A stretch of DNA of 64,000 nucleotides from an uncultured Candidatus Actinomarina sp. (GTDB taxonomy: Bacteria > Actinomycetota > Acidimicrobiia > Actinomarinales > Actinomarinaceae). Both the position numbers and the translations under genes were made by a program. A model generated the notes under the pieces. That model was not told where the DNA came from. It saw only the letters and a program-made list of their open reading frames with translations, and ran no database searches. Shown here one piece after another: positions 1 through 64,000 of this stretch (within the stretch, counting starts at the first letter, position 1; the number at the start of each line of letters is the position of its first letter). The stretch is taken from positions 847 through 64,846 of the forward strand of contig CACAND010000005.1 of the NCBI GenBank assembly GCA_902533795.1, given 5' to 3'.

Positions 1-177
1 GAAATGTATTCTAAAAACCCATTAGATGTAAATCCAGCTGTAAGTCAACTTTTTATCTCAAACCCTCTGAAGTCATTTTCAGGTTCTGGATTAGGAAAAT
101 TATTCTCTACTCATCCACCAACAAAAGAAAGAGTTAGAAGGCTTAGAGAGGGTGCTAGTGGAATCAGATATAGATAA
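1..177 (+). CDS. C-terminal fragment of HtpX-like M48 heat-shock protease (5' partial)
   Basis: Frame 1 translates ...LGKLFSTHPPTKERVRRLREGASGIRYR*; STHPP...ER motif is the characteristic HtpX C-terminus; stop TAA 175-177. Confidence 0.5.
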   Translation, partial: EMYSKNPLDVNPAVSQLFISNPLKSFSGSGLGKLFSTHPPTKERVRRLREGASGIRYR

Positions 178-517
178 AGAAGAAATCAATTCAGAGATTG
201 AGCCTGAAGATCTTCAGCAAAAACTTGATGATGGTTGGAAGTTAGTTGATGTTAGAGAGGATGACGAGTGGATGTACGGGCATCATTCGAAAGCTGAACA
301 TATAAAAATGGGGGACATTACAGATAAATTAAATTTGTTTGAAAAAAATGAAAAATATGTCATTGTTTGTAGATCAGGGCAAAGATCTGGTAAGGTTTCA
401 GAATTTTTACGAACAAAAGATATAATTTCTTACAATTTACTGGGTGGAATGAAAAAACTATCCAATTTTTCAACAGAAATAATTTCTAGCAATGGAAATC
501 CTGGAACAATCATTTAA
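152..517 (+). CDS. single-domain rhodanese (sulfurtransferase)
   Basis: ORF with rhodanese active-site loop VIVCRSGQRSG; GTG start at 152 (or 158), overlaps upstream stop. Confidence 0.6.
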   Translation: MLVESDIDKEEINSEIEPEDLQQKLDDGWKLVDVREDDEWMYGHHSKAEHIKMGDITDKLNLFEKNEKYVIVCRSGQRSGKVSEFLRTKDIISYNLLGGMKKLSNFSTEIISSNGNPGTII

Positions 518-526
518 AATCAATTT

Positions 527-1483
527 GTGATAGTTTGCATTGGAAACGCACTAGTTGACACGCTTCAGCAAATTGATGAGAATATCATTGAGAAGCTCGA
601 TTTAAACAAAGCTCGAATGACTCTAGTTGATAAAGAGAGATCTAATTTTTTATTAGAAAATATGCCAAACCCTTCATATGCAGCTGGTGGATCCGCTGCA
701 AATACAGCTTATTGGATTTCTGTACTAGGAGGACAGGCAGGCTTTATCGGAAAAGTTTCAAATGATGATTTAGGAAAACAATTTAAATCGAGTTTATCCG
801 AACACGGACTAGAAGATCTTACTGTATACGAAGAAGGAGATGATCAAACTGGACTGTGTGCAATTTTTATAACTCCTGACGGAGAGAGAACAATGAACAC
901 TTATCTTGGTGCAGGAGCACAGCTTTCGATGAGTGACCTAAATGAGCAAGCAATAAATAAATGCAATATATTGTATATGGAAGGTTACCTTTGGGATAGG
1001 TTACCAAGCAAAGAAGCATTTATGTATGCTTCCAATATAAATAAATTATCTGGAGGTAAAAATGCTTTATCACTATCTGATGTTTTTTGTGTTGAAGCGC
1101 ATAGAGATAGCTTTTTAGATTTAATAAAAGAAAATATTGATTACGTTTTTTGTAATGAAGATGAATTGAAAGCTTTAACTTTACAAGATACAGCAGAAAA
1201 ATCTTTTAAATTCTTTGAAGAAAATTTTCCAAAATTAGAACAATTGATTTGCACATTAGGATCAAAAGGCGCAATTGTTCTAAAAGACAATAAAGAATAT
1301 TTCTTTGAAGCTACAGAGGCTAATGTGATAGATAAAACTGGAGCAGGAGATTTCTTTGCTGCTGGCTACCTATATGGATTGCAAAAAAACTTAACTATTG
1401 ATGAGTCTGCAAACTTTGCTAATAAAAGTGCAGCACATGTTATTAGTGAGATTGGCGTTAGGCCAGAAAAAGATTTTTCTTAA
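527..1483 (+). CDS. PfkB-family carbohydrate/nucleoside kinase (adenosine kinase-like)
   Basis: 318 aa; PfkB signature TGAGDFFAAGYLYGL near C-terminus; GTG start. Confidence 0.7.
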   Translation: MIVCIGNALVDTLQQIDENIIEKLDLNKARMTLVDKERSNFLLENMPNPSYAAGGSAANTAYWISVLGGQAGFIGKVSNDDLGKQFKSSLSEHGLEDLTVYEEGDDQTGLCAIFITPDGERTMNTYLGAGAQLSMSDLNEQAINKCNILYMEGYLWDRLPSKEAFMYASNINKLSGGKNALSLSDVFCVEAHRDSFLDLIKENIDYVFCNEDELKALTLQDTAEKSFKFFEENFPKLEQLICTLGSKGAIVLKDNKEYFFEATEANVIDKTGAGDFFAAGYLYGLQKNLTIDESANFANKSAAHVISEIGVRPEKDFS

Positions 1484-2250
1484 TTAGTCCAACCTAAAAG
1501 ATTTAATATTCTTTTTTCCTCAAAATTTTCAAGTTCAAGATTTAATTCTTCAAATTGAACAATTACAGGATCGAATTCTTTATCTTTTGAAAACAATAGA
1601 AGATTATTCTCTGAATCTATTCCAACTATGCTATTTCCATCATGAGACCATTTCAATGATTCGAATCTATAATTTGTTGGAGCTTTTGAACGATATACTT
1701 CTACTGATTCATATCTGGTGTGATAATAAATAGTTATAACTCTTGAGTCATAATCTGATGTCTCCCAAGGGTCTATAAGCTTTTCACCATATATATTCAT
1801 TTTGTCTGACTCTTCAGCAAAATTAGGATTTTTAATTATATCTAATATTTCTCCACTATTTAATTCAATAACTAAACCCATTTCGGTATTGGTTGATTCA
1901 TCCCAATATCTAATTAAGATATCTCGCTCTTCATATAATTGAGCATCAAAAAAATTGATATTGTAACCCAAGTCATATTCGAGATCACTAGTACAAATAA
2001 TTTTTTCCTCTTTTAGTAAATTATTATTTAGGTCTACGGAAAAAATACATTCATCCATAATATCTGGCGCTGGAGGAATAAGATTTTGGCTTTCAATCTC
2101 AACCCTATAAATTATTTTTCCATCAAATTCCGTATTGCTAGTGAGGTTTCCGTATTCTGGTAAAGGAATAACACCAAAAACCCCAACAATTATTGTTGTT
2201 GCAAGGAAAATCATTAAAGAAAGAAATAATGGTAAATTAACTTTATTCAT
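1480..2250 (-). CDS. hypothetical membrane-anchored protein
   Basis: 256 aa ORF, single N-terminal TM helix, acidic soluble domain; 4-nt overlap with convergent kinase stop. Confidence 0.45.
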   Translation of the reverse strand: MNKVNLPLFLSLMIFLATTIIVGVFGVIPLPEYGNLTSNTEFDGKIIYRVEIESQNLIPPAPDIMDECIFSVDLNNNLLKEEKIICTSDLEYDLGYNINFFDAQLYEERDILIRYWDESTNTEMGLVIELNSGEILDIIKNPNFAEESDKMNIYGEKLIDPWETSDYDSRVITIYYHTRYESVEVYRSKAPTNYRFESLKWSHDGNSIVGIDSENNLLLFSKDKEFDPVIVQFEELNLELENFEEKRILNLLGWTN

Positions 2251-2256
2251 AAATCT

Positions 2257-3240
2257 TTAAGGTTTAGTTGTCTTTATATTTGCTCTAATAGAGTTTAGGT
2301 ACAAGCCAACGACCACAAGGACACCTCCTACTAAAAAAAGAATTAATGGTGGCCAGATGTTATCTGGCAATATTTCAGTAATTAGTCTTGGTAAGTTGAT
2401 AACAAGACCTAATCCTCCAATAAAAAAGATAACTTGTTCTGAAAGCTGGATGCTACCCCAAACGTAAAATATAGAACCAAATATAAGAATCAAAATAGTA
2501 ATTATTTCACTATCGATCAAGTCTTCTATAAAAATGATTGAACCTATTGAAACAGTTGTAGTTGATAAAAAATAACCTAGCCAACTTGGCTTGAGCAATG
2601 TTGAATAAGTATTGATACCCCAGACACTTCCAATAGCAATTAGAAAAAGTCCTCCGGCCCATGGCTCAATGTTTGGAAAAATTAAATTTCCAGTAGCTCC
2701 CAAGAAAAAACATAAACAATAAAATAATCCAGCATGTTGGAAAATTAGTTTTGTTCTTTGAAATAAATAAATTGCATATAAGAGAACAAAGAAAGAAACA
2801 ATAACATATAACAATTCTTCACTAACATCTATAAACTCAGTTTCTTGAAGAATATTTAAAGTAAAAGTTATAGTTGCACCAAACGATATATTTGATATTA
2901 AGAATAAAAATGAGCTCACTCTTTCAATAGATTTAAAAATAAATAATTTTCCATCTTCAATCTTTTCGCTATATCCAGCTGCATAGAAAAGAAAATAAGT
3001 AGTTGCAATTAAAAGTCCTAGTTGAGCCCAGTAAGCAAGATTCGTCCACAATAATGGAATTGTGCCTAGAAGACCTGATAAAAGAAACAATCCACCGATT
3101 AATGTTATTGCTCTAGCAACTTTAGATTTTTGGTTTGGATCAGAATTTTCTTCGAAATTAACTATCTCTTCATAAGTTTCTTGATTGATTAAGCCATTAT
3201 CAAGCCATCTTTTTAGTAATTCTCCTACTTTTTTATTCAC
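2257..3240 (-). CDS. polytopic membrane protein (DUF2157-like N-terminus)
   Basis: 327 aa, soluble N-terminal ~40 aa (LLKRWLDNGLINQETYEEI) then ~9 hydrophobic helices; upstream of and co-directional with 1480..2250. Confidence 0.45.
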   Translation of the reverse strand: MNKKVGELLKRWLDNGLINQETYEEIVNFEENSDPNQKSKVARAITLIGGLFLLSGLLGTIPLLWTNLAYWAQLGLLIATTYFLFYAAGYSEKIEDGKLFIFKSIERVSSFLFLISNISFGATITFTLNILQETEFIDVSEELLYVIVSFFVLLYAIYLFQRTKLIFQHAGLFYCLCFFLGATGNLIFPNIEPWAGGLFLIAIGSVWGINTYSTLLKPSWLGYFLSTTTVSIGSIIFIEDLIDSEIITILILIFGSIFYVWGSIQLSEQVIFFIGGLGLVINLPRLITEILPDNIWPPLILFLVGGVLVVVGLYLNSIRANIKTTKP

Positions 3241-3316
3241 AATTTAATCCTAATCAAATTAAATTACCTCTTACGAAAATTCCTATATAATCTAAACTTT
3301 AAAAAGACTAATTATT

Positions 3317-3398
3317 GCCGGGATGCCCGAGCGGCCAAAGGGAGCAGACTGTAAATCTGCCGGCTATGCCTACGTAGGTTCGAATCCTTCTCCCGGCA
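3317..3398 (+). tRNA. tRNA-Tyr (anticodon GTA), long variable arm
   Basis: 7-bp acceptor gccggga/tcccggc, anticodon loop cuGUAaa, variable arm ggctatgcctacgtagg, T-loop ttcgaat. Confidence 0.85.
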
Positions 3399-3401
3399 CT
3401 G

Positions 3402-3474
3402 GCCCTCTTAGCTCAGCTGGTAGAGCACTTCCATGGTAAGGAAGAGGTCTCCGGTTCAAACCCGGAAGAGGGCT
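3402..3474 (+). tRNA. tRNA-Thr (anticodon GGT)
   Basis: acceptor gccctct/agagggc, D-arm gctcagctggtagagc, anticodon loop atGGTaa, T-loop ttcaaac. Confidence 0.85.
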
Positions 3475-3499
3475 CCCAAGTCTATAATTAATTAGGTTT

Positions 3500-3573
3500 G
3501 GCGGCGTAGCTCAGTTGGTAAGAGCGCACGACTCATAATCGTGAGGTCGGCAGTTCAAGTCTGCCCGCCGCTA
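3500..3573 (+). tRNA. tRNA-Met (anticodon CAT), elongator type
   Basis: acceptor ggcggcg/cgccgct, anticodon loop ctCATaa, T-arm ggcag-ttcaagt-ctgcc. Confidence 0.8.
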
Positions 3574-3595
3574 CAAGAAAATAGGAGGAATAGAA

Positions 3596-3757
3596 ATGGC
3601 TTCAGACAAGAGACCACCAATAACATTGGTATGTACTGAAACTGGTGATCATAATTATGTGACTACAAAAAATAAAACTAACACCCCAGATAGACTGGAG
3701 TTAATGAAATATAGTCCAAGATTAAGAAAACACACACTTCATCGAGAAAAAAGATAG
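3596..3757 (+). CDS. rpmG: 50S ribosomal protein L33 (zinc-independent C- form)
   Basis: Not in ORF track (53 aa): [53 protein letters not shown]; SD aggagg 8 nt upstream; only one Cys so no CxxC..CxxC zinc ribbon; position after tRNA-Tyr/Thr/Met as in Actinobacteria. Confidence 0.8.
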
Positions 3758-3790
3758 AAAAAGTAATTTTTTACTTTATCCTTAAATAAG

Positions 3791-4375
3791 ATGGAAAATA
3801 TTGCAAAACTTAATCACTTCGGTGAAGAAGTATCAAATTCTGAGCTTGTAAAAAAGTCCCAACTAGGAGACAAAAGCGCTTTTGAAGAGCTTGTTAAAAG
3901 ACACCAAGATTTAGTGTTTTCTCTCTCATTTAAATTGACTGGAAACAGAGAACTTGCAAATGATGTGGCCCAAGAGTCATTCATAAGAGCCTGGAAAGCA
4001 ATTGAAAAATTTAGAGGAGATTCTACATTTGGGACCTGGATATACCGAATAACAGTCAACACGGCATGGACACTAAGAAAAAAAGCAAAAAAACACTACT
4101 CATTAAACATTGAAGATACACAAGAGCCCGTTGTAATAGATGAAAAAAAAGATCCAGAGCTAGTAGCAATTAACTCAGATCTTTCAGTCGTACTTCGAAA
4201 AGCATTAAATCAAATACCCCTTGAGCAAAGGATCATCGTAGAACTTAAAAATATCGAAGGAAGGTCACATAAAGAAATAGCAGATTATCTAGACATCAGT
4301 GTTACTGCTGCAAAAGTCAGACTTCATAGAGCTCACCAAAAGCTAAGAAATATACTTGAGGAGATTGAAGCGTGA
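3791..4375 (+). CDS. ECF (sigma-70 family group 4) RNA polymerase sigma factor
   Basis: 194 aa with sigma-70 region 2 (DVAQESFIRAWKAIEKFRG...FGTWIYRITVN) and region 4 (SHKEIADYLDISVTAAKVRLHRA). Confidence 0.85.
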   Translation: MENIAKLNHFGEEVSNSELVKKSQLGDKSAFEELVKRHQDLVFSLSFKLTGNRELANDVAQESFIRAWKAIEKFRGDSTFGTWIYRITVNTAWTLRKKAKKHYSLNIEDTQEPVVIDEKKDPELVAINSDLSVVLRKALNQIPLEQRIIVELKNIEGRSHKEIADYLDISVTAAKVRLHRAHQKLRNILEEIEA

Positions 4376-4752
4376 GAGAATTATTAGATAGTTTAAAAGA
4401 CAATTTCATATGCAGAAGAAAAAGAAGTCAAATGATGAGAACATATTTAAGTGGTAAGTATTTTCTTTTTGATTCGGACAATCATATTTCCTATTGTCCA
4501 AAATGCCAAGTAGCTGGAAAACGATATAAAGCTTTCAGAGAAGAACTTGAATCTGAGGTAAATAAAGAAGTTGAAGTACCTAGTGATTTTGCCTCCAAAG
4601 TAATTGATTCGCTTGATAAAAAAGTAAAAACAACTACAAATAAGGGTACAAAAATAATACTATTATCTTTAATTGGTTTAATATCATTGTTAATTTTAGT
4701 TTTTGGAATAAAGCGCTCTTCTAACAAGATTGATGATATTGATAAAGATTAG
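4372..4752 (+). CDS. membrane-anchored ZAS-family anti-sigma factor
   Basis: GTGA start/stop overlap with sigma gene; C-x21-HISYCPKC = ZAS HxxxCxxC motif; C-terminal TM helix (IILLSLIGLISLLILVFGI); stop TAG overlaps first 2 nt of tRNA-Trp. Confidence 0.7.
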   Translation: MRELLDSLKDNFICRRKRSQMMRTYLSGKYFLFDSDNHISYCPKCQVAGKRYKAFREELESEVNKEVEVPSDFASKVIDSLDKKVKTTTNKGTKIILLSLIGLISLLILVFGIKRSSNKIDDIDKD

Positions 4753-4824
4753 GGGTGTAGCTCTAACTGGCAGAGCGCCGGTCTCCAAAACCGGAGGTTG
4801 TGAGTTCGAATCTCACCGCCCCTG
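4751..4824 (+). tRNA. tRNA-Trp (anticodon CCA)
   Basis: Near-identical to canonical bacterial tRNA-Trp: aggggtg-ta-gctc...ggtCTCCAAAaccgg...gtgagttcgaatctcac-cgcccct-g. Confidence 0.9.
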
Positions 4825-4838
4825 CTAACGAGGTAATT

Positions 4839-5138
4839 ATGAATGAAATGAATAGAGAAATGAGAAGAATGTCTGAGCGTGAAGAACGCTTGGCAAAAAA
4901 AGCCGATAGAAATATTGGTAAATACAACAGTGAAAAAGTTTCAAGATTTAAAAGAATTTCTAACTATATGGGTGAAGTTAGGACAGAATTAAAGAGAGTA
5001 AATTGGCCCTCAACTCAAATTCTATCGACTTTTACAATCGTAACAATTGTGACAATAATAACGATGACTCTATTAATATTTGGAATGGACTTTGGTTTTA
5101 AAAATACATTAATTAGCATGTTATCTTTTGGAGAATGA
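4839..5138 (+). CDS. secE: preprotein translocase subunit SecE
   Basis: Follows tRNA-Trp as in most bacteria; C-terminal TM helix; ATG at 4839 chosen because the ORF-track start (4800) lies inside the tRNA. Confidence 0.8.
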   Translation: MNEMNREMRRMSEREERLAKKADRNIGKYNSEKVSRFKRISNYMGEVRTELKRVNWPSTQILSTFTIVTIVTIITMTLLIFGMDFGFKNTLISMLSFGE

Positions 5139-5141
5139 TTT

Positions 5142-5762
5142 ATGAGTGAAGATACAGTTGTAGAAGAATTAGAAAATGAAGAAGTAGAGCAAGAACAAGA
5201 AGCACCTCTTCATCCTTATGACCTTCCTGGTGAATGGTTCGTTTTAAATGCACAATCTGGCCATGAAAAAAAAGTTCAAACAAACATATTAACCAGAATA
5301 AAGAATCTTCATCTAGAGGATAATGTTTACGAAGTTGTAATTCCAACAGATGAAGTAGTCGAAATAAGAAATGGAAAAAAAGTAAATATTGAAAAGAAAA
5401 CATTTCCTGGATATGTTCTTGTAAGAATGGATCTAGATGATACTACTTGGTATGAAATCAGAAACACTCCATCAGTAATTGGCTTTGTTGGCTCCGGTAA
5501 AGTACCAATTTCACTTTCAAAAAGAGAAGTAGAAAGAATTTTAGGAACTAATGAAGAAGTAGAAGTTAAAAAAGAAAGTCCAAAATTCAAACCTGACTTT
5601 GAAGTTGGAGAAACAGTAAGAGTTACAACTGGCCCATTTGCTGATTTCAACGGCATAATTGAAGAAATTAATCTTGATCAATCAAAAGTTACAGTTTTAG
5701 TTAATATATTTGGAAGAGAAACACCTGTTGAACTTGGATTTACAGATATAGTTAAGAATTAA
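5142..5762 (+). CDS. nusG: transcription termination/antitermination factor NusG
   Basis: 206 aa, NGN domain plus C-terminal KOW (GETVRVTTGPFADFNGIIEEI); secE-nusG-rplK synteny. Confidence 0.9.
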   Translation: MSEDTVVEELENEEVEQEQEAPLHPYDLPGEWFVLNAQSGHEKKVQTNILTRIKNLHLEDNVYEVVIPTDEVVEIRNGKKVNIEKKTFPGYVLVRMDLDDTTWYEIRNTPSVIGFVGSGKVPISLSKREVERILGTNEEVEVKKESPKFKPDFEVGETVRVTTGPFADFNGIIEEINLDQSKVTVLVNIFGRETPVELGFTDIVKN

Positions 5763-5768
5763 ATCATT

Positions 5769-6194
5769 ATGGCAAAAGAAGTAAAAGCAAAATTAAAATT
5801 ACAGATACCTGGTGGAGGAGCAACTCCTGCACCCCCAGTTGGATCAGCATTGGGGCAATACGGTGTAAATATTATGGATTTTGTTCAAGCATTCAACAAC
5901 GATACTTCAAGCAGGCAAGGTGAAACTGTTCCGGTTGAGATAACTATATTTGAAGATAATTCATTTACCTTTGTAACCAAAACAGCCCCAGCCTCATATT
6001 TAATTAAAAAAGCAATAGGTTTGGAATCAGGATCTCCGGAACCGCATAAAGAAAAAGTTGCTTCAATTACAAGATCTCAACTTGAAACAATTGCTGAAGC
6101 AAAGATGGAAGATCTTAATGCAAATGATTTAGATGCCGCCGTGAAAATTATCGCAGGAACTGCTCGATCAATGGGAGTAACTGTAAAGAATTAA
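5769..6194 (+). CDS. rplK: 50S ribosomal protein L11
   Basis: 141 aa, [30 protein letters not shown] canonical L11 N-terminus. Confidence 0.95.
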
Positions 6195-6235
6195 GATTTT
6201 GGGAGACTAAAGTCGCATGTACCAAAAGGAGAAAT

Positions 6236-6922
6236 ATGACCAATCAAGGTAAAAGATATCAAAATATAAAGAAACAAATCCCTGAAGAAAGACAAGATAT
6301 TTCAGAAGGTTTAAGAATTTGCAAAGAAACAGCAAGTGCAAAATTTGATGAATCCGTAGATGTAGTTTTTTCTTTAAATATTGATACAAAAGATCCAGAA
6401 CAAAACATTCGAACAACAGTCTCTCTCCCTAACGGCTCAGGTAAAACAGTAAGGATTGCAGTTTTTGCTGGTGGAGAAGAGCTCACTGAAGCTGAAAAAG
6501 CTGGAGCAGACATAGTAGGAGGCAAGGATCTTGCAACTAAAGTTAGTTCTGAGGAAAAGCTTGACGTTGATATTGTTATTTCAACTCCTGAAATGATGGC
6601 AGAAGTAGGACAGTTAGGTAAAATTTTAGGACCACAAGGATTGATGCCCAATCCCAAAACTGGAACAGTAACTCCAAATGTAGCAAAAGCCGTAGAAGAT
6701 TTTAAAAAAGGTAAAGTTGAAATAAAAAATGATAAACTTGGAAATATTCACTTAAGTATTGGAAAAGTTTCTTTTGATGAATCAAAACTATTAGAAAATT
6801 TAAATGAAGTAATTGCTGAAGTTAATAAAGCTAAGCCTGCTTCTTCAAAAGGAGAGTTTATTAAATCCATGCACATATCATCTACAATGGGCCCTTCTGT
6901 CCAAATAGATATTAATCAGTAA
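6236..6922 (+). CDS. rplA: 50S ribosomal protein L1
   Basis: 228 aa, position after rplK, L1 fold sequence. Confidence 0.95.
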   Translation: MTNQGKRYQNIKKQIPEERQDISEGLRICKETASAKFDESVDVVFSLNIDTKDPEQNIRTTVSLPNGSGKTVRIAVFAGGEELTEAEKAGADIVGGKDLATKVSSEEKLDVDIVISTPEMMAEVGQLGKILGPQGLMPNPKTGTVTPNVAKAVEDFKKGKVEIKNDKLGNIHLSIGKVSFDESKLLENLNEVIAEVNKAKPASSKGEFIKSMHISSTMGPSVQIDINQ

Positions 6923-6959
6923 TTTATCTCCATTAATATTTAGTTATATATATAATTTA

Positions 6960-7040
6960 ATAACAATTTAAACCAAAGACCGATAGTGGCTTGCCTTAAT
7001 TTCTATCGCAGGTAAAAAGATGGTCCTTGGTTTGCAAGGA
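6960..7040 (+). promoter_or_regulatory. putative L10 (rplJ) autoregulatory leader structure
   Basis: Nested inverted repeats ccaaagacc...ggtccttgg and cgatag...ctatcg directly upstream of rplJ, arrangement expected for the L10(L12)4-binding leader. Confidence 0.35.
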
Positions 7041-7047
7041 TTTTTTT

Positions 7048-7593
7048 ATGGTAAGAAAAGATAAACAAGATAAAGTTAAAGAATTAGAAGATTTATTTAA
7101 AAAAGCCAACACTTTGGTTTTAGCAGAGTATAGAGGGCTTACTGTTAGTCAACAGACACTTCTAAGAAAAAATTTAAAAAATGTAGGGGCTACTTTTAAT
7201 GTAGTAAAAATGAGCCTTGCTAAAAGAGCAGCCACTAAAGCTGGATTTGAAGATATATTAGATTATTTTTCTGGGCCAACGGGAGTAACAGTTATAGAGT
7301 CTGATCCTGTAGAAGCTGCGAAAGTATTAAAAGAATTTTCAGACGAAAATGATTCATTTATTGTTAAAGGTGGTTTGATGGACAACAAGCTTTTAACTAT
7401 TGAACAATTAAATGTTCTAGCTTCTATAGAGTCAAAAGACATTCTTTTAGCAAAAATTGCTGGAGGATTTAATGCCCCGTTAAGCAAACTTGCTTACGCA
7501 CTTAAAGGTCTTACAAACAAAACAAGTTTTGCATTACAGGCACTAATTGAAAAAAAAGAGTCTGGTGAAGAAATTAGTAAAGAGGAGGAATAA
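7048..7593 (+). CDS. rplJ: 50S ribosomal protein L10
   Basis: ATG at 7048 ([20 protein letters not shown]); the TTG at 7027 is an alternative start. Confidence 0.9.
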
Positions 7594-7976
7594 TGGCAAA
7601 AATGACAACAGAAGAAATATTAGGCATTTTTGAAGAAATGTCTGTCTTAGAACTTAAAGAGTTCTTAGATGCTTTTGAAGAAAAATTTGATGTTACAGCG
7701 GCAGCACCAGTTGCAGTTGCTGCAGCTCCAGCTGGCGGAGACGCTTCCGGCGGAGAAGAAGCAAAAGATTCATTTGATGTTGTTTTGGCAGATGCCGGTG
7801 GACAAAAAATACAAGTTATTAAAGAAGTTAGGGGACTAACTAGTCTTGGCTTAAAGGAAGCAAAAGAACTTGTAGATGGAGCTCCATCTGACATTCTCAA
7901 AGGTGCTTCTAAAGAAGATGCTGATAAAGCAAAAGAAGCCTTAGAGGGTGCCGGGGCAACTGTAGAACTTAAATAA
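7593..7976 (+). CDS. rplL: 50S ribosomal protein L7/L12
   Basis: 127 aa, Ala-rich hinge ([14 protein letters not shown]) and conserved C-terminal domain ending GATVELK. Confidence 0.95.
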
Positions 7977-8061
7977 ATTTAACTTATTTGTTTACTTAAA
8001 TATTTAGTAACTATATAATATATCTTTCGGATATCATTTTTACATTTTTTGAGGAGGCTTA

Positions 8062-11000
8062 TTGTCCGCTGTTCAGAATTCTAGGCTTTCGTTTGCAAAA
8101 ATTCCAAAAGTTCTAGATATTCCAGATTTATTAATTGTCCAAAAAGATTCGTTTAAATGGTTTATTGAAGAAGGATTAAAAGAAATACTTGATGAGATTT
8201 CTCCTATTGAAGATTTCTCAGGAAGATTTTCACTTGAATTTCTAAATCATTTTTTTGAGGAACCACTTAAATCTTTGGAAGAATGTAAAATTACTGATTC
8301 AACCTATTCTCAACCACTATATGTGACTGCACAGTTTTTAGACAGAGAAACCGGCCAAATTAAGCAACAAACTGTATTCCTTGGAGATTTTCCAATCATG
8401 TCAGATACTGGAACATTTATTATTAATGGAACTGAAAGAGTTATCGTAAGTCAACTTGTAAGATCACCAGGTGTATATTTTTCACAAGAAATAGACAAAA
8501 CTTCCGATAAAGAAATTTTTATTGGAAAAATGATACCTGGAAGAGGGGCCTGGCTCGAATTTGACACAGACAAACGAGATACCGTTGGAGTTAGAGTTGA
8601 TAGAAAAAGACGACAACACATCACTGCATTTTTAAGAGCACTTGGTGTAATTGAAACTAAAGAAGAAGCTATCGAACTCTTCGGAGACTACCCATCAATC
8701 CAAAATACGATTGAAAGAGATCCTGATACTACTCCAGAAGCAGCCCTAATTGATCTTTACAGAAAACTAAGACCTGGTGAACCAGCAACTGTTGAATCTG
8801 CAAGAAATTTAGTAAAACAAATGTTTTATACCCCAAAAAGATATGACCTAACAAAAGTAGGAAGATATAAAGTTGAGCAAAAACTTGGTAGAGACTATGG
8901 AGAAAAAGATGCGGAAACATATTCAACTGAAATTGATGGCATGTTACAAATTGAAGACATAATTGACACCATAAAATATGTTGTAGCACTTCATGCAGGG
9001 GATGAAAATTTTGAAAATAAATTAGGAAGAACTATTCCAGTAAGACTTGATGATATCGATCACTTTGGAAACCGAAGGATAAGAACTGTTGGGGAACTTG
9101 TTCAGAATCAGGTAAGAGTGGGACTTAGTCGTTTAGAAAGAGTTGTCAGAGAACGTATGACAACACAAGAACCCGAAGCAATTACGCCTCAGTCATTAAT
9201 TAATATAAGGCCAATACAAGCATCATTAAAAGAATTTTTTGGAACAAGTCAATTAAGTCAATTTATGGATCAACCTAACCCAATTGCTGCCTTGACTCAT
9301 AGAAGAAGATTGTCAGCACTTGGCCCAGGTGGACTTTCAAGAGAAAGAGCAGGTTTCGAAGTTAGAGACGTACATCCATCCCACTATGGAAGAATGTGTC
9401 CGATTGAAACGCCAGAAGGACCAAATATTGGATTGATTGGTACTTTAGCTACATATGGAAGAGTAAATCGTTTTGGTTTTATTGAAACCCCATATTGGAA
9501 AGTAGAAAATGGTGTAGTAAAAACCAACAAAGCTGTTTATCTTACTGCATCTCAAGAAGATGAATATACGATTGCACAAGCAAATGCTCCTCTTAATGAT
9601 GACGGAACATTTCAAAACAAAAGAGTTTTATGTAGACAAAATGGTGGTCAAGTTTCTTTCGTAATGGATAAAGATATTGACTATATGGATGTGAGTCCAA
9701 AACAGATTTGTTCAGTGACAACTGCATTAATCCCATTTTTAGAACACGATGATGCCAACAGAGCGTTGATGGGATCAAACATGCAGAGACAAGCCGTACC
9801 ACTTGTAACAACAGAAGCACCTTACGTAGGTACAGGGATGGAAGAGAATGTTGCTCGAGATTCAGGAGAAGCCTTGATATCCCCAATTGCTGGTGAAGTA
9901 GTTTCAGTTACTGGTGATGAAATAACTCTAAAAGAGAATGAAACAAACAAAAAGTTTACATTTGAAGTCAAAAAATTCAAAAGATCAAATCAAGCAACTT
10001 CTGTTAATCAAAAACCACTCGTAAGAGTCGGATTAAAAGTTAAACCAGGGGACGTTTTAGCAGATGGACCAAGTACTCAAGGTGGTGAACTAGCTTTAGG
10101 GAAAAATCTATTGGTCGCATACATGCCATGGGATGGATACAATTTTGAAGATTCAATAGTAATTTCTGAACGATTAGTTAAAGAAGATGTTTTAACTTCC
10201 GTCCATATTGCTGAGCATGAGATAGAGGCTCGTGATACCAAGTTAGGTGAGGAAGAGATCACAAGAGATATTCCAAATGTAGCTGAAGAAGTTTTAATGG
10301 ACTTAGATGAAATGGGAATCGTTAGAATCGGTGCAGAGGTCACTCCTGGTGATTACTTGGTTGGTAAAGTCACTCCAAAAGGTGAAACTGAATTAACTCC
10401 CGAAGAAAGATTATTAAGAGCGATTTTTGGTGAAAAAGCTAGAGAAGTTAGAGATACCTCTTTAAGAGTTCCTCATGGAGAAAGAGGCAAAGTAATTGAC
10501 GTACAAATCCTTAAAAGGGATGACGGAGCTGACTTACCTCCTGGTGTGAATCAAAAAGTCCGAGTGTATGTTGCCATACAAAGAAAAATTCAAGTAGGAG
10601 ATAAATTATCTGGAAGACACGGAAACAAGGGTGTTATTTCAAAGATAAATCCTATTGAGGATATGCCCTTTTTGGAAGATGGCACTCCAGTGGATATTTT
10701 ACTATCTCCACTTGGTGTTCCAAGCAGAATGAACTTAGGTCAAATTTTAGAGACTCATTTAGGATGGGCAGCAAATGAAGGATGGAATGACTTTAAGGGT
10801 AAATCAAAAGCCTCAAATGGTGCAAAACCTGGAACTTTAGTGTCAACTCCTGTATTTGATGGTGCAGATGAAGATGAAATACATCAAATTTTAAAAAATG
10901 TTAATCCAAATAGGGATGGAAACCTTCTTGTTAATGAAGATGGAAAAGCAACATTATATGACGGTAGGACTGGAGAAAAGTTTGATTCAAAAATCACCGT

Positions 11001-11451
11001 AGGCTACACATATATATTGAAGTTAATCCATCTAGTTGATGAAAAAATACATGCAAGATCAACTGGCCCATACTCAATGATTACTCAACAACCACTTGGT
11101 GGTAAAGCACAGTTTGGAGGTCAAAGATTTGGAGAAATGGAAGTATGGGCATTAGAAGCTTATGGTGCTAGTTATGCTCTTCAGGAACTTTTAACAATAA
11201 AATCGGACGATACCGTAGGAAGAGTTAAAGTTTATGAATCAATCGTTAAAGGTGACAATATTCCAGAACCAGGAATACCAGAGTCCTTTAAAGTTCTTCT
11301 TAAAGAAATGCAAAGTTTATGTCTCAATGTGGAAATACTATCTGCTGGCGAAGAAATCTCAATGAAGGAAATCAGTGACGAATATGTCAAAACTGCAGAA
11401 ACACTTGGCATTGATATGACAAGACCAGAAGAAGATGAGGCAGAATTATAA
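8062..11451 (+). CDS. rpoB: DNA-directed RNA polymerase subunit beta
   Basis: 1129 aa; TTG start after SD gaggagg; rifampicin-cluster and catalytic motifs. Confidence 0.97.
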
Positions 11452-14400
11452 TGGAAAAAATTTTTGATGAATTAAGCATTAGTCTTGCCACTTCTGATCA
11501 AATGAGGAGTTGGTCTTTTGGTGAAGTTAAAAAACCAGAAACAATTAATTACAGAACTCTCAAACCTGAAAAAGAGGGCTTATTTGACGAAAGAATTTTT
11601 GGTCCAACAAAAGATTGGGAATGCTCTTGTGGAAGGTATAAAAGAATCAGATATAGAGGGATAGTCTGTGAAAGGTGTGGAGTAGAAGTAACAAGACGTG
11701 AAGTTCGAAGGGAAAGAATGGGGCATATTGAACTTGCTGCTCCAGTTACACATATTTGGTATTTCAAAGGAGTACCAAGCAGGCTTGGGTATTTCCTTGA
11801 CATGTCTCCAAAAGAATTAGAAAAAGTCATATACTTTGCTGCGTATTTGGTTGTTTCAATTGATGACAAGAAAAGGACTAAAGATTTATCTGAAATTGAA
11901 GAAGCTGTTGAAGCAGAAGTAGAAATTGTTGAAGAAGAGTTTACTGAGTGGGAAGTCAAAAGACTTAAACAAATGAAAGTTGAATTAAAAGCAATGGAAA
12001 ATGCAAAAGTTCCTGAAGCTGAAATTCAATTAAGGACAAAAGAAATTGAAAAAGAGATCAAGCAAAAGAAATCTAAATCTGATGCAGAGATAAAAGTAAT
12101 TCAAGAAGCTTTTTCTACACTAAAAACTCTAAAACCTAAAACTCTTATAGAGAATGACACACTATGGCGTGAAATGATTGACAAGTATGATGAATATTTT
12201 ACTGGTGGAATGGGAGCGGAGGCAGTCAGAGAATTAGTACAACTAGTTGACCTAAAATCTGAAATGCAAAAGCTTAAAGGAGATTTAGATTCAAAATCCG
12301 CTCAAAGACGACAAAGAGCAATACAAAGAATGAAAGTGATAAAACCATTTGCTGATGGAAAAAATCCACCTGAAGCTATGATTCTCGAAGTTATTCCAGT
12401 TATTCCTCCTGAATTAAGACCGATGGTTCAGCTTGACGGTGGAAGATTTGCTACTTCAGATTTAAATGATTTATATAGAAGACTTATAAATCGTAATAAT
12501 AGATTGAAAAAGCTTATTGAACTCGGTGCACCAGACATAATTATTAGTAATGAGAAAAGAATGCTCCAAGAGTCTGTTGATGCATTATTTGATAATGGTC
12601 GAAGAGGACGAGCAGTAGCTGGAGCAGGCGGTAGAGGACTTAAATCACTATCTGATATGTTGAAAGGTAAACAGGGAAGATTTCGTCAGAACTTACTTGG
12701 AAAACGTGTTGACTACTCTGCCAGATCAGTAATCGTTGTAGGTCCACACTTAGATCTTCAGCAATGTGGATTACCAAAGATGATGGCTCTAGAATTATTC
12801 AAACCATTCGTTATGAAAAGGCTTGTTGAGCTAGGTTTAGCTCAAAATATTAAATCTGCAAAACGAATGGTTGAAAGGTCAAGAGCTCAGGTCTGGGATG
12901 TTTTAGCTGAAGTAATAGAAGAACACCCTGTCTTATTAAATAGAGCTCCGACTTTACACAGACTAGGTATTCAAGCTTTCGAGCCAATATTAGTTGAGGG
13001 TAAAGCCATTCAAGTTCATCCTCTTGTTTGTGAAGCTTTTAATGCAGACTTTGATGGTGACCAAATGGCAGTTCACGTGCCTTTGTCAGCTGAAGCTCAG
13101 GCTGAAGCAAGGGTACTAATGCTCGCAACAAATAATGTTTTATCTCCTGCAAGTGGAAACCCAATAGTCTCGCCTAGTCAGGACATGGTAATAGGTCTTT
13201 ACTACATAACAGAATGTCATGATGATTTAGAAACAGCTGAGCATGCTTTCGTTGATGCGAACGAAGCACAATTGGCTTATGAAGCAGGACATATAACTTT
13301 ACAAACACCTATAAAGGTCAGAGTAGGCGATCTTGCAGGCTCAGAAGAAATTTATAATAAAATTAAAAATAGATTTTCGGAGTTATTAACTCCTGAATAT
13401 ACATCTGGAGACGTACTTACAAATACAACCCTTGGAAGATTACATTTCAATGCAATATTACCTTCAGACTTCCCATATATAGAAGCTTCTGTAAGAAAGC
13501 CACAAATGAAAAAAATAATTTCAGAAGTAATTGAAACATATAATAAAGCTGAACTTCGTGAATTCTTAGATTCTATGAAAAGAGTAGGATTTAATTTTGG
13601 TGCTAAAGCGGGCCTATCTGTTGCAATGACAGACGTAAAAACTCCTCCAAGTAAAAATCAAATTCTTGAAAAATATGAAAACGAAGCTGAAAAAGTCGAG
13701 AAATTATTTAAACAAGACATAATTACTGAAACAGAGAGAAAACAAAAAATTATTGAAATTTGGAATGAAGCTACAGACCAAGTGCAATATGCCATGAGCG
13801 CAGAATTAGAATCTGAAAGATTTAACCCAGTTGATATGATGGTCAAATCTGGAGCAAGAGGCAACATGATGCAAGTAAGACAGCTTGCTGGTATGCGTGG
13901 ACTTGTTGCTAATCCTAAAGGTGACATCATTGAAAGACCGATTAAAAGTAACTTTAGAGAAGGCATGTCAGTTCTTGAATATTTTATTTCAACTCACGGT
14001 GCGAGAAAAGGTCTTGCTGACACAGCATTAAGAACTGCAGACTCTGGATATTTAACAAGAAGATTAGTAGATGTTGCAGCTGGAATTGTTGTTAAAGACG
14101 GCGGCGATGAAAATATTGACTGGAGGGGAACTAATAAAAAAACAGTAGATAAAAATGGCAAGCCTTCTAAATATCTACATTCAACTTTATTTGGAAGAGT
14201 GCTTAGTGAGGATATAAAGAAAGACAAAAAAACTATCGAATTTGCTGATGGGAGGAAATTATCAAAGGGAACTTACATTGATGCTGAGGCTTTAGATGTC
14301 ATATCTAAGTCGGGAGTTGAATCAGTAAACGTCTTAACACCTTTTAACTCTTTAGATCCTGAGTCAATGGATGCGCTGTGTTATGGTTTTAGTCTTGCAA

Positions 14401-15374
14401 CAGGAAAGCCAGTAGAAGATGGTGAAGCTGTTGGTATCATATCTGCACAGTCAATTGGTGAACCAGGAACGCAACTTACAATGAGAACATTTCATACTGG
14501 TGGGGTTGTAGGTCTAGATATCACATCAGGACTTCCTAGAATTGTTGAGCTGTTTGAAGCAAGAACTCCAAAAGGTAAATCAGTTCTTTCTTTGATAGAT
14601 GGAAAGGTTAAATCAGTTGATATGACTGAAGAAGGCAATCGTATCCTAACAATACAAAATGAAAAAGAAGAAATCGAACTTTTAGTTTTAAGGAGACAAA
14701 CACTCCTTGTAAATCAAGGTGACAGTGTTGAGGCTGGACAAGCGTTAACGACTGGGCCAAAAGATCCAAAAGAAGTCTTACAAGTAAATGGTATCCGAAA
14801 ATGCCAAGAATATTTGGTTGATGAGGTCCAAAAAACTTATCGTGATCAAGGAGTTGAAGTTCATGATAAGCATGTCGAAATGATTGTAAGACAAATGTTG
14901 AGAAGAGTAAGAATTGTTAGACCAAACGATTCTGACCTTCTACCAAATGAATTGATAGATGCAACTTTATTCAGAAGCATCAATCAAGGATTAGTTAAAG
15001 ATGGAAAAACACCAGCTGAAGGCAGGCCTGAACTGATGGGTATCACAAAAGCTAGCTTAGCGACAGATTCGTGGTTGTCAGCAGCGTCTTTCCAGGAAAC
15101 AACAAGGGTATTAACTGAGGCAGCTATGAAGAAAAGTACGGACTCACTTTCAGGGCTAAAAGAGAATGTAATAATTGGTACACTTATACCAGCTGGAACA
15201 GGTTCAAATGCATATCAAAAACTTGTACCAACTCTTCCAGGCGCTCAAGAAGTATCAGAAATTGGGTTTGCAACTCCATCGTCTGCTTCAGAAGATTCAG
15301 AGGATGAAGGTTTACCAAATCCAGCTCAATGGCTAGCTATGTTAGGCGAAGAAGGAGACGAAGATACAGAGTAA
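11451..15374 (+). CDS. rpoC: DNA-directed RNA polymerase subunit beta'
   Basis: 1307 aa; zinc-binding [20 protein letters not shown]; NADFDGD catalytic motif; start overlaps rpoB stop. Confidence 0.97.
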
Positions 15375-15466
15375 AAACTTATGAAGAATTCATTGTTGTA
15401 AGTTCAAATCTGTCATATACTTCTTTTTCGGTAATAAAAAATTAACTTTTTTAGATTGGAATTTTT

Positions 15467-15835
15467 ATGCCTACAACTCAACAATTAGTGAGAAAAGGAC
15501 GTAAGTCAAAGGTGTCTAAAGAAAAAACACCTGGACTGAAAGGGTCTCCTCAGAGGAGAGGTGTTTGCACGCGTGTTTATACAGTTACACCAAAGAAACC
15601 AAACTCTGCCCTTAGAAAAGTTTGCAGAGTTAGATTATCCACTGGCACTGAGGTGACTGCCTATATTCCTGGTGAAGGTCATAATTTACAAGAACACTCT
15701 ATTGTTTTGGTAAGAGGTGGCAGGGTTAAAGATTTACCTGGTGTCAGATATAAAGTTATTAGAGGAGCATTAGACACTTCAGGTGTTACCGATAGAAAAC
15801 AGGCTCGATCAAGATATGGAAGTAAAAAAGGTTAA
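15467..15835 (+). CDS. rpsL: 30S ribosomal protein S12
   Basis: 122 aa [13 protein letters not shown]...[11 protein letters not shown] canonical S12. Confidence 0.95.
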
Positions 15836-15840
15836 AAATT

Positions 15841-16308
15841 ATGAGAAGGGGACCATCACTCAAAAGAAAAACTGAAGCCGATCCAATTTTTAACAGTGTC
15901 CTTGTATCCCAATTAACAAATCAAGTTTTATTAGATGGCAAAAAAGATGTTGCTAGAAGTATCGTTTATAAATCCTTAGAACTTGTTGAAAAACAAGCAG
16001 GAGGCGATCCTTTAAATGTTTTAAAATCTGCATTTGAAAATGTCAAGCCACAAATTGAAACAAAATCAAGAAGAGTTGGTGGGACAAATTATCAAGTACC
16101 TATGGAAGTTCCTCATAGAAGAAGTACAACACTTGCAATAAGGTGGATTGTTGATGCTGCAAGAAAAAGAGGAGAAAAAACTATGTCTGATAGGTTAGGA
16201 AGAGAATTATTAGATGCAAGCAACAATACAGGAGCTGCTGTAAAGAAAAAAGAAGATGTACATAAGATGGCAGAATCAAATAGAGCATTCGCTCATTACA
16301 GGTGGTAG
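15841..16308 (+). CDS. rpsG: 30S ribosomal protein S7
   Basis: 155 aa, str operon position. Confidence 0.95.
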
Positions 16309-16313
16309 TAAAT

Positions 16314-18404
16314 ATGTCAGAGAGAACAGTTGAACTTAAAAATTTAAGAAACATTGGAATCATGGCTCATATTGATGCTGGCAAAACTACTCTTACCGAA
16401 AGAATTTTATACTACACAGGAAAAACCTACAAAATTGGAGAAGTCCATGATGGTGCTGCTGTTATGGATTGGATGGAACAAGAACAAGAAAGAGGGATTA
16501 CGATCACATCTGCAGCAACTACCTGTAGCTGGGCCGATCACACAATTAATATCATTGATACACCTGGTCACGTTGATTTCACAGTTGAAGTTGAAAGATC
16601 ATTACGTGTTTTAGATGGAGCAGTGGCAGTTTTTGATGGTGTAGCTGGTGTAGAACCTCAGTCTGAAACAGTATGGAGACAAGCAGACAAATATAATGTT
16701 CCAAGAATATGTTTTATAAATAAGCTCGATAGAACTGGAGCTAATTTTGATGATGACGTTCAATCAATAGTTGAAAGACTTGAAGCTAAACCAGCAGTTT
16801 TACAAATACCTATTGGATCTGAGGCTGACTTTATTGGTGTTATTGACTTAATTGAAATGAAAGCTCATACTTGGACAAAAGATGATGGCTCTGAGTGGGA
16901 TATAAGTGAAATATCAGATGATAAATTAGAAGAAGCAAAAACAAAAAGAGCAGAATTATTGGATATTGTTGCAGAAGCTGATGATGAGGTTTTAGAAAAA
17001 TATTTAAGTGATGAGGAATTATCTGTGGCTGAGATTAAAAAAGCAATTAGACAAGGAACATTAGCTGGCTTATTTGTACCTGTATTAGCGGGAAGTGCAT
17101 TTAAAAATAAAGGAGTACAACTTCTTTTAGATGCCGTTGTTGATTATTTACCATCACCATTAGACATTGAGCCCGTCTCAGGATTTAAACCTGGCAAAGA
17201 AGATGATGAAATCAATAGAGAACATTCTGATGATGAGCCATTTTCTGCTCTTGCATTTAAAGTAGTCAGTGACCCTCACGTTGGTAAATTAACTTACTTT
17301 AGAGTTTATTCAGGGACATTAAGTAAAGGTGACAAAGTTGTTAATACAACTACTGGAAAAGACGAAAGGCTTGGAAGAATTCTTAGAATGCATTCAAACT
17401 CTAGAGAAGATATTGATTTTATATCTACTGGAGATATCGTTGCAGGCGTAGGATTGAAAAATGCAAAAACAGGTGATACATTATCCGATTCCAGCAATCC
17501 TATTCAATTAGAATCTATGACATTTCCAGAGCCTGTTATTTCTGTAGCCATTGAGCCAAAATCAAAAGCTGATGAAGAAAAGCTTTCAGAGGGATTACAA
17601 AAGTTGGCAGAAGAAGATCCAACTTTTAGAGTCAATTCAGATGAAGAAACTGGTCAAACTATTATTTCTGGAATGGGTGAACTTCACTTGGATATATTAG
17701 TTGATCGATTAAAACGAGAATTTAAAGTCGAAGCAAATATTGGTAAACCTCAAGTTGCATACAGAGAAGCTTTGAAGAAGAAGACTGATATTGAAGCAAA
17801 ATATATTAGACAAAGCGGAGGAAGAGGCCAATACGGTCATGTGATAATGGAGCTAGAACCAATTGAGGATGGATACGAATTTGTAGATTTAATTAAAAGT
17901 GGGCGAATTCCTAAAGAGTATATTCCTTCTGTTAATGCTGGGGTAGAAGCTGCAATGGAATCTGGAGTTCTAGCGGGCTATCCTCTTGTAAATATGAGAG
18001 CAACTTTGAAAGATGGTACTTATCATGATGTTGATTCCTCAGAAATGGCCTTCAAAATTGCTGGATCGATGGCACTAAAAGACGGAGCAAAAAAAGCTGG
18101 AGTAAAACTACTGGAGCCTATTATGACTGTAGAGGTAGTAACACCTGAAGATTTTATGGGAGATGTTGTCGGAGATCTTTCTTCAAGAAGAGGAAAGATA
18201 GCTGAAATGGGACAAAGAGGATCGGCAAAAGTTGTCAGTGCTAAAGTTCCATTATCAGAAATGTTCGGATACGCAACAGATTTGCGTTCAAGAACTCAAG
18301 GCCGTGCAACATTCACGATGCAGTTTGATAGTTATGAAGACGTCCCAGACGCTATAACTAAAGAAATAACTGCAAGTGTTCGTGGAGTAGAGGTTGAAGT
18401 TTAG
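16314..18404 (+). CDS. fusA: elongation factor G
   Basis: G-domain [21 protein letters not shown]; ATG 16314 preferred over GTG 16302 which overlaps the rpsG stop. Confidence 0.95.
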
Positions 18405-18442
18405 GCTTTTTAAAAGTTTGAACTTTTAGAAAAGGAGAAAAT

Positions 18443-19627
18443 ATGTCAAAAGAAAAATTTGACCGAAGCAAGCCTCATGTGAATATTGGGACAATGGGCC
18501 ACATTGACCATGGGAAAACAACACTGACGGCCGCAATAACTAAAGTTTTGGCTGATGCTGGTGCAGGTGAGGCAACTGCTTTCGATGAAATAGATAAAGC
18601 ACCAGAAGAAAAAGAAAGAGGAATAACAATTCAGATAGCACACGTTGAGTACGAGACAGAAAACCGTCACTATGCTCACGTTGATATGCCTGGACATGCT
18701 GATTATGTAAAAAATATGATTACAGGTGCAGCTCAGGTAGATGGTGCAATTCTTGTTGTTTCCGCAGCTGATGGTCCAATGCCACAAACAAGAGAGCACG
18801 TTCTTCTTGCAAGACAAGTTGGTGTACCAGCGATAGCAGTCTTTCTTAATAAAGTTGACCAAGTTGACGATGATGAACTACTTGATCTTGTAGAAATGGA
18901 AGTTAGAGAACTTTTAAATGAGTATGATTTCCCTGGAGATGACGTACCTGTAGTTAAAGGATCTGCACTTGCAGCACTAGAAGGAAAAGAAGATGGTGTC
19001 AGTGCGGTTCTTGAATTGATGGAACAAGTTGACTCTTATATTGAAGAACCAGTAAGAGTAGTTGACAAGCCTTTCCTTATGCCAGTCGAAGATGTATTTT
19101 CTATAACTGGTCGAGGAACTGTTGTTACAGGAAGAATCGAGCAAGGCATAGTAAATGTAAATGATGAAGTAGAAATTGTTGGTATTAGAGAAACAACCAA
19201 ATCAGTTTGTACAGGTGTTGAAATGTTTAGAAAACTCTTAGACGAGGGTAGAGCAGGAGACAATGTTGGCTTGCTATTAAGAGGTATAGACAAAGAAGAT
19301 GTAGAGAGAGGTCAGGTTATTGCTGTACCAGGATCTATTACACCTCATACAAAATTTGAGGCCGAAGTATATGTTCTTACAAAAGAAGAAGGTGGGAGAC
19401 ACAATCCTTTCTTTAAAGGATATAGGCCGCAGTTTTATTTCAGAACCACTGATGTTACAGGTGAGGTAACTTTAGGTGATGGAACTGAGATGGTTATGCC
19501 TGGAGATAATGTTGCGATATCAGTTGAACTTATATCTCCAATTGCAATGGAAGAGGGCGTTAAATTTGCAATTAGAGAAGGTGGAAGGACTGTTGGAGCA
19601 GGACAGGTGACAAAAGTTATAGAGTAA
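18443..19627 (+). CDS. tuf: elongation factor Tu
   Basis: 394 aa, [27 protein letters not shown] motifs. Confidence 0.97.
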
Positions 19628-19638
19628 ATAAAACTTAA

Positions 19639-19670
19639 CCGGGAGTAGAATTCTACTCCCGGTTTTTTTT
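19639..19670 (+). terminator. rho-independent terminator after tuf
   Basis: ccgggagtaga-attc-tactcccgg hairpin followed by T8. Confidence 0.85.
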
Positions 19671-19679
19671 GAGGAAAAA

Positions 19680-19997
19680 ATGGCAAAACAAAAAGATCAA
19701 CAAATAAGAATAAAGCTAAAAGCTTATGACAACTATGTTGTTGATGAATCTGCACGAAAAATTGCAGAAACTGTTTTGAAAACTCAAGCAAAAGTCAAAG
19801 GACCCATTCCATTACCAACTCAGATACATAGATATTGTGTAATTAGATCACCTCATGTTGATAAAAAATCTAGAGAACATTTTGAAATGAGAATTCACAA
19901 AAGGCTTATTGATATTGTTGAGCCAACTCCAAAAACAGTTGATTCTTTGATGAGATTAGATTTACCTGCAGGTGTTGAAGTAGAGATAAAGTTATGA
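19680..19997 (+). CDS. rpsJ: 30S ribosomal protein S10
   Basis: 105 aa, first gene of S10 operon. Confidence 0.95.
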
Positions 19998-20626
19998 AAT
20001 CAATTATCGCAAAAAAAATAGGGATGACTCAGTTATTTGATGAAAATTCTGTTGCTTTAGGAGTAACTTTATTGGATGTTTCTGGGTGTCGTGTTGTTCA
20101 GATAAAGTCTGATGAAAATGATGGTTATAACGCAGCACAATTAACAATTGGTTCAGCTAAGAAAGTTGTAAAGCCTTTACAAGAGCATTATAAAAAATAC
20201 AATGTTGAGCCTGGAGAAGGTTTATTTGAAGTTCCTATTCACGAAGAAGGCACACTTGAGTCAGGAAAAGAAATCAATGTAAGTGATTTCTTTGAGGTTG
20301 GAGATAAAGTTGATATAACTGGATTTTCCAAAGGAAAAGGATTTTCAGGAGTAATGAAAAGGCATAATTTCTCTGGACAGAAAGCAAGCCATGGGGTCCA
20401 TAAAGTTCATAGAGCAGGTGGCTCTATTGGAAACGCATCATATCCTGGCCATGTATTCAAAGGCACAAAAATGGCTGGAAGAATGGGAAATCAAAAAACA
20501 ACTATTCAGTCAGTGACAGTAGTTGAAGTAAATAAAGAAAAAAATTATTTACTTGTAAATGGATCTGTACCAGGAAGTAAGGGAAACATAGTTCAAATAT
20601 CTTCAGCAATAAAGGTAAATTCATGA
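19994..20626 (+). CDS. rplC: 50S ribosomal protein L3
   Basis: 210 aa, S10-operon order. Confidence 0.95.
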
Positions 20627-21243
20627 GTGTAAAATTAAAAACCTTTTCCTTAAAAGACAAAAAAGCATCCGACAAACAATACGATTTTAATTTGGAGGAA
20701 GATGTGAATATCGGACTTTTACATCAAGTAACAAAAGGGAATAGAACTAACGCAAGAAATAACACTGCATCTGTTAAAACAAGATCCCAAGTTTCTGGAA
20801 CCGGGGCAAAGCCATGGGTTCAAAAAGGAACAGGAAGGGCTAGACATGGCTCTTTACGTTCTCCAATATTTGTTGGAGGGGGTATAGCTCATGGTCCAGG
20901 TGGAAGAGTTTACAAAGATAGAACACCAAAAAAAATGAAGCAAAAATCTTTAAACATGTCACTTTCAAACCGAATATTAGAAAATTCAGTTTTTGTTATT
21001 GACGGTTCAGGTATTGAGAAGCCTTCTACAAAAGTAGCATCAGAAGCCCTTAAAGAATTATCAATATCGAAATCATTTGTTTTTGTATATGCAGAAGATG
21101 ATGATTTTTTAATTAAATCATTTAGAAACCTAAAAAAAGCTAAAGTTACATCAGTTAAAAAACTTTCCACTTTTGATGTTATTTCTAATGAAGTAGTAGT
21201 TTTTAGTGAAAATGCGATGAACAGTATATTGGATAAAAAATGA
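20623..21243 (+). CDS. rplD: 50S ribosomal protein L4
   Basis: 206 aa, S10-operon order. Confidence 0.93.
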   Translation: MSVKLKTFSLKDKKASDKQYDFNLEEDVNIGLLHQVTKGNRTNARNNTASVKTRSQVSGTGAKPWVQKGTGRARHGSLRSPIFVGGGIAHGPGGRVYKDRTPKKMKQKSLNMSLSNRILENSVFVIDGSGIEKPSTKVASEALKELSISKSFVFVYAEDDDFLIKSFRNLKKAKVTSVKKLSTFDVISNEVVVFSENAMNSILDKK

Positions 21244-21527
21244 AGTATTTAGAAGATGTATTAATTCAACCATTAATATCTGAGAAGTCTTATGATCGGA
21301 TTGCAGATTCAAATTCCTATACTTTTTTTGTTCACACAAGTTCTACAAAGCCTGAAATTAAAAGAGCTGTTGAAGAAATATTTGAAGTTGATGTGCTGTC
21401 AGTTAATACAATGTATAAAAAAGGAAAAAAGAAAAGGTTTGGATATGTTTTAGGTCAACAAAGCACAAGAAAAGTTGCAATTGTTACCCTCGGAGAGGGT
21501 CAAACTATAGAGGCTTTTGGGGTATAA
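21240..21527 (+). CDS. rplW: 50S ribosomal protein L23
   Basis: 95 aa, S10-operon order. Confidence 0.93.
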
Positions 21528-21529
21528 AT

Positions 21530-22363
21530 ATGGGATCAAAAAAAATCAGACCAATTACTCCAGGAATGAGAGGACACGTAACAGGGGATTTTAGTGAAAT
21601 TACTAAATCTAAGCCTGAAAAAAATCTTTTACAATCAAAAAAATCAACTGGTGGTAGAAATAATAAGGGGAGGATTACCTCTAGACATAGGGGCGGTGGC
21701 CATAAGCAAAAATATAGAGTAGTAGATTTCAAAAGGACAAAAGACGGTATACCAGCTAAAGTTGCTGGAATTGAATATGATCCAAATAGAAATTCTAGAA
21801 TTGCTTTATTGCATTACGTTGATGGTGAGAAGAGCTACATAATTGCTCCTGATGGTGTATATGAGGGAAGCATGGTTGAATCTGGATCTAAAGCTGAAAT
21901 TAAAGATGGTAATTGTTTACCGTTAAGAAACATTCCGGCAGGAACTTTTGTTCATGCAGTTGAGTTAAGACCAGGTGGTGGTGCAAAAATGGCAAGATCC
22001 GCTGGATCATCTGTTCAATTAATGAGTAAAGAATCTGGATTAGCGTTACTTAGATTACCTTCTGGTGAGATGAGAACGGTCTCAATGGACTGTAGAGCAA
22101 CTATTGGAAGTGTTGGAAATGCTGAAGCAGAATTAACCAAACTCGGCAAAGCTGGTAGAAAAAGATGGAAAGGCGTAAGGCCACAAACAAGAGGTGTTGC
22201 GATGAACCCTGTTGACCACCCACTTGGAGGTGGCGAAGGAAAATCATCTGGAGGAAGAACTCCTGTGAGTCCTTGGGGTAAACCAGAGGCAAAGACGAGA
22301 AAAAAGAAAAAATACAGCAATAAATCAATTGTTCGAGGTCGATCACAAAAAGGCAGAAACTAA
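21530..22363 (+). CDS. rplB: 50S ribosomal protein L2
   Basis: 277 aa, conserved HPxGGGEG region. Confidence 0.95.
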
Positions 22364-22365
22364 TA

Positions 22366-22629
22366 ATGACAAGAAGTTTACGAAAAGGACCATTTGTAGA
22401 TAACCATCTATTGGTAAAAGTAGAAGATGCGCAAAACTCTGGTAATAAAAGTGTTATCAAAACATGGAGCAGAAGATCTACTGTAGTTCCAGAAATGGTA
22501 GGTCTGACAATAGCTGTACATAATGGAAAACAACATATCCCAATCTTTATAACTGAGGCAATGGTTGGACATAAATTAGGAGAGTTCGCGCCTACAAGAA
22601 CTTTTAGAGGACACCCAGGACAAAGCTAA
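22366..22629 (+). CDS. rpsS: 30S ribosomal protein S19
   Basis: 87 aa [12 protein letters not shown]... Confidence 0.95.
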
Positions 22630-22976
22630 TGGAAAACGAAACAATTACAGCAAAAAGCAAATATATTAGACAATCTCCTTACAAATTGAGGCTTGTCTTA
22701 AATTTAATAAGAGGTTTACCTGTTTCCGAAGCTCTAGATATTTTAAAATTCACAAAAAGAAAAGCATCTGATGAAATAACAAAAGTAATTCAAAGCGCAA
22801 TGGCAAATGCAGAAAACAACTTTGGATTAAATTCTAATGATCTATACATATCAAAAGCTATCGCAGATGAAGGACCTACGCTAAAAAGATTTAGACCTAG
22901 AGCAAGAGGAAGGGCCGGAAGAATAAATAAAAGAACCTCTCACCTAATAATTGAACTAGCAAGTACAGGGGAATAG
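22629..22976 (+). CDS. rplV: 50S ribosomal protein L22
   Basis: 115 aa, order. Confidence 0.93.
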
Positions 22977-22978
22977 TT

Positions 22979-23869
22979 ATGGGTCAAAAAACACATCCTT
23001 ACGCATTTCGAATTGGAATAGTAAATGATTGGAAATCACGATGGTTCAGCGATAAAGACTATACAAAACTAGTCAATCAGGATTACAGGATAAGAGAGTT
23101 TTTATCTTCTCAACTAATTAAAGGAGCAGTATCAAGAATTGATATTGAAAGAACAAGAGATAAAGTACAAGTTGATATACATACAGCTAGACCAGGTGTT
23201 GTCATTGGTAGAAAAGGTGCGGAAGCTGATAGATTAAGAAAAGGGCTCGAGGATCTATCTAGTCAACCAGTAAAACTCAATATTATTGAAGTTAGAGAGC
23301 CTGAACTAGATGCTCAACTTTTAGCTAGAGCAGTTGCTGATCAACTTGAAAGCAGAGTCGCATTTAGAAGAGCCATGAAGAGAGCAGTTACCGGTGCATT
23401 AAAAGCAGGTGCAGAAGGTGTGAGAGTTGAATGCTCTGGAAGATTGGGTGGAGCTGAAATGGGAAGAAGAGAATGGTATCGAGAAGGAAGAGTCCCATTA
23501 CATACTTTACGTGCTGATATTGATTTTGGTCGAGCTGCTGCCCAAACTACTGTTGGATCAATTGGGGTAAAAGTTTGGGTGTATAAAGGTGATGTTGTAG
23601 CTTCTAACAAACTTAGACAAGACAAAATAGCAGCAGAAGCTAATTTAGCAAGTGGAGGCCCTACAGCAGGAAGAGTGAAGTCAGTAAAATCAAGAGTAGA
23701 AGCTGCTGTTGGGGAGAAAAAGAAATCAAAAATTTTAGAAGCTGGCGGAGGAAAAAAGACTAACGAATCATCTTCAAAAATAGTTGAAGCTGGCGGTGGA
23801 AATAAAATAAGACCAAATGAAGCAACCCAACAGTTTGAGCAAGAAAAATCAATATTGGAAGAAGAATAA
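22979..23869 (+). CDS. rpsC: 30S ribosomal protein S3 with ~70-aa repetitive C-terminal extension
   Basis: 296 aa; KH and S3-C domains then low-complexity tail with tandem [16 protein letters not shown] / [14 protein letters not shown]. Confidence 0.93.
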
Positions 23870-23871
23870 TT

Positions 23872-24282
23872 ATGTTAATGCCAAAGAAAACAAAACATAG
23901 AAAATCACATAGAGGCAGAAGAAGAGGTTTATCAAAAGGGGGCAATGAAGTAACTTTTGGAGATTTCGGTTTACAGGCAGTAGAAACATCCTATATTACA
24001 GCACGCCAAATAGAGGCAGCAAGAATTACAATAACAAGAACCATGAAGAGAGGTGGAAAAGTATGGATTAACATATTTCCACACAAGCCAGTTACTCAAA
24101 AACCAGCTGAAGTAAGGATGGGTTCAGGAAAGGGTAATGTAGAGTATTATGTTGCGGTAGTAAAACCTGGAAAAATAATATTTGAAGTCTCTGGAGTCTC
24201 TGAAGAAATTGCTAAAGAAGCTATGAGAAAAGCAGGACACAAATTACCAATTAAGACAAAATTTGTAAAGAGGAACATATGA
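23872..24282 (+). CDS. rplP: 50S ribosomal protein L16
   Basis: 136 aa [11 protein letters not shown]... Confidence 0.95.
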
Positions 24283-24497
24283 GCGTTAACGATTTAAAAG
24301 AATTATCAATAACCGAGTTAGAAAATAAGATTTTTGATCTAAAGCGTGAATTGATGGATTCAAGGTTTGCGTTGGCAACAAGTCAAATTGAAGACACATC
24401 TGTATTCAAGAAAATAAAAAAAGAAATTGCACAAGCCAATACAATTCTTAATCAAAAAGTTAAACAAGAAAGCATAAATCAGGATTCTAATGAATAG
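24279..24497 (+). CDS. rpmC: 50S ribosomal protein L29
   Basis: 72 aa, order. Confidence 0.9.
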
Positions 24498-24753
24498 TAT
24501 TGAGAGAACTTCTAGAAAAGTTAGAACAGGAGTAGTTGTCTCCGATAGTAGAGATAAGACTGTCACTGTATCTATAGAATTACAGTTTCAACATCCTAAA
24601 TATGGAAAAATTGTTAAGAAAACTAGAAAACTTCATGCTCATGATGAAAACTCTGAAGCAAAGGTAGGAGATACAGTAAAAATAACTGAAACAAAACCAG
24701 TATCAAAAACAAAAATGTGGAGAGTTGTTGAAATAATTGAGAGAGCCAGATGA
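24490..24753 (+). CDS. rpsQ: 30S ribosomal protein S17
   Basis: 87 aa, order. Confidence 0.93.
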
Positions 24754-25118
24754 TACAAAAAGAATCAAGATTAAAAGTTGCAGATAATTCAGGAGCTAAA
24801 GAAGTCCTTTGTATCAAGGTAAAAGGAAGTTCTAGGATTAGATATGCTGGATTGGGTGATGTATTTACTGCAACAGTAAAAGATGCTGTTCCAGGAGGTC
24901 AAATAAAAAAAGGTGATATTGTTCAAGCCGTTGTTGTAAGAACAAGTAAAGAAACCCGAAGAAAAGATGGAACATATATAAGATTTGATGAAAATGCTTG
25001 TGTTATATTAAATGACCAAGATCAACCACGTGGTACACGAATTTTTGGTCCTGTCGGAAGAGAATTAAGAGAAAAAAAATATATGAGAATAGTTTCGCTT
25101 GCACCAGAGGTTTTGTGA
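24750..25118 (+). CDS. rplN: 50S ribosomal protein L14
   Basis: 122 aa [18 protein letters not shown] canonical. Confidence 0.96.
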
Positions 25119-25420
25119 TGAAAATTCAAAAAGGTGACACAGTAAAAATAATTTCCGGAAAAGATAATGGTAAAGAAGGTAAAGTCTTACAAGTTTTTCC
25201 TAAGAAGAACCAAGTCTTGGTTGAAGGCGTAAATGTGAATAAAAAACATCAAAAACCACAGGGACAAACCATGCAGGGTGGTGTAATTGATAAAAGCATG
25301 CCAATTCATGTTTCAAATGTAGCACTAGTTGTCAAAAAAAAGAGTGGAAGAGTAAGATATAAGTTTGATAAAAATGGAAACAAATTTAGAGTACTAGCGC
25401 AAACTGGGGATGAAGCATGA
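25115..25420 (+). CDS. rplX: 50S ribosomal protein L24
   Basis: 101 aa KOW motif. Confidence 0.93.
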
Positions 25421-25962
25421 TTCCAAGACTAAAAAAACAATATAGAAATGTATTAATTGATGACTTAAAAAAACAATTAAATATAAATAATACAAATGCA
25501 GTGCCAAGTTTAGAGAAAATAGTAATAAATATTGGAGATGGAAAAGCAGCAACTGATGGTCGAGCACTTGAATCAATGGTTGATGAATTAACTGCAATAT
25601 CTGGTCAAAAACCAGTCATCAAAAGAGCAAAAAAATCAATTGCTGGTTTTAAGATCCGAGAAGGAATGCCAATAGGTGTCTCTGTGACTCTCAGAGGAAA
25701 TAGAATGTGGGAGTTTTATGATCGTTTTGTTCAAGTTGTTGTTCCAAGAATTCGTGACTTTAGAGGATTTAGCAAAAAATCTTTTGATGGCAATGGTAAT
25801 TTTTCTCTTGGACTTAACGAGCAGCTTGTATTTCCAGAAGTTGAATATGATAAAGTTAGGGACATAAGAGGTATGAACATAACAATTTGTACAACTGCGA
25901 GTGATAATCAAGATGGATATGGCTTACTTAATGCACTTGGGTTTCCATTTAGAGAGGAATAA
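25417..25962 (+). CDS. rplE: 50S ribosomal protein L5
   Basis: 181 aa, order. Confidence 0.95.
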
Positions 25963-25964
25963 TT

Positions 25965-26270
25965 ATGGCTAAAACAAGCAAAATTGTTAAAAATAATAAA
26001 AGAGAACAAACTGCTAATTTTTATTCCTCAAAAAGAAAAGAATTATTAGACATTGTTAGAGATCCAGAATCTTCATACGATGAAAAAAGAGAAGCTCAAA
26101 AAAAGATTGCAAAAATGCCACGTGATGCATCAGCAACAAGACATCGAAATAGATGTCAAGTAACTGGAAGACCAAGAGGAAATCTAAGAAAGTTTGGCAT
26201 GTCAAGGAACACTTTCCGTGATTTAGCACTAAAAGGTGAGCTTCCAGGAATAAAGAAAGCATCTTGGTAA
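25965..26270 (+). CDS. rpsN: 30S ribosomal protein S14, long zinc-independent form
   Basis: 101 aa, no CxxC pairs. Confidence 0.9.
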
Positions 26271-26272
26271 AA

Positions 26273-26671
26273 ATGGTTAATGATCCAATTTCAGATTTTT
26301 TAACACGATTAAGAAATGCAACATTAGTATCAAAATCTAATGTAGAAATACCTCATTCAAAATTTAAGTATGAACTTGCGAAGCTATTTAAAGATGAGGG
26401 TTACGTAAGCGATATTGAAATAAAAGGTGAAGGTGCAAAAAGAGTCATTGACTTAACAATTAAATTTTCTGAAGAAGGCAAGTCAGTAATAGCTGGTTTG
26501 AATAGACTTTCAAAACCTGGAAGAAGAGTTTATTCATCTTTTAATGAGTTACCAAGGACTAATGGTGGACTAGGAACTGTGGTTGTTTCAACGTCAAGAG
26601 GCTTATTATCAGATTCCGAAGCTAGGAAAAGAAAACTAGGTGGAGAATTGATATGCGAGGTCTGGTCATGA
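26273..26671 (+). CDS. rpsH: 30S ribosomal protein S8
   Basis: MVNDPISDFLTRLRNA canonical N-terminus from ATG 26273; TTG 26264 overlaps the rpsN stop. Confidence 0.93.
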   Translation: MVNDPISDFLTRLRNATLVSKSNVEIPHSKFKYELAKLFKDEGYVSDIEIKGEGAKRVIDLTIKFSEEGKSVIAGLNRLSKPGRRVYSSFNELPRTNGGLGTVVVSTSRGLLSDSEARKRKLGGELICEVWS

Positions 26672-27222
26672 GCAGGATAGGAAATAAACCAATCGTTATT
26701 CCAGAAAATGTTGAAGTTAAATTAGATGATAAAAAAATATTTGTCAAAGGCTCAAAAGGAGAATTAACAACTGAAATTTTGGATGAAAGAATTAAGTTTG
26801 AAATCAATGAAGATGTTCTAAAATTTACTCGAGAATCTGAGGATAAATCTGTTAAAAGTTTACATGGATTGTACAGATCATTAGTTGCAAACAACATTAT
26901 TGGTGTAAGTGAAGGTTATTCAAAAACTTTAACTCTCCAGGGAGTTGGGCATAGAGTTACATTGAAGGGAAACGATTTAGAGATATTGTGCGGGTTTTCA
27001 CATCCAGTTTTATTTAAGAAAGTAGAAAGTATTTCATTTGAGGTACCAGATCAAAATACAATTATTGTTTCTGGAATAGATAAAGGTCTTGTAGGACAAG
27101 TTGCTGCTGATATAAGGTCTATAAAACCTCCAGAACCTTATAAAGGCAAGGGAATTAGATATCAAGACGAGTATGTTAGAAGAAAAGCTGGAAAAGCAGC
27201 TGTGGCAACTACAGGAGCTTAA
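26668..27222 (+). CDS. rplF: 50S ribosomal protein L6
   Basis: MSRIGNKPIVIPENV from ATG 26668 (ATGA overlap with rpsH stop). Confidence 0.93.
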   Translation: MSRIGNKPIVIPENVEVKLDDKKIFVKGSKGELTTEILDERIKFEINEDVLKFTRESEDKSVKSLHGLYRSLVANNIIGVSEGYSKTLTLQGVGHRVTLKGNDLEILCGFSHPVLFKKVESISFEVPDQNTIIVSGIDKGLVGQVAADIRSIKPPEPYKGKGIRYQDEYVRRKAGKAAVATTGA

Positions 27223-27223
27223 T

Positions 27224-27571
27224 ATGAGAAAATCAGATCAAAGATTAAAAAGAAAAGTTAGAATTCGAAAAAAAGTTTATGGTGATTCCAACAAACCACG
27301 TCTAGCTGTTTATAAAAGTAATAAAAATATCTATGTGCAAGCTATAGACGACTTGAATCATACAACTATTGGCTCAGCAAGCACTTTATCAAAAGAATTA
27401 AAGGTCGAAAGACTTACAATTGATGCCGCAAAAAAAGTAGGAGAACTTATGGGCGACATTCTAAATAAAAATAAAATAGAAGAAGCCGTTTTTGATCGCG
27501 GGGGATACATCTACCATGGAAGAGTCAAAGCTTTAGCTGATGGTATAAGAGAAAAAGGAATTAAATTTTAA
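27224..27571 (+). CDS. rplR: 50S ribosomal protein L18
   Basis: [17 protein letters not shown] from ATG 27224; the longer track ORF overlaps rplF. Confidence 0.9.
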
Positions 27572-28122
27572 TGGCAGAAGTAGAGTTACAAGAAAACGTA
27601 ATACACATAAACAGAGTTGCAAAAGTTGTTAAGGGTGGAAGAAATTTTGCTTTTACAGCTCTTGTAGCTGTTGGAGATGGAAATGGTAATGCTGGCATTG
27701 GCTACGGAAAAGGTTCAGAGGTTCCTTTAGCAATACAAAAAGCTATAGAAAATGCAAAGAAGAATATTCATCCGATACCAATGGCAGGCTCAACGATAGT
27801 TCATACTATAACTGGTGAACACGGATCTTCTAAAGTTTTACTTAAACCTGCAGCTCCTGGAACAGGGGTTATTGCAGGAGGCGCTGCTCGTCAAGTTTTA
27901 GAGGTCGCCGGAATTAAGGATATTCTTGCAAAATCTCTAGGATCTCCAACCCATTTAAATGTCGCTAAGGCAACATTAAACGGACTACTAGGTCAGCGAA
28001 CACCTGATGAGGTTGCAAAACTTAGAGGTAAGAAGGCTATGGAAATTGCACCAAAAGGATTGGTCGATGCTTATGAAAAAACAAAAGCAGAAAGAAAGCT
28101 TAGAGAAGATGCAAAAGGTTAA
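27571..28122 (+). CDS. rpsE: 30S ribosomal protein S5
   Basis: 183 aa, dsRBD plus S5 C-terminal domain. Confidence 0.95.
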
Positions 28123-28291
28123 AATTACTTTGAGGAGATCTCTTATTGGTCAAGGATTTAAAGCTAAAGAAACTATAAAATCTTTGGGTCTAAAAAAAAT
28201 TAATTCATCTGTAGTTAGAGAGATGGATGATAGTCTTGCCGGAATGTTAGATAAAGTAAAACATCTAGTTGAAACAGAGGATGTAAAATAA
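28109..28291 (+). CDS. rpmD: 50S ribosomal protein L30
   Basis: 60 aa [15 protein letters not shown]...; ATG 28109 overlaps the rpsE 3' end; the track's 94-aa ORF is an upstream extension. Confidence 0.85.
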
Positions 28292-28741
28292 ATGAGTAAA
28301 ATAAAATTTCATCATCTTAAACCAACTCCAGGATCATCTAAATCTAAGCTTCGTAAAGGACGAGGAGAATCTGGTAAAAGAGGTAAAACTGCAGGAAGAG
28401 GAACTAAGGGTACAGGAGCGCGTAAAACAGTACCTGCTTACTTTGAAGGTGGTCAAATACCGCTTTATAGAAGAATACCAAAGTTAAAGGGTCTTAAAAA
28501 TACTCCAAAAATGTCATATGTTGTAGTGAATGTATCAGACCTTCAGGAAAAAAATTTAAAAGGAGATATTGATCCAGATGTCTTACAACAAAATGGTCTA
28601 ACAAGAAAAAAAGGACTAGTAAAAGTTTTGGGCAATGGAGATATCACGAATACTGTAAATATAAAAGTACATGCCGTCAGTGAGTCTGCAAAGAAAAAAA
28701 TTGAAGATGCCGGCGGGACTGTAGAAGTTATAGAGGTTTAA
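28292..28741 (+). CDS. rplO: 50S ribosomal protein L15
   Basis: 149 aa Gly/Arg-rich N-terminus. Confidence 0.93.
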   Translation: MSKIKFHHLKPTPGSSKSKLRKGRGESGKRGKTAGRGTKGTGARKTVPAYFEGGQIPLYRRIPKLKGLKNTPKMSYVVVNVSDLQEKNLKGDIDPDVLQQNGLTRKKGLVKVLGNGDITNTVNIKVHAVSESAKKKIEDAGGTVEVIEV

Positions 28742-28742
28742 A

Positions 28743-30056
28743 GTGAAGCTTTCAATTTTTAGATATATGTTTAAAATTCCTGATCTAAGAAAACGTATAA
28801 TTTTTACATTGATTATGTTTGGTGTGTATAGGCTGGGAGCTGCAGTACCAGTCCCAGGAGTTGACTTAGAAGCTGTACAAAGATTGACAGACTCAGGTTC
28901 ACAAGCCGGAATCTATGGCCTATTAAATTTATTTTCTGGAGGAGCCTTAGAAACATTTTCTGTTTTTGCACTTGGAATTATGCCCTATATTACTTCAAGT
29001 ATTATTCTTCAACTTTTAACAGTTGTTATTCCACGATTACAAAAACTTCAAGAAGAGGGCGAATCTGGTAAAAAAGTTATCACACAATGGACTAGGTATA
29101 TAACTGTTGTTTTAGCATTACTTCAATCGACTGGGTTAACCTACATTTTTTCAAGAGGAAGTTTAACAGGAGGAATATCTTTGATTCCAAACTATACCCC
29201 ATCAAGAGTTGGATTAATTGTACTAACTATGACTGCTGGGACAGCATTTATCATGTGGCTAGGAGAATTAATTTCACAAAGAGGGATTGGTAATGGAATG
29301 TCTTTAATTATCTTTGCAAGTATTATCAGCCAATTACCTGCAAGCTTTGGTGGAGCATACCAGGTTACTGCTGGTCAGGGAAGAATTGGTCAATTTAGCT
29401 TTCTTGTTTTAATGTTTTTTCTTATGATTGTAGGAATTATTTACGTTGAACAAGGTCAAAGAAGAATACCAATCCAATTTGCAAAAAGAGTTAGAGGAAG
29501 AAAAGTTATGGGAGGTCAAAGTACATATATACCATTGAAAGTGAACAGTGCTGGCGTGATTCCTGTTATTTTTGCTACGAGCGTTCTCTTCTTTCCAGCA
29601 TTAATAGCTACTTCACTTCCTCAAGATAATAATATTACCGCAGGAATAAGAAATTGGATTGATGTAAACTTAGCCAACTCTCAAGGAACTAGTTGGTTTT
29701 ATATATTCTTTTTAGGTATGTTAATAATTTTTTTCACCTATTTTTACACCACAATACAATTTGATCCAGTAAGACAATCTGACATGATAAGAAGACAAGG
29801 TGGTTTTGTCCCTGGTGTGCGTCCAGGTATTTCAACAACAAATTACTTGTCTCATATAATTAGCAGAATTACATTACCAGGTTCAGTATTTTTAGCATCC
29901 GTAGCAGTTTTACCCTCTATAGCTTCAGCAATTTGGGATATTCCTTTAGGTTTCAGTGGTATATCAATATTAATAACCGTTGGCGTGGCTCTTGAAACTA
30001 TGAAACAAATCGAAAGTCAATTAAGTATGAGAAACTACGAAGGATTTGTTGATTGA
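28743..30056 (+). CDS. secY: preprotein translocase subunit SecY
   Basis: 437 aa, 10 TM, spc-operon position. Confidence 0.95.
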   Translation: MKLSIFRYMFKIPDLRKRIIFTLIMFGVYRLGAAVPVPGVDLEAVQRLTDSGSQAGIYGLLNLFSGGALETFSVFALGIMPYITSSIILQLLTVVIPRLQKLQEEGESGKKVITQWTRYITVVLALLQSTGLTYIFSRGSLTGGISLIPNYTPSRVGLIVLTMTAGTAFIMWLGELISQRGIGNGMSLIIFASIISQLPASFGGAYQVTAGQGRIGQFSFLVLMFFLMIVGIIYVEQGQRRIPIQFAKRVRGRKVMGGQSTYIPLKVNSAGVIPVIFATSVLFFPALIATSLPQDNNITAGIRNWIDVNLANSQGTSWFYIFFLGMLIIFFTYFYTTIQFDPVRQSDMIRRQGGFVPGVRPGISTTNYLSHIISRITLPGSVFLASVAVLPSIASAIWDIPLGFSGISILITVGVALETMKQIESQLSMRNYEGFVD

Positions 30057-30598
30057 CGGATATCACTATTTTTCTTGGACCACCTGGTGCAGGAAAAGGG
30101 ACTCAAGCTGAAAAAATATCTGAAAAATTTAATATACCTCACATCTCTACTGGTGTGATGCTTAGAGAACATGTTGAGAACGAGACAGAATTGGGTCTTG
30201 TTGCTAAAGAAATATTGAATAAAGGAAATCTTGTTTCTGATGAGCTAGTTACTTCTATGCTTATTGAAAGATTAGAAAATGATGATTGTGAAAAAGGTGC
30301 AATTTTAGATGGTTTCCCTAGAACAATTACCCAAGCTGAAAGTCTTAACATCGAAGGCTTGAATATAAAAACTGTCATTTTATTTGAAGTAAATGAAACT
30401 GAGTTAATAAAACGAATGGTTGAAAGAGGCAGAGAAGACGACACAGAAGAGTCAATAAAGGTTAGGTTAGATGTGTATCGAGATGAAACTTTACCTTTAA
30501 TAAAATTTTATGATGATAAAGATGTACTAAAAACTGTTGATGCATTTGGAGATATAGATGAAATTTTCAACCATATCTCAGGTCTTATTAAAACATGA
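30053..30598 (+). CDS. adk: adenylate kinase (short form, no zinc lid)
   Basis: 181 aa, P-loop GPPGAGKGTQA. Confidence 0.93.
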   Translation: MTDITIFLGPPGAGKGTQAEKISEKFNIPHISTGVMLREHVENETELGLVAKEILNKGNLVSDELVTSMLIERLENDDCEKGAILDGFPRTITQAESLNIEGLNIKTVILFEVNETELIKRMVERGREDDTEESIKVRLDVYRDETLPLIKFYDDKDVLKTVDAFGDIDEIFNHISGLIKT

Positions 30599-31341
30599 TT
30601 ACATATAAATCAAATGATGATTTTATGAATATGAAAAAAGCAGGAAAAATAGTGTCCACTATTCATTCTGAACTTGAGAATATGTCTTCACCTGGAACAA
30701 GGATCGAAGAGCTAGACAAAAAGGCAGAAGAGATAATTACTAAATCTAACTCTATTTCTAACTTTTTCAATTACAGAGGATTTCCATCATATATATGTGC
30801 TTCTGTTAATGATGTTGTTGTACATGGGATACCAAAAAATTTTGTTATAGAAGAAGGTGATATTTTATCTATTGATGTTGGTTGTATAGTAAACGGTTAT
30901 CATGCGGATGCTGCATTAACTTATGGAGTTGGAGAAATCTCTGACGAAGATCAAAAATTAATTGATGTTACCAAGAAAGCACTTTATGAAGGAATAAAGC
31001 TTGTTAAGGATGGACAAAAACTTGGAACAATCGGAAATAAAATTGAAAAAATAGGAAATAAAAATTCTTATGGTGTTGTTAGAGAATATGTTGGTCACGG
31101 CATAGGGCTCTCGATGCATGAAGATCCACAAGTACCAAATTATGGTATCAAAAATAAAGGATTTACTTTAAAAACAGGTATGGCAATTTGCATAGAGCCT
31201 ATGTTTAATCTTGGTTCGGCAGAAACAAAAGTTGACCCCGATGGCTGGACTGTGAGGACAGTTGATGGAAAAAAATCTGCACACTGGGAGCATACAATAG
31301 GAATAATGGAGGATGAAGTATGTATTTTTACAGAAAGGTAA
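30595..31341 (+). CDS. map: type I methionine aminopeptidase
   Basis: 248 aa, metal ligands in DVGCIVNGYHADAA...HGIGLSMHE...EPM. Confidence 0.93.
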   Translation: MITYKSNDDFMNMKKAGKIVSTIHSELENMSSPGTRIEELDKKAEEIITKSNSISNFFNYRGFPSYICASVNDVVVHGIPKNFVIEEGDILSIDVGCIVNGYHADAALTYGVGEISDEDQKLIDVTKKALYEGIKLVKDGQKLGTIGNKIEKIGNKNSYGVVREYVGHGIGLSMHEDPQVPNYGIKNKGFTLKTGMAICIEPMFNLGSAETKVDPDGWTVRTVDGKKSAHWEHTIGIMEDEVCIFTER

Positions 31342-31412
31342 ATTTACGAAAAATGTTGGTAATACTTCATAATCTGACTAATCTAGTAAATCGGTCTTAA
31401 AATCGGGTCATT

Positions 31413-31637
31413 TTGGTAGAAAAAGAAAAAAATATAATTAAAGTCCAAGGGACTGTTAAAGAAACTCTCCCAAATGCCTCATTTAAGGTTGAACTTGAAA
31501 GTGGAGCTGAAATTTTAGCTCATGTGTCCGGGAAAATGAGAATGAGGTACATTCGTATTTTGCCCGGAGATGTAGTTGAAATGGAAGTTTCACCATATGA
31601 TCCCACAAGAGGTAGGATTACTTGGAGACATAAATGA
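31413..31637 (+). CDS. infA: translation initiation factor IF-1
   Basis: 74 aa S1-like OB fold; TTG start. Confidence 0.85.
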
Positions 31638-31750
31638 AAGTAAAAGCAAGTGTTAAAAAAAGAGGTCCTAACGACCAAATAGTACGTCGAAAAGGAAAGC
31701 TTTATGTTATCAATAAAAGAAACCCAAGACACAAACAGAGGCAAGGTTAA
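31634..31750 (+). CDS. rpmJ: 50S ribosomal protein L36, cysteine-less (zinc-independent) form
   Basis: Not in ORF track (38 aa): [38 protein letters not shown]; ATGA overlap with infA stop; the canonical Cys ligands are replaced by R/D/N. Confidence 0.85.
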
Positions 31751-31752
31751 GT

Positions 31753-32130
31753 TTGGCTAGAATTTCAGGTATTGATATACCAAGAGAAAAAAGGGTGATT
31801 GCATCACTTAGATATATACATGGTGTTGGTGCAAAGAGAGCAGAAGATATCTGTAATGACTTAGAAATAAATCCAGATACAAGAGTAAACAACCTTACTA
31901 ATGATGAAGTCGCCAAGATAAGAAAATATATAGAATCAAATTTTAGAGTAGAAGGTGATCTACGTAGAGATGTATCTCAAAATATACGAAGAAAGACTGA
32001 GATTGGAACTTACCAGGGTATGAGACATAGAACTGGACTTCCAGTCAGAGGACAACGAACTCATACAAATGCGAGAACAAGAAAAGGTCCAAGATTTGCT
32101 ATTGCTGGTAAGAAGAAAGTAATGAAATAA
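31753..32130 (+). CDS. rpsM: 30S ribosomal protein S13
   Basis: 125 aa [14 protein letters not shown]...; TTG start. Confidence 0.93.
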
Positions 32131-32513
32131 TGGCAGAGCAAAAATCAAAGAAAAAAAATAAAAAAAATATTCCTTCTGGAATTGCACATATTAAAGCAAG
32201 CTTCAACAATACAATTATCAATATATCTGACACTAATGGAGAAACAGTAGTTTGGACATCAGGGGGTTCAGTTGGATTTAAAGGCTCTAGAAAGTCCACT
32301 CCTTATGCTGCACAGGTTGCAGCCGAAGAAGCTGTTAGAAGAGCAACTGAATTTGGAATCCATAAACTAGATATCATAATAAGTGGTACCGGTGCTGGAA
32401 GAGAAACAGCTGTAAGAACATTGCAAAACATGGGAATGGATGTTGGATCAATTAAAGATATTACGCCAACCCCACACAATGGATGTCGCCCTAAGAAAAG
32501 GAGACGAAATTAA
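32130..32513 (+). CDS. rpsK: 30S ribosomal protein S11
   Basis: 127 aa, order. Confidence 0.95.
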
Positions 32514-33127
32514 TGGCTAGATATACTGGGCCAAGAGTTAGAGTCTCAAGAAGATTAGGATTTAACGTATTTGAAAATAGAAAAGGCGATAAAGCTCTTC
32601 AAGACAGACCATACCCACCAGGGGAAAATGGTAAGAAAAGAATGAGAGAGACTGATTACGGAACTCAATTAAAAGAGAAACAAAAAGTCCGATATATGTA
32701 TGGAGTTCTTGAAAAGCAATTTAGAAATTATTACAAAGAAGCAACAAGGATGCCAGGCATAACCGGAGAAAATCTTCTTATTTTGCTTGAATCAAGAATT
32801 GATAATGTTATTTATAGAGCAGGATTTGCTGCTACTAGACCTCAGGCAAGACAATTAGTTTCTCATAGACACTTCAAACTTAATGGAAAATTAATTGATA
32901 TCCCTTCCATACAAATAAAGCCTGGAGATAAAATTGAACTTAAAGATCAAAGTAGTGACCTCATTGTAATCCAACATACTTTAGATACGGGACAAGACAG
33001 AGAAGATGCATCATGGTTGAAAGTAGATGAAAAGAAAAAAAGTATTGAAGTTTTGAATCAGCCAACAAGAAATGACGCTAGTCAACAAATTGAAGAACAA
33101 TTAATAGTAGAACTTTATTCTAAATAG
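32513..33127 (+). CDS. rpsD: 30S ribosomal protein S4
   Basis: 204 aa, S4 domain. Confidence 0.95.
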   Translation: MARYTGPRVRVSRRLGFNVFENRKGDKALQDRPYPPGENGKKRMRETDYGTQLKEKQKVRYMYGVLEKQFRNYYKEATRMPGITGENLLILLESRIDNVIYRAGFAATRPQARQLVSHRHFKLNGKLIDIPSIQIKPGDKIELKDQSSDLIVIQHTLDTGQDREDASWLKVDEKKKSIEVLNQPTRNDASQQIEEQLIVELYSK

Positions 33128-33147
33128 AATATAAGAAAGGAAAACAC

Positions 33148-34107
33148 GTGTTAATTTTACAAAGACCAGAAATATCTCAGGAAAATCTTGATAAGTCAAG
33201 AGCAAGTTTTACGATCGAACCACTTGAAACTGGATTTGGTTTGACCTTAGGTAATACAATGAGAAGGGCTTTACTTTCTCGAGTACCTGGGGTTGCAGTT
33301 ACAGGTGTAAAAATTGATGGAGTAAATCATGAGTTCACATCAGTACCTGGTGTAGTTGAAGATGTATTAGATGTACTGCTGAACCTTAAACGCTTAGTTC
33401 TTAAAGTTGATGATCAAGAAAGTCATACATTAACCGTCAAGGCTAAAGGACCGGGTGAAGTTAATGCAGCACAAATTCAATGTCCTGCTGGTGTAGAAGT
33501 TGTAAATACAGATCTGAAAATTTGTACTTTATCAAATGATTCAACACTAGACATGGAAGTTTCGATAGCTCATGGAGTAGGATATCGCTTGGCAGATAAG
33601 AATAAAACTAGTGATTCAAGTTTTATACCTATTGATTCTATGTTCTCTCCAGTAGTCAAAGTCAGTTATGCAGTTTCTCCAACACAAGTTGGTCAGGTCA
33701 CAAACTATGATAAATTGATTCTTGATGTTGAAACTGATGGATCCATTGAGCCAAGTGAAGCAATATCTTCAGTAGGAAAAACTCTTGGAGAACTGTGGAA
33801 GCTATTTGCAGATATTGATGAGGGAATTGGTCTTGAATTAGGAGAATTAACTATTTCAGAAGGAAGTTCCCCAGACCTTTCATTGTCTGTAGACGCTCTT
33901 GATTTATCAGAAAGACCAAGAAATTGTCTCGGAAGAGAAAATATAACAACTGTTGGACAAATTCTTGAATACACAGAAGACGATTTGCTCAATCTAACAA
34001 ACTTTGGTCAAAAAAGCTTAGACGAGCTTGTTGCAAAATTAGATGAGCTTGGCCTTAGCTTACCAACAAGTTCAGACTTGAATTCGGAAGATAATTCAGA
34101 TGCCTAG
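33148..34107 (+). CDS. rpoA: DNA-directed RNA polymerase subunit alpha
   Basis: 319 aa with NTD and CTD; GTG start. Confidence 0.95.
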   Translation: MLILQRPEISQENLDKSRASFTIEPLETGFGLTLGNTMRRALLSRVPGVAVTGVKIDGVNHEFTSVPGVVEDVLDVLLNLKRLVLKVDDQESHTLTVKAKGPGEVNAAQIQCPAGVEVVNTDLKICTLSNDSTLDMEVSIAHGVGYRLADKNKTSDSSFIPIDSMFSPVVKVSYAVSPTQVGQVTNYDKLILDVETDGSIEPSEAISSVGKTLGELWKLFADIDEGIGLELGELTISEGSSPDLSLSVDALDLSERPRNCLGRENITTVGQILEYTEDDLLNLTNFGQKSLDELVAKLDELGLSLPTSSDLNSEDNSDA

Positions 34108-34450
34108 ACCAAGAAAAGGAAAACTTCTTGGAGGATCTTCATCTCATGAAGATCAGATTATAGGTAACTTAATTGCTTCTCTAATTGAATTCGAAAAGAT
34201 TGAAACTACATTAACCAAAGCTAAAGTTACTAAACCCTATGTTGATAAAGTAATTACTAAAGCAAAAAAAGGCTCCCTTCATGACAGAAGACAAGTTTTA
34301 AAGTTTATACAAAATAAAGCAGTCGTAGCAAAGCTTTTTGATGAGTTGGGTCCAAAATATCAAGATAGAGATGGTGGATACACCAGAATAACTAGAACAA
34401 GTTATAGAAAAGGTGATGGAGCTGAGCTAGCTGTACTAGAGTTAGTTTAA
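34100..34450 (+). CDS. rplQ: 50S ribosomal protein L17
   Basis: 116 aa, order. Confidence 0.93.
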   Translation: MPRPRKGKLLGGSSSHEDQIIGNLIASLIEFEKIETTLTKAKVTKPYVDKVITKAKKGSLHDRRQVLKFIQNKAVVAKLFDELGPKYQDRDGGYTRITRTSYRKGDGAELAVLELV

Positions 34451-34451
34451 T

Positions 34452-35000
34452 TTGAATACATTAAAAGATGTTTGGAGACAATTCAAACTTTTCATAAGAT
34501 TTGACTCTGAAACAATACTCAAAATTACCCAAGATAGATATGAAACAGGCAATGCCTTTTTAATTGTTACATTTAGTTTATTTGCTATTTATATTCCACT
34601 TTTATTTAGTTCAAATATAAATAATATTTTTGATTTAATTTTTTTTGGAGTTTTAGATGGAACATTTTCATGGGTATTTTCAAGCCTTGTTATGTGGTTT
34701 GCACTCGGCAGAGTATTTAAAGAAAATGTTGATTTAAATTCAATAATTACAATTACGGGTTACTCCCATGGATTAGTTGGATTTGTCTCGATTTGGTTTT
34801 TCTTACAAAACTCTTTCATGAATTTTGGAGATAGAGTTAACCAGATCTTTATATTGCTTCTTATCTTTTGGATTTATAATGCTGTTGCTAAATCACTCGA
34901 ACTTGGTTTTTTTATGGAAAAGAGAAATACAAAACTTTCTTCAGCCATTTTTATATTTATTTTATTTTGGACGTCAGACCCATTAAAAATAATAATATAA
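34452..35000 (+). CDS. Yip1-like polytopic membrane protein
   Basis: 182 aa, 5 predicted TM helices; lies between rplQ and truA. Confidence 0.5.
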   Translation: MNTLKDVWRQFKLFIRFDSETILKITQDRYETGNAFLIVTFSLFAIYIPLLFSSNINNIFDLIFFGVLDGTFSWVFSSLVMWFALGRVFKENVDLNSIITITGYSHGLVGFVSIWFFLQNSFMNFGDRVNQIFILLLIFWIYNAVAKSLELGFFMEKRNTKLSSAIFIFILFWTSDPLKIII

Positions 35001-35001
35001 A

Positions 35002-35727
35002 TTGCTTTCTTATAAATTAGATATCTCTTACGATGGAACCAATTTTCATGGTTTCCAAAAACAAATCAAAAATAGAACAATTCAAGGAGAAATAGAAAAA
35101 ATTTTATATAAATTGTTAAAAGATTATGATTTGACATATTCTGGTAGGACTGACGCAGGTGTTCATGCCAAGTCCCAAATACTTTGTTTAAAAGTCAATA
35201 AACCACTAAATGATAATTTTATCAATTCTTTTAATTCTTTAATTTCTAATGAGATAAAAGTTAATAAAATTCTTAAAGCAAGTAAAGAATTTAATCCTAG
35301 ACATGATGCTAAGTCAAGAGTGTACAAATACTTTATCTTAAATAAAACAAAAGATTTACCATTCTCAGAAAATCAAGTTTACTTTATTAATAAAAAATTA
35401 GATTTAGATTATTTAAATCGTATTTCAAAAATATTTTTAGGAAATAATAATTTCAAAAATTTTTCAAAACTAAGACCTGGCCAATCTCCCGAACGGTATA
35501 TCAAAGTTAGTAAATGGACTTATCAAAATTCAAAGTATATATACACAGTTGAAGGTAATTCTTTTCTTCACAATATGGTGAAGTCATTAGTAGGTTCTCA
35601 GTTGGCAGTAATTGATAAAAAGATAACTATCAAAGATTTAAAATTATCTTTAAAGAATCCATCTGAAACTCGACATCGATTTATGGTTCCAAGTAGTGGT
35701 TTATATCTATGGAAAATCAAATACTAG
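35002..35727 (+). CDS. truA: tRNA pseudouridine(38-40) synthase TruA
   Basis: 241 aa, LDISYDGTNFHGFQKQ, catalytic GRTDAGVHA. Confidence 0.9.
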   Translation: MLSYKLDISYDGTNFHGFQKQIKNRTIQGEIEKILYKLLKDYDLTYSGRTDAGVHAKSQILCLKVNKPLNDNFINSFNSLISNEIKVNKILKASKEFNPRHDAKSRVYKYFILNKTKDLPFSENQVYFINKKLDLDYLNRISKIFLGNNNFKNFSKLRPGQSPERYIKVSKWTYQNSKYIYTVEGNSFLHNMVKSLVGSQLAVIDKKITIKDLKLSLKNPSETRHRFMVPSSGLYLWKIKY

Positions 35728-35785
35728 TCTCCATAAATATAAATACAATTTATACTTAAGTTTCGTTACGATTCTTTAAGGTTTT

Positions 35786-36241
35786 ATGAGTACAAAAACG
35801 ACATTTGATGGAGTAGATTCTTCTGAGCGAAACTGGCATTTAGTTGATGCTAGTGGATTACCTGTAGGCAGATTGGCTAGCGAAATAGCACAAATTTTAA
35901 GAGGTAAACATAAACCGAAATTTGCACCTCATCTAGATGTTGGTGATTATGTGATCGTAATAAATGCTTCAAAAATACAAGCAACATCAAAAAAACCAGA
36001 ACAAAAAATGTATTATGACCACTCAGGTTATCCGGGTGGATTAAGAGAAGAGTCTTTTAATTCATTAAAAAAGAGAAAACCTGAAAAAATAATTGAAAGA
36101 GCCGTATGGGGGATGCTTCCAAAAAACAGATTAGGAAGGTCAATATTAAAAAAATTGTATGTTTATAGAGATGATAATCATCCACATGGTGCACAAAATC
36201 CATCAGAATTAAGTTTTGACATCAAGAAAGTAGTTGAATAG
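35786..36241 (+). CDS. rplM: 50S ribosomal protein L13
   Basis: 151 aa, order. Confidence 0.93.
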   Translation: MSTKTTFDGVDSSERNWHLVDASGLPVGRLASEIAQILRGKHKPKFAPHLDVGDYVIVINASKIQATSKKPEQKMYYDHSGYPGGLREESFNSLKKRKPEKIIERAVWGMLPKNRLGRSILKKLYVYRDDNHPHGAQNPSELSFDIKKVVE

Positions 36242-36243
36242 TA

Positions 36244-36633
36244 ATGAGTGAAACAATAGTAGCAACTGGACGTAGGAAAACATCAGTAGCAAGAGTTATG
36301 TTGAGTGAAGGGGATGGGTCCTTTGAGTTTAATGGTAAAACCCTCGAAGATTACTTTCCTAGTCCTTCAATGCGAATGACCATAAACAAACCATTTAACA
36401 TTGTTGGAATGGAAAAGAAATTTAATCTGAAAGTGAATTTAAATGGAAGTGGACTTTCTGCTCAAGCAGATGCTGTTGCCTTAGGCATTTCTAGAGCGTT
36501 AATACAATTCGATCCTGAACTCAGGCCAAAACTTAAAAAAGCAGGACTCTTAACTAGGGATGCTCGAAAAGTTGAAAGAAAAAAATACGGCCTAAAGAAA
36601 GCCCGAAGAGCAGAGCAATTTACTAAAAGATAA
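36244..36633 (+). CDS. rpsI: 30S ribosomal protein S9
   Basis: 129 aa, C-terminal ...KKARRAEQFTKR. Confidence 0.93.
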   Translation: MSETIVATGRRKTSVARVMLSEGDGSFEFNGKTLEDYFPSPSMRMTINKPFNIVGMEKKFNLKVNLNGSGLSAQADAVALGISRALIQFDPELRPKLKKAGLLTRDARKVERKKYGLKKARRAEQFTKR

Positions 36634-36640
36634 TAGTTCA

Positions 36641-37945
36641 TTGAAAAAATATTTTGGTACCGATGGTATTAGGGGTATCCCGAAAGAAACTTTATCTCAA
36701 GAGTTAATTTCTTCAATTTGTGCATCTGTTGAAATCTTGATTGATCCTAAAAGTGTCGCCATCATATCCGACACGAGAGAATCCTCAGATGAAATTCTGA
36801 ATTGGATTTCTTTAGGCTTTTCTGAAAATGTAAAGATATATAATCATGGTATTCTTCCTTCGGGCTCAATGCCCATAATCTTGAAAAAGTTTGATTACGA
36901 TCTGGGAATTATAATTTCTGCTTCACATAATCCAGCAAATTACAATGGAATAAAATTAATTCAAAAAAATGGTTCAAAGCTTGATGATGATATCGAAATT
37001 CAAATTGAGAACAGACTAAATAGTCTTAAGTTGCCAACGAAAGGTTCGGAAATAATTAATCTTTCCGATGGGCATGATGAGTATTTACGATATTTACAGG
37101 AAATTACTGACATTAATTTTGATAATTTTGAAATAATAATTGATGCTGCAAATGGAGCTGCTTTTAGTGTTATAAAAGAATTATTAGATTCCAAAAATGC
37201 AAAATACCGAATTATAAATGACACTCCCAATGGTCTAAACATAAATGATAATTGTGGAGCAACTTCTCCGGAAAATTTACAAAATGAGATAAAAAACAGG
37301 GAAATCGGCGCTTCTTTTGACGGTGACGCTGATAGATTGATAATGGTTGATGAAGAGGGAAAAATTGTTAATGGGGATTTAATATTAACTCTTCTTGCTA
37401 AATATTTTTCTGAATTGAATAACCTAAAAAACAATATTGTCGTTAGTACCGTTATGTCTAATTACGGTTTTAAACAGGCTATGCAAAAATTTGATTTTGA
37501 TCTAATCGAAACTCCTGTTGGAGATAAATATGTTGCAGAATCAATGAATAAATATGATGCCTCATTAGGAGGTGAGCAATCGGGCCATATAATAATTGCT
37601 GATTTACTACCTGTTGGAGATGGTCTTATTACTTTAATTATGGTTTTAAAAGCCCTCGAACACTTTGGAATGACACTTTGTGATTTTAAGAATGAAAATT
37701 TATATGAGTATCCACAGAAACTTACGAACATAGAGTTAACAAATAAATTAAACGATGAAGAAATAGAATACATAAATCAAATAGCACTTGATATGTCAAT
37801 AAACAAAGATTTAGATGGCCGATATCTTATTCGAAATTCAGGTACTGAGCCATTATTAAGAGTATTAGTTGAGGCTAAAAGCGCCGAAGCAATGCAAGAT
37901 TTTTCTGACGAACTGTTAACAAAGATTAATAAATACTTAAATTAG
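36641..37945 (+). CDS. glmM: phosphoglucosamine mutase
   Basis: 434 aa, TTG start; active-site Ser in ISASHNPANYNGIK. Confidence 0.9.
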   Translation: MKKYFGTDGIRGIPKETLSQELISSICASVEILIDPKSVAIISDTRESSDEILNWISLGFSENVKIYNHGILPSGSMPIILKKFDYDLGIIISASHNPANYNGIKLIQKNGSKLDDDIEIQIENRLNSLKLPTKGSEIINLSDGHDEYLRYLQEITDINFDNFEIIIDAANGAAFSVIKELLDSKNAKYRIINDTPNGLNINDNCGATSPENLQNEIKNREIGASFDGDADRLIMVDEEGKIVNGDLILTLLAKYFSELNNLKNNIVVSTVMSNYGFKQAMQKFDFDLIETPVGDKYVAESMNKYDASLGGEQSGHIIIADLLPVGDGLITLIMVLKALEHFGMTLCDFKNENLYEYPQKLTNIELTNKLNDEEIEYINQIALDMSINKDLDGRYLIRNSGTEPLLRVLVEAKSAEAMQDFSDELLTKINKYLN

Positions 37946-37977
37946 TAAAACTTAACGATATACTTTTCTTAACGAGC

Positions 37978-38135
37978 AATTTAGCGCCAGGCCTTTAACG
38001 AGGTGACGAGGAAGTATGTTATCGAAAAATTCGGCGGATGCATACTCGGCACTGCAGTCGATATAAATTGTTAAAAACAGGAAGAAATTTCTGAACAGAG
38101 ACAATTTAACGCAGTCTTTATTTTAACCTGCTCGT
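37978..38135 (+). ncRNA. glmS leader: glmS ribozyme / GlcN6P riboswitch-like leader
   Basis: AGCGCCAG... then GACGAGGAAGUAUGUUAUCGAAAAAUUCGGCGGAUGC closely matches the conserved catalytic core of the Bacillus-type glmS ribozyme; placed directly 5' of glmS. Confidence 0.7.
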
Positions 38136-38150
38136 TGGAATGGAGAAAAA

Positions 38151-39947
38151 ATGTGTGGAATAGTTGGGTATTCAGGCCCAAAAGAACCCTTGCCAATCTT
38201 AATAAATGGATTGTCTAGATTAGAGTATCGAGGATACGACTCAGCAGGAATTGCAATTTCCGATGGGAACAAAATAACCATTGAAAAAAAAGAAGGTAAA
38301 CTCGACTTCTTAAAAGATCATCTAAAAAATAATCAAATCTCTGGAAACGTAGGCATTGGTCATACAAGATGGGCGACCCATGGCGTACCAAATGATGTAA
38401 ATGCTCATCCTCACTCGGATAACAATGAAGAATTTGCGATTATTCATAATGGGATAATTGAAAATTATGCAGAAATTAAAAAAGATCTTTTAAACGAAGG
38501 ATTTGAATTTAAGTCTGATACTGACACTGAGGTAGTAGCTGTAGAGCTTAGCAGAAAATGGAGTGGGGAATTGCTTAAAACTGTAGTGGATGTTGCAAAC
38601 TCTCTTGAAGGAACTTATGCACTCCTCGTAACTACTACTAAAGAAGAAGGAACTATCGTTGCTGGAAGATTAATGAGCCCATTAGTTTTAGGAGTTGGCG
38701 ATGATGAAGTGTTTCTTGCGTCTGATTCGGCAGCAATACTAGAGCATACAAAAAAGATGATATTTCTTGAAAATGGTGATTTTGTAGAAATTAAAAATGG
38801 TAAATATAAGTTGTTTGACTCAGACTTAAATGAAATTGAAAGAGAGATCCAAGAAATAGACTGGGAGGTCTCTGAAGCAGAGAAATCAGGATATGACCAT
38901 TTTATGTATAAAGAGATACTTGAACAGTCTGAAGTAATTGAAAGAACTATTTCGGGAAGGCTGGACACAAATTCTGATGATATTCCGATTATGTCAGATC
39001 ATGCTTCTAAATTTGAAAAAATTTGGATAGTTGCATGCGGAACTGCTTATCATGCAGGTTTATTTGGCAAAGATCTGTTTGAGAAAGTTCTTGGTGTTCC
39101 AGTAAGCGTTGAGTTAGCTTCAGAGTTTAGATACAGGGAGCCGATTGTTGGGAAAAATGATTTAGGTATTGTAATCTCACAGTCTGGAGAAACAATGGAT
39201 ACAATTGCTGCAACAGAACTGCTTAAAGAAAATGGCTCACACGTACTCGCCCTAGTTAATGTTGTTGGAAGCTCATTGGCAAGAATGGCTGATAGTGTAT
39301 TTTACTTACATGTTGGTCCAGAGATCGGTGTAGCTTCTACTAAAGCTTATTTAGGTATGCTCGTATCTCAACTAGTACTTGCTAAACATTGGGACTCTCA
39401 AAATAGATTGGATGTATCTTTTGATCAGATTGCAGAACTTCCAAATCTAATAGACAAAACAATGGCTTGCGAAGATCAAATAAAACAGATATCTGAAAAA
39501 ATTTACAAAAAGAATGACATTTATTTTATTGGAAGAGGTTTGGATTATGCATTGGCAGCTGAAGGTGCCTTGAAATTAAAAGAGATTTCATATCTGCACG
39601 CTGAAGCATTGGCAGCAGGAGAGCTTAAGCATGGTACGCTAGCTTTGATAGAAGAAGGAACCCCTGTAGTAGTTACTGCTAGTCAAAATCATCTGCTCGA
39701 TAAGACAACCAGTAATGTACAAGAGGTCATTGCAAGGGGTGCATATGTTATTGCTATTGGAGACAGTGAGTCAGAAAAACTAGAAAATATATCAAATGAT
39801 TATGTGACACTCCCAGATAGTAATGAAATACTCACTACTGTGATATCGATTATACCTTTACAATTTATTGCTTATCATGTAGCAAATAAAAATGGCCAGT
39901 CGATTGATCAACCAAGAAACCTTGCAAAGTCAGTTACTGTAGAATAA
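38151..39947 (+). CDS. glmS: glutamine--fructose-6-phosphate aminotransferase
   Basis: 598 aa starting MCGIVGY (Ntn Cys) with two SIS domains. Confidence 0.95.
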   Translation: MCGIVGYSGPKEPLPILINGLSRLEYRGYDSAGIAISDGNKITIEKKEGKLDFLKDHLKNNQISGNVGIGHTRWATHGVPNDVNAHPHSDNNEEFAIIHNGIIENYAEIKKDLLNEGFEFKSDTDTEVVAVELSRKWSGELLKTVVDVANSLEGTYALLVTTTKEEGTIVAGRLMSPLVLGVGDDEVFLASDSAAILEHTKKMIFLENGDFVEIKNGKYKLFDSDLNEIEREIQEIDWEVSEAEKSGYDHFMYKEILEQSEVIERTISGRLDTNSDDIPIMSDHASKFEKIWIVACGTAYHAGLFGKDLFEKVLGVPVSVELASEFRYREPIVGKNDLGIVISQSGETMDTIAATELLKENGSHVLALVNVVGSSLARMADSVFYLHVGPEIGVASTKAYLGMLVSQLVLAKHWDSQNRLDVSFDQIAELPNLIDKTMACEDQIKQISEKIYKKNDIYFIGRGLDYALAAEGALKLKEISYLHAEALAAGELKHGTLALIEEGTPVVVTASQNHLLDKTTSNVQEVIARGAYVIAIGDSESEKLENISNDYVTLPDSNEILTTVISIIPLQFIAYHVANKNGQSIDQPRNLAKSVTVE

Positions 39948-39952
39948 ATAAC

Positions 39953-41035
39953 ATGGATAGAGGTTACGTATACGTAAATAAGGCAAATTATTTACACAAC
40001 ATAGAAGTATTAAAAAAACTATCAAATAAAGAACTTTGTTTAGTTGTCAAAGCTAATGGTTATGGTCATGGCATTGAATGGACTGTCAAAACGGCTATGG
40101 AAGCTGGAATTAAATGGTTTGCGGTAGCAGCTATTAGTGAAGCAATAAAAGTACGTGCTCAATCTGATGAACTTAGAGTATTGTTACTTACCGAGCCATC
40201 GCTTGATGAGTTAGATAATATAGAACGACATAATATTGACTTAACAGTCTACAATGATTTTTTTATCGATGGTTTAGAAGAATCAGGTAAAGAATTTAGC
40301 ACCCATATAAAAATAGATACTGGTATGCACAGGGTTGGTTGCGAACCAGAGGATTTTATAAACCTTTATAATAAAATAAAAAAGTCTAAAACCATAAATC
40401 TAGCCGGTATATGTACCCATTTTCCATTAGCTGATGAAGAAATAGAACCAACACAAGAATCTATCGAATTATTCAAAGAAACAATTAAAGATATAGATTT
40501 AGATGATTTACTAATACACGTAGATAATTCTGGATCATCATTTTATAATTTTGATCCAACATTTAATTTATCAAGAGTAGGTCTGACAGTTTACGGGTGT
40601 AACATAACACCGGCTGAAGTAAATCAAGATTTTAAACCAACGATGGCTATAAAAACAAGAATATCAAATATTAACTACAGAAAAAAGGGAGAAGCAGTTT
40701 CTTATGGAAAAGCTTTGACTTTAGAAAGAGATACAACTGTAGCAGTATCTCCTGTTGGATACGGCGACGGGTATCCGTGGAGTACATTTCCTGATGGGAA
40801 AGTTATAGTTAACAATACATACTGTAATTTGATAGGAAGAGTTACTATGGACCAAATTCTCTATGACATTACAGATGTTGAAGCAAATATAAATGATGAA
40901 GTTGTTCTTTTGGGAAATTCAGAGAACAATGAACTTGAAATTACCGTCTACGATATTGCAAAATGGAATAATACTATTGAATGGGAAATCCTTACAAATA
41001 TTAATGAACGACTTGAAAGGGTTGAAATTGAATGA
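39953..41035 (+). CDS. alr: alanine racemase
   Basis: 360 aa, PLP-lysine motif VVKANGYGHG. Confidence 0.9.
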   Translation: MDRGYVYVNKANYLHNIEVLKKLSNKELCLVVKANGYGHGIEWTVKTAMEAGIKWFAVAAISEAIKVRAQSDELRVLLLTEPSLDELDNIERHNIDLTVYNDFFIDGLEESGKEFSTHIKIDTGMHRVGCEPEDFINLYNKIKKSKTINLAGICTHFPLADEEIEPTQESIELFKETIKDIDLDDLLIHVDNSGSSFYNFDPTFNLSRVGLTVYGCNITPAEVNQDFKPTMAIKTRISNINYRKKGEAVSYGKALTLERDTTVAVSPVGYGDGYPWSTFPDGKVIVNNTYCNLIGRVTMDQILYDITDVEANINDEVVLLGNSENNELEITVYDIAKWNNTIEWEILTNINERLERVEIE

Positions 41036-41432
41036 GATCGAGCTTAAAGAATCAGCTTTAGATGAATTTGCAAAAGACTTCGTAACAAAGTTATCAATTC
41101 CTTCAGTAGTTGGATTTAACGGAAGTTTGGGAGCTGGTAAAACTACAATAATAAAAAAGATAATTTATCACCTTGGAATCGAAGATAATGTAACTTCACC
41201 GACATTCAATATTGTAAAAAATTATCTCAAAGAAGATTTAAGTATTTACCATGTTGATCTCTACAGACTTTCGTCATTTCAAGAATTTATTGACCTTGAT
41301 CTTCCTTTGTTTGAAGAAAAAACCCTATTTTTTGTTGAATGGTCAAATCAACTTCCTAATACAAACCTCAATAATTGGACAATTGTTGATATTGATATCA
41401 TTGATGATTCAAGAAGAAAGATAAGGTTTTAA
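41004..41432 (+). CDS. tsaE: tRNA t6A37 threonylcarbamoyladenosine biosynthesis protein TsaE
   Basis: P-loop GSLGAGKTT; first in-frame ATG at 41004 implies a 32-nt overlap with alr; the track's ORF from 40893 is an over-extension. Confidence 0.75.
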   Translation: MNDLKGLKLNEIELKESALDEFAKDFVTKLSIPSVVGFNGSLGAGKTTIIKKIIYHLGIEDNVTSPTFNIVKNYLKEDLSIYHVDLYRLSSFQEFIDLDLPLFEEKTLFFVEWSNQLPNTNLNNWTIVDIDIIDDSRRKIRF

Positions 41433-41433
41433 A

Positions 41434-42129
41434 TTGTATAAATTAGCAATATCTACATCAGGTGAATATGTTTCTGCAGCAATTTTTGAAGATAAGTTAC
41501 TTTCTAGTTTTGTTTCAAAAACTAACAGGGGCTCAACTGGAATACTACTCAATCAAATAAATGAATTATTTGATAAAACAAAAGCAAACAGAAAAGATCT
41601 TAGCGCACTTTATCTTGACGTAGGACCAGGATATTACACAGGACTAAGAATCGGCTTATCAGTTTCTCAAGGACTTGGTGCAGTTTTAGGCATCCCTATA
41701 ATTCCAGTAAATGGTCTCGATGCTCTTGCATTTGCAGCACATACAAGTCATAGAAAGATATGCTCGTTGATTGATATTAAACGAAGTGAGTTTGCTTATT
41801 GCGAATATATGCCTGTTCCAGGTGGAGTAACACGAGAGTCAGATCCTCAAGTTATTTCAGTTGAAAGCTTAGAAATTAAACTTTCTGATGATGCCGATAA
41901 AAAATTATTAGTAGGTAATTGGGATCTAATAGAAAATAAAAAAATTCTTACTGATAGTAACACTAAATTAGCTGAGCCAAGATTTGTGACTGCTGAAAAT
42001 ATTTACAACGTTGGTGAAAAAATAAAAGACTATCCCAACTTTAATGAAATAAACCTTGAATACATGAGAGAACCCGATGTCACATTATCAAAAGATAGCT
42101 TGAGTGGAGATGTGAAGCTTTATGATTAA
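41434..42129 (+). CDS. tsaB: tRNA t6A37 biosynthesis protein TsaB
   Basis: 231 aa inactive Kae1/YgjD homologue; tsaE-tsaB-rimI-tsaD synteny. Confidence 0.85.
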   Translation: MYKLAISTSGEYVSAAIFEDKLLSSFVSKTNRGSTGILLNQINELFDKTKANRKDLSALYLDVGPGYYTGLRIGLSVSQGLGAVLGIPIIPVNGLDALAFAAHTSHRKICSLIDIKRSEFAYCEYMPVPGGVTRESDPQVISVESLEIKLSDDADKKLLVGNWDLIENKKILTDSNTKLAEPRFVTAENIYNVGEKIKDYPNFNEINLEYMREPDVTLSKDSLSGDVKLYD

Positions 42130-42568
42130 AAGTTTAGAATTTTGTTCATCTGAGACAGCCCTTAAGTTATCAAATTTAGAGCAAAAATTATTTTCTATGT
42201 CATGGGATGCCAGCATTATTGAGCAAAAAATAAATGACAAAAGTTTTAAGTATTGGATTTATGAAGATGAAAAGGAAATCATTGGATATTTAGGTATCCA
42301 ATTTATTCACCACGATATTGAGATTCTAGGAATTGGTGTATTGGAAGAATATAGAAAAAAAGGAGTAGCAACTGAACTTATGGATTTATTAATAAGCTAT
42401 TTTGAAAGTTCGAAATATGAAAAAATTATCTTAGAAGTAAGAGAATCAAATACATCCGCTCAAAGTTTATATAAAAAATACAATTTTAAATATTTTGGTA
42501 AAAGAAAAAAATATTATGTCACAGAAGATGCAGATATTTTTATAAAGGAAAAAGTATATGCAGAATGA
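42122..42568 (+). CDS. rimI: ribosomal-protein-alanine N-acetyltransferase (GNAT)
   Basis: 148 aa GNAT fold (RKKGVATELMD). Confidence 0.8.
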   Translation: MIKSLEFCSSETALKLSNLEQKLFSMSWDASIIEQKINDKSFKYWIYEDEKEIIGYLGIQFIHHDIEILGIGVLEEYRKKGVATELMDLLISYFESSKYEKIILEVRESNTSAQSLYKKYNFKYFGKRKKYYVTEDADIFIKEKVYAE

Positions 42569-43559
42569 ACAACTCATATTAGGGTTTGAAACAAGCTGTG
42601 ATGAGACGGCCATAGCTTTAATGAAGGGTGATGACTTGTTGATAAACAAGATTTCGTCACAGGTCGAAATTCATGAAAAATTTGGTGGTGTAGTTCCTGA
42701 AGTAGCATCTAGAGCACATGCTGAAATGATACGAAATCTTTTTCATTCATCAATAAACGAATGTGGGATTGATATAGGTGAAATTGATATTGTAGCAAGT
42801 ACTGATGGTCCAGGTTTATCAGGCAGTCTTGTGGTGGGCTATAATTTTGCAAAATCAGTAGCATGGGCCCTTCAGAAGCCCTTTTATGCAGTAGATCATA
42901 TGGTTGGTCATCTTAGTGCACCTCTTATTGAACATCCAACCATGGATCCGCCATTTTTATCATTACTTGTGTCTGGTGGTCATACACAAATTGTGTTTGT
43001 AGAAGAATGGGGAAAATATAATTTATTAGGTTCAACAATCGATGATGCAGCAGGTGAAGCATTTGATAAATTATCTAGATTTTGTGGATTTGGTTTTCCT
43101 GGTGGACCAGCAATACAGAAAATATCTGAAGGCGGTGATCCAGATAAAGTCAAACTTCCAAGACCAAAGACTTCAAATAAATTTGATTATTCTTTTTCAG
43201 GGTTAAAAACAGCTGCAGTTTATTTTTTACAAGGACTAACTGACGATGACAAACTTTTGAAAAAAGATTTTGCCGCTTCATACCAAGAGGCAATTGTTGA
43301 TTCTTTGATGAATATATATGAGAAAGCTGTAACTGAAACAGATGTAACTAATCTATCAGGAGGAGGAGGAGTAATGGCAAATACGCGACTTCGTGAAAAA
43401 ATTCAAACTTTTGCTGAAAAAAATGATAAAAATCTATATTTACCATCACCTAAATTATCTACTGATAATGCTGCAATGATTTGTGTAGCTGCAAAAAATA
43501 ACCTTACAACTAATGAGATGAACATCGAAGATATAAGGCTATCATCAGTAATTTCTTAA
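42558..43559 (+). CDS. tsaD: tRNA N6-adenosine threonylcarbamoyltransferase TsaD
   Basis: 333 aa, metal-binding HMVGHL and SGGV motifs. Confidence 0.93.
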   Translation: MQNEQLILGFETSCDETAIALMKGDDLLINKISSQVEIHEKFGGVVPEVASRAHAEMIRNLFHSSINECGIDIGEIDIVASTDGPGLSGSLVVGYNFAKSVAWALQKPFYAVDHMVGHLSAPLIEHPTMDPPFLSLLVSGGHTQIVFVEEWGKYNLLGSTIDDAAGEAFDKLSRFCGFGFPGGPAIQKISEGGDPDKVKLPRPKTSNKFDYSFSGLKTAAVYFLQGLTDDDKLLKKDFAASYQEAIVDSLMNIYEKAVTETDVTNLSGGGGVMANTRLREKIQTFAEKNDKNLYLPSPKLSTDNAAMICVAAKNNLTTNEMNIEDIRLSSVIS

Positions 43560-43639
43560 CAATTTAAGAAAAATGAATACCTTTATAAACAGAACTATAT
43601 TAAATTCAAAACGTAGAAAATTTTAGGAGAAAAAAAATT

Positions 43640-43933
43640 ATGAATCTTAAACCACTTGGAGATAGGGTAGTTGTAAAACCACTATCAGAAGAAGATATGA
43701 AAACTCCATCAGGTATATACATTCCTGATACAGCAAAAGAAAAACCTCAAGAAGGTGAAGTTATTGCTGTGGGGCCTGGTGAAACCAATGACAATGGAGA
43801 AAAAATTAAGCCTGATGTGAAAAAAGGTGATAAAGTTGTTTATTCAAAATATGGTGGAACAGAAATTAAAGTTGACGGAGAAGAATACTTGATACTTTCA
43901 AGTAGAGATATTCTCGCAGTAGTCGGAAAATAA
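43640..43933 (+). CDS. groES: co-chaperonin GroES
   Basis: 97 aa, mobile loop plus YSKYGGTE. Confidence 0.95.
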
Positions 43934-43936
43934 TAG

Positions 43937-45577
<1,641 letters not shown>

Positions 45578-45592
45578 CTTAATCATATTTTT

Positions 45593-45628
45593 AAAAAAAA
45601 GAGTGGACAACAACCACTCTTTTTTTTT
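45593..45628 (+). terminator. symmetric rho-independent terminator after groEL
   Basis: A8-gagtgg-acaacaa-ccactc-T9; A/T tracts on both sides. Confidence 0.85.
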
Positions 45629-45641
45629 ATCATTATATGTC

Positions 45642-45983
45642 ATGATTGGAATAAGAGGTGCAATAGCATCAGTTGAAAACAGTGAAGAAAATATATTAGA
45701 ATCATCAAAAATTTTATTTACTGAGATTATAGAACAAAACAATTTAGTAATTTCTAAAGTTGTTTCGGTACTATTTACAGTTACAAAAGAATTGAATGCT
45801 GCTTTCCCGGCCAAAGCAATTAGAGATCTTGGATATGACCAAATACCTGCACTTGATTCTTTAGCACCAGACATTGAAGGTGATTTATTAGGTTGCATTC
45901 GAGTATTAGTTATATATCAAGATAATATCGAACCAAATCATGTGTATTTGGGTGAAGCAAAAAATTTACGTCCTGATAGATAA
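45642..45983 (+). CDS. aroH: AroH-class monofunctional chorismate mutase
   Basis: 113 aa MIGIRGAIASVENSEENILE...AFPAKAIRDL...CIRVLV...HVYLGEAKNLRPD, collinear with B. subtilis AroH; ATG 45642, the track start 45603 lies inside the terminator. Confidence 0.85.
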   Translation: MIGIRGAIASVENSEENILESSKILFTEIIEQNNLVISKVVSVLFTVTKELNAAFPAKAIRDLGYDQIPALDSLAPDIEGDLLGCIRVLVIYQDNIEPNHVYLGEAKNLRPDR

Positions 45984-46024
45984 AAACTCTTTTCAAAACA
46001 AAATTACGTGCTAGCATTATCACA

Positions 46025-46066
46025 ATGAAAACTAACACATACTTTTACTTTAGAGCGCATATATAA
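46025..46066 (+). promoter_or_regulatory. candidate aromatic-rich leader peptide (MKTNTYFYFRAHI)
   Basis: 13-codon mini-ORF with adjacent Tyr-Phe-Tyr-Phe codons, 25 nt upstream of a terminator hairpin and upstream of the shikimate/Phe/Tyr cluster. Confidence 0.45.
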
Positions 46067-46090
46067 GCTGCCCTAAAGTTACATTGTGTC

Positions 46091-46118
46091 AAATCGGGCA
46101 AAAGCCCGATTTTTTTTT
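46091..46118 (+). terminator. intrinsic terminator / attenuator hairpin in the DAHP-synthase leader
   Basis: aaatcgggc-aaaa-gcccgattt followed by T8, ending 1 nt before SD aggagg. Confidence 0.75.
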
Positions 46119-46130
46119 AGGAGGAACAAA

Positions 46131-47150
46131 TTGATAGTAGTTATGAAACAAGCAGCTACAGAAGAAGATATAGAGAAAGTAAAAGTAAAAGCTATTGAAC
46201 AAGGTCATGAGCCAAAAGTACTTTATGGTGTTGAAAGGACTGTCGTTGCAGTGCATGGAAAAGTTATCGAAGATAACAGAGGTGTAATGCGTTTACTTGA
46301 CAACGTACACGAAGTTATCCCAATTGGGAGATCTTACAAGCTTGCAAGTAAAACATATAAAGATACAAATACAGAAATAAAGATAAAAGATCTTACTATC
46401 GGAGGTAAAGAACTTGCTTTTATAGCTGGGCCAGACAGCGCCGAATATAGAGAGCAGACTTTAGAGACTGCAGAAGCTGTAATACAAGCAGGAGGAAATG
46501 GCCTTAGAGGAGGAGCTTTTAAACCTAGAACCTCACCTTATAGTTTTCAGGGTTTAGGAGAAGAAGGCTTAGTATTGTTGAAAGAGGCAGCTGATAAACA
46601 CAAACTCCCTTTGTTTAGTGAAATTATGGATATCCAACATTTACAAATGATGGAAAATTATGTAGATGTTCTTCAAATCGGAGCAAGAAATATGCAAAAT
46701 TTTAAGTTATTAGAAGCTGTTGGTGAATCGAAGCTTCCTGTTTTATTGAAAAGAGGTATGAGTGCAACTCTTGAGGAATTGCTTTTAGCTTCTGAATATA
46801 TATTAAGCAGAGGAAATGAAAATGTTATTTTATGCGAGCGAGGAATTAGAACTTTCGAAACTGCAACAAGAAATACATTTGATATTAATGCAATACCTTA
46901 TTTGAAGATGAACACTCATTTACCTGTTATTGCTGATCCAAGTCACGGAACTGGAGCAAACAACTTAGTAGCCCCTATTGCATTAGCTTCAATAGCTGCA
47001 GGAGCAGATGGGTTATTAATCGAAATTCATCCGAGACCGGATGAAGCTTTATGCGACGGCCCTCAAGCCTTAACGCCAGTAGAGTTAGTGGAGCTTGGTA
47101 AGAAAGTAAGTTTAATGGCTGACGTTGTGGGTCGATCTTTAACATTATGA
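46131..47150 (+). CDS. class I-beta 3-deoxy-D-arabino-heptulosonate-7-phosphate synthase with N-terminal ferredoxin-like regulatory domain
   Basis: TTG start 6 nt after aggagg; core LRGGAFKPRTSPYSFQGLGEEGL as in B. subtilis/Thermotoga DAHPS; the track start 46086 would read through the terminator. Confidence 0.85.
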   Translation: MIVVMKQAATEEDIEKVKVKAIEQGHEPKVLYGVERTVVAVHGKVIEDNRGVMRLLDNVHEVIPIGRSYKLASKTYKDTNTEIKIKDLTIGGKELAFIAGPDSAEYREQTLETAEAVIQAGGNGLRGGAFKPRTSPYSFQGLGEEGLVLLKEAADKHKLPLFSEIMDIQHLQMMENYVDVLQIGARNMQNFKLLEAVGESKLPVLLKRGMSATLEELLLASEYILSRGNENVILCERGIRTFETATRNTFDINAIPYLKMNTHLPVIADPSHGTGANNLVAPIALASIAAGADGLLIEIHPRPDEALCDGPQALTPVELVELGKKVSLMADVVGRSLTL

Positions 47151-47980
47151 TCAAAAATGTAAAAATAATTGGCCTTGGATTAATGGGTGCAAACTTAGGA
47201 ATTAATCTAGTCAATAAAGGACTAAATGTTTATGGAGAAGACATTAATCCTGATGTAGAGAAAAGAGCAGAAAAGTTTGGTATAAATGTTAAATCAAATG
47301 CTGAAAAGTATGATCTGACTATTCTTTCAATGCCTATAAATAATATTATTTCTTTCTTATCAAAAGAACATGAGGTTGATAGATCTGAGTTGATAATTGA
47401 TATAGGAGGTACCAAAGAGTCGATTTGTGATTTAATGGACAATTCAAATATTCCTGCAATTGGGGGACACCCGATGTGTGGATTGGCTGATAATACAAAT
47501 TGGGAGCCACATCCAGAAATGTACAAAAATGCAACATTTCTTCTTTGCGAAACTAATTCAACTGATGATAAAGCAAGAGAAATTGCATCAGCGTTTATAA
47601 ATATTTTAGATTGTAAAGAAGTATGGATTGATAGAAAAAAGCATGATGAGATATTATCGATTACGAGCCATTTACCTCACTTGATAAGTTCTGCACTTGT
47701 GGGTATTGCTAAGAAGGATTATGAAATTGAAGAAATAATGGGATTAGCAGCTGGAGGGTTTGATGGGGCAACAAGGCTTACAAGGACAAACCCAGAGATG
47801 ATAATAGACATGTACAACTCAAACTCAAAAAATATAAATAATTTTCTTATCGCACTAATCGAAGAAATATCATCGTTGATGTCTTTACAAGAAAAAAATG
47901 AGTTAATTGACTATCTCACTTCATCAGTGGAATGGAGAAGAGCATTGTCAGATAAATTTGGAGAACGACCATTAAGTTAA
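47147..47980 (+). CDS. tyrA: prephenate (arogenate) dehydrogenase
   Basis: 277 aa, N-terminal Rossmann IIGLGLMGANLGINL. Confidence 0.8.
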   Translation: MIKNVKIIGLGLMGANLGINLVNKGLNVYGEDINPDVEKRAEKFGINVKSNAEKYDLTILSMPINNIISFLSKEHEVDRSELIIDIGGTKESICDLMDNSNIPAIGGHPMCGLADNTNWEPHPEMYKNATFLLCETNSTDDKAREIASAFINILDCKEVWIDRKKHDEILSITSHLPHLISSALVGIAKKDYEIEEIMGLAAGGFDGATRLTRTNPEMIIDMYNSNSKNINNFLIALIEEISSLMSLQEKNELIDYLTSSVEWRRALSDKFGERPLS

Positions 47981-48003
47981 AATTAAAATTATTTAGCAGA
48001 TTA

Positions 48004-49257
48004 TTGTCTGGTAATGTTGCTCTCATTGGAGATAAGTCTATTTCTCATAGAGCAATAATATTTGCTGCGTTAGCAGACGGAACTTCAAATATACAAAATT
48101 TATTAATGAGTGAAGACACAAAGGCTACCTTAAAGATAATTGAGCAAATGGGTATCGATATCAAGTTAAATGATACAGTTTCCATAACTGGTAAAGGGCT
48201 TAACGGCCTGAAAGAACCAAAAAAAGATCTTAATGCCATAAATTCAGGAACCACTGCAAGATTATTAATTGGTCTATTATCTAAACAAAATTTTTCATCA
48301 ACATTAATAGGAAGCCCCCAGTTGAATAAAAGACCAATGAACAGAATTACAGATTTGTTAGTTCAAAACGGAGCTTCAATTAACATAAAGAATTCTTTTC
48401 TTCCGATTAAATTTAAATCATCAGAATATTCATTTAATTTTCAAAATACTCTTGTTCCCAGTGCTCAGGTTAAAAGCGCCTTAATTATTGCTTCTTTGTA
48501 CCATAGTGAACCAACGTTAATTGAAGAAACAGTTGCCACAAGAGATCATACGGAAAGAATGTTAATTGCGATGGGTGCAAACATACTTAGACTTGGTAAC
48601 ACCATTACTGTATCTCCAACAAATAATCTTAAACCTTTAAACATTTCAATACCTGGTGATATATCGTCAGGAGCATTCCTAATTGCACTTGGCGTGCTCA
48701 AAGGAAAAGAAATAATACTTGAAAACATGTTAATTAACGAAAGGAGACTTGGGTTTGTAAAGATTTTAAAGAGGATGGGTGCAAATATTGAAATTGTGAA
48801 CATTAATGAAGAAAATAATGAAGTAATTGGAGATATTAAGGTAAAAAAATCAACTCTAAATGGTACGACTGTGACAAAAGAGGAAGTGGCCGATTTTATT
48901 GATGAAATTCCAATTTTCACTTTTTTAGCATCCCAAGCAATTGGTATTACAAAACTTGTTGGAGCAGAAGAACTGAAAGTCAAAGAATCAGACAGGTTAG
49001 ATGTTATGAAAAATTTTATTCTTGAATTAGGCGGGAAAATTGAAGTTTATGATGATGGATTTGAGATTACAGGCATTCAAGATCTCCAAGATGGCTTTAT
49101 TAAAACTTTTGATGATCACAGAATTGCAATGACAGCAATAATTGCCAATATAGCTCTTGGAAAAAAGATAATCCCTGATAATAAAGAATGCATTAAAGAT
49201 TCATATCCTTCTTTTTTTGAGGATTTAAAAGAATTAGGAGCTGAGATCAATGAATAA
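48004..49257 (+). CDS. aroA: 3-phosphoshikimate 1-carboxyvinyltransferase (EPSP synthase)
   Basis: 417 aa; LIGDKSISHRAIIFAALADG. Confidence 0.9.
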   Translation: MSGNVALIGDKSISHRAIIFAALADGTSNIQNLLMSEDTKATLKIIEQMGIDIKLNDTVSITGKGLNGLKEPKKDLNAINSGTTARLLIGLLSKQNFSSTLIGSPQLNKRPMNRITDLLVQNGASINIKNSFLPIKFKSSEYSFNFQNTLVPSAQVKSALIIASLYHSEPTLIEETVATRDHTERMLIAMGANILRLGNTITVSPTNNLKPLNISIPGDISSGAFLIALGVLKGKEIILENMLINERRLGFVKILKRMGANIEIVNINEENNEVIGDIKVKKSTLNGTTVTKEEVADFIDEIPIFTFLASQAIGITKLVGAEELKVKESDRLDVMKNFILELGGKIEVYDDGFEITGIQDLQDGFIKTFDDHRIAMTAIIANIALGKKIIPDNKECIKDSYPSFFEDLKELGAEINE

Positions 49258-50038
49258 TTTTGGCGTTCTAGGTTGGCCCCTTGAAAAGACATACTCTCCC
49301 TTTATTCACAAATCTTTATTTGATATGACTCAGCTTGAAGGTAATTATGAATTATTAAAAATTGAGAACATAGATGAGAAAAATATTCAAGATCTTAATA
49401 AGAGACTAGACGGATACAATATCACAATCCCACATAAAGAAAATATTTTAGGATTAAATATAAATTCAATCGTAGATGAACATGCACAATCAATAGGAGC
49501 AATAAATACTGTTAAATCAAGTGGTGAAAGTATTGAATACTATAACACTGACTATGAAGGCTTCTTATTTTTCTTAAATAAAATAGATTATGATTGGAAA
49601 GATAAAAATATACTTATTTTAGGCAGTGGTGGAAGCTCAAAAGCAATTAGGTATGCATTATCAAGTAATTCATCGAGTATACATATTGCTAGCAGAAATG
49701 TTACTGAGGATACTATTTCTTATAAAGAGGCAGAAGATATTGGATCGGAGATAAATTTTCTTATCAATACAACTCCTATTGGTATGTCGCATCTGAATAA
49801 CCTTTCTCTGGACTTAGATGTAAACAAATTTACTAACCTAGATTTATTTTTGAATATAGGATATGGAAATACTAGTAATTTTTTTAAACCATTAGTTGAT
49901 TCTGTGAATTCATACAATGGTATTGGAATGCTCATATGTCAGGCAATCTTATCATTTAACATATGGACAAACCTTAACTTACAAGTATTAGATATATATG
50001 ATGAGTTATACAAATTATTGGTGAACAAAAATGATTAG
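49250..50038 (+). CDS. aroE: shikimate dehydrogenase
   Basis: 262 aa; FGVLGWPLEKTYSPFIHK, ILGSGGSSKA. Confidence 0.85.
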   Translation: MNNFGVLGWPLEKTYSPFIHKSLFDMTQLEGNYELLKIENIDEKNIQDLNKRLDGYNITIPHKENILGLNINSIVDEHAQSIGAINTVKSSGESIEYYNTDYEGFLFFLNKIDYDWKDKNILILGSGGSSKAIRYALSSNSSSIHIASRNVTEDTISYKEAEDIGSEINFLINTTPIGMSHLNNLSLDLDVNKFTNLDLFLNIGYGNTSNFFKPLVDSVNSYNGIGMLICQAILSFNIWTNLNLQVLDIYDELYKLLVNKND

Positions 50039-51206
50039 ATTTTTAACTTCAGGCGAGAGTCATGGGCCAGAGTTAACAGGGATAATTGAGGGATTACCTT
50101 CGGGTTTTCTTGTTACAAAAGAATACATAGACAGTTTCCTTCAACGCAGACAAAAAAGTTTGGGTTCTGGTGGAAGAATGAATATTGAATCAGATCAGGT
50201 AGAGATTTCTTCGGGAATAATTAATAATCTCACAACTGGTGGACCAATTACATTAAAAATAAAGAACAACGATTGGAAAAATTGGAAAGATAAAGATATT
50301 GATCCATATGTAGTTCCTAGACCTGGTCATGCTGACCTAGTTGGAACTGCAAAGTATGATGCAAAGGATATTCGCCTAATTCTTGAAAGATCAAGTGCTA
50401 GGGAAACTGCAATGAGATGTGCAATTGGAGCAATAGCTGCACAAATACTTGAAAATTTTGACATACATATTTGTGGATATGTTTCAGGAATTGGATCACT
50501 GGAGTATATATATAAAGGAACAGATGGCATTAAAAATCTGCAAAATAAAGTTACAGAATCCCCAGTGTCGTGTCCAGATGACAAAATTTCCAAAGAAATG
50601 GAAAATGAAATAAAACTTGCAAGAAAAAAGAAGGATACTCTTGGAGGTTCTATTACCACAATTGCAACAGGCGTACCTCCAACACTGGGTAGTTTCGTTC
50701 ATTGGGATAGAAAATTAGATGCAAATGTGGCGCGAATTTTTATGTCTATACAAAGTGTAAAAGCAGTAGAAATTGGTAATGGGATAGAAGTATCTAAAAA
50801 TTATGGAACTGAGGTTCAAGATCAGTATTTCCTTGACCAGGAAAACATTAAAAAAGAATCAAATAATTTAGGAGGTTTTGAAGGAGGGATGACAAATGGG
50901 GAGGATATAGTTGTAAAAGCTTACTTAAAACCGATCAGCACAACTTTGACTCCGATCAAAAGTATTAATTTATCAACTAAAAATGAAACAGAGACAGTAT
51001 ATGAACGATCTGATACCTGTGCCGTCCCGAGAGCTGTCCCCATATTTGAGAGCGCAATGGCATTAGAAATTCTTAAGAATTTACTAATAAAAACTGGGGG
51101 AGATAGCAAAAAAGAAATAACAAAAAACTTTGAAAACATTTCAAAGCTGCATTTAGATGAGTTTGATCTAGATAATAAAACCTGGAACATGAAATATGAA
51201 ACATAA
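50031..51206 (+). CDS. aroC: chorismate synthase
   Basis: 391 aa; FLTSGESHGPELTGIIEGLP, RPGHAD. Confidence 0.93.
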   Translation: MIRFLTSGESHGPELTGIIEGLPSGFLVTKEYIDSFLQRRQKSLGSGGRMNIESDQVEISSGIINNLTTGGPITLKIKNNDWKNWKDKDIDPYVVPRPGHADLVGTAKYDAKDIRLILERSSARETAMRCAIGAIAAQILENFDIHICGYVSGIGSLEYIYKGTDGIKNLQNKVTESPVSCPDDKISKEMENEIKLARKKKDTLGGSITTIATGVPPTLGSFVHWDRKLDANVARIFMSIQSVKAVEIGNGIEVSKNYGTEVQDQYFLDQENIKKESNNLGGFEGGMTNGEDIVVKAYLKPISTTLTPIKSINLSTKNETETVYERSDTCAVPRAVPIFESAMALEILKNLLIKTGGDSKKEITKNFENISKLHLDEFDLDNKTWNMKYET

Positions 51207-51705
51207 TAATATTTACCTCGTTGGATTTATGGGTTGCGGAAAAACATCTGTATTGAAAAAAATAAGACAAAAGATTCAAAGTAATACTTTTGATCTAGAT
51301 GAAAATATAGAAAAGCAACATGGAAGTATAAGCAAAATATTCGAATCAAAAGGCGAAAAATATTTTCGGCAAATCGAATTAGAAACATTCCAAATGTTAC
51401 CCAAAAATGATTCTGTAGTTGCTCTTGGAGGAGGATCTTTAGAAATAAAAAATATATTTGATGAGCTTAAAAATAACGGATTTACTTTTTATCTGAAAGA
51501 TACTTTTGAAAATTTATGGAATCAGATCCAAAATACTGAAAGGCCTTTAGTAAAAGAAGGAAAAGACAAAATTTATAAACTATTTCAATCAAGAGAAGAT
51601 TTATACAATCAATCAAATCATATTTTAGAAATTTCAGATAAAAAAATTAAAAATATTGCTGAAATCATAATTAAAAATAGTTGGTTAAAAAATGAAGTTA
51701 TCTGA
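51196..51705 (+). CDS. aroK: shikimate kinase
   Basis: 169 aa; P-loop GFMGCGKTS. Confidence 0.85.
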   Translation: MKHNNIYLVGFMGCGKTSVLKKIRQKIQSNTFDLDENIEKQHGSISKIFESKGEKYFRQIELETFQMLPKNDSVVALGGGSLEIKNIFDELKNNGFTFYLKDTFENLWNQIQNTERPLVKEGKDKIYKLFQSREDLYNQSNHILEISDKKIKNIAEIIIKNSWLKNEVI

Positions 51706-52690
51706 AATACATTATTCAAATAAATTTGATGATCTTGACAGTCAACTAAAAAATTTTATCAATCAGGAGAAGCATGTAATATTTATTGATTCAAAGTTGT
51801 CTTCAATTATTAATCTAGATCCAAAATTTAAGATTTTTGAAATAGAAATTAATGAATCTACTAAAGATTTAAATACAATTCAAAAAATTTGGAAAATAAT
51901 GTTTTCAGAGTCGCTTGATAGAAGTTCAAAAATAATTGGGATAGGTGGAGGCGTGTTGAGTGACTTAGTAGGTTTTGCTACGAGCACCTTTAAAAGAGGG
52001 GCAAATTTATCGTTGGTTCCTTCAACATTCCTTGGTATGGTTGATGCAGCACATGGAGGAAAAACAGGGTTCAATAATGAATTTGGCAAAAACCAAATTG
52101 GCACATTCTTCATTCCAGAAAAAATATTTATTTGTACAGAGTTTTTAGATTCTATATCAGAAATTGAAATGAATAATGGAATTATTGAATCATTAAAGGC
52201 AGGCTTTTTAGGTGACAAAGAAATTATTGAAATGATATACCAAGATAAACTCAACAATCTAGAAGAAATAATTAAAAAAAGTATTCAAGTAAAGTACAAC
52301 ATTTTAAAAAATGACTTACGTGAAAGTAATGAAAGAATGTTTTTAAATTTAGGCCATACAATCGGCCATCTGATCGAAAAGGACTCAAATTATTCTATTT
52401 CTCACGGACAAGCCGTTGCAATTGGAATGTTAAAAGGGTTTGAAATATCGGAGAGTAAATTTAATCTTAATAGTTCAATCAGAGATGAATTTAAGTCATT
52501 TTTAAACAAACAGTCAATGAAAACGGAATACAGTTTCAATAGCAATCAATCAGAGTTAAAAGAGATAATTTCAAATGATAAAAAAGTGACAAGTGACGTT
52601 GTTAAATTTGTTCTTATTAAAAATATTCAAGAGCCAGTGTTAATTGACTTTTCGATTAACGACTTATTAGAGGTTTTAACCAATGCGTAA
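51692..52690 (+). CDS. aroB: 3-dehydroquinate synthase
   Basis: 332 aa; GIGGGVLSDLVGFA and metal ligands HTIGHLIE / HGQAVAIG. Confidence 0.88.
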   Translation: MKLSEIHYSNKFDDLDSQLKNFINQEKHVIFIDSKLSSIINLDPKFKIFEIEINESTKDLNTIQKIWKIMFSESLDRSSKIIGIGGGVLSDLVGFATSTFKRGANLSLVPSTFLGMVDAAHGGKTGFNNEFGKNQIGTFFIPEKIFICTEFLDSISEIEMNNGIIESLKAGFLGDKEIIEMIYQDKLNNLEEIIKKSIQVKYNILKNDLRESNERMFLNLGHTIGHLIEKDSNYSISHGQAVAIGMLKGFEISESKFNLNSSIRDEFKSFLNKQSMKTEYSFNSNQSELKEIISNDKKVTSDVVKFVLIKNIQEPVLIDFSINDLLEVLTNA

Positions 52691-53111
52691 AATAGTCATC
52701 ATTAATGGTCCAAATTTGAACTTTTTAGGTGAGAGAGAAATATCAAAATATGGCACTACAACTTATCAAGAGTTAGTTAGTGAACTTGAAGAACATGCAA
52801 AAAAAACTAATAATCTGGTTTTTTTTCAATCAAATCATGAGGGCGAAATCTGTGATTACATACAAAAAATAATTAATGAGAAAATTGATGGAGTCATAGT
52901 AAATCCTGGTGCCTACACCCATACAAGTGTTTCATTGAGAGATTCTTTGTTACTTCTTTCAGTTCCTATCATTGAAGTTCACATAAGTGACATAAAAGAA
53001 CGTGAATCGTTTAGAAAAACTAATTTAATTAATGACATTTGCGAGAAATCATTTATAGGTCATGGGGTTAATGGATATAAGATGGGTATAGATTATTTAA
53101 ATGAAAAATAA
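52683..53111 (+). CDS. aroQ: type II 3-dehydroquinate dehydratase
   Basis: 142 aa; IVIINGPNLNFLGERE, NPGAYTHTS. Confidence 0.9.
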   Translation: MRKIVIINGPNLNFLGEREISKYGTTTYQELVSELEEHAKKTNNLVFFQSNHEGEICDYIQKIINEKIDGVIVNPGAYTHTSVSLRDSLLLLSVPIIEVHISDIKERESFRKTNLINDICEKSFIGHGVNGYKMGIDYLNEK

Positions 53112-53916
53112 AAAAATATATTATCAAGGTTCAGAAGGTTCTTATTCAGAATCGGTTTTACTTGAAATGTTCCCAGATTCAGAATTAATTTCTTGTAAAA
53201 CTTTTCAAGATGTCTCTATAAATGCTTCAAATGATGGTTTTGGACTTTTGCCAATTGAAAACTCTCTCGTTGGAACTGTAATCGAGGCTTATGAAAGTTT
53301 AATTGAATACGAACTTGAAATATTTTTAGAAGTTAAAAAGAAAATTAATCATGCTCTAATTGGATTAGCAGGGACACAAAAACAAAATTTGAAAAAGATA
53401 ATTTCTCACCCACAAGCCTTACAGCAATGTAGTAAATATTTAAATAAACTAGACGTAGAATTACAACCAGTATTTGATACTGCAGGAGGTGTTTTAAGTC
53501 TACTTAACACTAAATCAGAAGAGATTGGAGCGATTGCAGGAGAGCATTTTGATAATGATGAAAGATTTACAATAATTGAAAAAAATATTTCAAATCATGA
53601 AGAAAATTACACAAGATTTTTTCTAACTGGAAAGACGCCACCACCGATTAAAGAAGATAAAAACCTTCGTTCAGCGATTCTGGTAGCACAAGACGAGCCA
53701 GGTTCTTTGTTGAAAGCTCTTACGGTCTTTGATGTACTTAAATTGAATTTGACTAAGTTAGAATCAAGACCAATTCTTGGATCCCCATGGGAATATAAGT
53801 TCTATGTCGATTATCAAAACTCTGATACAAAAATCGATCAGCTTCTAAAAGATAATTTAGGTCAAGTTGCAAAAGAATTTAAAATATTAGGAAAATACGG
53901 ATCAATTAATCTTTAA
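53101..53916 (+). CDS. pheA: prephenate dehydratase with C-terminal ACT domain
   Basis: 271 aa; PDT domain plus ACT (ESRP motif). Confidence 0.85.
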   Translation: MKNKKIYYQGSEGSYSESVLLEMFPDSELISCKTFQDVSINASNDGFGLLPIENSLVGTVIEAYESLIEYELEIFLEVKKKINHALIGLAGTQKQNLKKIISHPQALQQCSKYLNKLDVELQPVFDTAGGVLSLLNTKSEEIGAIAGEHFDNDERFTIIEKNISNHEENYTRFFLTGKTPPPIKEDKNLRSAILVAQDEPGSLLKALTVFDVLKLNLTKLESRPILGSPWEYKFYVDYQNSDTKIDQLLKDNLGQVAKEFKILGKYGSINL

Positions 53917-54994
53917 ATTTCCAACTTGAAGATTCTTTATTATCTTCAATTTCAATATTTGAATCTGTCAATATATCTCTAACTACATCTGATTCTTCAT
54001 ATTTTTGTAAGGACCGAAGTGTTAATCTATACTCTATTAATTTGTCTATTAATTTATTCACATTTTCAGAATTTTTCTTATTTTTATCAATCTCTATTCG
54101 TAAATCAGCAATTTCTTTTTTCAAGGCATCTTCAGCGTCTTCATTTAACGGCAAGTCAGGTTCGCTTTCTACTTTTTTAAGGGAGGCATCATTTTTTAAG
54201 AGCTCTTTAAGCTCATCTAAATTGTACTTATCTCCAATTTTGAATTTCTTTGTGACATTTTTGTTAATGACAGTTACTTCCCCTAAACCTTCTACTTCGA
54301 AAGAGTCTTCTTCTCCATCAATTATTAACGCAGTATGTTCATCAATTCCTAAAATATTCGTTGGATTAATTTCCTGTAATATTTTCATCCTATTTTGTCC
54401 AAGGTAACTAATACTAGTATCGTGATTGCCCCCTTCTTTATTGTTAAAGTGAGGAACTACAACACAATCTATATCAAAGACTTCAAGTAAATTTATTCCA
54501 TTTTCCCAATAAGGATCAATTCCTACCTTGTAAATTTCATAAACTGGAATAGTTCTTATTCCAAGAGTTGATGCAGCTGCACTTGCAAATACAAGGCTAC
54601 TTCCATTTATAAGCTTTTCTTTAAAAATTTCTGGTACATCTGTGTCTATCCAATTTTTTGAGGCATAACTTGGACTTCCAGGCCCTGAAAAAATAAAATT
54701 TGAACCCTGGATGATTTTTGTAAATTCAAAATACTCAACAGATTTAAAATCTTTTTTAGTTCTATAACTAGCAAGTTTGATATCTGTATTTAAACTTACA
54801 TCATAAAATTCAATTAATTTTTCAACAAGCTGATCAGCATTTTCTTGAAATCCAAAAGGCGTATCAATTAATGAAGCAGACACGTCTTCACTTAATCTAT
54901 TAAGTAACTTTCTGTGTACTGAAACTAGATTTGGACTAGTTTCACCTGAGCCGAGAATGGCAATCGAACCTTTTACTTTTTTCATAGAAACCAT
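53906..54994 (-). CDS. peptidase S51 (dipeptidase E/cyanophycinase)-like protein with ~120-aa C-terminal coiled-coil extension
   Basis: 362 aa; IAILGSGETS, ...FASAAAS..., CVVVPHFNN resemble the S51 Ser/His layout; tail is E/K-rich heptad-like. Confidence 0.5.
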   Translation of the reverse strand: MVSMKKVKGSIAILGSGETSPNLVSVHRKLLNRLSEDVSASLIDTPFGFQENADQLVEKLIEFYDVSLNTDIKLASYRTKKDFKSVEYFEFTKIIQGSNFIFSGPGSPSYASKNWIDTDVPEIFKEKLINGSSLVFASAAASTLGIRTIPVYEIYKVGIDPYWENGINLLEVFDIDCVVVPHFNNKEGGNHDTSISYLGQNRMKILQEINPTNILGIDEHTALIIDGEEDSFEVEGLGEVTVINKNVTKKFKIGDKYNLDELKELLKNDASLKKVESEPDLPLNEDAEDALKKEIADLRIEIDKNKKNSENVNKLIDKLIEYRLTLRSLQKYEESDVVRDILTDSNIEIEDNKESSSWKFKD

Positions 54995-55036
54995 TATAGG
55001 TATTTATTCATTCTTGAAAAATTGTATACTTAATAT

Positions 55037-56035
55037 GTGATTAATTTATTAATTAAAATTCTTGAAATATTTACCCTTGATTACATTCCAAGGCTACCTG
55101 TTCAATTTAGAACAAAATTATATAAAACAGTTCTTCCATTAAGAAAATTAAGGGACAGGATATTACTAAATAAACCAAAAAGTCAATTTACTTTTCAAGA
55201 TCGAATAGATTTTGCCAGAACATCAAGAGTTGGCTATGATTACTCCGGCTCAAGACTAATTGAATATAACCAAAATGTTGATTTTGAAAAAATTGAAAAT
55301 TCGGAATTAGAAATTTATAAATTTACTCCAAAAAATGCCAAAGATGACGTTTACGGTATTTATTTTCATGGAGGAGGTTACTACACGGGCAGTGTAACTT
55401 CTCATAAAAACATCGTTTCCCAATTTACAAATGATTTAGAGATTCCTTTTTATTTTTTTGAATATAGATTGACACCAGAGTTCAACTTTCCTGCAGCTCA
55501 TGATGATGCCAAAAAAGTAGTAAATTTTATTACTGGAATAGAGGGAAACAAACAGTCAATATGGATGGGTGAGTCTGCTGGAGGGGGGCTTGCAACGGGT
55601 ATTTTAGTTGATGATACATTTACAATTTCTCCAGATAAATTAGTCCTAATGTCTCCATGGCTAGACCTGTCTGACAAGAAAAGAGACAGAAAATATTTAA
55701 GAAATAAAGATATACTACTTGCTATTGATGGAGTTCATTGGGTTGGTGAGCATTACTCAGGCGATTATGAACCAAATAATCCAATTCTTTCTCCAGTTTT
55801 TGCTGATATTGATAATTTTCCACACACATTAATTCAGGTTTGTTCAAGTGAGCTTTTGTATAATGACGCAATTGAGTTTTCAAACAAACTCAAAAATAAA
55901 AAAATCGAGCACGAATTACAAATTTCGGATGATCTTTGGCATGCTTGGCAATTTTTTCCAATTCAAGAAGCTTATGATGCAAGAAAGAAAATTGTTTCTT
56001 TTGTAAAAGATAATTCCTACTCTTCACCAAAATGA
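55037..56035 (+). CDS. alpha/beta-hydrolase fold esterase/lipase (HSL family)
   Basis: 332 aa; HGGGY oxyanion motif and GESAGG nucleophile elbow. Confidence 0.75.
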   Translation: MINLLIKILEIFTLDYIPRLPVQFRTKLYKTVLPLRKLRDRILLNKPKSQFTFQDRIDFARTSRVGYDYSGSRLIEYNQNVDFEKIENSELEIYKFTPKNAKDDVYGIYFHGGGYYTGSVTSHKNIVSQFTNDLEIPFYFFEYRLTPEFNFPAAHDDAKKVVNFITGIEGNKQSIWMGESAGGGLATGILVDDTFTISPDKLVLMSPWLDLSDKKRDRKYLRNKDILLAIDGVHWVGEHYSGDYEPNNPILSPVFADIDNFPHTLIQVCSSELLYNDAIEFSNKLKNKKIEHELQISDDLWHAWQFFPIQEAYDARKKIVSFVKDNSYSSPK

Positions 56036-56763
56036 TGAAATGCAAAACCAAAGGGAAGCTCTAAGCGATTTTCCTTCATAAAATTTTCATCATTTAAAAT
56101 ATTAATCGTTTGATCATCTCGCGTAACTTCACCTTCATTTAAAACGATACTTCTTTTGCAAATTTCTAATGCCATTGGAAGGTCATGAGTCACGAGAATT
56201 TTAGATACGTCTAAATTATTAAGAATATCAATTAATTCCCTACGAGAAGATGGATCCAGATTTGAACCAGGTTCATCTAACACCAGAAGTTTTGGCTTTG
56301 ATGCTAAAACACTTGCAATTGCAACTTTTCTTTTTTGTCCATAACTTAAATGATGAGGAGGTCGATCTAAATAGTCACTCATATTAACTTTATCAAGTGC
56401 ATCAAGTGCTAATCTTTCTGATTCTTCATCGGTAAATCCAAAATTTTTAGGTCCAAACATTACATCTTCAATTACTGTTGGCATAAATAATTGGTCATCT
56501 GGATCCTGAAAAACAATTCCGACTGTTTTTCTAATCTTGCCAATGTTATCTTCAATGTAGTCGAGTTGATCTACACTTATTTCCGAATTTAAAGTTCCAA
56601 GTATTCCATTCAGATGAAGAATTAATGTAGTTTTTCCAGCACCATTTGGACCTAATATTGCTAATGATTCTTTTTCTCCCAAATCAAAGCTTATTTTTTT
56701 TAGAGCCAAGTGTCCATCAGGATATGAATAGCTTAAATTTTTTACAGATAAATAATTTTTCAT
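56017..56763 (-). CDS. cbiO: ECF/cobalt-nickel type ABC transporter ATP-binding protein
   Basis: 248 aa; Walker A GPNGAGKTT, signature LSYGQKRKVAIA, Walker B LLVLDEP. Confidence 0.85.
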   Translation of the reverse strand: MKNYLSVKNLSYSYPDGHLALKKISFDLGEKESLAILGPNGAGKTTLILHLNGILGTLNSEISVDQLDYIEDNIGKIRKTVGIVFQDPDDQLFMPTVIEDVMFGPKNFGFTDEESERLALDALDKVNMSDYLDRPPHHLSYGQKRKVAIASVLASKPKLLVLDEPGSNLDPSSRRELIDILNNLDVSKILVTHDLPMALEICKRSIVLNEGEVTRDDQTINILNDENFMKENRLELPFGFAFHHFGEE

Positions 56764-57524
56764 AATAATTTATCTATACCAAGTATCACTAAAGAAGATA
56801 CAACACATAAACTAAACTTATATGATGTTTTATAACTTCGAGATTTAAACTCTATTGTTCCTTGAAAACCTCTTGAGATCATTGACAAATATACTCTTTC
56901 ACCTCTTTCATAACCACGGATTAGCATAGCTCCAGATGCAAAAGCAATAGGGATTAGGGATTTTAAACCTTTTTCTAAGTATCCCCTCGACTTCATTGAA
57001 ATTCTTACCCTTTTAAACTCATCTATAAAGACGTCAATATACCTAATTGTGAATGACATTATTGCAATTAAAATATTTGGAACTTTCAACTTCTGAAGAC
57101 CATAAATGATTTCCATACTTGAAGTTACAGCAGTAAGAACTATTCCAATAGTTAGACCAAGAGTTGCTTTAAATAATATAGTTAACATATCATTTAATCC
57201 AGTCTGGTAAATGTTTAAAGAAAAAATTTCAAAAACTTTGTCATTGTTCTCACTACTTAAAAAAGGTAAAAATAATGCAAACAAAATGAAAGGAATATCA
57301 AGAGTCAGTCTCTTTAAATATGTTTTTAAAGGAATTTTCGAAAGGTATAAAATATACATAACGATCACGATGTGAGATAAAATCTGAAAGATATTTTGAA
57401 CATTTGAAAATGCAACTGATAAGACAATAAGAAAACATCCTAGAACTTTATGTTGAGGTTTTACATCATTTAATTGGGAATTTTTGTGTAGAGATAAGTG
57501 GTGTTCGTGACTTGTGGGATACAT
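56760..57524 (-). CDS. cbiQ: ECF transporter transmembrane (T) component, His-rich N-terminus
   Basis: 254 aa; 5-6 TM, CbiQ/EcfT-like, 4-nt overlap with cbiO; N-terminus MYPTSHEHHLSLH. Confidence 0.7.
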   Translation of the reverse strand: MYPTSHEHHLSLHKNSQLNDVKPQHKVLGCFLIVLSVAFSNVQNIFQILSHIVIVMYILYLSKIPLKTYLKRLTLDIPFILFALFLPFLSSENNDKVFEIFSLNIYQTGLNDMLTILFKATLGLTIGIVLTAVTSSMEIIYGLQKLKVPNILIAIMSFTIRYIDVFIDEFKRVRISMKSRGYLEKGLKSLIPIAFASGAMLIRGYERGERVYLSMISRGFQGTIEFKSRSYKTSYKFSLCVVSSLVILGIDKLL

Positions 57525-57562
57525 GATATTATTTTAATGCAAAAGGTTTGCAATAAAAATAA

Positions 57563-57973
57563 TTATTTACAATTCTTGCATATACCTGTGTAGACAAAAT
57601 GATTATCGGTCAATTTATACATTGAGTTTTTTTCAATAATTTTTTCAACCGATTCCATAACTTTCACTGAAATATCTTCAATGGCATTACAAATTTTGCA
57701 AACAATGTGTGTGTTTTTTTCATATTTTTTTAGATAATAAATCCCGGAACCATGTTGCTGATGAGAGTGTTCAATAATATTTAATGACTCAAGTATGTCC
57801 AATGTTCTGTAAACAGTTGCTAAATCTATATCTTTTACCTTTTTTAAAGCTAAATTATATAATTCCTCTGCAGTGAAGTGTTCGTGTCCTGATTCCTCTA
57901 ATATATTGCAAATTGTGCTTCTTGATTCAGTTATTCTGTTACCATTTTTTTTTAGTTTACTAATCAGATCCAT
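57563..57973 (-). CDS. Fur-family metal-dependent transcriptional regulator (Zur/Nur/Fur)
   Basis: 136 aa; winged helix, HSHQQHG metal site, CKIC...CKNC structural zinc site. Confidence 0.85.
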   Translation of the reverse strand: MDLISKLKKNGNRITESRSTICNILEESGHEHFTAEELYNLALKKVKDIDLATVYRTLDILESLNIIEHSHQQHGSGIYYLKKYEKNTHIVCKICNAIEDISVKVMESVEKIIEKNSMYKLTDNHFVYTGICKNCK

Positions 57974-58008
57974 AGTTAAAGTATAATTTGTGAAAAGATT
58001 GTTATTAC

Positions 58009-58482
58009 ATGAAAAAAATACTTTTAAAGTTCATAAATAGATACAGCCTAATTTATTTACCACTGGGATGGATATTTGGACTAGCTATATTTTTTATTGC
58101 TTTTGAACCATCAATCGTACTCTATATATTAAGTTTCTTTGTTTTAGGAACTTTTTTTGCATTGTATATTTTTAATTCAAAGAGAAGCCTTGTCTTAGAT
58201 GATCACAATTTTGCAAATTCTGATTACACAATAATTGAATTCTATTCCGATTACTGACTAGGTTGTACTGCATCAAAATTCATAGTTAATGAATTCAAAA
58301 AATTAAACCCCGAAATACCAATTGTCTCAGTGAATGCCTCTAAGAAAGATTATCTAGAAATCACACAAAAATATAATTTAAAGTACACCCCAACATATGT
58401 ATTAGTTGATTCAACTGGTGAAAAAATATACAAACGGGTTGGTAATTTTAATATTGAGAAGTTTAACTCAATAATTTCCTAA
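58009..58482 (+). CDS. membrane-anchored thioredoxin-fold protein with in-frame TGA at the redox motif (candidate selenoprotein U-x-x-C, or recently disrupted CxxC gene)
   Basis: The 58009..58257 ORF ends at TGA 58255-58257 and the same frame continues with no stop and no ATG/TTG start to TAA 58480-58482 (one weak in-frame GTG far downstream); combined product ...TIIEFYSDY-[TGA]-LGCTASKF...KYTPTYVLVDSTGEKIYKRVGNF has thioredoxin-fold features: beta1-[U/C]xxC and cis-Pro TPT; hairpin aattcat-agtta-atgaatt at 58278-58296. Confidence 0.55.
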
Positions 58483-58811
58483 GATACTTTATCACCTATC
58501 ATCGAACCTTCACTTGGTTTTAGCAACAATACATTGCCATTAGAATCTGTAGAACCAAGTATTAAACATTGACTAATAATTGGACCAATTTGCTTGTCAC
58601 CTAAATTTACTATTCCTATACATTTGAAACCGATTAATTCACTGGTGTCATAATTAGTAATCTGAGCACTTGTTTTCTTTATTCCAATATGTTTACCAAA
58701 GTCAATTTTTAAAATATAAGCAGGTTTTTTGGCTTCTTCAAAAACTTCCGCTGATAAAATTTCGCCAATTCTTATATCTAATTTGGCAAATTTTTCAACA
58801 TTAGTTTCCAT
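58479..58811 (-). CDS. CsaA/Trbp111-like tRNA-binding domain protein
   Basis: 110 aa; LDIRIGEILSAEVFEEAKKPAYILKIDFG...IVNLGDKQIG OB-fold tRNA-binding signature; stop overlaps the convergent thioredoxin-like gene. Confidence 0.7.
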   Translation of the reverse strand: METNVEKFAKLDIRIGEILSAEVFEEAKKPAYILKIDFGKHIGIKKTSAQITNYDTSELIGFKCIGIVNLGDKQIGPIISQCLILGSTDSNGNVLLLKPSEGSMIGDKVS

Positions 58812-58841
58812 ATAAAAAGTATCTTATAACATAATTAACCT

Positions 58842-59384
58842 ATGTCAAAAATATTATTATTGTCAGCTGGAACACGCGTTGAGTCAAAAAATAATAAAAT
58901 AGCAAAAATTACTGATGACTTTTTAGTTAATGAATTAAAAATTGATTGTTCACTCTACGATAATTTCTATGAAGGTGTTCCCTTTTTAAAAGATTATAAT
59001 GATAAACAACCTGATTATGTAATCGATGTAAGAAACGATTTGATTAATAGTTCCAAAATCATACTTTTTAGTCCGGTATTCAATGGTGGTTATGTCTCAC
59101 ATTTAAAAAACATATTAGATTGGCTTTCATTAAGTTTTGATAAATATTCATATAACGAATTATTTAAAAATAAAACAGTTGCAGTTGTTTCATCAGTTGA
59201 TGGAAAAGGAAATAATGCAAAAAGTTCATTTATCTTACTCAAAGAACAACTTAAAAACTATGGACTTGATGTTTTTGATGAATTTTATCTTTTTAATGAG
59301 GAAAATAAGGTCGATGATTTTGATTCAAATGAGAAGTTAAGTACAAGTTACCGCACCTTTATAAATTCATTTGTCAACAGTTAA
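58842..59384 (+). CDS. NAD(P)H-dependent FMN reductase family flavoprotein
   Basis: 180 aa; LLLSAGTR, IILFSPVFNGGYVSHLKNILDWLS match the NADPH-dependent FMN reductase fold. Confidence 0.7.
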   Translation: MSKILLLSAGTRVESKNNKIAKITDDFLVNELKIDCSLYDNFYEGVPFLKDYNDKQPDYVIDVRNDLINSSKIILFSPVFNGGYVSHLKNILDWLSLSFDKYSYNELFKNKTVAVVSSVDGKGNNAKSSFILLKEQLKNYGLDVFDEFYLFNEENKVDDFDSNEKLSTSYRTFINSFVNS

Positions 59385-60095
59385 AGCTTGGTCAATTCTT
59401 TCAAACAATAATTCTGTTACTTTATCAATATCTAAATCATCGCTAGATTCAACTGGATCTAAAACATCTAAATGAATATCTCCTGATATAAACCAAACCT
59501 TACCTTTAATCATTAAATTATGAGCATTGTGACTTACTATAGGAAGAATCGGAAGGTTGAAATCTTTAGCAATATGTGCAGCCCCCTTTTTAAAAGGTAA
59601 TAACTTTTTTTGATTACTTCTTTTTCCTTCCGGGAATACCATTATCGAGTTACCGTCATTAATCACAGATTGAATTGAATCATTTATTTTATTTAGATCT
59701 AATGAAGTACTATCACGATCTATTCTGGGTAAACCAAGAATTTTTAGCACTCTACTAAAAATTGGAATTCTAAAGAGTTCAGATTTTGTTAAAAATCTTA
59801 TTGATATTGGCAATCCATAGATATGTGTGAATATGTCTAGGGTAGAAGGATGATTTCCAACAACAACATAACTTTTATTTTTATCTATTTTTTCTAGGCC
59901 AGATACCGTTAAATTAATTCCAACCATTTTTAATCCCATCCAGCCAAACAACTTATATAATTTTGTTGCAAATTGCTTGCCATTTGGGATAGCAACTGTA
60001 GCTATAATAAATAAAATTAATATTCCAAATAAAATTAAAAATGTTGGAAACAAGAGTAAAGTTTTTAATTTTGTTCGAAAATTTATAGGTGCCAT
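59367..60095 (-). CDS. plsC: 1-acyl-sn-glycerol-3-phosphate acyltransferase
   Basis: 242 aa; N-terminal TM, HX4D box VVGNHPSTLD and FPEGKRS motif. Confidence 0.85.
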   Translation of the reverse strand: MAPINFRTKLKTLLLFPTFLILFGILILFIIATVAIPNGKQFATKLYKLFGWMGLKMVGINLTVSGLEKIDKNKSYVVVGNHPSTLDIFTHIYGLPISIRFLTKSELFRIPIFSRVLKILGLPRIDRDSTSLDLNKINDSIQSVINDGNSIMVFPEGKRSNQKKLLPFKKGAAHIAKDFNLPILPIVSHNAHNLMIKGKVWFISGDIHLDVLDPVESSDDLDIDKVTELLFERIDQALTVDK

Positions 60096-60136
60096 ATTGG
60101 TATTTTATAATCTTGAATAATAGAAATGAGTATTTA

Positions 60137-60721
60137 TTACTTTTTTCTTAAATCAAAATAAGGAATAAAAAATTGTACAACTCTTCCTACTGAGAAAACA
60201 ATAATTACAGAAGCTATACCAATCTTACCTCCAAGAAAAAATCCACAGGTAAACGCAACAGCTTCAATCAATGTTCTAGCTGTTCCTATTTTTAACCCTT
60301 TTTCTTCGAGTCCAACCATAACTCCATCTCTTGGTCCAGCGCCTAGATCACCACCAACATATATGGCTGTACCTAGTCCGATAAGTGTTATCCCGATTGA
60401 TAGGCTCAAATATTGAAAAAATAGTGAGTTAGCAAAACTCATTAAATTAATAATGTAATCTGCTGTAAGTCCTATCCAAAAAGCATCAAATATCGTTGCT
60501 ATTCCAGGCTTCTGTTTTAAAGGAATCCATAATAAAAGAGTTAATAAAGATGTTAATATTCCTGCTTGCCCATATGTTATTCCAATAGTTTTTGAAATGC
60601 CATCGTGGAATACCCCCCAAGGACCTAAACCTAAATCTGCTAGATAGTTAAAAGCTACACCAACACCAATTAATGTAATGCCAATAATTGCCTGAAAATA
60701 CTTTCTTACTCCTAATTGCAT
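60137..60721 (-). CDS. integral membrane protein (YczE/YitT-like)
   Basis: 194 aa; 5-6 TM, Gly-rich helices. Confidence 0.45.
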   Translation of the reverse strand: MQLGVRKYFQAIIGITLIGVGVAFNYLADLGLGPWGVFHDGISKTIGITYGQAGILTSLLTLLLWIPLKQKPGIATIFDAFWIGLTADYIINLMSFANSLFFQYLSLSIGITLIGLGTAIYVGGDLGAGPRDGVMVGLEEKGLKIGTARTLIEAVAFTCGFFLGGKIGIASVIIVFSVGRVVQFFIPYFDLRKK

Positions 60722-60760
60722 AATTTAATCTAACATTTATAAGAAGTTAAAATATAATGC

Positions 60761-61504
60761 ATGAAACAATATTCAAAGCTTGCAATTGTAATTTTACTTT
60801 TCGCATTTTGTTCACAACAGGAAGCAACTTTAAGTGATTTTGAATCAGAAAATATTGAAACAAGCACAACACAAATTTCAAAAGAAGATGAAACAGCAAT
60901 AGTTAGTGAAACAACTACAACAATTGAAATAGAACAAATAGATAAATTTCAAGATAATCTTTTTGTAATTAATAAGGAAAAAAGTACAGCAAGCTATCTT
61001 GCTCCAAAAGACTTCTTAAATACTAATTTCGAGATAGTTAAGGGTTCAACAAATCAGATAAACGGTGGTTTTGAACTTTCGCTAAATGAATGTGAACAGG
61101 CTGATTCTTGTTTGTACATTAAGAATTTACTAATTTCTGTCGATCTTTCAACATTAAAAAGTGGAAGCTCTATTAGAGATGGTGCAATAAAGAATAATTG
61201 GCTCGAATCTAAGTTATTTCCAAGTGCAATATATAAGATTGATGAAATAATACTTCCAAATAACAATTTTGACTCAAAAATTGATGAAACAGTAGTTGGA
61301 ATTTTAACAATAAGGAATATTGAAGTCAGTATTCCTTTTTCTATAACTGCATACATGCAAGATGATCAGATTTACATTTCAGGAATCACAGAAGTAGATA
61401 CAACATGGTTTGGTTTTGATGCTCCTACAAAATTTAATGCATGGGAAGTGTTAAATCCTATAGGAATTGAAATTGATTTTGTTGCAGAAAAATCAGATAG
61501 TTAA
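60761..61504 (+). CDS. YceI-like lipoprotein (polyisoprenoid-binding family)
   Basis: 247 aa; lipobox LFAFC, acidic linker, C-terminal 8-strand barrel with SIRDGAIKNNWLESKLFPSAIYKIDEI (RDxHLxSxxFFDV-like). Confidence 0.6.
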   Translation: MKQYSKLAIVILLFAFCSQQEATLSDFESENIETSTTQISKEDETAIVSETTTTIEIEQIDKFQDNLFVINKEKSTASYLAPKDFLNTNFEIVKGSTNQINGGFELSLNECEQADSCLYIKNLLISVDLSTLKSGSSIRDGAIKNNWLESKLFPSAIYKIDEIILPNNNFDSKIDETVVGILTIRNIEVSIPFSITAYMQDDQIYISGITEVDTTWFGFDAPTKFNAWEVLNPIGIEIDFVAEKSDS

Positions 61505-61506
61505 AT

Positions 61507-62016
61507 TTGAATTTTAAACATTTAGAAAAACCTTTCCCAATTTATGATGAAGATTATGCGTCAGTTGCCATTCTCATAAACAGTGAAAAAGAAATTTTAT
61601 ATATAAAAAGATCTGACAATTTACCAACTCACAAAGGAGATATTGCTTTCCCAGGCGGAAAAAAAGAAGAATCTGATAGTGACATAGTTACCACCGCCTT
61701 AAGAGAGGTTCAAGAGGAACTCTTCTTAAATCCATCAACAATTCGTCCTTTTGGAGTATTAGATCCTGTAGATACTGTTGAATATAAATTTAAAGTTTTC
61801 CCAATTGTTTGTGAAAGTTTTGATAAACCTACAAAAATTAACAAAGATGAAGTTCAAGATTTTTATTTATTAAATATATCAGATTTAGATAATTTGAATA
61901 ATTGGGAATTTAGGGGTAACTATGACAATGATTGGATTTTTAAGTTTAATGATCAGATTCTTTGGGGCGCAACAGCACATATGACACGAAATTTATTGAA
62001 TTTAAATTTAGGTTAG
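61507..62016 (+). CDS. NUDIX hydrolase (CoA pyrophosphatase-like)
   Basis: 169 aa; Nudix box GGKKEESDSDIVTTALREVQEELFL. Confidence 0.8.
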   Translation: MNFKHLEKPFPIYDEDYASVAILINSEKEILYIKRSDNLPTHKGDIAFPGGKKEESDSDIVTTALREVQEELFLNPSTIRPFGVLDPVDTVEYKFKVFPIVCESFDKPTKINKDEVQDFYLLNISDLDNLNNWEFRGNYDNDWIFKFNDQILWGATAHMTRNLLNLNLG

Positions 62017-62895
62017 ACTTTCAGTCTCATCTTTTACTGCTAGGTAAAGTGAAATAAAAATAAGCATGAGAGTTACATAAAAAATATTGTTTACAATTTC
62101 ATCTAAAAACAGATACCCCACCGCTATTCCAACAGTTGGCACTACATAATCAACTAAAGTAGTAAATGTTGCTGACAATCTTTTTATTGTATAAAAAAAC
62201 AACGAGTAGTTAAAAATGTCGATAAAAACTAAGCCAATAAGTCGAAATAGTTCAAAGGAATCTAGTACTTCAAATTCTCCACCTAGAATAAAAAATAAAA
62301 TTATGGATATGAATCCCCCAACGAGCCACTGTGTGAATAAATAAGTTTTAGCTGGTATATATTGAGAATGTTTTTTATTAGTTATGTTGCTAAGTGCTAA
62401 TCCTTGGACACCAATTAATGCTAATATCCCGCCAGTAAGTAGATTACCTTCATTAGATAGTCCTGTTGATCCTGAAAGAAAAAGCAAGACTAATCCTAAT
62501 AATCCAACCAAGACAGATATTATTTTTATTTTTGTTATTTTTTCTTCCTTAAAAAATAAAAATACCCAAAAAACAGTGAATAAAGGAATTGTAGATATAA
62601 AAATACTTTGTAATCCAGAAGAAATGTGTTTTAAAGCGTAAATAAATGTCCATCCGGGAATAAAAATTGCAAGAATTCCAGTCAAACTTCCTTTAAGAAA
62701 AAACGATATATTGATTTCTCTTACAAAGTCTTTTGCACAATAAATCCCTAACAAGAAAGCAACAATCGTTATTCTTGCTGTAACAATAAATATTTCATTC
62801 ACATTGTCTATCAATAAGCTTCTATTCAATAAGCCATGAAAACCAAAAAGAGATCCAATAAGAAGAATATTTCTTAATCCTGCGTATGGAGACAT
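62008..62895 (-). CDS. EamA/DMT-superfamily transporter
   Basis: 295 aa; ~10 TM, duplicated EamA-like halves. Confidence 0.65.
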   Translation of the reverse strand: MSPYAGLRNILLIGSLFGFHGLLNRSLLIDNVNEIFIVTARITIVAFLLGIYCAKDFVREINISFFLKGSLTGILAIFIPGWTFIYALKHISSGLQSIFISTIPLFTVFWVFLFFKEEKITKIKIISVLVGLLGLVLLFLSGSTGLSNEGNLLTGGILALIGVQGLALSNITNKKHSQYIPAKTYLFTQWLVGGFISIILFFILGGEFEVLDSFELFRLIGLVFIDIFNYSLFFYTIKRLSATFTTLVDYVVPTVGIAVGYLFLDEIVNNIFYVTLMLIFISLYLAVKDETESLT

Positions 62896-62954
62896 TGGTG
62901 AATAGGATTTTATAAAATTACTCCATTTTGATTTAGTTTATTAGAATAGCACAT

Positions 62955-63926
62955 ATGAAAACAGTTTTTTCAGGAATTCAACCTACTGGAAAAGTTCATC
63001 TTGGTAATTTACTAGGTGCGATCAATAATTGGGTTGAGTTGTCTAATGAAGAAAATAAAAATTATTTTTGTGTTGTAGATCTTCATTCGTTGACTACACA
63101 TCCAGATCCTGAAACAATGGAAGAAAATATATTTGAAACTATAAAAGTTCTTGTTGCTTCTGGAATTAATTTAAAAAATTCGAATATTTATATTCAAAGT
63201 AATGTTTCAGAACATGTGCAACTCTCTTGGATATTATCAAATTTTTGCCAAATTGGGGAGTTACAAAGGATGACTCAATTTAAAGAAAAAGCAGATCAAT
63301 TAGGAAACCATGCTGGAATCCTAACTTATCCAATTTTGATGGCAGCCGATATTTTAATCCATAAAGCTAACGAAGTTCCTGTAGGAGATGATCAAACTCA
63401 ACATCTTGAGCTTACAAGAAACATAGTTGAGAGATTTAATAATACGTATGGAGAAATATTTCCGTTTCCAGAAAGAAAAACAGGAAAAGTAGGAGCAAGA
63501 TTAATGTCCTTGCGCCATCCTGAAAATAAAATGTCTAAAAGTAATGATGACTTAAATGGAACGATATATTTTGATGATTCTAAAGATGAAATTATTAAAA
63601 AATTTAAATCATCAGTTACTGATTCTGATGGTGTAATTAAATTTGATGCTGATAGTAAAAAAGGCATCAGTAATTTAATTGACATTTACTCTTCTCTTAA
63701 TGACTTATCCCATGATGAAGTAGAGAATAAATTTGAAAATCTAAAGTATGGAGAATTTAAAATTGAAGTTGGCGAAAGCGTTGTAAGCTACTTGGAACCA
63801 ATTAGAGAAAGATATAACTCAATGAGTAATGGTGACATAGCATCATTAATTAAGAATAATCTTGAGGAAGTTAAAGATTCTGCAAAAAAAACAATGGATG
63901 AAATTAACTCAGCTTTAGGAATTTAG
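62955..63926 (+). CDS. trpS: tryptophan--tRNA ligase
   Basis: 323 aa; HIGH-like TGKVHLGN and KMSKS. Confidence 0.93.
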   Translation: MKTVFSGIQPTGKVHLGNLLGAINNWVELSNEENKNYFCVVDLHSLTTHPDPETMEENIFETIKVLVASGINLKNSNIYIQSNVSEHVQLSWILSNFCQIGELQRMTQFKEKADQLGNHAGILTYPILMAADILIHKANEVPVGDDQTQHLELTRNIVERFNNTYGEIFPFPERKTGKVGARLMSLRHPENKMSKSNDDLNGTIYFDDSKDEIIKKFKSSVTDSDGVIKFDADSKKGISNLIDIYSSLNDLSHDEVENKFENLKYGEFKIEVGESVVSYLEPIRERYNSMSNGDIASLIKNNLEEVKDSAKKTMDEINSALGI

Positions 63927-63936
63927 TTTCTTCTTT

Positions 63937-64000
63937 TATGAATGAATTAAAACCAATACCTGAAGAATGGTTGACTTTACTTAATGATGAACAAAAAGAA
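63937..64000 (+). CDS. 5' end of an unidentified ORF (3' partial)
   Basis: ATG 63937 then MNELKPIPEEWLTLLNDEQKE runs off the window. Confidence 0.3.

Follow-up and report, generated by a model that had tools for sequence, protein, structure and literature searches.

The glmS leader of Candidatus Actinomarina very probably contains a functional glmS ribozyme (37972-38118), a reading to which we would give a probability of about 0.9 on the basis of its sequence. The window, which is the whole stretch of 64,000 nucleotides that was analyzed, was compared with Rfam 15 and gave a single non-tRNA match. This match is the glmS ribozyme family RF00234, found on the + strand at 37972-38118 with 84.9 bits (E = 4.2e-18) against a gathering score of 37, and model positions 1-167 of 167 are aligned, so that the hit is not truncated. 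An earlier note on this DNA had proposed a glmS ribozyme-like leader at 37978-38135, to be checked with this very covariance model, and the score bears the proposal out; the 5' end it gave lies within a few bases of that of the match, but its 3' end was 17 nt too long. Both motifs that it quoted are present exactly as given, AGCGCCAG at 37983-37990 and GACGAGGAAGTATGTTATCGAAAAATTCGGCGGATGC at 38005-38041, the latter being 37 nt long.

The flanking ORFs confirm that the element is located between glmM and glmS, 5' of the glmS start, as had been stated. On the upstream side, glmM (phosphoglucosamine mutase; 36641-37945, + strand) was identified with TIGR01455 (E = 6e-112, 374.5 bits), which is a family call at the level of the E-value since the score is lower than the NCBIfam curated cutoff of 447.55. 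On the downstream side, glmS (glutamine-fructose-6-phosphate aminotransferase; 38151-39947, + strand) matches TIGR01135 with 754.7 bits; its product starts with Met-Cys-Gly and is 98% identical to the GlmS of Ca. Actinomarina. The 3' end of the ribozyme is found 32 nt upstream of the glmS ATG (38151), on the same strand and thus in the 5' UTR. A Shine-Dalgarno sequence GGAG (38142-38145, + strand), invariant in the clade, precedes the ATG by 5 nt. The conserved leader is wider than the Rfam match and fills all of the 205-nt spacer between the two genes (37946-38150). Genomes of Actinomarinales are about 1.1 Mb long with about 32.5% G+C; their coding density is 97%, and neighboring genes are separated by a median of 2 bp (PMC7771536). 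Within the window, one long ORF follows the next at a median distance of 1 nt, and the glmM-glmS spacer is among the few real non-coding stretches. The conservation of 205 nt between two genes in such compact genomes thus argues for a function.

Alignment to the covariance model predicts that the RNA is cut between A(-1) 37983 and G(+1) 37984 on the + strand, at the consensus A/GCGCC and in agreement with the cut 5' of G37984 that had been anticipated, and the AGCGCC at this site is invariant across the leaders of the clade. The CGCC at 37985-37988 constitutes the 5' strand of the P2.2 pseudoknot and pairs with GGCG at 38033-38036. These four pairs, assigned by homology to the B. subtilis numbering (PMC11602151), are invariant and complementary in 38/38 leaders. 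P1 (37991-38004) consists of 4 bp, GCCU/AGGU, around a 6-nt loop; all of its cells (100%) are paired, and 31 leaders have G-U as the closing pair where the other 7 have A-U. The catalytic core (38005-38046) contains GACGAGG, P2 (38013-38018 with 38041-38046), P2.1 (38007-38008 with 38023-38024) and UCGGCGGAUG. Every highly conserved position of the core consensus is matched, the identity being exact at 37983-37988 and 38005-38040, where GACGAGG, AUCGA and UCGGCGGAUG are found. In the B. subtilis numbering, P2.1 corresponds to C38-G55 and G39-C54, and G67 and A68 are located at the active site (PMC11602151).

The rest of the molecule also conforms to the model. P3 (38047-38060) is reduced to 4 bp compared with 6 bp in the consensus, and its loop bears the 5' strand of the P3.1 pseudoknot (38052-38055), one strand of P3.1 being known to sit in the P3 loop (PMC11602151); the 3' strand, GCAGU, is at 38111-38115. 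The peripheral domain (38064-38108, + strand) is made of P4 (7 bp), an A-rich internal loop and P4.1 (6 bp). The two strands of this purine-rich loop are UUAAAAA and AACAGAGA, and P4.1 is capped by the GNRA loop GAAA (38084-38087). The roles of both the GNRA tetraloop and the purine-rich internal loop have been described (PMC11602151). The P1-P4 architecture expected by the earlier note is thus found in the alignment with P1, P2, P3, P4 and P4.1, in which 99-100% of the cells pair, and the P2.1 pseudoknot that it had named can be formed in all 38 leaders. Plain minimum free energy (MFE) folding of the leader gave stabilities that do not differ significantly from those of shuffled sequences (z = -1.75 and -1.67) as well as non-native folds. 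This is expected for a pseudoknotted RNA, and MFE folding is uninformative as a test for this ribozyme.

The element is not restricted to the window. A search with GlmS, using one genome per GTDB species, gave 48 loci at 77-99% identity, labeled Candidatus Actinomarina, Actinomarinales, OCS155 or Acidimicrobiia; the next-best loci come from other phyla and do not exceed 49% identity. In a homology search with GlmS, the best 120 matches all belonged to Actinomarinales (76-98% identity), and no relatives from outside the order were found among them. The ribozyme occupies the same position upstream of glmS in all of the 46 Actinomarinales loci for which upstream sequence is available. A core-motif pattern recovered 45 of them and missed the last one, L028, because of one G-to-A change; this locus nevertheless scores 89.7 bits with RF00234. 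Twelve diverse Actinomarinales loci were compared with Rfam and all twelve matched, with 83.6-98.6 bits. The DNA flanking these loci is down to about 74% identity and the core is unchanged, its nucleotides being invariant in 38 leaders of the clade with the sole exception of the G-to-A change of L028.

We aligned 38 distinct leaders and mapped the full structure, including the pseudoknots known from crystal structures, onto this alignment. Standard pairs were found in 96.8% of the 1817 structure cells, compared with 27-36% when the partners were slid by 1-3 columns. Changes on both sides were seen in 9 pairs, and none of 500 shuffles attained any of the observed measures. Compensatory pairs are located in P2 (1), P4 (3) and P4.1 (3), and there is little or no variation in P1 and P3. 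In P2, for example, the pair 38016-38043 is AU in 31 leaders, GU in 4 and GC in 3, and more than 99% of the cells of P4 and P4.1 are paired. As for the pseudoknots, the four pairs of P3.1 are always formed, and one of them (38054-38112) alternates between GC (22 leaders) and AU (16 leaders) without being broken in any, so that the alignment offers clean in-clade covariation for P3.1. The six pairs of P2.1 and P2.2 are complementary in all 38 leaders and invariant, with no covariation; they are thus supported by complementarity only. Altogether, these data show that purifying and compensatory evolution has preserved the ribozyme throughout the order Actinomarinales. The ribozyme is thus under selection and almost certainly active, sensing GlcN6P and repressing glmS.

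From what is known of the family, the following course of events can be proposed. GlcN6P, the product of GlmS, would bind the pre-folded core as a cofactor when it accumulates, and the GlcN6P-bound RNA would then undergo self-cleavage at the bond that links A37983 to G37984. Left with a 5'-OH end, the glmS mRNA downstream of the cut would be degraded by a 5'-3' exonuclease and the synthesis of GlmS would fall. The use of GlcN6P as a cofactor, self-cleavage and the production of a downstream fragment with a 5'-OH are parts of the mechanism described for the family (PMC3997798, PMC5473149). In B. subtilis, RNase J1 degrades the cleaved glmS mRNA and glmS is repressed in this way (PMC3997798). 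RNase J has also been documented in Mycobacterium smegmatis (PMC3997798); no RNase J candidate was found within the 64-kb window.

Transcription of glmS could start from a promoter of its own. A putative -10 box, TATACT (37959-37964, + strand; TATAAT in most relatives), lies 14 nt past the glmM stop. Its T, A, T, A and final T, i.e. 5 positions out of 6, are invariant in the 38 distinct leaders, and the surrounding sequence varies. Such a box would set the transcription start at about A37971, only about 13 nt ahead of the cut. The predicted start is also the first base of a candidate outer helix, P0, described below. Judging from this conservation and this spacing, a dedicated -10 promoter box for glmS seems reasonable. 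A second reading, which we consider somewhat unlikely, is that the ribozyme is mainly an intra-operon processing site, glmS being read through from rplM-rpsI-glmM without a dedicated promoter. The chemistry would be unchanged and the architecture of the transcript would differ, self-cleavage of read-through transcripts uncoupling glmS from the upstream genes that are constitutively needed. Several observations speak for it. No terminator-like site was found on the + strand between 35700 and 40200, and hence none between glmM and glmS, which makes read-through transcription from glmM possible or even likely. Moreover, the glmM stop is separated from the ribozyme by only 26 nt, and the order rplM-rpsI-glmM-ribozyme-glmS is also seen on five high-GC contigs. 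A scan for consensus promoters did not call the box at 37959-37964, and promoter-like sites in this region are no commoner than expected by chance. Against this reading stands the TATAAT/TATACT box itself, which is conserved in the 38 leaders and lies at the right distance for transcription to begin with the first base of P0. The dedicated promoter and intra-operon processing do not exclude each other.

P0 is not part of the Rfam consensus, the first 19 columns of RF00234 being unpaired, and it is unmentioned in the glmS ribozyme literature that we examined, including PMC11602151; this accessory feature may be new. AACGAGC (37971-37977) and GCTCGTT (38130-38136), the latter just upstream of the Shine-Dalgarno sequence, are exact reverse complements of each other. 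With the two A that follow in the 5' arm (37971-37979) and pairing to 38128 on the other side, a helix of 7-9 bp would connect the part of the leader that precedes the cut to the sequence ahead of the Shine-Dalgarno sequence. Both arms are invariant in the order, the 3' arm being inside the invariant block GCTCGTTGGAATGGAG. Considered pair by pair, the seven core pairs are formed in 38/38 leaders, five of them being invariant and two changing only to G-U, with no covariation. Pair 8 is AU in 33 leaders, UA in two (L018 and L039, where the change is compensatory) and other or unpaired in three. The energy of P0 is about -10.3 kcal/mol in every member, and a perfect leader-trailer complement of at least 7 nt is obtained in 1.5% of shuffles. 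For the sub-clade to which the window belongs, folding at 20 C is predicted to favor a competing hairpin over P0.

We also looked for equivalents of P0 in glmS ribozymes from metagenomes, which were sampled with a generic core pattern and confirmed with Rfam, the latter also giving their exact 3' ends. The energy of the leader-trailer duplex was compared with those of shuffled leaders and of GC-matched foreign leaders. For 40 non-redundant ribozymes, the mean z was -1.2 (t-test p = 4e-6). Eight of them were individually significant at p <= 0.05 (binomial p = 7e-4), and the native leader beat every foreign leader in 8 of the 40. Enclosing helices of about 16 bp (L090), 14 bp (L092, z = -4.2) and 13 bp (L101) were observed, with unrelated sequences and G+C contents, and leader-trailer helices also enclose the ribozymes of L109, L131, L144 and L159. 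By the same duplex test, no significant equivalent was found for the Bacillus-like, top-scoring metagenome ribozymes L099, L154 and L137 or for that of Halanaerobacter (L048).

That P0 would be a recurrent accessory helix, variable between lineages, is thus plausible and not established, given the simplicity of the controls and the post hoc origin of the idea. The transcript would probably pair its initial 7-9 bases with 38128-38136 and in this way enclose the ribozyme. The 5' end of the uncleaved mRNA would then be paired and shielded from nucleases, a protection that self-cleavage would remove. We put forward, as a tentative proposal, that P0 exists in Actinomarinales and in about a fifth of the other lineages and provides a protected 5' end that is severed by self-cleavage. 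Its role could be the protection of the 5' end or the insulation of ribozyme folding. If true, P0 would make the stability switch sharper, or would at the least keep ribozyme folding insulated in an AT-rich genome, and a ribozyme known mainly from work on Bacillus-type constructs would gain a structural and regulatory element. One could also imagine that GCUCGUU pairs with GACGAG of the core (6 bp) and acts as an anti-ribozyme; this is possible on paper and nothing supports it.

P0 also led us to consider whether the leader could be a translational switch in addition. In the uncleaved RNA, P0 would hold GCUCGUU and leave the Shine-Dalgarno sequence open; after cleavage, the 13-nt 5' fragment would leave and a hairpin (38115-38127/38134-38146) would close over the Shine-Dalgarno sequence. 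P0 and this hairpin are indeed mutually exclusive, because both use 38134-38136, and P0 is favored by 3-9 kcal/mol if the hairpin is counted with its proximal 8 bp alone. However, when the RNA is constrained to the native ribozyme fold, the Shine-Dalgarno sequence is unpaired with a mean probability of 0.23 in the uncleaved state and 0.21 in the cleaved one; in the sub-clade of the window, this probability is 0.0 before and after cleavage. Furthermore, the hairpin shows no covariation, and its part covering the Shine-Dalgarno sequence is not conserved in L018, in L039 and in leaders of the L025 type. Finally, the 8-bp duplex between the fragment and its target amounts to -12.1 kcal/mol, which means that the 5' fragment need not leave. 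With the modeled accessibility unchanged and a hairpin devoid of covariation, an occlusion of the Shine-Dalgarno sequence driven by cleavage is not supported, and we regard such a switch as very unlikely.

Repression of glmS through self-cleavage remains the reading that we prefer, and it applies to a genuine actinobacterium. The earlier note had observed that the gene order looks actinobacterial and had wondered whether the lineage assignment needed care. The order in the window is truA-rplM-rpsI-glmM-ribozyme-glmS-alr-tsaE-tsaB-rimI-tsaD-groES-groEL, the arrangement seen in Mycobacterium and other Actinobacteria, and the host is Candidatus Actinomarina, a genus placed in Actinomycetota by the NCBI taxonomy and in Acidimicrobiia by GTDB. 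Over 9.8 kb, the window shares 98.3% DNA identity with the single-cell genome AG-333-G05. The first observation was thus right and the doubt was unfounded: the assignment is sound, and the glmS ribozyme does occur in an actinobacterium. One could also see in the ribozyme a relic in decay, or an artifact of assembly or of contamination from a Firmicute, without function in this genome. This idea could draw on the abundance of glmS ribozymes in Firmicutes, where they are commonest, and on the shortening of P1 and P3, but its probability is negligible given that the same syntenic site is occupied in 46 independent single-cell and metagenome-assembled genomes from several studies, that the catalytic nucleotides are invariant and the helices show compensatory changes, and that the local G+C agrees with that of the genome (29-37% in the window) in a locus 98% identical to Ca. 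Actinomarina over 9.8 kb.

Some features of the surrounding DNA may be recorded as well. The longest ORF for tsaE (40893-41432) overlaps the end of alr (39953-41035) by 143 nt; the TsaE profile covers residues 52-177 only, and the true start is therefore probably near 41040. Genes are uniformly on the + strand until about 53.9 kb and in mixed orientation beyond. Between about 52000 and 60000, the GC skew falls to approximately zero or below, and the cumulative skew has its maximum near 54-56 kb.

The leader has a practical consequence for annotation. Many of the GlmS calls deposited for the clade are 618 aa long (P0011, P0013, P0014, P0016, P0020 and others) versus 598 aa. P0020, for example, begins with MNRDNLKQSLLQPARWNGDI ahead of the true Met-Cys-Gly start. 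The 20 extra residues are a translation of the 3' part of the ribozyme and of the P0 arm (window 38091-38150), from which it follows that these starts were mis-extended into the ribozyme, by 20 codons. Another protein, P0101 (L080 237-2117), is a GlmS of 626 aa in which an internal stretch of about 28 residues is repeated in tandem (KEINGNIGIGHTRWATHG.PSDENAHPH, twice); this duplication may be real or an assembly artifact. Its locus added no leader diversity.

The metagenome ribozymes give a wider view of the genes associated with this RNA. In the highest-scoring matches (L099, L154 and L137), GlmM is encoded upstream and GlmS downstream of the ribozyme. Five contigs with a G+C of 0.61-0.69 (L092, L100, L118, L126 and L139; RF00234 80.2-98.8 bits) have the order (truA)-rplM-rpsI-glmM-ribozyme-glmS in common with the window, but they differ from it by their higher G+C and by P0 sequences that are unrelated, L092 having a strong enclosing helix. 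We considered this synteny as a basis for assigning these contigs to Actinomycetota and rejected it: a similar order rplM-rpsI-glmM-glmS is present in Limnocylindria (Chloroflexota), and this synteny is consequently not diagnostic of the phylum. Pattern matches of very high G+C (0.65-0.80) were likewise discarded as evidence for high-GC hosts; most of them have no GlmS or GlmM nearby and one, L086, failed Rfam, so that they are probably due to chance. In five other contigs with a G+C of 0.50-0.58 (L081, L114, L142, L150 and L158; RF00234 61-88 bits), the ribozyme is not followed by glmS. It precedes an operon that encodes a stand-alone acetyltransferase resembling the C-terminal part of GlmU (about 220 aa) and GlmM (TIGR01455, 538 bits). 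A nagB gene (glucosamine-6-phosphate deaminase; TIGR00502, 369 bits) is present in four of these five operons, after glmM in L158, and is not seen in the sequence covered for L150. This suggests that the ribozyme could control an alternative, NagB-based route to GlcN6P.

The taxonomic reach of the glmS ribozyme also deserves attention. The McCown census of 2011 and 2012 is said to have already included a few Actinobacteria, and two papers on Actinomarina genomes make no mention of a glmS ribozyme. This RNA is regarded as a feature of many Gram-positive bacteria (PMC5473149). The motif has been listed in Bacillales, Staphylococcus, Clostridiaceae, Chloroflexi and Deinococcus-Thermus, with zero glmS ribozymes in Corynebacteriaceae and Mycobacteriaceae (Sun et al. 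2013, supplement 4). It can now be placed in an abundant order of marine Actinobacteria. The host is among the smallest and most streamlined of free-living bacteria, and yet it has kept a 205-nt non-coding spacer for a metabolite-sensing ribozyme that would act on the synthesis of cell-wall precursors.

A comparison can finally be drawn with the glmS ribozymes of Bacillus subtilis, B. anthracis and Thermoanaerobacter tengcongensis (RF00234). The Actinomarina RNA shares with them the A/GCGCC cleavage site, the core GACGAGG...AUCGA...UCGGCGGAUG and the complementarity of P2, P2.1 and P2.2 that underlies the double pseudoknot. P3 and P3.1, the A-rich internal loop of P4, the GNRA tetraloop of P4.1 and the location in the glmS 5' UTR are also in common. 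In contrast to these bacteria, the host is an ultra-small marine actinobacterium with about 33% G+C, and the helices are AU-rich. P1 has only 4 bp and a 6-nt loop, P3 has only 4 bp, the leader preceding the cut would be about 13 nt long, and the candidate P0 is added. This compact and AU-rich variant represents a natural minimal version of the ribozyme. The glmS ribozyme of Actinomarina is thus an ordinary member of a known RNA family, in a host lineage where it had not been discussed before.

Follow-up and report, generated by a model that had tools for sequence, protein, structure and literature searches.

A probable Tyr/Phe leader-peptide attenuator ahead of the aromatic amino acid operon of Candidatus Actinomarina

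Described attenuators and the Actinomarina locus

The closest precedent that our comparison suggests for the leader described here is aroR of Corynebacterium glutamicum, a leader peptide with a Phe-Tyr-Phe motif encoded upstream of aroF, the gene for a DAHP synthase (Neshat et al. 2014, as set out in passages of PMC11802643 and PMC4046766; also PMC3890552); in the passage of PMC11802643 that treats its regulation, ribosome stalling at the aroR attenuator raises transcription of the operon, and only Phe limitation is effective. Leaderless mRNAs account for about a third of C. glutamicum transcripts and are common in Actinobacteria (PMC3890552), leaderless leader peptides are documented in Streptomyces for trpL, ilvL, leuL, and others (PMC8079986), and an ilvB leader peptide devoid of a ribosome-binding site is cited in a passage of PMC4046766. 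None of the eight attenuators listed for Streptomyces lividans is of the aromatic Tyr/Phe kind (PMC8079986).

The uncultured Candidatus Actinomarinales abound in surface ocean waters and rank with the smallest free-living cells, and their genomes have a median intergenic spacer of 2-3 bp, two σ factors, no two-component systems, and little regulatory capability (PMC7771536). Given such short spacers and the near absence of regulators (PMC7771536), the conserved 147-nt spacer between aroH and the DAHP synthase gene in the window (the whole stretch of 64,000 nt that was analyzed) is exceptional. From the sequence of this spacer and its relatives, we estimate with a probability of roughly 80% that it harbors a ribosome-mediated (leader-peptide) transcription attenuator sensing charged tRNA-Tyr and tRNA-Phe. 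We regard the leader as a new lineage-specific example of a well-known kind of regulator and not as a new mechanism. No description of it for the Actinomarina lineage was found in the literature: a search for Actinomarina together with "leaderless" returned nothing, and the main genomic description of the order (PMC7771536) makes no mention of riboswitches, attenuation, or aromatic amino acids.

The window, with a GC content of 29-37%, comes from a low-GC, streamlined marine actinobacterium, Candidatus Actinomarina, and its DAHP synthase is 100% identical to the copies in two Candidatus Actinomarina single-cell genomes. The genes that frame the spacer are as follows.

~45597-45628: terminator that follows groES-groEL, which lie 5' of aroH
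45642..45983, + strand: aroH, an AroH-type (type I) chorismate mutase (Pfam CM_1, E = 4.9e-33)
46119..46133, + strand: start region of the DAHP synthase gene, with the ribosome-binding site AGGAGG at 46119-46124 and the TTG start codon at 46131-46133 (read from the sequence)
46131..53916, + strand: nine-gene operon (Pfam matches for all nine proteins, ORF coordinates)

In the Actinomarina lineage, aroH has its own promoter and no Shine-Dalgarno (SD) sequence, with a -10-like element 8-11 nt ahead of the start; relatives conserve both the beginning of the protein (MIGIRGA) and the TATCAT/TATAGT element upstream of the gene. Transcripts from aroH meet no terminator before the hairpin that we propose as the attenuator. 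Downstream of the spacer, the nine genes overlap or are closely packed in the order DAHP synthase, tyrA, aroA, aroE, aroC, aroK, aroB, aroQ, and pheA, the last eight products being, by Pfam, prephenate dehydrogenase, EPSP synthase, shikimate dehydrogenase, chorismate synthase, shikimate kinase, dehydroquinate synthase, dehydroquinase II, and prephenate dehydratase. The operon thus spans the full common pathway to chorismate plus the Tyr and Phe branches and contains no trp genes, in agreement with a leader codon run made up of Tyr and Phe only. Its first gene encodes a Thermotoga-like DAHP synthase with an N-terminal ferredoxin-like domain (PF18152 plus PF00793), the domain that mediates feedback inhibition in the Thermotoga homologue. 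The TTG start lies 6 nt after AGGAGG, and the resulting N terminus, (M)IVVMK, aligns to the Pfam DAHP_snth_FXD profile from residue 1.

Promoter, leader reading frame, and their conservation

The 147 nt between the two genes are taken up by a putative promoter, a mini-ORF, a hairpin that we call P1, and a terminator. The first two comprise the following elements.

45990..45995, + strand: -35-like hexamer TTTTCA (position and TTKNCA form conserved in relatives)
46009..46017, + strand: extended -10 element TGcTAGCAT, of the form TGnTAnnAT (38-leader alignment)
46025..46066, + strand: leader mini-ORF MKTNTYFYFRAHI plus stop (sequence and relatives)
46040..46051, + strand: regulatory codons TAC TTT TAC TTT (Tyr-Phe-Tyr-Phe), the proposed stall site

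The sequence-only reading of this DNA had reported a 13-codon mini-ORF with four consecutive aromatic codons, which we confirm (ATG at 46025, TAA at 46064-46066), and had proposed ribosome-stalling attenuation of the aromatic cluster, which the comparison of relatives supports. Two sets of loci were compared. A genome scan with the DAHP synthase protein as query, taking one genome per species, gave 44 Actinomarina/Actinomarinales loci with 72-100% identity, and a metagenome scan whose query was the terminator alone (CGGGCAAANGCCCGNTTTTTT) added about 25 Actinomarina leaders, along with numerous terminators unrelated to them. Pooling the loci that have the terminator upstream of a DAHP synthase start left 70 loci, which represent 52 unique leaders. 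The same spacer layout is found in all 44 loci of the genome scan, and mini-ORF, aromatic run, promoter, and terminator are kept in 52 of 52 unique leaders. A hairpin retained next to a lost aromatic mini-ORF, the case named beforehand as evidence against attenuation, occurs at none of the 70 loci, including the metagenome matches chosen by their terminator only.

The -35-like hexamer stands 16 nt upstream of the -10 element and takes the form TTTGCA or TTGGCA in relatives; both elements agree with the SigA consensus of Corynebacterium, ttgnca/TAnnnT (PMC3890552). Across 38 distinct leaders, invariance upstream of the ATG is limited to the T, G, T, A, A, and T of TGnTAnnAT, with variable flanks on either side. 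The distance from the end of the -10 element to the ATG is tightly constrained: 7 nt in 40 variants, 8 nt in 10, and 6 nt in 1 (51 of 52). A -10 element that ends 6-8 nt before the ATG would place the transcription start at the A of the ATG or 1 nt before it, and the mini-ORF is thus probably translated from a leaderless mRNA. This geometry would account for the lack of an SD sequence upstream of the mini-ORF, an absence that had been noted earlier as a weakness of the call and that we likewise find. At the other end of the spacer, the T-run abuts the SD sequence of the DAHP synthase gene, leaving no room for a promoter between the two, so that all transcripts of the operon must pass the terminator.

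By composition alone, the aromatic run is not rare. Tyr and Phe make up 4 of the 13 codons of the mini-ORF, compared to a Phe plus Tyr share of 6.2% in the genes of the window, yet 6 of the 1,055 ATG mini-ORFs of 6-30 codons within the window also contain at least four consecutive aromatic codons. What raises the leader above chance is its conservation. The 52 unique leaders encode 21 distinct peptides (plus one upstream-ATG artefact), all in open frames and each with four or more Tyr/Phe codons in a row; the run is four or five codons long, with the consensus [TAC/TTT/TAT]-TTT-(TTT)-[TAC/TAT]-TTT. At its first position, Tyr is swapped for Phe (TAC to TTT), a change of two bases that leaves the position aromatic. 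The length of the mini-ORF is always 42, 45, or 48 nt, i.e., a multiple of three, whereas the flanking noncoding distances vary in steps of 1 nt (26-29 nt from the stop codon to CGGGC and 10-19 nt from the T-run to the start codon), and these frame-preserving indels argue for translation of the mini-ORF. Synonymous variation is seen for Tyr (TAC/TAT), His (CAT/CAC), and Ile (ATA/ATT), the stop codon alternates between TAA and TAG, and the N-terminal residues that follow Met-Lys/Asn drift freely (KTNT, KLNNT, KTVTT, NLNNT). Taken at the sequence level, such a pattern is to be expected of an ORF that is translated and under selection for aromatic codons, not for the peptide that it encodes. At the nucleotide level, GCACATATAAG (His-Ile-stop) is more strongly conserved than a simple attenuation model requires.

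RNA structures, the proposed switch, and competing readings

The predicted structures of the leader RNA are listed below.

46035..46089, + strand: hairpin P1, a putative anti-antiterminator and possible pause hairpin (MFE folds, pair counts)
46035-46039 with 46085-46089: P1 outer stem, ACACA with UGUGU
46047-46053 with 46073-46079: P1 inner stem, ACUUUAG with CUAAAGU
46069..46073, + strand: UGCCC, 5' strand of the proposed antiterminator (MFE fold with the P1 5' arm masked)
46091..46118, + strand: intrinsic terminator, AAAUCGGGC, loop aaaa, GCCCGAUUU, and T9 run (terminator scans)

The terminator was found by two scans and has a stem of AAATCGGGC/GCCCGATTT at 46091-46112, a 4-nt loop, and a folding energy of -13.4 kcal/mol. 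Its layout as described from the sequence alone stands, with small corrections: the stem begins 24 nt, not 25 nt, after the stop codon of the mini-ORF, the T-run has nine residues (46110-46118) instead of eight, and the ribosome-binding site follows the T-run directly instead of after a gap of 1 nt. On an alignment of 37 distinct sequences, 100% of the cells of the stem are paired, with one U-A to G-C double change. A strong terminator also abuts the next SD sequence at the tuf-rpsJ junction of the window (19636-19670), where there is no leader ORF, so that this layout alone is not diagnostic.

The aromatic codons sit within the 5' arm of P1, and this two-tier hairpin is kept in the MFE folds of all 38 leaders. 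P1, which covers the aromatic codons, was not part of the sequence-only reading. The fold of the 152-nt spacer beats 200 of 200 shuffles (z = -3.6), and P1 and the terminator together pair 94.5% of the cells of the alignment, compared to at most 56.5% when the 3' partners are slid by 1-3 columns. Their covariation score is 0.069 versus 0.053, and none of 500 shuffles reaches the score or the count of double-change cells. Most of the P1/terminator core is invariant and hence uninformative for covariation, and the informative compensatory cases come from a divergent clade (L037, L160, L161, and L182): the U-A to G-C change in the terminator stem belongs to this clade, an A-U to G-C double change in the P1 inner stem is present in L037, L160, and L182, and in L037 a synonymous Tyr change in the stem (TAC to TAT) is matched by a G-to-A change in the partner strand. 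The outer stem is always present but changes its sequence between clades (ACACA/UGUGU, ACAAUAC/GUAUUGU, ACAACGUA/UACGUUGU, GAACAC/GUGUUU, and UUGAACA/UGUUCAA), and its cognate arms pair at -6.05 kcal/mol versus -5.18 kcal/mol for noncognate ones, a modest difference drawn from nonindependent samples (p = 0.007). TAC is the minor Tyr codon of the Actinomarina genome, and its use in the leader fits a need for C to pair in P1, which would put the same bases under coding and structural constraint. The internal and apical loops of P1 (UACUUUU, GCACAUAUAAG, and GCCC) show hardly any nucleotide variation.

Two further pairings were considered and set aside. In some folds CACAUAU, which carries the His-Ile codons, pairs with the 3' strand of the P1 outer stem, but it is constant in sequence whereas that strand is variable, and the two do not stay in register. 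The other pairing, between CCUAAAG and the junction of U-run and SD sequence (UUUUAGG), would have the wrong regulatory sign and is a trivial consequence of the P1 sequence.

For the antiterminator, the pairing first proposed was a short tgccc (placed at 46070-46074) with gggca at 46096-46100; the second position is correct, and the first segment lies at 46069-46073, 3 nt after the stop codon of the mini-ORF and partly buried in P1. When the 5' arm of P1 is masked and the 3' arm of the terminator is not yet made, (U)UGCCC:GGGCA(A) is the MFE fold in 13 of 13 species (-6.7 to -10.7 kcal/mol), so that GGGCA, in the 5' arm of the terminator, doubles as the 3' strand of the antiterminator. The terminator and the antiterminator would share this arm and be mutually exclusive, but the terminator wins at equilibrium in every modeled state, and the switch would therefore have to be kinetic. 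The antiterminator is indeed weak, as had been suspected, with a loop of about 22 nt, an energy of about -7 to -10 kcal/mol compared to -13 to -15 kcal/mol for the terminator, and only 4-6 bp: GCCC is invariant and the two preceding bases vary, giving 6 bp in 26 variants, 5 bp in 18 + 3, and 4 bp in 5. Since both paired strands are invariant, covariation cannot support the pairing, and we see the antiterminator, as modeled, as the weakest link of the attenuator model.

In the mechanism that we propose, a σ70/SigA-type promoter (TTTTCA, 16 nt, TGcTAGCAT) would start the RNA at the A of the ATG at 46025 or right beside it, and the 13-codon ORF would be translated as a leaderless mRNA. The ribosome footprint is roughly 28-30 nt, and with this value the positions modeled for the stall site, the stop codon, and GCCC are compatible with the classical scheme. 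With Tyr and Phe plentiful, the ribosome would reach the stop codon at 46064-46066, its footprint would cover GCCC (46070-73), and the terminator would form; with no ribosome present, P1 would play the 1:2 role and sequester GCCC, and the terminator would form again. Termination at 46091-46118 would in either case release a 94-nt RNA. Poor charging of tRNA-Tyr or tRNA-Phe would make the ribosome stall on codons 6-9 (46040-46051) and hold the 5' arm of P1; a ribosome with these codons in its A site would end well before GCCC and so would free (U)UGCCC to pair with GGGCA(A) before the 3' arm of the terminator is made, allowing read-through into the nine genes. Both the kinetic competition and a physiological starvation response are what we infer from this arrangement. 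The hairpin would also end transcripts arriving from aroH, which should stop there because the mini-ORF is internal to them and has no SD sequence.

An extension of this attenuator model would have the hairpin act both as the terminator of aroH and as the gate to the nine genes, providing essentially the sole transcriptional control of aromatic synthesis, with a second function behind the conserved His-Ile-stop and the invariant loop GCACAUAUAAG. The released 94-nt RNA might act in trans, as rnTrpL does in Sinorhizobium, or the nascent peptide or a pause at termination might keep the ribosome positioned over GCCC. We offer the extension as a speculation that is rather unlikely to hold as a whole.

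The near-invariant P1 loops, which go beyond the needs of a simple stall peptide, and the weakness of the predicted antiterminator would also suit a different arrangement, in which P1 and the terminator form an RNA switch run by a protein (TRAP- or PyrR-like) or by a small ligand, as a compact riboswitch, and the ORF is incidental. We consider this improbable, given that the two-base replacement of Tyr by Phe keeps the position aromatic, that start and stop codons are always kept while TAA and TAG interchange, that indels come in threes within the ORF and as single nucleotides in its flanks, and that the -10-to-ATG spacing fits leaderless translation. Database searches point in the same direction. 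A search of all Rfam families at E values up to 10 over 43000-49000 returned nothing relevant, i.e., no known riboswitch and no match to Phe_leader (RF01859), for which the E. coli pheL and pheM controls scored 132 and 75 bits, respectively. The usual control of aromatic genes in low-GC Gram-positive bacteria is the T-box, whose leader is about 200-300 nt long and carries a specifier loop and a T-box sequence; at 94 nt the Actinomarina leader is too short for it, and it has no Rfam match. Finally, the lineage has very few regulators (PMC7771536).

We give similarly little credence to the idea that promoter, mini-ORF, and terminator constitute an independent 94-nt gene, for a small RNA or a micropeptide, with the operon fed by unregulated leakage. 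The aromatic run is the only strictly kept property of the peptide and agrees with the products of the operon, the N-terminal half is poorly conserved, and the position directly before the DAHP synthase gene is fixed in every genome, all of which speak against such a gene, even though the unit has a promoter and a terminator of its own, conserves its C-terminal His-Ile through synonymous changes, and has a parallel in attenuator-derived RNAs that can act in trans in other bacteria (rnTrpL, PMC6614838). Moreover, an independent product would be compatible with attenuation and is not an alternative to it.

Least of all do we favor, as very improbable, a leaky intrinsic terminator of aroH next to a chance frame in an AT-rich spacer, for although aroH has no other terminator, aromatic runs arise by composition six times in the window, and tuf-rpsJ shares the abutting layout without a leader ORF, the region from the aroH stop codon to the hairpin contains a -35 element and an invariant extended -10 element whose distance to the ATG is confined to 6-8 nt, ORF, frame, and aromatic run persist in 52 of 52 variants with length changes in threes only, P1 is conserved with compensatory changes, and a chance ORF would not last down to 72% protein identity while the neighboring spacer diverges.

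Distribution, significance, and comparison with known systems

The element appears, from the sequences compared, to be confined to the Actinomarina clade. An aromatic-run leader ORF with a terminator was not found upstream of the nearest DAHP synthase genes outside Actinomarina, in Ignavibacteria, Bacteroidota, other Acidimicrobiia, or Thermoleophilia (loci L042-L065), and the covariance model R1 had no match in L042-L065 and matched the window once only; the protein homologue listing for DAHP synthase covered proteins of at least 75% identity. One metagenome look-alike (L183), in which TGTTATAAT is followed after 7 nt by an ATG, the peptide MKINNVVQVVSYIHM, and a near-identical terminator, was considered as a valine leader and rejected: it precedes the genes for isocitrate lyase and malate synthase and so gives amino acid attenuation no support.

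If the attenuator model is correct, a protein-free 94-nt sensor of Tyr and Phe supply would illustrate how streamlined genomes can still regulate an expensive pathway, acting alongside the ferredoxin-like domain of the DAHP synthase itself. The leader would also give annotators of the Actinomarina lineage a concrete cis-regulatory feature, and its compact leaderless design would make a test case for how short a working antiterminator can be.

The Actinomarina leader shares features with several described attenuators. The proposed logic is that of the E. coli trp attenuator (1:2, 2:3, 3:4), with the regulatory codons within strand 1 or immediately 5' of it, a stop codon from which the terminating ribosome covers strand 2, and 3:4 as the terminator with its U-run; by contrast, the Actinomarina element is only 94 nt long, its strands 2 and 3 would pair by 4-6 bp, its leader ORF is probably leaderless, and its hairpin would also terminate the upstream gene. 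The E. coli leaders pheL-pheA and pheM-pheST resemble it in that peptides rich in Phe codons precede a terminator with alternative hairpins, and pheM even shares the string FFYFS with the Actinomarina variants MKLNNTFFYFSEHI, which we attribute to convergence. They differ in having a 5' UTR with an SD sequence where the Actinomarina leader is predicted to be leaderless, in sensing Phe only, and in controlling a single enzyme gene or tRNA synthetase, and the putative Actinomarina antiterminator is much shorter than theirs.

Among actinobacteria, the trpL, ilvL, and leuL leaders of Streptomyces and Corynebacterium are similar in design, with ORFs of 12-18 codons at the transcription start, no SD sequence, and hairpins followed by a U-rich stretch upstream of amino acid genes (PMC8079986). 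Yet these leaders sense Trp, Leu, or Ile/Val and not Tyr/Phe, and the Actinomarina leader differs further in lying in a genome of 33% GC and ending in a textbook U9 terminator.

The likeness is greatest to aroR, which is also actinobacterial and in which, too, Phe and Tyr codons stand side by side in the reading frame for a short leader peptide directly 5' of a DAHP synthase gene. The AroF enzyme of C. glutamicum is a DAHP synthase of a different type from the Thermotoga-like one of Actinomarina, and the two leaders, compared by their Phe-Tyr-Phe motif and position only, are likely of independent origin. They also differ in scope: the Actinomarina operon holds the whole pathway plus tyrA and pheA, its aromatic run is longer (4-5 codons), and both codon types are conserved in it, whereas the C. 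glutamicum attenuator responds to Phe limitation only. With the Actinomarina leader, aromatic attenuators of the aroR type would be represented not only in Corynebacterium but also in a low-GC order of actinobacteria very distant from it.

Variation within the DAHP synthase leader

In two closely related genomes (L034 and L035), the inner stem of P1—the two-tier hairpin over the aromatic codons of the leader mini-ORF—carries CUUUAG, not CUAAAG, in its 3' arm (leader region, about 2900-2990), which disrupts two inner-stem pairs. The predicted fold moves to an alternative register that pairs ACAUACU with AGUAUGU, and the ORF, the GCCC segment (5' strand of the proposed antiterminator) and the terminator are unaltered. 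At the C-terminal end of the leader peptide, the final two codons, His-Ile (window 46058-46066), are kept together with the surrounding GCACAUAUAAG in all 52 leader variants, with synonymous changes at this end (CAT/CAC, ATA/ATT and TAA/TAG). This conservation exceeds what plain ribosome stalling at the Tyr/Phe codons requires; it may influence how long the ribosome dwells at the stop codon, or matter for RNA structure.

Flanking genes: aroH start and DAHP synthase origin

The gene upstream of the leader, aroH, starts close to the groEL terminator, in a region described here by its sequence features:

45597-45642, + strand, groEL terminator hairpin and aroH promoter region

An A-run and a T-run flank the stem, which makes the hairpin symmetrical; a minus-strand terminator was called there too. 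The aroH promoter has its -35-like TGGACA inside the hairpin, and its TATCAT -10 element directly continues the T-run. Because the aroH ATG (45642) lacks a Shine-Dalgarno (SD) sequence and lies 8 nt past the -10 element (8-11 nt in relatives), the aroH mRNA is probably leaderless or nearly so.

Downstream of the leader lies the synthase gene itself:

46131-47150, DAHP synthase, ferredoxin-like domain plus DAHP_synth_1

No relatives of the Actinomarina enzyme between 72% and about 57% identity occur in the species-level genome set, and the next full-length relatives (L042-L061, about 50% identity) belong to Ignavibacteria and Bacteroidota, not to other Actinobacteria. This identity gap and the affiliation of the next relatives hint at horizontal acquisition of the gene.

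Comparable layouts at other loci

A terminator abutting an SD also occurs between tuf and rpsJ:

19636-19670, + strand, tuf-rpsJ terminator, AACCGGGAGUAGAAUUCUACUCCCGGUU plus T8, -21 kcal/mol, very strong

A 9-nt gap separates it from the stop codon of tuf, and the rpsJ SD (GAGGA) directly abuts its 3' end. Since this leaves no promoter space, the S10 operon must be transcribed by read-through of the terminator or from within tuf. The layout is common to tuf-rpsJ and aroF, but the former lacks a leader ORF.

A look-alike of the leader was found in metagenome data, on a contig of a low-GC organism:

L183:3032-3140, locus minus strand, element built like the Actinomarina leader

Downstream lie a 28-codon ORF and the isocitrate lyase/malate synthase genes; unlike the Actinomarina leader, the element therefore does not precede an amino-acid operon. 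Its order is TGTTATAAT, 7 nt, ATG, mini-ORF MKINNVVQVVSYIHM, terminator CCGGGCAAATGCCCGG plus T7, and SD, a build shared with the Actinomarina leader, whose terminator is near-identical.

What the first reader, a model, noticed from the sequence alone, without database searches (positions are those of the whole stretch)
58009..58482. Thioredoxin-fold membrane protein with TGA exactly at the CxxC position: candidate selenoprotein (U-L-G-C)
The annotated 82-aa ORF stops at TGA 58255-58257. The same frame then runs 75 more codons with no stop and no ATG or TTG start codon (the only in-frame GTG lies 25 codons downstream and would leave a ~50-aa fragment). That stretch is the rest of a thioredoxin fold (beta-strand TIIEFYSDY, then [TGA]-LGC, later cis-Pro TPT and C-terminal beta/alpha). 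The TGA occupies the N-terminal redox Cys of the WCxxC-type motif, the most common site of selenocysteine in bacterial Trx-like, DsbA-like and Prx-like selenoproteins. A 7-bp hairpin with a GU-containing loop sits 21-39 nt downstream, where a bacterial SECIS is expected. Elsewhere in the window TGA is a normal stop, so this is not recoding. The alternative is a single-base TGY-to-TGA lesion, meaning a pseudogene or a sequencing error.
Basis: partly seen in the sequence, partly recalled or inferred. Interest (0 to 1): 0.85.

Follow-up and report, generated by a model that had tools for sequence, protein, structure and literature searches.

The report
Membrane-anchored thioredoxin-like selenoprotein gene
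The "82-codon gene" is the front half of a 157-codon membrane-anchored thioredoxin-like protein whose in-frame TGA is almost certainly read as selenocysteine; this is a real but fairly ordinary kind of selenoprotein that public annotation of the abundant marine bacterium Actinomarina cuts short.

Summary
Window 58009-58482 (+) is one 157-codon frame, with TGA at codon 83 in the motif FYSDY-[TGA]-LGC. The window comes from Candidatus Actinomarina (33.5% GC), where TGA otherwise serves as a stop.

- **Conservation.** The codon is TGA in all 55 orthologous loci examined (48-98% protein identity). Flanking codons carry many synonymous changes, and dN/dS downstream of the TGA is about 0.08-0.09.
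- **Cys/Sec pair.** More distant homologues with the same architecture (two membrane helices plus a thioredoxin domain) fall into two groups. Some have C-x-x-C at this column. Others have TGA-x-x-C; this was checked on DNA for 7 families.
- **SECIS-like hairpin.** A 7-bp hairpin with an N-G-U-N-R pentaloop sits 19 nt after the TGA, in the same codon register in every TGA form. Six of its seven pairs covary, the loop G-U is invariant, and synonymous sites within it are frozen. It is thermodynamically weak in Actinomarina and fails the usual -7.5 kcal/mol cutoff.
- **Sec machinery.** I could not find it in the sequence I hold. A 2026 preprint reports selA, selB, selC and selD in all 84 complete Actinomarina genomes.

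Verdict: a new member of a known kind (Trx-fold UxxC selenoprotein), currently annotated as an 82-aa hypothetical protein. Its function is inferred, not shown.

The parts
58009..58482 (+). Complete selenoprotein CDS: 157 codons (Sec at codon 83) plus TAA stop
   Evidence: Full-length homologues of 157 aa. dN/dS downstream of the TGA is 0.08-0.09.
58255..58257 (+). In-frame TGA, inferred selenocysteine codon (U83), first position of the U-L-G-C redox motif
   Evidence: TGA in 55/55 orthologous loci. Aligns to the first Cys of CxxC in thioredoxin and PDI and to Cys in distant homologues.
58258..58260 (+). Leu84 codon CTA, giving the context UGA-C
   Evidence: Always CTN in 47 distinct orthologues, although TTA/TTG make up 55% of Leu codons in the window's long ORFs. 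A role for this context in decoding is inferred.
58264..58266 (+). Cys86 codon (TGT), the presumed resolving Cys of UxxC
   Evidence: Invariant C86 in alignment A1. One MAG variant has Phe here (L047).
58277..58295 (+). SECIS-like hairpin: 7-bp stem (58277-58283 with 58289-58295) and AGUUA pentaloop (58284-58288)
   Evidence: Stem kept in 45/45 distinct Actinomarinales sequences. Across families 6/7 pairs covary, with 96.8% of cells paired against 16-45% in slid controls. Loop G and U are invariant. Codons 91-93 use a single codon each in 43-47 of 47 sequences.
58045..58179 (+). Two predicted membrane helices (residues 13-31 and 36-57), preceded by the conserved N-x-Y-S motif
   Evidence: AlphaFold2 model with mean pLDDT 85.5; hydropathy and charge analysis; conserved N10, Y12, S13 and the same motif in distant homologues.
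58204..58479 (+). Thioredoxin-fold domain (residues about 66-157), with the cis-Pro candidate P128 at 58390-58392
   Evidence: Pfam PF00085 at 25.8 bits against a cutoff of 23.5. Foldseek top PDB hits are all thioredoxins, target TM-score 0.70-0.76. Secondary structure is beta-alpha-beta-alpha-beta-beta-alpha.
57982..57987 (+). Conserved TATAAT, 21 nt upstream of the ATG; candidate -10 box of the selenoprotein gene
   Evidence: Conserved as (G)TATAAT or TATATT in the aligned upstream regions of orthologues. The consensus promoter scan did not call it because there is no -35 match. Function is inferred.
57563..57973 (-). Divergently transcribed Fur-family regulator gene, 35 bp from the selenoprotein start
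   Evidence: NCBIfam Fur and PerR models match below cutoff. Adjacent and divergent in 54 of 55 loci.
58479..58811 (-). Convergent CsaA-like tRNA-binding protein gene; its 3' end overlaps the selenoprotein stop codon by 4 nt
   Evidence: NCBIfam NF007494 at 124 bits against a cutoff of 109. Conserved position in 53 of 55 loci. Listed as context only.

Best explanation
Window 58009-58482 encodes a single 157-residue selenoprotein of Candidatus Actinomarina. An N-terminal hairpin of two membrane helices carries a thioredoxin-fold domain whose redox motif is Y-U-L-G-C. The UGA at codon 83 is decoded as selenocysteine by Sec-tRNA(Sec) delivered by SelB. SelB is recruited by a small hairpin in the coding sequence: 7 bp, pentaloop A-G-U-U-R, starting 19 nt after the UGA. 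The protein most likely acts as a membrane-tethered thiol-disulfide (selenosulfide) oxidoreductase, with Sec83 as the attacking nucleophile and Cys86 as the resolving residue.

Shown here: one conserved reading frame; a fixed UGA; the Cys/Sec pair; a conserved and covarying hairpin; the thioredoxin fold.

Inferred: Sec insertion itself, SelB binding, the redox function, and membrane topology. The charge distribution suggests the Trx domain faces the cytoplasm in Actinomarinales.
For: - **Fixed TGA.** TGA at this codon in 55/55 Actinomarinales loci at 48-98% identity, with synonymous variation in the neighbouring codons.
- **Translated downstream frame.** dN/dS downstream of the TGA is 0.083 and 0.091 for two unsaturated pairs.
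- **Cys/Sec pair.** A profile search finds about 160-aa homologues with the same architecture. Many have CxxC at this column. Others are recorded with 'W', and in all 7 of those checked on DNA the codon is TGA. Two Cys forms checked have TGT and TGC.
- **Hairpin.** It is present in the same codon register in every TGA form. 6/7 pairs show compensatory changes, 96.8% of cells are paired against 16-45% for slid controls, and the loop G-U is invariant. It is incomplete in the two Cys forms.
- **Synonymous-site constraint.** Codon entropy is 0.36 bits over codons 89-96 against 1.11 bits elsewhere (p = 4e-4). Phe91 is always TTC although TTT is 84% of Phe codons in the window's long ORFs; Ile92 is always ATA and Val93 always GTT.
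- **RNA constrains the protein.** Arg at +12, whose AGG pairs with the Pro CCU, occurs in 12/15 TGA forms but 3/59 Cys forms.
- **SECIS geometry.** The geometry meets criteria (i)-(iii) of the published bSECIS model (PMC13188914).
- **Fold.** Thioredoxin fold with residue 83 at the N-cap of helix 84-99.
- **TGA is a stop elsewhere**, and tRNA-Trp has anticodon CCA.
- **Machinery reported.** selA, selB (divergent), selC and selD are reported in all 84 complete Actinomarina genomes, with about 5 predicted selenoproteins per genome (bioRxiv 10.64898/2026.04.03.716425).
Against: - I found no Sec-machinery gene or tRNA-Sec in the window or in about 1 Mb of orthologous flanks. My attempts to retrieve Actinomarina selA elsewhere failed. 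The machinery therefore rests on one preprint.
- The hairpin is weak: -3.5 kcal/mol alone at 37 C and -5.7 for the 63-nt context, no better than shuffles. It fails the -7.5 kcal/mol criterion.
- No Rfam SECIS model matches.
- There is no protein-level evidence for selenium.
- Within Actinomarinales alone only one pair covaries. The strong covariation signal comes from comparison with distant families, and it lies in coding sequence where amino-acid change is confounded with base change.
Confidence: 0.9

Rival explanations
1. Programmed stop-codon read-through without selenocysteine. The UGA-C context and the downstream hairpin promote insertion of a standard residue (Trp, Cys or Arg) by a near-cognate tRNA. 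This would yield a mixture of an 82-residue membrane peptide and a full-length protein.
For: UGA-C is conserved, and it is known to be a leaky termination context in bacteria (general knowledge). The hairpin is weak for a SECIS. I did not see the Sec genes myself.
Against: The column is Cys in homologues, as expected for a Cys/Sec pair, and sits at the catalytic CxxC position; Trp or Arg there would destroy the redox site. The loop carries the invariant G-U typical of SelB-binding SECIS loops. The lineage is reported to carry complete Sec machinery.
Confidence: 0.05
2. Pseudogene or sequencing error: a single TGY-to-TGA change in an ordinary Cys-containing thioredoxin-like gene.
For: A single base separates TGA from TGT or TGC. 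Public annotation stops the gene at 82 aa.
Against: TGA appears in 55/55 independent SAGs, MAGs and metagenome contigs spanning 48-98% identity, and no Actinomarinales orthologue has TGY. The downstream frame is intact and under purifying selection. The same holds in 7 distant families.
Confidence: 0.01
3. Two separate products: an 82-residue membrane peptide ending at a true stop, and an independently initiated C-terminal thioredoxin fragment.
For: An in-frame GTG at 58330 could start a 50-aa product.
Against: A 50-aa fragment would lack the beta1 strand, the redox motif and helix alpha1 of the fold. The GTG codon is Ile in many orthologues. Codons 84-107 are conserved at the protein level, with L84, G85, C86, A88, S89, I92, V93, E95 and F96 invariant, which makes no sense if they are untranslated.
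Confidence: 0.02
4. Genome-wide reassignment of UGA to Trp (genetic code 4), as the 'W' in database proteins would suggest.
For: Full-length database proteins show W at residue 83.
Against: Those proteins do not translate from their own DNA under code 11; the W comes from calling short contigs with code 4. TGA ends 17 of 63 long ORFs in the window. The window's tRNA-Trp has anticodon CCA. Homologues have Cys, not Trp, at this column.
Confidence: 0.01

Closest known systems
Thioredoxin selenoproteins (Trx, PF00085, UxxC), listed among experimentally supported bacterial selenoproteins in PMC13188914
   Same: Thioredoxin fold; Sec replaces the N-terminal attacking Cys of CxxC; Cys-containing homologues exist; a SECIS hairpin lies in the coding sequence just after the UGA.
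   Different: This protein has an N-terminal two-helix membrane domain with a conserved N-x-Y-S motif. Its motif is Y-U-L-G-C rather than W-U-G-P-C. It scores far below the TrxA equivalog model (TIGR01068, 28.7 bits against a cutoff of 96.8).
Predicted 'thiol:disulfide interchange protein' selenoproteins (PF13098, UxxC) and membrane-anchored Trx-like proteins such as ResA, StoA and TlpA
   Same: Membrane-associated Trx-fold oxidoreductase with a UxxC or CxxC motif. StoA (3erw) is among the structural matches.
   Different: Those proteins have a single N-terminal anchor and an extracytoplasmic domain. Here there are two helices, and in Actinomarinales the charge distribution predicts a cytoplasmic domain. 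PF13098 scores below threshold (23.8 bits against 27).
Escherichia coli fdhF-type bacterial SECIS and the bSECISearch consensus model
   Same: A stem-loop in the coding region. G followed by U lies within the first positions of a small apical loop. The 26-nt spacing between UGA and loop falls within the 16-37 nt range.
   Different: Only 7 AU-rich base pairs, and an MFE of -3.5 to -5.8 kcal/mol in Actinomarinales, above the -7.5 cutoff. No Rfam SECIS model matches. From my own knowledge of the fdhF element, the bulged U it carries has no counterpart here.
Actinomarina selenoproteome predicted by deep-Sep (bioRxiv 10.64898/2026.04.03.716425)
   Same: Same lineage. About 5 selenoproteins per genome are predicted, most of them uncharacterised. 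This gene is very probably one of them.
   Different: The preprint names only a 78-aa family, SelD and a K07090 family. It mentions no thioredoxin-like selenoprotein, gives no SECIS, and its supplement holds no list of the selenoproteins.

Membership tests
Bacterial selenoprotein gene (Sec-decoded UGA) | In-frame UGA conserved among orthologues, with a conserved reading frame on both sides | tested here: met
   55/55 loci have TGA. Invariant residues lie on both sides. dN/dS downstream is 0.08-0.09.
Bacterial selenoprotein gene (Sec-decoded UGA) | Cys/Sec pair: homologues with Cys aligned to the UGA | tested here: met
   CxxC forms and TGA-xxC forms occur in the same family. DNA was checked for 7 TGA forms and 2 Cys forms.
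Bacterial selenoprotein gene (Sec-decoded UGA) | bSECIS geometry: 3-9 nt apical loop, 4-16 bp upper stem, G in the first two loop positions (usually followed by G or U), 16-37 nt between UGA and loop | tested here: met
   5-nt loop AGUUA, 7-bp stem, 26 nt between UGA and loop. Criteria taken from PMC13188914. Covariation in 6/7 pairs.
Bacterial selenoprotein gene (Sec-decoded UGA) | bSECIS stability: MFE at or below -7.5 kcal/mol | tested here: not met
   Window hairpin -3.5 kcal/mol at 37 C, or -6.2 at 20 C; 63-nt context -5.7. Three of the 7 distant TGA forms reach -8.6 or lower, down to -12.8, at 37 C for the hairpin alone.
Bacterial selenoprotein gene (Sec-decoded UGA) | selA, selB, selC and selD present in the same genome | not testable with these tools
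   None found in the window or in the roughly 1 Mb of orthologous flanks; the rest of the genome is not available to me. Reported present in 84/84 complete Actinomarina genomes.
Bacterial selenoprotein gene (Sec-decoded UGA) | Selenium demonstrated in the protein | not testable with these tools
   Needs mass spectrometry or 75Se labelling.
Thioredoxin fold / Pfam PF00085 | Profile match above the gathering threshold, and a beta-alpha-beta-alpha-beta-beta-alpha fold with the redox motif at the N-cap of alpha1 and a cis-Pro loop | tested here: met
   25.8 bits against 23.5 with U replaced by C. AF2 mean pLDDT 85.5, residue 83 immediately before helix 84-99, and P128 immediately before strand 129-134. 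Foldseek top hits are thioredoxins.
Canonical thioredoxin TrxA (NCBIfam TIGR01068 equivalog) | Score above the curated cutoff | tested here: not met
   28.7 bits against a cutoff of 96.8.
Curated Trx-like selenoprotein families in NCBIfam (PDO_seleno_TRX TIGR02187, SaoT NF040730, HUIPC NF047660, VPGUxxT NF041383, TsoB NF045694) | Score above the curated cutoff | tested here: not met
   Only TIGR02187 matched the window protein, at 16.7 bits against 185. TsoB matched only two distant Cys forms, far below cutoff. The other families gave no match at E <= 0.01.
Genetic code 4 (UGA = Trp) | UGA not used as a stop; tRNA-Trp with anticodon UCA | tested here: not met
   17 of 63 long ORFs end in TGA. 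The tRNA-Trp anticodon is CCA.

The most novel reading that the evidence does not exclude
This gene may be one of the core clients that keep the whole selenocysteine apparatus in a roughly 1-Mb streamlined genome. Sec is fixed in every Actinomarinales orthologue seen, with no Cys variant. It is decoded through an unusually minimal AU-rich SECIS (7 bp plus an N-G-U-N-R pentaloop at a fixed codon register). That hairpin has been inherited together with the UGA across very distant members of the family, and it dictates amino acids in the protein (Phe...Glu or Pro...Arg). In Actinomarinales the membrane anchor also appears to have flipped, so that the selenothioredoxin domain would face the cytoplasm, under a promoter shared with a Fur/PerR-type regulator. 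That would point to a membrane-proximal metal or peroxide stress role.
Probability: 0.25. Interest if true: 0.55.

Novelty: new member of a known kind. Interest (0 to 1): 0.4.

Why it matters
Actinomarina is among the most abundant bacteria of the sunlit ocean, and its genome has almost no spare capacity. A selenoprotein fixed in every member helps explain why such a genome keeps four dedicated Sec genes.

In practice, the GenBank and IMG names I saw record this gene as an 82-aa hypothetical protein or as 'thioredoxin-related' fragments. Large protein collections show a spurious Trp at the Sec position, because short contigs were called with code 4. Both errors will mislead selenoproteome surveys.

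The family also offers a compact, comparative example of a SECIS that standard energy thresholds would reject.

Tried and rejected
- **Sec genes and tRNA-Sec in held sequence.** ARAGORN on the window and 51 genome loci, and tblastn with E. coli SelA, SelB and SelD, found only EF-Tu.
- **Protein search with E. coli SelA**, hoping for entries named Actinomarina. Only the best 120 hits are listed, and all are enterobacterial.
- **Metagenome scan with an AT-biased back-translation of the SelA motif GDKLLGGPQ.** This gave 120 loci from many organisms. None could be assigned to Actinomarina by tetranucleotide similarity, by blastn or tblastx against the Actinomarina sequence I hold, by neighbouring tRNAs, or by the 'MRLT' SelD prefix quoted in the preprint. 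The best composition match (L068) also carries an ORF next to selB whose sequence looked to me like an outer-membrane protein (not tested with any tool), so it is probably not an actinobacterium.
- **Extending the window upstream** towards the hypervariable region by exact-protein look-up: nothing on record.
- **Rfam on 58200-58400:** no SECIS family, only chance-level hits.
- **Second selenoprotein gene in the window.** A scan of all in-frame TGAs with coding potential on both sides gave only this gene, the secE/nusG junction, and antisense shadows.
- **Hairpin stability as evidence:** rejected, since the z-score is -0.33.
- **Consensus promoter and terminator scan:** nothing beyond chance.

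Full report
**1. What is in the sequence.**

Window 58009-58482 on the + strand is a single frame: ATG, 82 sense codons, TGA at 58255-58257, 74 more sense codons, then TAA at 58480-58482. The residues around the TGA read TIIEFYSDY-[TGA]-LGCTASKFIVNEF.

After the TGA there is no in-frame ATG or TTG. The only start-type codon is GTG at 58330, which would give a 50-aa fragment.

The window is 33.5% GC. TGA terminates 17 of its 63 long ORFs, and the one tRNA-Trp has anticodon CCA. UGA is therefore an ordinary stop in this organism.

**2. Where it comes from and how conserved it is.**

A protein search with Cys substituted for the TGA found 70 relatives. A scan of one genome per species then found 51 loci, almost all labelled Candidatus Actinomarina, Actinomarinales or OCS155, at 48-98% protein identity.

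Full-length database proteins show 'W' at residue 83, while others end at ...FYSDY. The DNA explains both. In all 55 orthologous loci the codon is TGA, and the 'W' proteins do not translate from their own contigs under code 11. The W is an artefact of gene calling with code 4 on short contigs.

The codons next to the TGA vary synonymously (TAC/TAT, CTA/CTG/CTT/CTC, GGT/GGA/GGC/GGG, TGT/TGC), so the TGA itself is under selection. Downstream of the TGA, dN/dS is 0.083 and 0.091 for two pairs that are not saturated. Many downstream residues are invariant. This excludes a pseudogene, a sequencing error, or an untranslated tail.

Gene order is fixed across the order: esterase, cbiO, cbiQ, a Fur-family gene on the minus strand, this gene on the plus strand, then a convergent csaA-like gene.

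**3. Cys/Sec pair.**

A profile built from the orthologues was scored against 1.84 billion representative proteins. Beyond the Actinomarinales clade it finds proteins of about 160 aa with the same layout: an N-terminal N-x-Y-S motif, two hydrophobic helices, and a thioredoxin domain.

At the aligned column, many have Cys, for example FYSEYCVGC, FESPYCLGC and FYSNLCLMC. Others are recorded with W, for example FYSNYWIAC and MYSDYWVAC. I fetched the DNA for seven of the W forms, from contigs of 27-45% GC. Every one has TGA. Two Cys forms have TGT and TGC. This is the Cys/Sec pairing on which SECIS-independent selenoprotein prediction relies (PMC13188914).

**4. The RNA element.**

Nineteen nucleotides after the TGA lies a hairpin. 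Its arms are 58277-58283 (AAUUCAU) and 58289-58295 (AUGAAUU), and its loop is 58284-58288 (AGUUA).

- **Within Actinomarinales.** The seven pairs are kept in 45 of 45 distinct sequences. One pair moves U-A to U-G to C-G.
- **Across families.** In the seven distant TGA forms a hairpin sits in exactly the same codon register, but with different stem sequences, for example AGCCUGU/AUAGGCU and AGCCCAU/AUGGGCU. The loop is again N-G-U-N-R. On the combined alignment, six of seven pairs show compensatory changes. 96.8% of cells are paired, against 16-45% when the 3' arm is slid by 1-3 columns. The loop G and U are invariant.
- **Cys forms.** The two Cys forms examined do not form the full stem.

Two independent signs show the RNA is under selection.

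- **Frozen synonymous sites.** Mean codon entropy is 0.36 bits over codons 89-96 against 1.11 bits elsewhere in the gene (p = 4e-4). Phe91 is always TTC although TTT is 84% of Phe codons in the window's long ORFs. Ile92 is always ATA and Val93 always GTT.
- **The stem dictates amino acids.** Arg at +12 (AGG, pairing with the Pro CCU at +8) is found in 12 of 15 TGA forms but 3 of 59 Cys forms among the profile hits. These counts are not phylogenetically independent.

Leu84 is always CTN, although TTA/TTG are 55% of Leu codons in the window's long ORFs. This gives a conserved UGA-C context.

Measured against the published bacterial SECIS model (PMC13188914, Fig. 2), the element meets three criteria: loop size, stem length with G-U placement, and UGA-to-loop spacing (26 nt). 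It fails the energy criterion. The hairpin alone is -3.5 kcal/mol at 37 C and -6.2 at 20 C, and the 63-nt context is -5.7, no better than shuffled sequence. No Rfam SECIS family matches. A standard SECIS predictor would therefore probably miss it; the evidence is comparative, not thermodynamic.

**5. The protein.**

With U replaced by C, the sequence passes the Pfam Thioredoxin threshold (25.8 against 23.5 bits). It aligns to thioredoxins and PDI domains with the TGA opposite the first Cys of W-C-x-x-C.

An AlphaFold2 model (mean pLDDT 85.5, pTM 0.77) shows two long helices (residues 13-31 and 36-57) followed by a beta-alpha-beta-alpha-beta-beta-alpha domain. Residue 83 lies immediately before helix 84-99, and Pro128 immediately before strand 129-134. 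The best PDB matches are all thioredoxins, with target TM-scores of 0.70-0.76.

It does not reach the cutoff of any NCBIfam model, including TrxA and the curated Trx-like selenoprotein families. It is therefore a thioredoxin-fold protein, but not a member of a named subfamily.

The charge distribution in the Actinomarinales clade is +4 to +5 before helix 1, no K or R in the inter-helix loop, and +1 to +3 after helix 2. By the positive-inside rule, this predicts both termini, and so the Trx domain, in the cytoplasm. Most distant homologues show the opposite pattern. This is an inference from a simple rule, not a result.

**6. Sec machinery.**

This is the weakest link in my own evidence. Neither the window nor the roughly 1 Mb of orthologous flanks contains tRNA-Sec, selA, selB or selD. 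My attempts to reach those genes in Actinomarina through the protein database and a metagenome scan did not produce a contig I could assign to the lineage.

A 2026 preprint (bioRxiv 10.64898/2026.04.03.716425) reports selC (anticodon UCA), selA and selD in all 84 complete Actinomarina genomes. It also reports a divergent selB, no selenouridine synthase, and about 5 predicted selenoproteins per genome. It names a 78-aa family, SelD and a K07090 family. It mentions no thioredoxin-like selenoprotein, found no SECIS with Rfam models, and its supplement holds no list of the selenoproteins. I take the presence of the machinery from that paper.

**7. Mechanism and rivals.**

The best explanation is SelB-dependent insertion of Sec at UGA83, directed by the hairpin. 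This would yield a membrane-tethered selenothioredoxin in which Sec83 attacks a substrate disulfide (or an oxidised thiol) and Cys86 resolves the selenosulfide. Confidence is 0.9 for 'selenoprotein'. It is much lower for any specific substrate.

The gene starts 35 bp from a divergent Fur-family regulator gene, with a conserved TATAAT 21 nt upstream of its ATG. This suggests shared metal- or peroxide-responsive control, but that is conjecture.

The rivals fare as follows.
- Sec-independent read-through cannot be excluded from sequence alone. It does not fit the catalytic position, the Cys homologues or the G-U loop.
- A pseudogene or sequencing error is contradicted by the comparative data.
- A split gene is contradicted by the comparative data.
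- Code 4 is contradicted by stop-codon usage in the window.

**8. Novelty.**

Trx-fold UxxC proteins are the commonest kind of bacterial selenoprotein (PMC13188914), and Sec use by Actinomarina has been reported. This is therefore a new member of a known kind, not a new principle.

Four points appear to be new:
- The family itself: a two-helix N-x-Y-S membrane domain plus a Trx domain, in both Sec and Cys forms.
- Its fixation as Sec throughout Actinomarinales.
- Its small register-locked SECIS.
- Its annotation in the public records I saw as an 82-aa 'hypothetical protein' (MCH1415722.1 and others), or as fragments called 'thioredoxin-related protein'.

Noticed in passing
P0001-P0062 and P0082-P0111 (database proteins); loci L052-L058 and L181-L188: Large protein collections show Trp at the selenocysteine position, because short metagenomic contigs carrying an in-frame TGA were gene-called with genetic code 4. 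The look-up flag 'translates_to_query: no' exposes this. It is a trap for anyone aligning these proteins, and also a handy way to find candidate selenoproteins.
   Followed up: yes
Residues 1-75 of the protein (window 58009-58233) compared with distant homologues P0082-P0139: The positive-inside rule predicts opposite membrane orientations. In Actinomarinales the N-terminus has +4 to +5, the loop has no K or R, and the stretch after helix 2 has +1 to +3, so the Trx domain would be cytoplasmic. Most distant homologues have an uncharged N-terminus and a +2 to +4 loop, so the Trx domain would be outside.
   Followed up: partly
Codons +8 and +12 after the UGA (window 58279-58281 and 58291-58293): In TGA forms, the two residues encoded by the paired stem codons are coupled: Phe/Glu in Actinomarinales and Pro/Arg elsewhere. 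Arg at +12 occurs in 12/15 TGA forms against 3/59 Cys forms. Here the RNA structure imposes amino acids on the protein.
   Followed up: partly
L047:10244-10309 (MAG JBEROH010000022.1): One orthologue has U-L-G-F instead of U-L-G-C, the resolving Cys being TTT rather than TGT. This is either an assembly error in that MAG or a natural variant lacking the resolving Cys.
   Followed up: no
L011 (JAKVCV010000044.1, labelled 'Saprospiraceae bacterium' MAG): This 4.7-kb contig carries the Actinomarina gene at 83% identity with the same gene order. It is almost certainly an Actinomarina contig mis-binned into a Bacteroidota MAG.
   Followed up: no
window 57982-57987: A conserved TATAAT or TATATT lies 21 nt upstream of the selenoprotein ATG, 8 nt from the start codon (57971-57973, minus strand) of the divergent Fur-family gene. 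The two genes must share a 35-bp control region. The consensus promoter scan did not call it.
   Followed up: partly
window 58479-58482: The selenoprotein stop codon overlaps the 3' end of the convergent CsaA-like tRNA-binding protein gene by 4 nt. No terminator-like hairpin lies between them.
   Followed up: no
window 3317-3574 and 4751-4825: A tRNA-Tyr, tRNA-Thr and tRNA-Met cluster, then tRNA-Trp, precede the secE-nusG-rplK region. The preprint describes Tyr, Thr, Met and Arg tRNAs at the left boundary of the Actinomarina hypervariable region. The 5' end of the window therefore probably abuts that island, where selC sits in 32 of 84 genomes.
   Followed up: no
window 37972-38118: A glmS ribozyme (Rfam RF00234, 84.9 bits) lies immediately upstream of the 598-aa ORF at 38151-39947, presumably glmS.
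   Followed up: no
L190:2225-3318 (Cys-form homologue P0095, NCBI GCA_010092775.1): In one Cys-form relative the gene sits between a MurJ-like flippase gene with a hypothetical gene, and a TPMT/TehB-type methyltransferase gene. This context is quite different from the Actinomarinales one.
   Followed up: no
L061-L180 (metagenomic selA loci): About 29 of the 47 selD genes detected next to selA carry an in-frame TGA at the position of the active-site Cys (motif G-[TGA]-AAKIGP). This is the known Sec form of SelD, and 28 of the 120 loci have tRNA-Sec nearby.
   Followed up: no
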